Assembly (NCBI RefSeq): GCF_900100125.1
Contig: NZ_FNEL01000009.1
Span: forward strand, 6,753 to 30,752
Origin: Dolosicoccus paucivorans
Lineage (GTDB): Bacteria > Bacillota > Bacilli > Lactobacillales > Aerococcaceae
DNA length: 24,000 nt
Direction of reading: 5' to 3'
Below, piece after piece: positions 1 to 24,000 of this stretch. The first letter of the stretch is position 1; each line of letters starts with the position of its first letter. The position numbers and the translations under genes were made by a program. A model generated the notes under the pieces. That model did no database searches. It was given only the letters and a program-made list of their open reading frames with translations, and had not been told where the DNA came from.

Positions 1-51
1 AACGGTTTAACCTCCCACCCCCATAGAAAGGGGGAGAAGCTGCGTGCATGA

Positions 52-477
52 TTAGTCTTCGACAGTAATACCCATTGAACGAGCAGTACCTTCAACCATA
101 CGCATAGCAGCTTCTACATCGGCTGCGTTTAAATCTTGCATTTTAGTTTCAGCAATTTCTTGTACTTGTGCTCTTGTTACGCTTCCCACTTTGTTTGTGT
201 TTGGTTCACCAGATGCTTTTTCTAAGCCTGCTGCTTTTTTAAGTAAAATTGGAGCGGGTGGTGTTTTAGTGATGAAGCTGAATGAACGGTCTTCGTATAC
301 ATCAATAACAACAGGAATAATCATACCTGCTTGATCTTGTGTACGTGCGTTGAATTCCTTAGTAAACGCCATAATGTTTACTTGTGCTTGACCAAGTGCT
401 GGTCCAACGGGTGGAGCAGGACTTGCTTGTCCGGCAGGAATTTGTAATTTAACTTGAGTTACGACTTTTTTAGCCAC
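52..477 (-). CDS. rplK: 50S ribosomal protein L11
   Basis: 141-aa ORF with a GTG start at 477 and AAGGAGGA 7 nt upstream. [30 protein letters not shown]... is the canonical L11 N-terminus. It follows nusG as in the conserved secE-nusG-rplK-rplA cluster. An SD-like GGGAGG (16-11, minus strand) for the next gene, presumably rplA, lies at the window edge. Confidence 0.97.
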
Positions 478-576
478 GAAACATTCCTCCTTATAGAATC
501 TTTAATAGTTCGTGATGTGGTGACGGAGCAAATCGCGACTCCTCCCACATTCATATGTCCTTTAACATACTAACGT

Positions 577-604
577 ATTATACCACACCATTATCTAATT
601 ACAA
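577..604 (-). promoter_or_regulatory. candidate sigma-A promoter for rplK
   Basis: The minus strand reads TTGTAA (604-599), a 16-nt spacer, then TGgTATAAT (585-577), which is an extended -10. It lies between the nusG stop (612) and rplK and leaves a leader of about 95 nt. Confidence 0.5.
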
Positions 605-611
605 GCCTTTA

Positions 612-1151
612 TTATGCTTTTTTTACTTGAGTGTATTCTAGTTCGGTTACCGTCTCGCGACCAAACATTTCGATGACAACTTTTAATTTTTGTTGTTCGT
701 CATCTAATTCCTCAACGACGCCTTCCATTCCTTCAAAGGCTCCACCAATAATTAAAACGTGGTCACCGACGTTAACGTCTAATTCCACTTTTGGTTTTGG
801 AGCGTCTTTTTCGCCTAAAATAACGGCTACTTCATCGGGAAGTAATGGAGAAGGTTTGCTTCCTGCTCCGTGTGAGCCGATAAAACCAGTAACTCCTGGT
901 GTGTTTCGAACAATAAACCACGCTTCATCAGACATAATCATTTCTACAAGAACATATCCAGGGAAAGTTTTAACGGTGGTCACTTTTTCAACGCCGTCTT
1001 TAACTTCGACATGTTCTTCTTCTGGAACAATGACTCTAAAAATATTTTCTTCCATATTCATACTTTCACGGCGCAATTCTAAGTTTTCTTTTACTTTATT
1101 TTCATAGCCTGAATAAGTATGTAAAACGTACCACTCTTTATATTCTTCCAT
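612..1151 (-). CDS. nusG: transcription termination/antitermination factor NusG
   Basis: 179-aa ORF. It has an NGN domain (WYVLHTYSGYENKVKENL) and a C-terminal KOW motif (GDHVLIIGGAFEGMEGVV). AAAGGAGAAGACA precedes the ATG, and the gene sits in the conserved position after secE. Confidence 0.97.
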   Translation of the reverse strand: MEEYKEWYVLHTYSGYENKVKENLELRRESMNMEENIFRVIVPEEEHVEVKDGVEKVTTVKTFPGYVLVEMIMSDEAWFIVRNTPGVTGFIGSHGAGSKPSPLLPDEVAVILGEKDAPKPKVELDVNVGDHVLIIGGAFEGMEGVVEELDDEQQKLKVVIEMFGRETVTELEYTQVKKA

Positions 1152-1177
1152 TGTCTTCTCCTTTTGTTAAATCTTGT

Positions 1178-1209
1178 CAAAATAAAAAGCCCTACAAAGC
1201 TGTAAGGAC
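1178..1209 (-). terminator. intrinsic-terminator-like hairpin between secE and nusG (possible attenuator)
   Basis: The minus-strand RNA forms CCUUACA-GCUU-UGUAGGG (7 bp including one G.U, 1207-1190), followed by CUUUUUAUUUU. The stem is weak, so read-through into nusG is likely. Confidence 0.4.
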
Positions 1210-1246
1210 TTTCTCGTTAGTATTAGTATACCTTTTTTAAGTTAAA

Positions 1247-1432
1247 TTAACCAGTAAATGATAAGGTTAAAATCCATTTAACTAGGTTATCAAAACCAAA
1301 GTCAACGACGCCAAAATATAAACTAAAGAATATAACCGCAAAAATAACGATCCAAGTAAAGTGGTTAATTTCAGAAAACGTTGGCCACGTTACTTTTTTC
1401 ATTTCTTTTGCGACATCTCCGATATAACTCAT
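1247..1432 (-). CDS. secE: preprotein translocase subunit SecE
   Basis: 61-aa ORF with a single C-terminal TM helix (FTWIVIFAVIFFSLYFGVVDF) and the KEMKKVTWPT motif typical of short Firmicute SecE. It lies between rpmG and nusG. Confidence 0.93.
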   Translation of the reverse strand: MSYIGDVAKEMKKVTWPTFSEINHFTWIVIFAVIFFSLYFGVVDFGFDNLVKWILTLSFTG

Positions 1433-1467
1433 GCCATAATCCGTCCTTTAAACTATTAATCGTAAAA

Positions 1468-1623
1468 TTATTTTGTTTCTTTATGTAGAGTATGTTGATT
1501 ACAAAACTTACAAAACTTTCTTACTTCTAAGCGAGTCCCTTGTCCGGCTTTTGTTGGTGTAACCGGATAGTTGCGCTGTCCACATTGGGTACAAGCTAAT
1601 GCGGTTTTACGTTGTTTTGCCAT
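1468..1623 (-). CDS. rpmG: 50S ribosomal protein L33
   Basis: This gene is absent from the supplied ORF track because it is too short. Manual minus-strand translation from the ATG at 1623 gives MAKQRKTALACTQCGQRNYPVTPTKAGQGTRLEVRKFCKFCNQHTLHKETK (51 aa), with the TAA stop at 1470-1468. AAAGGAGGA lies 6 nt upstream. The CxxC...CxxC zinc ribbon is typical of L33, and the position before secE is conserved. Confidence 0.93.
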   Translation of the reverse strand: MAKQRKTALACTQCGQRNYPVTPTKAGQGTRLEVRKFCKFCNQHTLHKETK

Positions 1624-1660
1624 GGACAATCCTCCTTTATAAGTAAATGTACTACAGTTA

Positions 1661-1690
1661 ATAATAAAGTCACGATCCTCACTTTGTCAA
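1661..1690 (-). promoter_or_regulatory. candidate sigma-A promoter for rpmG-secE-nusG
   Basis: The minus strand reads TTGACA (1690-1685, overlapping the sigma-factor stop codon), an 18-nt spacer, then TATTAT (1666-1661). The rpmG start codon is about 40 nt downstream. Confidence 0.5.
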
Positions 1691-2310
1691 GGATTACTTT
1701 CTTCTTCATTTAATATCTGGATTAATTTTACTCGGCATCGATCAATCGCACCGCGAGCAGCAATTTTTGAAATACCTAAAGACTTCATCACTTCTTCTAC
1801 ACTTTCACCTAAAATTTGATGGTGATAGTGAACGGCTCGCTCTAATGTCGATAATCTAGAAAAATAATCGGTATGTAATTCTTGAATGACAATAATTTCT
1901 CCTGGGTGTAGAGATCTAAAAGCTGCTTGATCTTCACAGATAAAATTATATTCTTCCGCTTCGTGATAACTACCTAAGGATAATTCTTTTTGACCTAAGC
2001 CACGCTTTTTTGCGTGACGCCTTCGAACTAAATTCGACATTCGATTATGAAAGGTTCGAGCGACTAAAGGAGCAAAATAACGATTTGTACAAGGATCAAA
2101 AGATCGAGCGGCTTTCAATACCGCAATTCGACCTTCTTGGAGGTAATCATCATAAGTAAATCCATCCACAAACCACCGAGTCACTCCTTTTTTAAATAAA
2201 GGTTCAAATCGTTTGCATAACGCTTCGCAGTAAACTTCATTTTGGAGGTCTACTTGCGAGTACAATGCGAGCTCTTCATTGCTCATTTCTACAATAGACT
2301 TTGGTTTCAT
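1687..2310 (-). CDS. sigH: sigma-70 family RNA polymerase sigma factor, SigH/ComX-like by position
   Basis: The ORF is open from 2334 (GTG, no SD). I prefer the ATG at 2310 (MKPKSIVEMSNEE...), which has GGAG just upstream, but the start remains uncertain. A region-2-like segment (DDYLQEGRIAVLKAARSFD) and a region-4 HTH (LSTLERAVHYHHQILGESVEEVMKSLGISKIAARGAIDRCRVKL) are present. The gene occupies the sigH slot of the Bacillus order cysS-mrnC-rlmB-yacP-sigH-rpmG-secE-nusG. Confidence 0.85.
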   Translation of the reverse strand: MKPKSIVEMSNEELALYSQVDLQNEVYCEALCKRFEPLFKKGVTRWFVDGFTYDDYLQEGRIAVLKAARSFDPCTNRYFAPLVARTFHNRMSNLVRRRHAKKRGLGQKELSLGSYHEAEEYNFICEDQAAFRSLHPGEIIVIQELHTDYFSRLSTLERAVHYHHQILGESVEEVMKSLGISKIAARGAIDRCRVKLIQILNEEESNP

Positions 2311-2368
2311 CTTTCTCCGTTTACTCTCCTTCACATAAAATAAGAAGGAAAAAGGCTAGAATAATACT

Positions 2369-2911
2369 TCATTGATCCAAGTATTTACGCAATTGTTCGA
2401 GCCGTTCTAGCTCATCCATTCGCCACGGACTTAAGCGGCGTAGCATTTTATCGTAATAGCGACTGACGTCTTGGTTCATTTGTTGCTTTGCAAATTGGAT
2501 GTCCATCCACAATTCTTGTGCGGATTGCCTTAATGCACCTTTTTGAAAGATTAACCATTGCTCAGCTGCATCACTCGTAGCTACCACAACCCGTGTTAGA
2601 GGGTTCATATATTTGCTTACTTGGCTTTCAATATAAGCATCTGCCGTTTCACCTTCGTTAGTAAAGACGACTTCGAGCAATTCGTGTTCAAAAGATGTAC
2701 CTAAACCGGGAACAAAGTGCGCATCAAATACTACAATAATTGATGCACGACGATATTTTTTATAATTAGATAACTCAAATAATAAAAGATCTCTTGCTCC
2801 TTGAATATCATCTTGCTTTTTTAAAGCAACTAATTCAGGCCAAGACCCGATCATATTGTACCCATCAACAAAAAGATATTCTTTTCTTTTTTTCACTGAA
2901 AATCCACCCAT
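2369..2911 (-). CDS. rae1: NYN-domain ribonuclease YacP/Rae1 family
   Basis: ORF of about 180 aa. The YLFVDGYNMIGSWPEL N-terminus and the ETADAYIE and VVATSDAAEQ motifs are typical of YacP. The ATG at 2911 overlaps the rlmB TGA by 1 nt (TGATG). The gene order is conserved. Confidence 0.9.
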   Translation of the reverse strand: MGGFSVKKRKEYLFVDGYNMIGSWPELVALKKQDDIQGARDLLLFELSNYKKYRRASIIVVFDAHFVPGLGTSFEHELLEVVFTNEGETADAYIESQVSKYMNPLTRVVVATSDAAEQWLIFQKGALRQSAQELWMDIQFAKQQMNQDVSRYYDKMLRRLSPWRMDELERLEQLRKYLDQ

Positions 2912-3720
2912 CACTTCAGTCGATGACGCGCGACTTCGTACATTAAAACAGCCGCCGCCACACTAGCGTTTAAGCTTTCAATGTCTCCTGTCATCGGAAT
3001 AGCTACGGTTCCATCGCTTGTTTCTTCTACTAAAGGAGAGACACCTTCTCCTTCGTTGCCGATAACAATCGCAATCGAACCACTTGTGTTCCATGAACGC
3101 ATATCTTCGCCATGCATGGCAGAAGCAAACACCCAGACTCCTTGTTCTTTCAGCTGTTGAATCGTTTGAGAGATATTCGTCACCCGAACGACCGGTACGT
3201 GTTCAATTGCACCCGCTGAAGTTTTCGCAACCGTTCCGGTTAACCCTACCGCCCGGCGTTTAGGAATAATCACGCCGTGAACTCCTGTTGCATCAGCAGT
3301 TCTTAAAATAGAACCTAAGTTATGAGGGTCTTCAATGCCATCGAGTATTATAAAGAACGGGGCTTCATCTTTATCTTTAGCTAATTGGAAACAATCTTCT
3401 AGCGTTTTATATTCATAAGGAGGCAAGGTCACTGCAACTCCTTGATGATTAGCTCCTTGAGTCAGCTCATCTAATTTTGATTTAGGCACTTCTTGAATGA
3501 CGACGCCCTGTTCCTTTACTTTCTTTAGTATAGCTTGAATTTGGCCTCCGCCGATCCCTTTTTGTAAATAGAAGCGATTCACTTGTTTTTCCTCGTTGAA
3601 AAGGTTGAAAACTACATGGCGTCCAAAAAGGATCTCTTCTTGCTCTAATTTTCTAAAATTAGAGGGCTTTTTTTTCATTTTGTTTTCATTTTTCCTTGTG
3701 CGTTTGTTCACGACATTCAC
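2911..3720 (-). CDS. rlmB: 23S rRNA (guanosine-2'-O)-methyltransferase RlmB (SpoU/TrmH family)
   Basis: The ORF carries SpoU motifs (ILDGIEDPHNLGSILRTADATG, IVIGNEGEGVS, IPMTGDIESLNASVAAAVLMYE). The start is ambiguous between GTG 3720, GTG 3711 (best SD spacing to GGAGAGGAG) and ATG 3681. It overlaps the mrnC stop codon. Confidence 0.93.
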   Translation of the reverse strand: MNVVNKRTRKNENKMKKKPSNFRKLEQEEILFGRHVVFNLFNEEKQVNRFYLQKGIGGGQIQAILKKVKEQGVVIQEVPKSKLDELTQGANHQGVAVTLPPYEYKTLEDCFQLAKDKDEAPFFIILDGIEDPHNLGSILRTADATGVHGVIIPKRRAVGLTGTVAKTSAGAIEHVPVVRVTNISQTIQQLKEQGVWVFASAMHGEDMRSWNTSGSIAIVIGNEGEGVSPLVEETSDGTVAIPMTGDIESLNASVAAAVLMYEVARHRLK

Positions 3721-4124
3721 TCCTCTCCATTTTCAATGTAGTCTATTGCTTGGTTAATCAACTCTTCTAAGCGTTCGGTTTGATCGGTTAAATAAAGCCA
3801 TCCTAACAACGCTTCAAATCCCGTTGCTTGACGGTAATCTTGAATGGAGGCATTTTTTGCTTTTGTATTCGCTCGGTGATTGCGTCCTCTTTTATATAGG
3901 GTAAGTTCTTGCTCACTTAACGTATCTTTTTTTAGCCAATAAGTCATGATTTTTGCTTGTCCGCTAGCAGAGACAAATTTAGTCGCTTTGCGATGAAGTT
4001 GATTGACCCGAGTGACTCCGGTTGCTAAAACATGACGTCTAATATAGGTTTCATAGATCGCATCTCCCATATAAGCTAACGCTGAACCATTTAATAAAAA
4101 AGCTTGATCGACTGTTTTATTCAT
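3717..4124 (-). CDS. mrnC: mini-ribonuclease III
   Basis: The RNase III signature ALAYMGDAIYE is present. I prefer the ATG at 4124 (MNKTVDQAF...), which lies 1 nt after the cysS stop. The ORF-track start at 4163 would overlap cysS by 38 nt. The gene order matches Bacillus. Confidence 0.9.
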   Translation of the reverse strand: MNKTVDQAFLLNGSALAYMGDAIYETYIRRHVLATGVTRVNQLHRKATKFVSASGQAKIMTYWLKKDTLSEQELTLYKRGRNHRANTKAKNASIQDYRQATGFEALLGWLYLTDQTERLEELINQAIDYIENGEE

Positions 4125-4125
4125 C

Positions 4126-5538
4126 TTAAATTCGCTTCCACTCTGTACCGTGAGGTGTGTCATCTAATTGAATTCCCATCTCAAGAAGTTGTTGTCTAAT
4201 CTCATCGCCTCGAGCATAGTCTTTTTCTTGGCGAGCTAGGGTTCGCTCATTGATTAGAGCCTCAATCTCCTCGTCTAGCACTTCTTGGTCTTCAAGAATA
4301 ATACCAAAGACTTCTAATAATTGGGTTAGACGGTCTTTCATCGCTTTTAAGGTCTTAGAAGAAACATTATCATGTTCTAAATATTGATTAATGTAGCGTA
4401 CTAAATCAAAGACAACCGTCATTCCGTTAGCTGCGTTAAAGTCATCATCCATCGCTTCAGTGAACTGTTGAGTTAAGCGATCTAGCCCTTCAATCTGTTG
4501 CGGTTCATCAACTTCGCTAGCAGCTTTTAGACGAGTGGTTAGGCGGCGGTTGACTTCTTTTAAGCGCGCTAAATTAGTTGTGGCATTATTCACGGCTTCT
4601 TCGTCATATTTTAACGGTCGGCGATAATGGACAGTTGCTAGTAAATAACGAATGACCATAGGATCTAACTCATTGAGTAAGTCTCTTAGTAAAATAAAGT
4701 TCCCTAAAGACTTACTCATTTTTTCTTCGTCTTTTCCTAGAGTAACAAACCCATTATGCATCCAATAATTGGCAAACACTTCGTTAGTACATGCTTGAGA
4801 TTGAGCAATTTCATTTTCATGGTGCGGGAATTCTAAGTCTTGTCCGCCTCCGTGAATGTCTAGCGTATTTCCTAAATATTTAGTCGCCATCACAGAACAT
4901 TCAATGTGCCAACCGGGACGCCCTTTACTCCAAGGAGAGTCCCAACTAATTTCTGTAGGGTCGGTAACTTTTTTCCATAGAGTAAAATCTAAAGGATCTT
5001 CTTTGCGTTCAGTTACCGCTTCGTCGACGCGCTCGCTAGCTCCTGCACGCAAATGCTCTAAAGATTGCCCTGAAAGAGCGCCATATTCTTCGAATTTATT
5101 CGCTCTAAAATAAACGTCGCCTTGTGATTCATAGGCGTAACCTTTTTGAATTAACTGGTCGACGAAAGAGATAATATCTTCCATATTTTCTTGAACACGA
5201 GGATGTAATGTGGCTGGTTTAACGTTTAAAGCTCCTGTATCTTCTTTAAAGGCTTGCACATATTTATCCGCTAATTCTTTAGGTGTTAATCCTTCTTCTT
5301 TTGCTGCTTGAATAATCTTGTCGTCAACATCAGTAAAGTTACTCACATAATTTACATCGTAGCCTTTAAATTCTAAATAACGACGAATGGTATCAAAAGC
5401 AACAGTACTTCTCGCATTTCCAATGTGGATATAGTTATAGACGGTCGGACCGCAAACATACATACGCACTTTCTGCTCTTCAATTGGCGTAAACGTTTCT
5501 TTTTGTCGGCTTAAGGTATTATAAATTTTAATAGACAT
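4126..5538 (-). CDS. cysS: cysteine--tRNA ligase
   Basis: Class I aaRS motifs HIGN (YNYIHIGNARS) and KMSKS are present, together with the Zn-binding Cys residues CGPTVY and WHIEC. I prefer the ATG at 5538 (MSIKIYNTLSRQKE, about 470 aa). The track's 13-codon N-terminal extension runs into the promoter. Confidence 0.96.
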   Translation of the reverse strand: MSIKIYNTLSRQKETFTPIEEQKVRMYVCGPTVYNYIHIGNARSTVAFDTIRRYLEFKGYDVNYVSNFTDVDDKIIQAAKEEGLTPKELADKYVQAFKEDTGALNVKPATLHPRVQENMEDIISFVDQLIQKGYAYESQGDVYFRANKFEEYGALSGQSLEHLRAGASERVDEAVTERKEDPLDFTLWKKVTDPTEISWDSPWSKGRPGWHIECSVMATKYLGNTLDIHGGGQDLEFPHHENEIAQSQACTNEVFANYWMHNGFVTLGKDEEKMSKSLGNFILLRDLLNELDPMVIRYLLATVHYRRPLKYDEEAVNNATTNLARLKEVNRRLTTRLKAASEVDEPQQIEGLDRLTQQFTEAMDDDFNAANGMTVVFDLVRYINQYLEHDNVSSKTLKAMKDRLTQLLEVFGIILEDQEVLDEEIEALINERTLARQEKDYARGDEIRQQLLEMGIQLDDTPHGTEWKRI

Positions 5539-5568
5539 GTCCGGTTCCTTTCTTGCGTATTTTCTTTT

Positions 5569-5577
5569 ATTATACAT
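5569..5577 (-). promoter_or_regulatory. candidate extended -10 promoter for cysS
   Basis: The minus strand reads TGTATAAT (5576-5569) about 30 nt upstream of the cysS ATG and directly after the gltX terminator. No good -35 element was seen. Confidence 0.45.
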
Positions 5578-5605
5578 GATCCTTCAAGGGAGATTGATTG
5601 AACTT

Positions 5606-5640
5606 AATAAAATAAAAAGGCTAAGCAACGCTTAACCTTT
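5606..5640 (-). terminator. rho-independent terminator after gltX
   Basis: The minus-strand RNA forms AAAGGUUAAGC-GUU-GCUUAGCCUUU (one G.U pair), followed by UUAUUUUAUU. It begins 7 nt after the gltX stop. Confidence 0.7.
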
Positions 5641-5646
5641 ATTTAT

Positions 5647-7122
5647 TTATAATTGAGCTTTTACTTGTTCAATGTGATCTAATACACGTTCTTTACCGAA
5701 TAATTCGATCACAAGAGGTAATTCAGGTCCACGCATTTGTCCGCTAACCGCAATTCGAATTGGCATAAAGAGTTGACGTCCTTTAACGTCTGCTTCTTTT
5801 TGAAGTTCTTTAAAAATCACGCGAATATTATCAGCGACAAAATCCTCTTCACTTAAGGCGCTGAATTTTTCTTCGATGAGACGGACCACTTCGCGAGCTG
5901 AATCACTGTCTAATTCTTCTTTACACTTATCGTCTAAATGAATGGTATCTTCAAAGAACATTTTAGATAAAGGCACAATCTCTGCCCCATAAGACATTTC
6001 GTTATGGTATAAGCTGACTAGTTTCGTCACCCAATCCATCTCTTTTTCGCTTGGATTTTCGTTAACGTGGCCTGCTTCAATTAAATGAGGTAACGATAAA
6101 TCTACAATACGCTCTAATGGAGCCGCTTTAACGTACTCATTATTGATCCACTCTAATTTCTTCGCATCAAAAGATGCAGGAGAAGTTGATAGTCTCTTTT
6201 CTGTAAAGAGTTTGATGAGTTCTTCTTGATTAAAGATTTCTTCTTCCCCACCTGGTGACCAACCAAGTAGCGACATAAAGTTAAACATAGCTTCTGGTAA
6301 ATAACCTAAATTACGGTATTGTTCAATAAACTGTAAGATACCGCCATCGCGTTTACTTAATTTACGACCTTGTTGATTCACGATTAACGTCATATGACCA
6401 AAGGTTGGTGCTTGCCAACCAAAGGCTTCATAAATCATTAATTGGCGAGGCGTGTTTGCGATATGATCGTCGCCACGTAAAACGTGAGAAATCTTCATTA
6501 AATAGTCATCGACAACCACGGCAAAGTTGTAAGTAGGGTATCCGTCTTTCTTTTGAATAACCCAGTCGCCTGTTACGTTTTCAGCTTCAAAGTGCATTGG
6601 TCCTTTGACCATATCGTCCCATTCGTAAACTGCTCCTTCAGGTACACGGAAACGAATCGCTGGAACACGACCTTCTCTTTCAAAAGCTTCTTGTTCTTCT
6701 TTTGTTAAGTTAGCATGAGCACCGCTATATCTTGGTGCTTCACCGCGAGCTCGCTGTGCTTTTGCTTCTTCTTCCAGCTCTTCAGCTGTCTCATAAGCTT
6801 TATAAGCTTTTCCTTCTTTAAGCAATTGTTCAACAAGAGGTTGGTAAATATCTAAACGCTCTGATTGACGGTAAGGGCCTACTTCACCTGGTTTATCTGG
6901 AGATTCATCCCAATCGATGCCTAACCATTTTAAGTTATCTAATTGACTTTGTTCACCGTGAGCGATATTTCGTTTTAAATCCGTATCTTCAATACGAATA
7001 ATGAAATCACCATCATAATGGCGAGCAAATAAATAGTTAAATAGTGCGGTACGTGCGTTTCCAATATGCAACTCGCCTGTTGGACTTGGTGCATATCTTA
7101 CACGAATTTTATCATTTGACAT
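5647..7122 (-). CDS. gltX: glutamate--tRNA ligase
   Basis: 491-aa ORF with the class I motifs [22 protein letters not shown] (HIGH) and KLSKRDG (KMSKS). AAAGGAGAAGG precedes the ATG. Confidence 0.97.
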
Positions 7123-7159
7123 AAGTATACCTTCTCCTTTGTTATTTCAATCCTTATTC

Positions 7160-7187
7160 ATTATAACGCATTTTTAATTAATGTGAA
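7160..7187 (-). promoter_or_regulatory. candidate sigma-A promoter for gltX
   Basis: The minus strand reads TTCACA (7187-7182), a 16-nt spacer, then TATAAT (7165-7160). It is about 40 nt upstream of the gltX ATG. Confidence 0.5.
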
Positions 7188-7193
7188 TGACAC

Positions 7194-8291
7194 TTACCCA
7201 ATCATTTTAGCAAAAATCATTCGACCGGCAGCTGTTTGAAGAGCACTCGTAACTTCCACGTCCACCCATTCATTTAAGTGCAATTGACCGTCTTCTACTA
7301 CAATCATGGTTCCATCTTCTAAATAAGCAACCCCTTGTTTACGCTCCGTTCCTGGTTTAATGACTAAAACGCGTAATTGTTCTCCGGGAATTAAAGCGGG
7401 TTTAACCGCATTGGCTAGCTCATTAATATTTAAAATAGGCACTTGTTGAAATTCAGCCACTTTATTTAAATTAAAATCATTGGTCAAAAGAGTTCCGTTT
7501 AAATGTTTGGCTAAATGAAGAAGTTTTGTATCGACTTGAGGAACATGTTCGAAATCTTTGTCATAAAACTCAACCGGAATCGGGCTGTCTTTTTGTAATT
7601 TATTTAAAATATCCAATCCACGACGTCCTTTAGCGCGAATAATCGCATCAGATGAGTCAGCGATATGTTGCAGTTCAAGTAAAACAAAGTTAGGCACTAA
7701 AATCGTTCCTTCGATAAAACCTGTTTGAATCACATCGGCGATACGTCCGTCGATAATAACACTTGTATCTAAGATTTTATAAGAAGGGTCTTTTTCGACA
7801 CTTTCACTAATTGATGGCTCGTTACGATTAAAAGATAGTACATCTTTTAAATCGGCTGTTCTATCAATCCATTGATTCCATTCTTCCTTACGGTTCATCG
7901 CTGTTTGATAACCGACAAAACCTAGTACAAGTGAAGACGTTAAATTAATGACCGCTTTTAAATAAGGGAATAGTCCAGCAAAGGGTAAAGCCACTAAATA
8001 GCCTACTAAAAGCCCGATTAAAAGTCCGAGAGAACCTAAAAATAAATTAGCAGTACTTTGACGATTGAGCGTATCTTGAAGCCAACTCGTCGCTTTATAA
8101 ATCATTGGATAAACTAAAAAGCCAATCAGCATAAAAATAACGGAAAAAATAATAGCATTGATAATGAGGCCTTTCATAAATGGAAAGTTTAGTGGCGTAT
8201 ATTGCCACAAAGCAGGCGCAAGACTTAAACCAAAGCTCAAACCTGCTAGAGTAAATAAACCAATGACAATCTTTTTAAACATTTCTTTCAC
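7194..8291 (-). CDS. yacL: PIN/TRAM domain membrane protein YacL family
   Basis: 365-aa ORF. The N-terminal part is a roughly 130-aa polytopic hydrophobic region. A PIN-like core (ILDTSVIIDGRI...LLTNDFNLNKVA) and a C-terminal TRAM-like beta domain follow. It sits immediately downstream of radA. Confidence 0.88.
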   Translation of the reverse strand: MKEMFKKIVIGLFTLAGLSFGLSLAPALWQYTPLNFPFMKGLIINAIIFSVIFMLIGFLVYPMIYKATSWLQDTLNRQSTANLFLGSLGLLIGLLVGYLVALPFAGLFPYLKAVINLTSSLVLGFVGYQTAMNRKEEWNQWIDRTADLKDVLSFNRNEPSISESVEKDPSYKILDTSVIIDGRIADVIQTGFIEGTILVPNFVLLELQHIADSSDAIIRAKGRRGLDILNKLQKDSPIPVEFYDKDFEHVPQVDTKLLHLAKHLNGTLLTNDFNLNKVAEFQQVPILNINELANAVKPALIPGEQLRVLVIKPGTERKQGVAYLEDGTMIVVEDGQLHLNEWVDVEVTSALQTAAGRMIFAKMIG

Positions 8292-8297
8292 CTCCTT

Positions 8298-9689
8298 TTA
8301 TTTTGGAAACGCTAAATGAACCGCTTGTTTTATAGTTGAAACAGGAACAATTTGCATGGTCGTTTCAACATCTAAATCTTGAGCATTATTTTTGGGAATA
8401 AAGACACGCTTAAAGCCTAATTTTTCTAATTCACGTAAACGCTCTTCAATTTGACTGACTCGGCGAATTTCTCCCGTTAAGCCAATTTCACCAATAAAAC
8501 AATCCTCCACTTCCGTCGGACGATCCCAATAACTTGAAGCAATACTAATCGCAATAGCTAAGTCGATCGCCGGCTCATCAAGCTTTACTCCGCCCGTTGT
8601 TTTAAAAAAGGCATCTTGATTTTGCACCATGAGCCCACAATGCTTCTCCATTACTGCTAGCAATAAACTCACTCGTTGGTAGTCAATACCACTTGCGGTG
8701 CGCTTTGCATTACCAAAAACAGTGGGTGTCATTAATGATTGAATTTCTGCTAAAATGACCCGCGTTCCTTCTAATGAAGCTACGACAGTTGATCCAGTCG
8801 CTCCAGGTAAACGTTCTTCTAGGAAAAATTCGGAAGGATTAGTCACTTGAGTTAACCCGTTGTCTAACATTTCAAATACACCCAACTCATTGGTGGAACC
8901 GAAACGGTTTTTTACAGCTCGTAAAATACGAAAACGGTTATACTTTTCTCCTTCAAAATAAAGAACTGAGTCGACCATATGTTCTAACATTCGTGGTCCA
9001 GCAATATTTCCTTCTTTTGTGACATGCCCTACGATAAAAATAGCAATTTGATTATCTTTCGCTACCCGCATCAACAGTGACGTGGCTTCTCTAACTTGAG
9101 AGACACTTCCTGCGACTCCTTGGTGATCAGGAATTTGCACTGTTTGAATCGAGTCGATAATGACAATATCTGGTTCTAAACGTTCGATTTCTTTTGTTAC
9201 AACTGACAAATCTGTTCCTGCCAGTAAGTAAAAGTCATCGCTTTTAATGCCTAAACGCTCAGCGCGCATCTTAATTTGGGACGCACTTTCTTCTCCTGAG
9301 ACATATAAAACACTTTGATTTGAATTTGCTAATTGTAGCGAAACTTGTAAAAGAAGTGTCGACTTTCCAATTCCCGGATCGCCCCCTAGTAATACAAGGG
9401 ATCCCGGGACAATTCCGCCCCCTAGTACACGGTCAAATTCACTAAATCCACTGGACACTCGTGATTCGTTAATGTACTGAATGTCTTTTAATTGGAGTGC
9501 TTTATGTTCGCTCGTACCTTTTCTTGACGTCTTCACTTGTAGCGCTTGACTTCCTATCGCTTCTTGAATATCCGCGGGACGTTCTTCCATTTGGTTCCAT
9601 GCACCACAATTGGGGCAACGTCCTAACCATTGCGGGGATTCATAACCGCACGCTAAACATTCATAGACTGTTTTCCTCTTTTTAGCCAA
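8298..9689 (-). CDS. radA: DNA repair protein RadA (Sms)
   Basis: 463-aa ORF with an N-terminal zinc ribbon ([22 protein letters not shown]), a Walker A motif ([10 protein letters not shown]), the KNRFG motif and a Lon-like C-terminal domain. Confidence 0.97.
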
Positions 9690-9710
9690 TCATAATCTCT
9701 ACTTTCTTTT

Positions 9711-10265
9711 TTAATCTTTTGAAGAACCGAATCCACCTGTACGTTCTAATCGTCCACCTTCATCACCATCAGCTTTTAAAAATGGTAAAAAGATACCTTG
9801 AGCGATGCGTTCACCTTTTTCGATGATGCAGTCAAAAAGACCAAAGTTGATCAATTGAACATAAATGTGTCCTTCATTATTAGGGTTATTGTAATAATCC
9901 GCATCAATAATCCCTACGCCATTGGGAAGAGCTAAAAAGCGTTTCAAAGGATTGCTAGAACGATTAGTCAGTTGTAAATATTCATCATCTTGCATATAAG
10001 CTTTAATTCCTGTCGGAACAAGAGTAGGTTTTAATAGCCCTTTAACTGTTTCATCCGTCATCTCATCTGTTTCTTGAGGAGATTTCAAAATCCATTGTTT
10101 CAATTCTTTAGCTAAATATTTAAATACTTCTTTCCAATAAGAAGGTAACACAATGGTTTCTGCCGCTTCAAAATCATACCCTGCCGCATGAATTGTCGCC
10201 CGCTGAGGAATATTGATGGATTGATTTTCATATTCTTTTATGACTTCAAATCCACGTTTTTTCAT
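9711..10265 (-). CDS. dut: dUTP diphosphatase (trimeric dUTPase family, with internal insertion)
   Basis: 184-aa ORF in which all five dUTPase motifs are recognisable: AAGYDF, NRSS, GIIDADYY, GERIAQGIF and RTGGFGSS. AAAGGTGA precedes the ATG. It lies upstream of radA, as in many Lactobacillales. Confidence 0.85.
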   Translation of the reverse strand: MKKRGFEVIKEYENQSINIPQRATIHAAGYDFEAAETIVLPSYWKEVFKYLAKELKQWILKSPQETDEMTDETVKGLLKPTLVPTGIKAYMQDDEYLQLTNRSSNPLKRFLALPNGVGIIDADYYNNPNNEGHIYVQLINFGLFDCIIEKGERIAQGIFLPFLKADGDEGGRLERTGGFGSSKD

Positions 10266-10305
10266 AAAAAATTCACCTTTCTAAACATATCATCTTCTAT
10301 TTTAT

Positions 10306-10314
10306 ATTTTACCA
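10306..10314 (-). promoter_or_regulatory. candidate extended -10 promoter for dut-radA
   Basis: The minus strand reads TGgTAAAAT (10314-10306) about 40 nt upstream of the dut ATG. The -35 element is weak. Confidence 0.35.
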
Positions 10315-10355
10315 AATGTTTGTCCGTTAGTTGTGTCTTTTGTTTGATTCTTTTA

Positions 10356-11807
10356 TTAATCTTCTTTTTCGACCCAAACGGAAACCGAACGTCCATTCGT
10401 GTAAAAGCACCCAATACCTTGGTCATTGACAGTTACTTCTTCTGGTCGATTCCCTGTCAAATCAATGTAAGTCTTACCACTATTAGCCTCACCTAGAGAC
10501 ATGTCTTTCCACCCTTCGTCGCCATTGCTCATTAAAACGGCTAACCCAGGGCCTTCTTCGTTTCCTAAACGAGTCCAACCAACACAATTAGAATGATCAA
10601 AGTAATCAACCTGTTCTCCGTAAGCATAATTCATTCGCGCTTTTAGTAAAGAGTCGATCGCTTCTTGTTGACCCTCTTGACTAAACTCACCTTCAATGCC
10701 GTAATAATCTCCGTAGAATAAGCAAGGCATACCTTCTTCCCGCAATAAAATTAAAGCGTAAGCTAAAGGTTTGAACCAAGGTCTGACAAAAGATTCTAAA
10801 GCTTGTCCTTGTTGTGAATCATGATTTTCAACAAAAGTCACTGCTGCTGTTGGAATCGCTTTGACAAGGGTGTTGTCAAAGATTTGGCGCATATCAAAAG
10901 ACCCTTCTTCAACACTAGCTGTTGAAAAGTTCATATGAAGAGGAACATCTACTAGATCATAACGACTTTCAACGTGATTAAAATAGTTTGTCAGCTCTTC
11001 AAGGTTGTTAGACCAATATTCTGCAAACACATAAAAATATTCAGGGGCATGTTCATCGACATATTTAATAAACTCATTCATAAAAGACGCATCAATATGT
11101 TTGGCCGCATCTAAACGAAAGCCGTCAACCCGTGTCGTTGTCAAAAACCATTCTACCCATTCATAAATATTTTGTTTTACTTCAGGGTGGTCAAAATCCA
11201 CATTATTAAACATTAAGTAGTCAAAGTTACCTTTTTCCGGACTGACATCTTCATTATCGGCCCATCCCTTGCCCTCGCCTAAAATTAAATAAATACCTGT
11301 TTCGTCGTTTAAAGCATCATAATCGATACCACTAAAGTGATACCAATGCCATTTCATATCATTGTATTTATTTTGACGGCCCGGAAAATCAAAGTAAGTC
11401 CAACCTTCAATTTCATAAGGCTCACTCATGGCTTCTTGGCGGTTTTCCGGATTCATTTTCATAACTCGAAACTTTTCCTTACCATCACCACTTGCTTTAT
11501 GATTTAAAACAACATCAGCAATGACTTTCAAACCCTTTTCCTGCAACGCCTTAATCGCTTCTAACAGTTCTTCTTTTGTTCCATATTTAGTTCGAATGTC
11601 GCCCTTTTGATCAAATTCACCTAAATCAAAATAATCGTAAATACCGTACCCCACATCAAAAGTGGAAGTCGCTTTATAGACTGGTGGAAGCCAAATATCT
11701 GTAATACCTATTTCTTTTAAATGATCGGCGTCTTCTTTTAGTCGCTTCCAATGTTGACCGTCATTAGGCAAATACCATTCAAAATATTGCATCATTGTTC
11801 TATTCAT
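10356..11807 (-). CDS. alpha-amylase, GH13 (Bacillus licheniformis-type), cytoplasmic
   Basis: 483-aa ORF. MQYFEWYLPNDGQHWKRL aligns with the mature N-terminus of Bacillus liquefying amylases. The GH13 regions DVVLNH, GFRLDAAKH, FAEYW and FVENHD are present. There is no signal peptide. The SD GAGG lies 7 nt before the ATG. Confidence 0.93.
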   Translation of the reverse strand: MNRTMMQYFEWYLPNDGQHWKRLKEDADHLKEIGITDIWLPPVYKATSTFDVGYGIYDYFDLGEFDQKGDIRTKYGTKEELLEAIKALQEKGLKVIADVVLNHKASGDGKEKFRVMKMNPENRQEAMSEPYEIEGWTYFDFPGRQNKYNDMKWHWYHFSGIDYDALNDETGIYLILGEGKGWADNEDVSPEKGNFDYLMFNNVDFDHPEVKQNIYEWVEWFLTTTRVDGFRLDAAKHIDASFMNEFIKYVDEHAPEYFYVFAEYWSNNLEELTNYFNHVESRYDLVDVPLHMNFSTASVEEGSFDMRQIFDNTLVKAIPTAAVTFVENHDSQQGQALESFVRPWFKPLAYALILLREEGMPCLFYGDYYGIEGEFSQEGQQEAIDSLLKARMNYAYGEQVDYFDHSNCVGWTRLGNEEGPGLAVLMSNGDEGWKDMSLGEANSGKTYIDLTGNRPEEVTVNDQGIGCFYTNGRSVSVWVEKED

Positions 11808-11900
11808 AAACTGACCTCATTTCTATTTGTATACATTAAAATAAATCGATGATACTATATACCGTTACTGGATTTAATCATTTGATAAGATAATAAATCT

Positions 11901-11947
11901 ATTATAGCAAAATCTCGTCAAAACGTTGTGACAAAAGCGTTACAACG
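11901..11947 (-). promoter_or_regulatory. candidate amylase promoter (extended -10) with overlapping operator-like palindromes
   Basis: The minus strand reads TGcTATAAT (11909-11901). Immediately upstream lies TCAAAACGTTGTGA (11918-11931), a 14-bp palindrome with 6 of 7 symmetric pairs and a central CG. A second inverted repeat, CGTTGTGAC-N6-GTTACAACG, spans 11924-11947. Confidence 0.4.
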
Positions 11948-12071
11948 AGTTAATAACTGTTTGTTTTAATAAAGTTCAACTTAATTTAGTAAGCTTATTA
12001 ATACTACAAGAAATGTTTAAATGATTTGCTTTAATTTACAACGAATCTTTTAATATTTCTTATCCATTTTA

Positions 12072-12080
12072 TGATAGAAT
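12072..12080 (+). promoter_or_regulatory. candidate extended -10 promoter for the C39-like peptidase/CDF operon
   Basis: TGaTAGAAT at 12072-12080 lies about 37 nt upstream of the TTG start at 12117. No clear -35 element was seen. Confidence 0.35.
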
Positions 12081-12116
12081 ATGCTAGTACTAAAAGTTTA
12101 AAAAGGGGGGAATGCT

Positions 12117-13016
12117 TTGAAGCGATCGATTCAACGAAATCTTTTTGCGGTTGGATTAGCGAGTCTGTTGATTTATATTAACACCTTCGCCGTTCAATCC
12201 TTACTTTCATCTAACTCATCCAATGAACCATCCACTGCTTTACAAAGCATTGAATCCACTTCTCAGCCTCCAGGAGAAACACCTGCTGTTGAAGAGGTCA
12301 AGTATACTTTAGATGACGTCTTCAAAGAACAAAAAACCAATAAAAAAAGAGCTCGTCAAATGGCGCAAGCTATTCTTAAAAACGATTATAATAATAATCT
12401 AGCTAAAGCTCAGCCAGATATCTTAAAAAGTTTAAAAAGTCATCATTTATCTGCTGATGATATGGCCTATTTATTTTTAGACGAGTCACCTTCTAAACAC
12501 GTCAACTCTTCACAACAACTCGATATTCCCCTTCTTCTACAAACAGATCCTGAATGGCGTAACTTAGAGTATGGATCAGATTCTTCTAGACAACTATGGG
12601 AAAATGGGTGCGCAATTGTCACTTTATCTATGGTTAAAGGCTACTTAGATCAATCAGAAGTGACACCAACTAACATTTTAAAATGGAGTAAACAACAATT
12701 TTATCGCCATAATGAAGGAACTTCTTGGCAAATATTTTCTGAGTTTGCAAAAGAATTTGATTACAATTACACTGATTTAGGTAATGACTTTTACACTGCA
12801 ATGGAGGAAGTTCAAGAGGGACGAGTTGTTGTCGCTTCTGTAAAACCAGGTTATTTTACAGAAATTGGTCATATTTTAGTTATTCGCGGCTATGAAGACG
12901 GCTTCGTATTTGTCAATGATCCAAACGATTCTCCCGAAAAACTGCACAGCTACCAGGGTGTTCCAGCCGAAGTTTTCTTAAACGAGGGAGTGAACTACTG
13001 GTCGTTTTCAAATTAA
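12117..13016 (+). CDS. membrane-anchored or secreted C39-like cysteine peptidase domain protein (Peptidase_C39_2-like)
   Basis: 299-aa ORF with a TTG start and the SD AAGGGGGG 6 nt upstream. It has an N-terminal hydrophobic anchor or signal (LFAVGLASLLIYINTFAV) followed by a low-complexity linker. The C-terminal domain has a QTDPEWRNLEYG...NGCAIVTLSMV motif (candidate catalytic Cys) and GHILVIRGY (candidate His). Confidence 0.75.
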   Translation: MKRSIQRNLFAVGLASLLIYINTFAVQSLLSSNSSNEPSTALQSIESTSQPPGETPAVEEVKYTLDDVFKEQKTNKKRARQMAQAILKNDYNNNLAKAQPDILKSLKSHHLSADDMAYLFLDESPSKHVNSSQQLDIPLLLQTDPEWRNLEYGSDSSRQLWENGCAIVTLSMVKGYLDQSEVTPTNILKWSKQQFYRHNEGTSWQIFSEFAKEFDYNYTDLGNDFYTAMEEVQEGRVVVASVKPGYFTEIGHILVIRGYEDGFVFVNDPNDSPEKLHSYQGVPAEVFLNEGVNYWSFSN

Positions 13017-13032
13017 TTAAGGAGGTGCTCTT

Positions 13033-13905
13033 TTGAATTGGTCTAGCTATAGAAGATCTCTTTCAGCGACTCACGGCATTTTAATTGGATTTACTGTTTA
13101 TGTTGTTCTCACTATTATCAAATTATCCGCTGGGTATATTTTCCACTCCTCAGCGCTACGAGCGGATGGATTAAATAACTTATCCGACGTATTTTCGTCA
13201 TTTGTTATCTTTCTTGCGCTCAGGCTTGCTCATCGCCCCGCAGATGATGATCATCATTTCGGGCATATAAAATTTGAGGCATTAGCTAGTTTTACTGTTT
13301 CGCTAGTTATGTTTTACATTGGTATTAGCGTAGTTAAAGAGAGTGCTCTACGCGTGTATTTTAATGATTTTCAAACAGTGGATTTAAAAAGTATTTGGAT
13401 TGGATTACTATCCATTAGTTTACTTTTTATGGCTTATCGAATTATTTCTCTGATTGCGATTCAAACCAATAGTATTGGACTTCGCGCAACAGCTAAAGAT
13501 ATGTTAAGCGACCTATTTGCTAGTGGAGGAACTATTTTAGCAACGCTTGCATCAGCCGCAGGTTATCCTATCTTAGATCCTTTAATTTCTGTGGTGATTG
13601 GATGTTTAATTATTAAAGCTGCTTACCAAATTTTTAGTGAAAGCACCTTTACTCTATCCGATGGCTTTGATCCCGATGAACTAGAAACTTATAGACAAAC
13701 TGCTTTAAAACATCCTAAAGTTTTGGCTATTCCTTCCATTAGAGCCCGTTTAGCAGGAAGTAAAGTTTATCTTGATATGACTATTGAAGTCGACGGTCAA
13801 ACGACTGTCTATGACTCTCATGATATTACAGAAGAAGTCGAGCAAATACTTATTTATACCCATCATGTGGACGACGTGGATATTCACGTTGAACCTCACG
13901 AATAA
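13033..13905 (+). CDS. cation diffusion facilitator (CDF) family transporter
   Basis: 290-aa ORF with a TTG start and AAGGAGG 7 nt upstream. It has six predicted TM segments. CDF signatures are SSALRADGLNNLSD (TM2), PADDDHHFGHIKFE and AKDMLSD (TM5), plus a C-terminal cytoplasmic domain. It starts 16 nt after the preceding gene, so the two are probably co-transcribed. Confidence 0.9.
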   Translation: MNWSSYRRSLSATHGILIGFTVYVVLTIIKLSAGYIFHSSALRADGLNNLSDVFSSFVIFLALRLAHRPADDDHHFGHIKFEALASFTVSLVMFYIGISVVKESALRVYFNDFQTVDLKSIWIGLLSISLLFMAYRIISLIAIQTNSIGLRATAKDMLSDLFASGGTILATLASAAGYPILDPLISVVIGCLIIKAAYQIFSESTFTLSDGFDPDELETYRQTALKHPKVLAIPSIRARLAGSKVYLDMTIEVDGQTTVYDSHDITEEVEQILIYTHHVDDVDIHVEPHE

Positions 13906-13968
13906 AAAAAGACTCTAATAATGAACCCTTTTTTAGAAATTAACTGGATTCATTATTAGAGTTTTTTT
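13904..13968. terminator. bidirectional rho-independent terminator between convergent genes
   Basis: A 14-bp stem pairs ACTCTAATAATGAA (13912-13925) with TTCATTATTAGAGT (13949-13962), leaving a 23-nt loop. It is flanked by an A-run on the left and a T-run on the right, so either strand yields a hairpin followed by a U-tract. It sits between the CDF stop (13905) and the stop of the minus-strand HTH gene (13967). Confidence 0.7.
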
Positions 13969-14908
13969 ACTTCCAAAATTGCCACCATTTCTTAGAAGGC
14001 TTTGAATTCGCTGTTGAAGGTTGAGTGGACTCATTAGCGTTCGATTGAGATGAAAGATTGGTCTCTTGAGTGTTAGATGAGGGATGAGGGGAGGTATCCT
14101 TTTCTTCTTGTGAATCATCTACCTTTTCCTTGTGATCTTCTTTACTATCTTGAGCGTGACTCATGTTTGAATACTCTAGACGAAGTTGAATATTTTTTTG
14201 TTGTTCAATAAGAAGCAATTGTTGTTGCTGGTCTAATAATTTTGCCAGTCGATCAATATGCAAGTCTTTCTCGTAAAGTTGTTGTTCTAACAACTTAAAA
14301 TATTGCTCCATCGTTTGTGCTGGATCATCATCTTGATCCATATATTTACGAACATATGTTCGTATAAAGTCAGTCACATTCTCATTCATTTCTGGATCAA
14401 ACGTTTCTTTGTTCTCATCTTCTGTGTTTGACTTTTCTGTTTCATGAGTCTCTTTTTGCTCAGAGTCTTTGACTTCCTCTATAATAGTTTGATTTTCAAT
14501 CGCTTTGTCATCTTTTTTCCCTTGAGAAGTGTCTTCTTCTGCCACTTCTTTTAATTCATCTTTGTCATCGAGTTCAAAGGATAATTGTTCTGGTTTGTCT
14601 ATTTGAACAGTAACTTCTTTTACTTCGATGACAGCTTCTTGACTCTCAAGACTTTCTTTACTATCTTTGTCATCTTTTTCCACTTTTACATCTTGTAAAA
14701 CATCTTCAGATTCTTTTGACTCTTGTGTTTCATCGTCTTCAAGGGTCATAAAAGATTGAAGCTTCAACTGTTGTTCTGGTGTAAAAACAAGTCGATTTGT
14801 CTCATCGTATACTTTTTCATCTTCTTTAATTTTTTTGGCATGATAATAAATCAGTTGACGAGACACCCCTAATTCGTCAGCTAATTCTTGGACACTTAAA
14901 TTTTTCAT
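13967..14908 (-). CDS. hypothetical HTH protein with an acidic disordered region and a Q-rich coiled coil (DUF536-like, from memory)
   Basis: I prefer the ATG at 14908 (MKNLSVQELADELGVSRQLIYYHAKKI..., about 313 aa), with SD AAGGAG/GGGGTG upstream. The ORF-track start at 14995 would overlap the dnaB terminator and this gene's own promoter. The protein has an N-terminal HTH and about 150 aa of E/D/K-rich low complexity. These are followed by the coiled coil LAKLLDQQQQLLLIEQQKNIQL, an S/T/N/Q-rich tail, and a C-terminal KKWWQFWK. Confidence 0.75.
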   Translation of the reverse strand: MKNLSVQELADELGVSRQLIYYHAKKIKEDEKVYDETNRLVFTPEQQLKLQSFMTLEDDETQESKESEDVLQDVKVEKDDKDSKESLESQEAVIEVKEVTVQIDKPEQLSFELDDKDELKEVAEEDTSQGKKDDKAIENQTIIEEVKDSEQKETHETEKSNTEDENKETFDPEMNENVTDFIRTYVRKYMDQDDDPAQTMEQYFKLLEQQLYEKDLHIDRLAKLLDQQQQLLLIEQQKNIQLRLEYSNMSHAQDSKEDHKEKVDDSQEEKDTSPHPSSNTQETNLSSQSNANESTQPSTANSKPSKKWWQFWK

Positions 14909-14935
14909 GTAAAACACCCCGCTCCTTACTTTCTC

Positions 14936-14963
14936 ATTATACCTTATTTTTATTTTTTTACAA
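14936..14963 (-). promoter_or_regulatory. candidate sigma-A promoter for the HTH orphan gene
   Basis: The minus strand reads TTGTAA (14963-14958), a 16-nt spacer, then TATAAT (14941-14936). It lies directly after the dnaB terminator and about 28 nt before the ATG at 14908. Confidence 0.55.
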
Positions 14964-14972
14964 TTGTAAAAC

Positions 14973-15003
14973 AAAACCCTTTGACAAAGTGTCAAAGGGT
15001 TTT
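14973..15003 (-). terminator. rho-independent terminator after dnaB
   Basis: A perfect 13-bp stem, AAAACCCTTTGAC / GTCAAAGGGTTTT (14973-14985 and 14991-15003), closes a 5-nt loop. On the minus strand it is followed by GTTTTAC. It starts 3 nt after the dnaB stop. Confidence 0.8.
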
Positions 15004-15006
15004 ACA

Positions 15007-16389
15007 TTAAAAAACAGGCGGCTCGGGTTGATATGAAAGATTAGAAAACTTATTGTATTCACGTTTGAATAATAAACGAACCGTGTCTCGCGGACCACTT
15101 CGGTTTTTAGCAATAATGACTTCAATGGTATTATCGCTCATTTCGTCATTGTCTGATACACTACTATCTTCTTCATCTTTTTGATGGTAGTCTTCGCGGT
15201 ATAAAAACGCCACAATATCTGCATCTTGTTCAATCGAACCTGACTCACGGATATCACTTAAAATAGGTCGTTTATTTTGACGCTGTTCTAAACTTCTTGA
15301 AAGTTGTGATAAGGCAATAACAGGAGTGTTTAACTCTTTAGCTAGCATTTTTAATTGTCTAGATATGTCGGATACTTGTTGTTGTCTACTTTCATGACCT
15401 GTTCCTTCAATTAATTGCAAATAGTCAATAACAATTAAACTTAAGTCAGGATGTTCTTGTTTTAATCGACGACATTTTGCTCTAATTTCAGAAACCTTTA
15501 AACCAGCCGTATCATCAATAAAAATTGAAGCTTCTTTTAAACGATCAACGGCGACAAAAAAGCTTTGCCATTCATCAGCAGTCAATTGCCCTGTTCGTAA
15601 GTTAGAAGCATGAATGCTTCCTTCCGCACAAATAATACGGTTAACTAAATCAATGGCACCCATTTCCAGAGAGAACAAAGCGACAGGTAATTTTGATTTA
15701 GTTGCGACGTTTTGAGCAATATTTAATGCAAAAGCTGTCTTACCAACAGAAGGTCTTGCTGCTAAAACAATAAGTTGATCGGGCTGAAATCCACTAGTTA
15801 TTTTGTCTAATTCAGTATACCCCGTTGGTACACCCGTCACGTCCCCCTTTTGTTTTGAACGTTCATGTACTAATTCGACGGCTTCATCAATTAAATATCT
15901 CATCTCTTGGAAACGCGTACTACTACTAGCTTCTCCAATTGACAAAATCATCTTTTGACTTTCATCTAAAATAGCTGATAGTTCGTTATTATCATTATGA
16001 GCGTCTTCAATGATCTTTTGGCTTGCTGCAATTAATTGTCTTAAAGTAGACTTTTCTTTAACAATTCCTGCGTACTGTTCCGCAAGATGGGAACTAGGAG
16101 TCATATCAATTAATTCAGCTAAGTAATCCGGTCCTCCTGCATTTTCCAATTCATCATAGGACTCTAGCTGGTTCACTACTGTTACATAATCAATCACACC
16201 ATTTTCACGGTTACTAATTGCGTCCATCGCATGAAAAATTAATTGGTGAGATCGTTTATAGAAATCTTGATCGGTGAGTTGTGATTGAACAACAGGTAGT
16301 TTTTTAGGATCGATTAAAATAGATCCTAAGACGGCTTGTTCAGATTCAAGACTATAAGGTACTTGATAATCTAAACGACTATTTTCCAT
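15007..16389 (-). CDS. dnaB: replicative DNA helicase (DnaB family; called DnaC in B. subtilis nomenclature)
   Basis: 460-aa ORF with the N-terminal SEQAVLGSILIDP motif, a Walker A motif (ARPSVGKTAFALN), Walker B (LIVIDYLQLI) and a RecA-like C-terminal domain. It lies downstream of rplI as in other Firmicutes. Confidence 0.97.
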   Translation of the reverse strand: MENSRLDYQVPYSLESEQAVLGSILIDPKKLPVVQSQLTDQDFYKRSHQLIFHAMDAISNRENGVIDYVTVVNQLESYDELENAGGPDYLAELIDMTPSSHLAEQYAGIVKEKSTLRQLIAASQKIIEDAHNDNNELSAILDESQKMILSIGEASSSTRFQEMRYLIDEAVELVHERSKQKGDVTGVPTGYTELDKITSGFQPDQLIVLAARPSVGKTAFALNIAQNVATKSKLPVALFSLEMGAIDLVNRIICAEGSIHASNLRTGQLTADEWQSFFVAVDRLKEASIFIDDTAGLKVSEIRAKCRRLKQEHPDLSLIVIDYLQLIEGTGHESRQQQVSDISRQLKMLAKELNTPVIALSQLSRSLEQRQNKRPILSDIRESGSIEQDADIVAFLYREDYHQKDEEDSSVSDNDEMSDNTIEVIIAKNRSGPRDTVRLLFKREYNKFSNLSYQPEPPVF

Positions 16390-16413
16390 ACATTTTCACC
16401 TTTTCCTTTAAAA

Positions 16414-16447
16414 GTAAAAAAGATTCCCGCTCAATTAAAAGCGGGAA
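16414..16447 (-). terminator. terminator/attenuator hairpin between rplI and dnaB
   Basis: The minus-strand RNA forms UUCCCGC-(10-nt loop)-GCGGGAA (16447-16441 and 16430-16424), followed by UCUUUUUUAC. The dnaB SD AAGGTGA lies downstream. Confidence 0.55.
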
Positions 16448-16453
16448 CTTTCA

Positions 16454-16906
16454 TTATTGTTCAACGACATGTACGCGAATTTTGGCTGGAACGTCTGAAT
16501 GTAAGCTAATATCTACGTTGTGGTAGCCTAAGGAAGCTAAATTTTGTTTCATGTGCATCTTACGTCGATCCACTTTAATTTTAAACTGTTTTTGTAAAGC
16601 CTCAGCTACTTGCTTAGGTGTAACTGTTCCGAAAAGACGACCGTCTTCACCAGCTTTTGCTTTAATTTCCACAACCGTTGATTCTTTATCAAGTTCTTTT
16701 TTAATTTCTTTTGCTTGTTCAAGCTCTTCTAGTTCGCGTTCTTTATTAGCTTTTTCTTTAGCCTTTAGTTGATTTAAAGCAGCAGGGGTCGCTTCTTTAG
16801 CTAAACCATTTTTAATTAAATAGTTTTGACCGTAACCTGCTGCTACCTCAATCACATCACCTTTTTTACCTTGTTTTCTAACATCTTGTAATAAAATAAC
16901 TTTCAT
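16454..16906 (-). CDS. rplI: 50S ribosomal protein L9
   Basis: 150-aa ORF. MKVILLQDVRKQGKKGDVIEVAAGYGQNYL is the canonical L9 N-terminal domain. The start lies 10 nt after the gdpP stop. Confidence 0.97.
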   Translation of the reverse strand: MKVILLQDVRKQGKKGDVIEVAAGYGQNYLIKNGLAKEATPAALNQLKAKEKANKERELEELEQAKEIKKELDKESTVVEIKAKAGEDGRLFGTVTPKQVAEALQKQFKIKVDRRKMHMKQNLASLGYHNVDISLHSDVPAKIRVHVVEQ

Positions 16907-16916
16907 AGTGACCTCC

Positions 16917-18821
16917 TTAAATTTCTTCTTGTTCTTTTAATACGTCAATGAGTGCTTGATAAGCTTCTTCAACACTAACATCACTCATTTGAGTCGCGGC
17001 GTTGGATAAATGTCCTCCACCACCTAATTTCTCCATTGTTGTTTGAACGTTAATCGTTCCTAAACTACGAGCACTAATGCCTACCGACGTGTCTGAACGG
17101 CGGTAAATAACAAATGATGCTTCCACATCTGTTAAAGACAACATTAAGTCGGCTGTTTGAGCTGCCACGATATTGTCATAAATCTCATCATCTGGTGCTA
17201 CGCTGACGGCTTTCCCTTTACCTAAGTACTCTGTTTGTTCGATTAAGTCATTTCGTACTTTTATGAAGGAGAGATCTTCCTTTAGCATACGTTGAATTTG
17301 AGTCGTATCAGCGCCTCTAGATTTCAAATAGCTCGCTGCATCAAATGTACGCGATCCGGTTCTTAAAGTAAAGTTATTCGTATCAACAATAATTCCTGCT
17401 AATAATGCAGTAGCTTCAAATTTGTTTAACACGTTTGTCGTGTTACGTTCATTACTGAAAAATTCTGTCACCAGCTCTGAGGTTGATGACGCATACGGCT
17501 CAATATAAGTTAATACCGTTTGACTTGGGAACTCTTCGCTACGACGATGGTGATCAATAATTACTACATCATGGCCTTCTAATAGGTCTTGAGCTTCACT
17601 TAAAGAAGGACGATGATGGTCTACTAAAATCACTAACGTTCGGTCTGTCATAAACTCTTTTGCTTCTTCATGGGTCACAAAGTACTGAGCCCAGTTCTTT
17701 TGTACTATAGGAGAAGCCACTAAATGCATAATATCATTATTAAATTCAGCTTCATTGACAACCACTCGAGCGGGCTTTTTCATCTGTGTAACGATCTTAT
17801 GAATTCCTAAAGCAGCTCCCATTGAATCCATATCTGGTATCTTATGGCCACTGATCAACACTTGATCAGCTTGTTCAATGGAGTTAAGCAGTGCTTGATA
17901 AACAAGTTTTGAACGAATACTTGTTCTTCTTTCGGAAGGATTGGTTTTTCCACCGTAAAAACGAGCTTTATCGTCTTTAGCGCGAACAACGACTTGATCT
18001 CCACCACGTCCTAAAGCTAAATCTAAGTTTAAAGAGGCTTGCTTAGCCAGTTCATCAATCGAATACTCATCACTTGAAGGATAGGCAATCCCTAAACTAA
18101 TTGAAATAGGAACGTTTCTTGCGTCACTTGACTCACGAATTTGATTAATATGAATGAACTTTTCATCTTCTAGTTGTTTTAGCGTTTTTAAATTAAATAA
18201 TAAAATAAAGCGTTCATCATCGATTCGTTTAATATAAATTTGACGCGCTTTGGTCCAGTTATTTAACTCTGAAATTAAGTCTGATTCATATCTAGCTGCT
18301 TGTTGATCATCCATAGATTCAATAATTTCGTTGTAGTCGTCTAGATATAAGTAACCGAACACTAATTGATCATATTTTCTTTTTTCGATAACGTCTTGTT
18401 CAATCGTAAAGTCGATTAAATAAAATGCTTGTTTTTCTGGATTATGTAATACGCGGTAGTAACGATCTTTAAAGAAGATTAAATGCCATCTTTTATCTGT
18501 AGGTATATCTAAAATATCATGAATATGTTCATCTAAGTTTGCTAGCAGTTCTCCCAATAAATTCTGCTGACCAAAGATTTGCTGTAAACTAGGGTTAACC
18601 CACTTCACACGGTACTCCTGGTCATATAGTAACACCGCAATTGGCGAACGATACAGGGAGTCTTCTTCAGCTGCCTGGACATCCTCAGTCAACTTAGAAG
18701 CTAAAGCATTAAACTCTTCCAAAAAGCCATTGACGTTAACAACAAAGATCGCTACAAAGGCGATAACTAAAATCAACATCAATAAACCTATTTGCCACTT
18801 CCAAAAGAAAGCAATCAACAT
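16917..18821 (-). CDS. gdpP: cyclic-di-AMP phosphodiesterase GdpP (DHH/DHHA1 with degenerate GGDEF)
   Basis: The coordinates give the ORF from its first canonical ATG (634 aa). A PAS-like region, a degenerate GGDEF region, DHH motifs (ISGHKIPDMDS, VDHHR, IDHHRRS) and DHHA1 (GGGGH) are present. The true start is probably upstream at about 18914-18917 on a non-ATG codon (see findings). Confidence 0.93.
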   Translation of the reverse strand: MLIAFFWKWQIGLLMLILVIAFVAIFVVNVNGFLEEFNALASKLTEDVQAAEEDSLYRSPIAVLLYDQEYRVKWVNPSLQQIFGQQNLLGELLANLDEHIHDILDIPTDKRWHLIFFKDRYYRVLHNPEKQAFYLIDFTIEQDVIEKRKYDQLVFGYLYLDDYNEIIESMDDQQAARYESDLISELNNWTKARQIYIKRIDDERFILLFNLKTLKQLEDEKFIHINQIRESSDARNVPISISLGIAYPSSDEYSIDELAKQASLNLDLALGRGGDQVVVRAKDDKARFYGGKTNPSERRTSIRSKLVYQALLNSIEQADQVLISGHKIPDMDSMGAALGIHKIVTQMKKPARVVVNEAEFNNDIMHLVASPIVQKNWAQYFVTHEEAKEFMTDRTLVILVDHHRPSLSEAQDLLEGHDVVIIDHHRRSEEFPSQTVLTYIEPYASSTSELVTEFFSNERNTTNVLNKFEATALLAGIIVDTNNFTLRTGSRTFDAASYLKSRGADTTQIQRMLKEDLSFIKVRNDLIEQTEYLGKGKAVSVAPDDEIYDNIVAAQTADLMLSLTDVEASFVIYRRSDTSVGISARSLGTINVQTTMEKLGGGGHLSNAATQMSDVSVEEAYQALIDVLKEQEEI

Positions 18822-18946
18822 AACAAGTAAGTAAAACGCTGCTAAACTATATACTTGAAAGCTAACGTTTAACGTATTGAATAAATGAAAAAATCGTTTT
18901 ATATTTTTAAAAATGATGATAAATCACCTCTTTTTCTATTTCTTCT

Positions 18947-18975
18947 ATTTTACCACAAACCCACTTCTATGTCCT
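18947..18975 (-). promoter_or_regulatory. candidate sigma-A promoter for gdpP-rplI
   Basis: The minus strand reads AGGACA (18975-18970), a 17-nt spacer, then TGgTAAAAT (18955-18947). A GAGGTG SD follows at 18930-18925. Confidence 0.5.
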
Positions 18976-18988
18976 AAGTTCTCTTCAT

Positions 18989-19004
18989 TGTTTCACGTGA
19001 AACA
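18989..19004. other. parS: parS site (ParB/Spo0J binding site), perfect consensus
   Basis: TGTTTCACGTGAAACA is an exact match to the Firmicute parS consensus TGTTNCACGTGAAACA. The palindrome extends to 18 bp (TTGTTTCACGTGAAACAA, 18988-19005). It is intergenic, between the rpsR terminator and the gdpP promoter, in origin-proximal gene context. Confidence 0.85.
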
Positions 19005-19041
19005 AAACAAAAAGGATTGAAGGAATCTCCCTTCAATCCTT
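19000..19041 (-). terminator. rho-independent terminator after rpsR
   Basis: A perfect 12-bp stem, AAGGATTGAAGG / CCTTCAATCCTT (19012-19023 and 19030-19041), closes a 6-nt loop. On the minus strand it is followed by TTTGTTTTGTTT. It starts 6 nt after the rpsR stop. Confidence 0.85.
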
Positions 19042-19047
19042 GAATAA

Positions 19048-19281
19048 TTAGTCTTGTGCTACGAATGGTAATAGTGCCATAATACGAGCACGTTTTAATG
19101 ATACTGTTAATGCACGTTGGTGTTTCGCACATGTTCCTGTTACACGACGTGGTAAGATTTTACCTTTATCAGAAACAAAACGTTTCAATAATTCAGTGTC
19201 TTTGTAATCAGGATGATCAATATGGTTTGCACAGAAGTAACATACGCGTCTTCTGCGACGACCTCCACGACGGAATGCCAT
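19048..19281 (-). CDS. rpsR: 30S ribosomal protein S18
   Basis: 77-aa ORF. The sequence [17 protein letters not shown]...DYKD...LKRF..ILPRR.TG.CAKHQR is canonical S18. The SD AGGAGGAAA lies upstream. Confidence 0.97.
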
Positions 19282-19303
19282 ATTCGTTTCCTCCTATCTT
19301 TTT

Positions 19304-19795
19304 TTAGAACGGTAAGTCATCTTCAGAAACATCTACTGTTTCTCCTTCATTTAAGAAAGGCGATGACTGACTAAAATCATTGTTAAAATCGAAATTGTTT
19401 GACGTGTTTTGATTGCTCTCAAAGTGATTATTGGAAAAATCTGGAGTAGAACTTTCAGCTGGACGTTGTTCCGTTACTGATTTTGGTTCGAGGAAGAAAA
19501 ATTGTTCCACGACAACTTCTGTAACGTACACGCGTTGTCCTTGATTGTTATCATAACTTCTCGTTTGAATTCGACCTTGAACACCGATCTGAGATCCTTT
19601 ACGAGTAAAGTTAGCTAAAGTTTCAGCCTGTTGTCTCCAAATAACACATTGAATAAAATCTGCTTCACGTTCACCTTGTTGGTTTTTGAAATTTCGGTTA
19701 ACAGCTAGTGTAAAGTTACCTACGGCTGTACCTGAAGAAGTATAGCGTAAGTCAACATCTTTTGTTAGTCGACCGACGAGTTGGACAGAGTTCAA
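19304..19795 (-). CDS. ssb: single-stranded DNA-binding protein
   Basis: 163-aa ORF with a TTG start and AAGGAGGA 8 nt upstream. It has an OB fold (VQLVGRLTKDVDLRYTSSGTAVGNFTLAVNR), an N/Q/S-rich linker and the conserved acidic tip DDLPF. Confidence 0.96.
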   Translation of the reverse strand: MNSVQLVGRLTKDVDLRYTSSGTAVGNFTLAVNRNFKNQQGEREADFIQCVIWRQQAETLANFTRKGSQIGVQGRIQTRSYDNNQGQRVYVTEVVVEQFFFLEPKSVTEQRPAESSTPDFSNNHFESNQNTSNNFDFNNDFSQSSPFLNEGETVDVSEDDLPF

Positions 19796-19815
19796 GACAT
19801 CTTCCTCCTTCGAAG

Positions 19816-19831
19816 TGTTTCACGTGAAACA
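19816..19831. other. parS: parS site (ParB/Spo0J binding site), perfect consensus
   Basis: This is the second exact copy of TGTTTCACGTGAAACA. It lies inside the 39-nt rpsF-ssb intercistronic spacer, 4 nt after the rpsF stop and 5 nt before the ssb SD. Confidence 0.85.
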
Positions 19832-19834
19832 TTA

Positions 19835-20131
19835 TTAATCTTCTTGCTTAGTAATCATGAAACGTAAGATATCACGGCTATAGTTAGCTAAACGAGTGAA
19901 CTCGTTTAAACCTTCTTCGCTCGCAGTCTCAAAAGTCATAATATGGTAAAGACCTTCTTTGTAATCTTTGATTTCATAAGCTAAGCGTCTTTTTTCCCAT
20001 TCTTTTGATTCTAGATTTTCCGCTCCACTATTCGCAATAATCGCATCAAAACGTTCTACTAACGCTTTTCGATCATCTTCACCTAAGTCAGGGCGAATAA
20101 TATATAGGATTTCATATTTTCTAGTTTGCAT
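19835..20131 (-). CDS. rpsF: 30S ribosomal protein S6
   Basis: 98-aa ORF. MQTRKYEILYIIRPDL...RRLAYEI is canonical S6. The SD AAAGGAGGTG lies 9 nt upstream. Confidence 0.97.
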   Translation of the reverse strand: MQTRKYEILYIIRPDLGEDDRKALVERFDAIIANSGAENLESKEWEKRRLAYEIKDYKEGLYHIMTFETASEEGLNEFTRLANYSRDILRFMITKQED

Positions 20132-20199
20132 TCTACTGCACCTCCTTTTGGTCTATATGGCCACAATGTGGCAAGGAGAGTATAAAGGTATACTCACAT
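20132..20199 (-). promoter_or_regulatory. rpsF 5'-UTR leader, candidate S6:S18 autoregulatory RNA
   Basis: The leader is about 68 nt, measured from the predicted promoter. It contains the hairpins GAGUAUA-CCUU-UAUACUC (20195-20178) and GCCAC-AUU-GUGGC. A CUCUCCUU segment (around 20180-20173) is complementary to the gene's own SD AAGGAGG (20147-20141). Confidence 0.45.
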
Positions 20200-20205
20200 T
20201 TAGTT

Positions 20206-20234
20206 ATTATACGCTAAATAGCTATGGCATTCAA
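20206..20234 (-). promoter_or_regulatory. sigma-A promoter for rpsF-ssb-rpsR
   Basis: The minus strand reads TTGAAT (20234-20229), a 17-nt spacer, then TATAAT (20211-20206). It lies directly downstream of the gyrA terminator. Confidence 0.7.
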
Positions 20235-20253
20235 CACCTTAATGTTTATTTAA

Positions 20254-20286
20254 TAAAAAAACCGTACTTATTAGTTAAAGTACGGT
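20254..20286 (-). terminator. rho-independent terminator after gyrA
   Basis: A perfect 9-bp stem, ACCGTACTT / AAGTACGGT (20261-20269 and 20278-20286), closes an 8-nt loop. On the minus strand it is followed by TTTTTTTATT. Confidence 0.85.
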
Positions 20287-20295
20287 CAAAAATCT

Positions 20296-22803
20296 TTATT
20301 CTTCGTCCTCTAAGACAGTTTCTTCCTCTACAGTCTCTTCTTCGTCGGTTTTAATAATTTTAACGATCGAACTGACTGCAGCACCTTCATCAATTCGAAT
20401 GACTCGAACGCCTAAAGTGGCACGAGATGTTTGCGAAATAGTATCAATTTCAATTCGAATAACAACTCCGTGATCTGTCATAATGAGGAGATCTTCTTGA
20501 ACAGCATCATCGCCTTTACGGTCTGTTACTACTAAACCAGCTAATTTACCGCTCTTTTGGCCGATATTAGCTGTTTTGACTCCTTTACCGCCTCGGTTTC
20601 TTGGGGCATATTCTTGGGCAGATGTACGTTTACCATACCCTTTTTCAGTAACCACTAAAACATTACTATCTTCGGTTAATACATCAGCTCCTACGACATA
20701 ATCACCAGATCGAAGATTGACTCCGCGAACGCCTGTTGCTGTTCTTCCCATAACACGAACATCTTCTTCATTAAAGGTCATCGCATAACCGTCTCGTGTT
20801 CCAATAATAATGTTTTGGTGACCTTGGGTGGTCAATACTTTGATTAACTCATCATCTTCGCGCATATTAATCGCAATTAACCCGTTATTACGAATATTTT
20901 GATACTCTTCAGTTAAAGAACGCTTAACGGTTCCTTGTTGAGTAACAAAGAATAGATGCTTCTTATTACTATCGCGAGGAATCGCAATCACTTCTTTAAC
21001 GTGTTCTTCTTTTTCGATATTTAGTAAGTTAACAATAGGAATCCCTCTAGCTGAACGTCCATATTCCGGAATGTCATAGCCTTTTGTTTGGTAAACTTTC
21101 CCTTTATTTGTAAAGAATAAAATATCATCATGAGTTGAAGCAACAACTAAGGAATGCAAGCTATCCTCTTCGCCCATTCCCATCCCTTTAACACCGCGAC
21201 CTCCGCGATTTTGAACTTGGAATTCATCTTCTTTCATTCGCTTAATATAACCATTTGTCGTTAAAGCGATTAAGATTTCTTCTTCTTCAATTAAATCTTC
21301 GTCTTCAATGCTTAATAATTCACCGACCCGTAACTCTGTACGTCGTTCGTCATTAAAGCGTTGGTTAATATCATTTAATTCGTCTTCAATAATGTCATAG
21401 ACGCGTTGTTTGCTGGCTAAAATCTCTGCTAAACGGCGAATGAGTTCAAGTAAGTTATTGTACTCTGTTTCTAGTTTCTCACGCTCTAAGCCCGTTAAAC
21501 GAACCATACGCATATCTAAAATTGCTTGAGCTTGAATGTCTGTAAAGGCAAATTGCTCAATTAAACGACCTTTAGCTGTTTCACCATCTTTAGAGCTACG
21601 TAAAATATCAATAATTTCATCAATAACGTCTAGCGCTTTTAAGAGTCCTTGTAAAATATGAGCACGATCTTCTGCTCGTTTCTTTTCAAAAGCAGTACGG
21701 CGTTGAATCACTTCAACTTGATGGTCTAAATACTTTTGTAATATTTCCGTCAAGTTTAAAATCTTCGGTACGCCACCATCGATAGCTAACATATTGTAAC
21801 TAAAACTTACTTGCAGTGGTGTTGATTTGTAAAGGTTATTTAAAATGACACTTGCACTTGCATCCCGTCTAACTTCAATGACAATTCGCATTCCTTCACG
21901 ACCCGACTCATCCGCAACGTAAGTAATTCCGTCGACGCGTTTTTCACGAGCGAGTTCGGCAATTCGTTCCACAAGTCTTGCTTTATTTACACCGTAAGGT
22001 ATTTCTGTGACAACAATTCGCTCGCGGTCACGATTAAATTGCTCTATTTCGACCCGACTACGGATAATGATGCGGCCTCTACCCGTTTGATAAGCTTGAC
22101 GAATGCCTGATTTACCCATAACGATACCACCCGTTGGAAAGTCAGGACCAGGTAAGACGTCCATTAGTTCATTTAACGTAACGTCTGGATTTTTCATTAA
22201 TAAAATTAACGCTTCAATAACTTCCCCTAAGTTGTGAGGGGGAATGTTAGTTGCCATCCCTACCGCAATCCCTGATGTTCCATTAACTAAAAGGTTTGGA
22301 AAACGTGCCGGTAATACAACAGGTTCTTTTTCTTCTTGTGAGTAGTTATCTTGAAAGTCAATTGTGTCTTTATTGATATCTTTTAACATCTCTAAAGCAA
22401 TACGGCTCATTCGAGCTTCTGTATAACGCATTGCTGCAGCGCCGTCGCCGTCAATGGAACCAAAGTTTCCGTGACCATCAACAAGCATTTGGCGATAGCT
22501 AAAGGGTTGAGCCATACGGACCATCGCTTCATAAATCGCACTATCACCGTGAGGGTGATACTTACCCATAACGTCTCCGACAATACGGGCAGATTTTTTA
22601 TATGGTTTGTCAGGAGTTACACCTAGTTCATTCATTCCATAAAGAATTCTTCGATGCACTGGCTTTAATCCATCTCTTACATCAGGTAAAGCCCTTGAGA
22701 CGATGACACTCATCGCATAGTCCAAGAAGGACGTTCTCATTTCATCAGGTAGGCTTATTTTCTCATAGTTACGTGGTTCATCTACATCAAACAAGTCACT
22801 CAT
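20296..22803 (-). CDS. gyrA: DNA gyrase subunit A
   Basis: 835-aa ORF. The active-site region contains AMRYTE. The QRDR reads [14 protein letters not shown]. The C-terminal beta-pinwheel repeats and an acidic tail ([15 protein letters not shown]) are present. Confidence 0.98.
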
Positions 22804-22820
22804 TTACTTCGTCCTTTCTT

Positions 22821-24000
<1,180 letters not shown>

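Follow-up and report, generated by a model that had tools for sequence, protein, structure and literature searches.

Chromosomal parS sites share the general consensus TGTTNCACGTGAAACA (PMC7022226). In Bacillus subtilis (PMC4536313), eight of the ten known sites fall between -27 and +42 degrees, and the other two are distal. In Streptococcus pneumoniae D39, where the parS consensus is tGTTTCACGtGAAACa, ChIP revealed ParB binding, recruitment of SMC and spreading over >5 kb (PMC4488948). The Noc-binding sites (NBS; ATTTCCCGGGAAAT) of Firmicutes resemble parS in being palindromes of 14-16 bp that are bound by the helix-turn-helix domain of a ParB-family protein, and the two kinds of site have a related half-site architecture (PMC7383237). 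Two positions of the protein bear on the distinction: the Arg of the GKSR position (R173 in Caulobacter numbering) tells ParB from Noc, and Caulobacter G201 contacts parS and is reported to be invariant in ParB (Jalal et al. 2020, PMC7383237).

We analysed a 24-kb stretch of Dolosicoccus paucivorans DNA (hereafter the window, to which positions refer unless another locus is named). Exact matching of four proteins encoded in the window pointed to this species, a member of the family Aerococcaceae in the order Lactobacillales. A motif search identified two exact copies of the 16-mer TGTTTCACGTGAAACA in the window, at 18989-19004 and 19816-19831, separated by 827 bp from start to start. Both copies match the general chromosomal parS consensus at 16 of 16 positions. 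The copies and the features surrounding them are as follows:

22821-23825, minus strand, gyrB, C-terminal part (NCBIfam)
20296-22803, minus strand, gyrA (NCBIfam)
19835-20131, minus strand, rpsF (ribosomal protein S6), first in the operon (TIGR00166, 81.8 bits; cut-off, 42.9)
19816-19831, no strand, putative parS site A (TGTTTCACGTGAAACA), perfectly palindromic over its 16 bp
19304-19795, minus strand, ssb (single-stranded DNA-binding protein; TIGR00621, 147 bits; cut-off, 54)
19048-19281, minus strand, rpsR (ribosomal protein S18), last in the operon (TIGR00165, 117.8 bits; cut-off, 38.75)
19012-19041, minus strand, intrinsic terminator of the rpsF-ssb-rpsR operon, an inverted repeat with a 12-13 bp stem
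18989-19004, no strand, putative parS site B, the identical 16-mer, within an 18-bp palindrome at 18988-19005
16917-18821 or longer, minus strand, gdpP, GdpP-type c-di-AMP phosphodiesterase (NCBIfam)
16454-16906, minus strand, rplI (NCBIfam)
15007-16389, minus strand, dnaB (NCBIfam)
14901-14916, minus strand, degenerate parS-like sequence TGTTTTACATGAAAAA with three mismatches, just past dnaB

The chance expectation for an exact 16-mer is ~1e-5 per 24 kb, counting both strands. Allowing up to three mismatches, we found three matches in the window, compared with 0.25 expected, and three or more were reached in none of 100 dinucleotide-preserving shuffles of the window. The hexamer CACGTG occurs twice, each time within a 16-mer, against an expectation of 3.1; this number is unremarkable, and depletion of the hexamer by a restriction-site effect was rejected on the same counts. 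At site B, a T at 18988 and an A at 19005 lengthen the palindrome to 18 bp. This extension is missing from relatives and appears to be incidental, originating in the T-run of the adjoining terminator. These searches bear out a preliminary description of the window, which had reported two perfect 16-bp parS copies 827 bp apart that match the B. subtilis-type consensus exactly, the first of them within a perfect 18-bp palindrome, and only two CACGTG hexamers in the 24 kb.

Genes in this part of the window all lie on the minus strand and follow one another along the direction of transcription in the order gyrB (C-terminal part), gyrA, rpsF, ssb, rpsR, gdpP, rplI and dnaB. The coordinates of rpsF and ssb place site A within the 39-nt spacer between these genes, where it forms part of the operon transcript, 3 nt past the rpsF stop codon and 6 nt ahead of the ssb Shine-Dalgarno sequence (GGAGG). 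Site B is found directly past the T-run of the strong rpsR terminator and upstream of the gdpP promoter region. Together, the two sites bracket ssb-rpsR, one in the rpsF-ssb spacer and the other 3' of the rpsR terminator, and thus occupy intergenic spacers as had been described.

Two further genes of the window deserve mention. The first is gdpP, which probably starts at a non-canonical Ile codon (18912-18931, minus strand). An N-terminal segment that lies in frame upstream of the first ATG is kept in Falseniella, WGS1372 and Eremococcus, and in Falseniella and WGS1372 it comes after an ATG. Between the in-frame stop and this segment, the window has no ATG, GTG or TTG; the only candidate start codons are ATC ATC ATT (18920-18912), which begin 3-9 nt past a Shine-Dalgarno sequence, AGAGGTGA (18931-18924). 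Gene callers give lengths of 591, 620 or 634 aa, varying with the assembly. The second is the dut ORF (9711-10265, minus strand), which encodes 184 aa. Models of dUTPase align mainly to its residues 80-182, in two stretches. This pattern suggests that, compared with a typical ~145-aa dUTPase, the protein is extended at its N-terminus or carries an insertion.

We located the window relative to the replication origin using contig JBSMXU010000024.1 (assembly GCA_053760725.1), which includes the window and carries the gene order dnaA-dnaN-S4-recF-gyrB-gyrA-rpsF, with DnaA-box-like sequences upstream of dnaA. On this single contig, 9.1 kb separate site A from the start of dnaA, and 10.0 kb separate site B from it, in line with the earlier estimate that the window lies within ~10 kb of oriC. 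When we searched the origin region of D. paucivorans over ~57 kb (34 kb right of oriC, 22 kb left of it and the rnpA region), exactly two parS sites were returned at ≤2 mismatches. At the same threshold, no parS site was detected in or near parB or in the 22-kb left flank of oriC, in D. paucivorans or its sister species (loci L061, L060, L052 and L056). As A and B are the only two sites in these ~57 kb, the pair may constitute the principal origin-proximal centromere of D. paucivorans.

Two observations concern the origin region itself. In this strain, an IS-like element interrupts the rpmH-dnaA intergenic region ~400 bp upstream of dnaA (L001:1-201, on the contig that includes the window but outside the window itself). 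The insertion lies near or inside the DnaA-box region of oriC; the contig ends within the element, whose transposase has the N-terminus MKSIITEEMRYRQKVVEYAEKYDNNAKAARRY, and homology to strain PNFY (L045) starts only at L001:202. On the other side of the origin, the PTS EIIB/EIIC gene adjoining jag is broken into several short ORFs in two Logan contigs from D. paucivorans-like strains (L052:8793-10354 and L053:8595-10155). The EIIC gene was called intact in strain PNHE (455 aa; L060:1703-3070) and was uncalled in the window's own assembly (L061). The split gene may be a pseudogene or reflect an assembly frameshift.

We examined conservation of the two sites by scanning species-representative genomes with Ssb, which yielded four syntenic Aerococcaceae loci, from an Eremococcus MAG, Falseniella ignava, Aerococcaceae bacterium WGS1372 and a Facklamia MAG, with proteins 54-83% identical to those of the window. 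Site A is present at the same position, with 16 of 16 bases matching, in Eremococcus, Falseniella, WGS1372, the Facklamia MAG and Facklamia sp. P12945, making six lineages with Dolosicoccus. Site B is likewise perfect and located past the rpsR terminator in all three loci that reach far enough (Eremococcus, Falseniella and WGS1372), making four lineages with Dolosicoccus. When the loci were anchored on the sites, mean pairwise identity was 1.00 within the 16-mer for both, and the two flanks gave 0.40 and 0.39 for site A (six lineages) and 0.38 and 0.30 for site B (four lineages). Within the species, both sites are perfect in every retrieved D. paucivorans contig that spans both positions, from other assemblies and from metagenomes; two shorter contigs reach site A alone, and it is perfect in these too. 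An invariant 16-mer between diverged flanks is the signature expected if purifying selection acts on it in a sequence-specific manner, as on a protein-binding site. The comparison also shows the position of the putative parS pair to be fixed across the family Aerococcaceae, judging from the six lineages that share site A and the four that share site B. Outside the family, no parS was found at rpsF-ssb-rpsR in Streptococcus (locus L005), and the Granulicatella locus retrieved stops 4 nt into rpsF.

The degenerate sequence at 14901-14916 has a perfect counterpart in two of these relatives: Falseniella (L003:14893) and WGS1372 (L032:15226) carry a third exact parS just past dnaB. In the window, the sequence overlaps the ATG of a helix-turn-helix ORF (13967-14908) that is without counterpart in Falseniella and WGS1372. 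The sequence is probably a parS relic that has decayed or been overwritten, and we left it out of the count of functional sites.

The preliminary description had proposed looking for a ParB homologue in the genome, and one was found in assembly GCA_053760725.1. An initial tblastn search of 44 loci with a B. subtilis Spo0J sequence identified no parB beside ssb in Aerococcaceae, because the gene lies across oriC. In Facklamia, the locus found via RnpA carries rsmG-parA-parB-DUF951 ~9 kb left of rnpA. A search with the Facklamia ParB returned 120 Aerococcaceae ParB clusters, with 66-97% identity across Facklamia, Fundicoccus, Suicoccus, Globicatella, Ignavigranum, Hutsoniella, Vaginisenegalia and Eremococcus; the D. 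paucivorans protein was not among them. We reached its gene by a stepwise route, from the RnpA of a sister species to the MnmG of that species, then to the D. paucivorans MnmG and its contig. This contig, JBSMXU010000027.1, has the gene order yidC-jag-...-mnmE-mnmG-...-rsmG-parA-parB-DUF951-ychF, with parA encoding 253 aa and parB 294 aa. Both genes are ~15-16 kb left of oriC, on the other side from sites A and B, and no noc paralogue was found between rsmG and parA.

The D. paucivorans ParB contains ParB_N, HTH_ParB and ParB_C domains and the motifs GERRxRA and ENLQRE. It scores 194 bits on TIGR00180 (cut-off, 58), falls below the cut-off of the Noc model (239 against 315) and aligns with the B. 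subtilis Spo0J structure 6SDK at E = 6e-75. It also has the parS-type Arg in GKSR. On the basis of these features, the protein is predicted to be a canonical chromosomal ParB of the Spo0J type. One residue is out of the ordinary. The equivalent of Caulobacter G201 is Ala185 (LSMAQGR; parB at L061:15350-16234), while the 120 other Aerococcaceae ParBs have Gly there (LSMGQAR or LTMGHAR), as does B. subtilis (LSMGHGR). The Ala also differs from the Arg of Noc-type proteins. It is the same in three assemblies, and thus no sequencing error. We counted this substitution against the parS reading, and it is one of two points of modest interest in the system.

Taken together, the consensus match, the presence of ParA and ParB in the assembly, the proximity to oriC and the syntenic conservation lead us to conclude that the two 16-mers are very probably chromosomal parS centromere sites of D. 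paucivorans and targets of its Spo0J-type ParB. The same four lines of evidence favour the original proposal that the palindrome is a protein-binding DNA site, namely parS.

Extrapolating from B. subtilis, Caulobacter and the pneumococcus, we expect the helix-turn-helix domains of ParB dimers to bind each palindrome. The dimers would then close into sliding clamps that depend on CTP and spread over several kb of neighbouring DNA. Such spreading would take in ssb and gdpP and might extend towards gyrA. Because they are just 827 bp apart, sites A and B would act as one nucleation and loading zone ~9-10 kb right of dnaA/oriC. As in B. subtilis and S. pneumoniae, SMC condensin would be loaded by the complex of ParB with DNA. 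Since the genome also has ParA/Soj, the complex would further be expected to interact with ParA and stimulate it, separating newly replicated sister origins.

We weighed three other explanations. The palindrome could be the operator of some other dimeric transcription factor controlling ssb-rpsR, gdpP or both, with the parS match coincidental or secondary. The setting of the sites would suit an operator: a gap of 6 nt separates site A from the ssb Shine-Dalgarno sequence downstream, site B precedes the gdpP promoter region, and their position with respect to the genes is unchanged in all relatives. However, ParB is the only known binder of the motif matched here at 16 of 16 positions, and it is encoded in this genome; in relatives, a third identical copy stands in the unrelated gene context past dnaB; site A is within the operon rather than at a promoter; and no candidate regulator is evident nearby. 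We therefore regard a different operator as very unlikely.

It is also highly improbable that the sites are chance occurrences or disused, non-functional parS relics. The parS-like sequence at 14901-14916 does look decayed, which indicates that this lineage can lose parS sites. However, two exact 16-mers are present where ~1e-5 would be expected per window, both are perfect across genera despite diverged flanks and in the D. paucivorans contigs retrieved, and the parA-parB operon has been kept intact.

We give next to no credence to the notion that site A is an RNA hairpin in the rpsF-ssb-rpsR mRNA, tuning ssb translation or serving in mRNA processing, with site B a part of the terminator: site A is indeed part of the transcript and directly precedes the ssb Shine-Dalgarno sequence in six of six lineages, and site B starts in the terminator T-run in three of four, but the stem is weak, as previously judged (6 bp, centroid -4.5 kcal/mol, context z-score 0.27), 121 of 200 shuffles fold as well as the site A context, there is no Rfam match, the 16-mer is invariant without covariation, which indicates sequence-specific rather than structure-specific selection, and the same 16-mer occurs past terminators and past dnaB, where such an RNA role is inapplicable. 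Rfam (gathering thresholds) and tRNA scans of the whole window found nothing, so no known RNA element explains the sites.

Accepting the two 16-mers as probable parS sites, we considered whether their placement has a meaning of its own. In six Aerococcaceae lineages, site A is set between the rpsF stop codon and the ssb Shine-Dalgarno sequence, within a few nucleotides of each. A family-wide parS in a highly expressed ribosomal-protein/ssb operon is the other point of modest interest. The stronger claim, that the pair is a centromere fixed family-wide in the rpsF-ssb-rpsR operon whose position may itself be under selection, we consider unlikely. Under this reading, ParB clamps that load or stall at the site might modulate expression of ssb or of the downstream gdpP, coupling origin segregation to replication and the handling of single-stranded DNA, in a manner akin to the effect that ParB has on comCDE in S. 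pneumoniae. Alternatively, heavy transcription of the operon might help to load ParB and SMC, or push them off the site. Site A, being transcribed and near the ssb Shine-Dalgarno sequence, may also have an additional RNA-level or regulatory role. The locus offers a natural test of whether a parS in a highly expressed operon affects the expression of ssb or gdpP.

Judged from sequence, sites A and B would be unannotated, functionally important elements and probably form the main centromere of a little-studied Lactobacillales genome. They mark the place where ParB and SMC would be expected to load, which is useful for interpreting Hi-C and ChIP data and for origin annotation. They are a new instance of a well-known element and no new kind of system, and they leave existing knowledge of ParABS systems unchanged.

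Among described systems, that of S. pneumoniae has a 16-bp sequence identical to the D. paucivorans sites (Minnen et al. 2011; Attaiech et al. 2015, PMC4488948). Both species belong to the Lactobacillales and have a handful of parS sites within a few degrees of oriC. The two systems differ in that S. pneumoniae is without ParA (PMC7333895), whereas D. paucivorans has parA-parB. They differ in placement too, the pneumococcal parS(-1.6 deg) being inside a coding gene and both Dolosicoccus sites being intergenic and bracketing ssb-rpsR. Furthermore, ParB binding and its spreading into neighbouring genes are ChIP-verified in S. pneumoniae and predicted for Dolosicoccus.

With B. subtilis, D. paucivorans shares the consensus TGTTNCACGTGAAACA, a closely related ParB (that of structure 6SDK) and a Soj/ParA partner. 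The sites are near the origin in both species, and by analogy similar roles in SMC loading and origin segregation would be expected. The spo0J gene of B. subtilis itself contains a parS site; in D. paucivorans, by contrast, none was found (≤2 mismatches) inside parB, close to it or elsewhere in the 22-kb left flank of oriC. In B. subtilis, the Noc paralogue is encoded beside soj, whereas in D. paucivorans rsmG is followed directly by parA. Finally, in comparison with the Noc system, the D. paucivorans sites have the sequence of parS and not of NBS, and the ParB predicted to bind them carries the Arg of GKSR rather than the Noc-type Gln.
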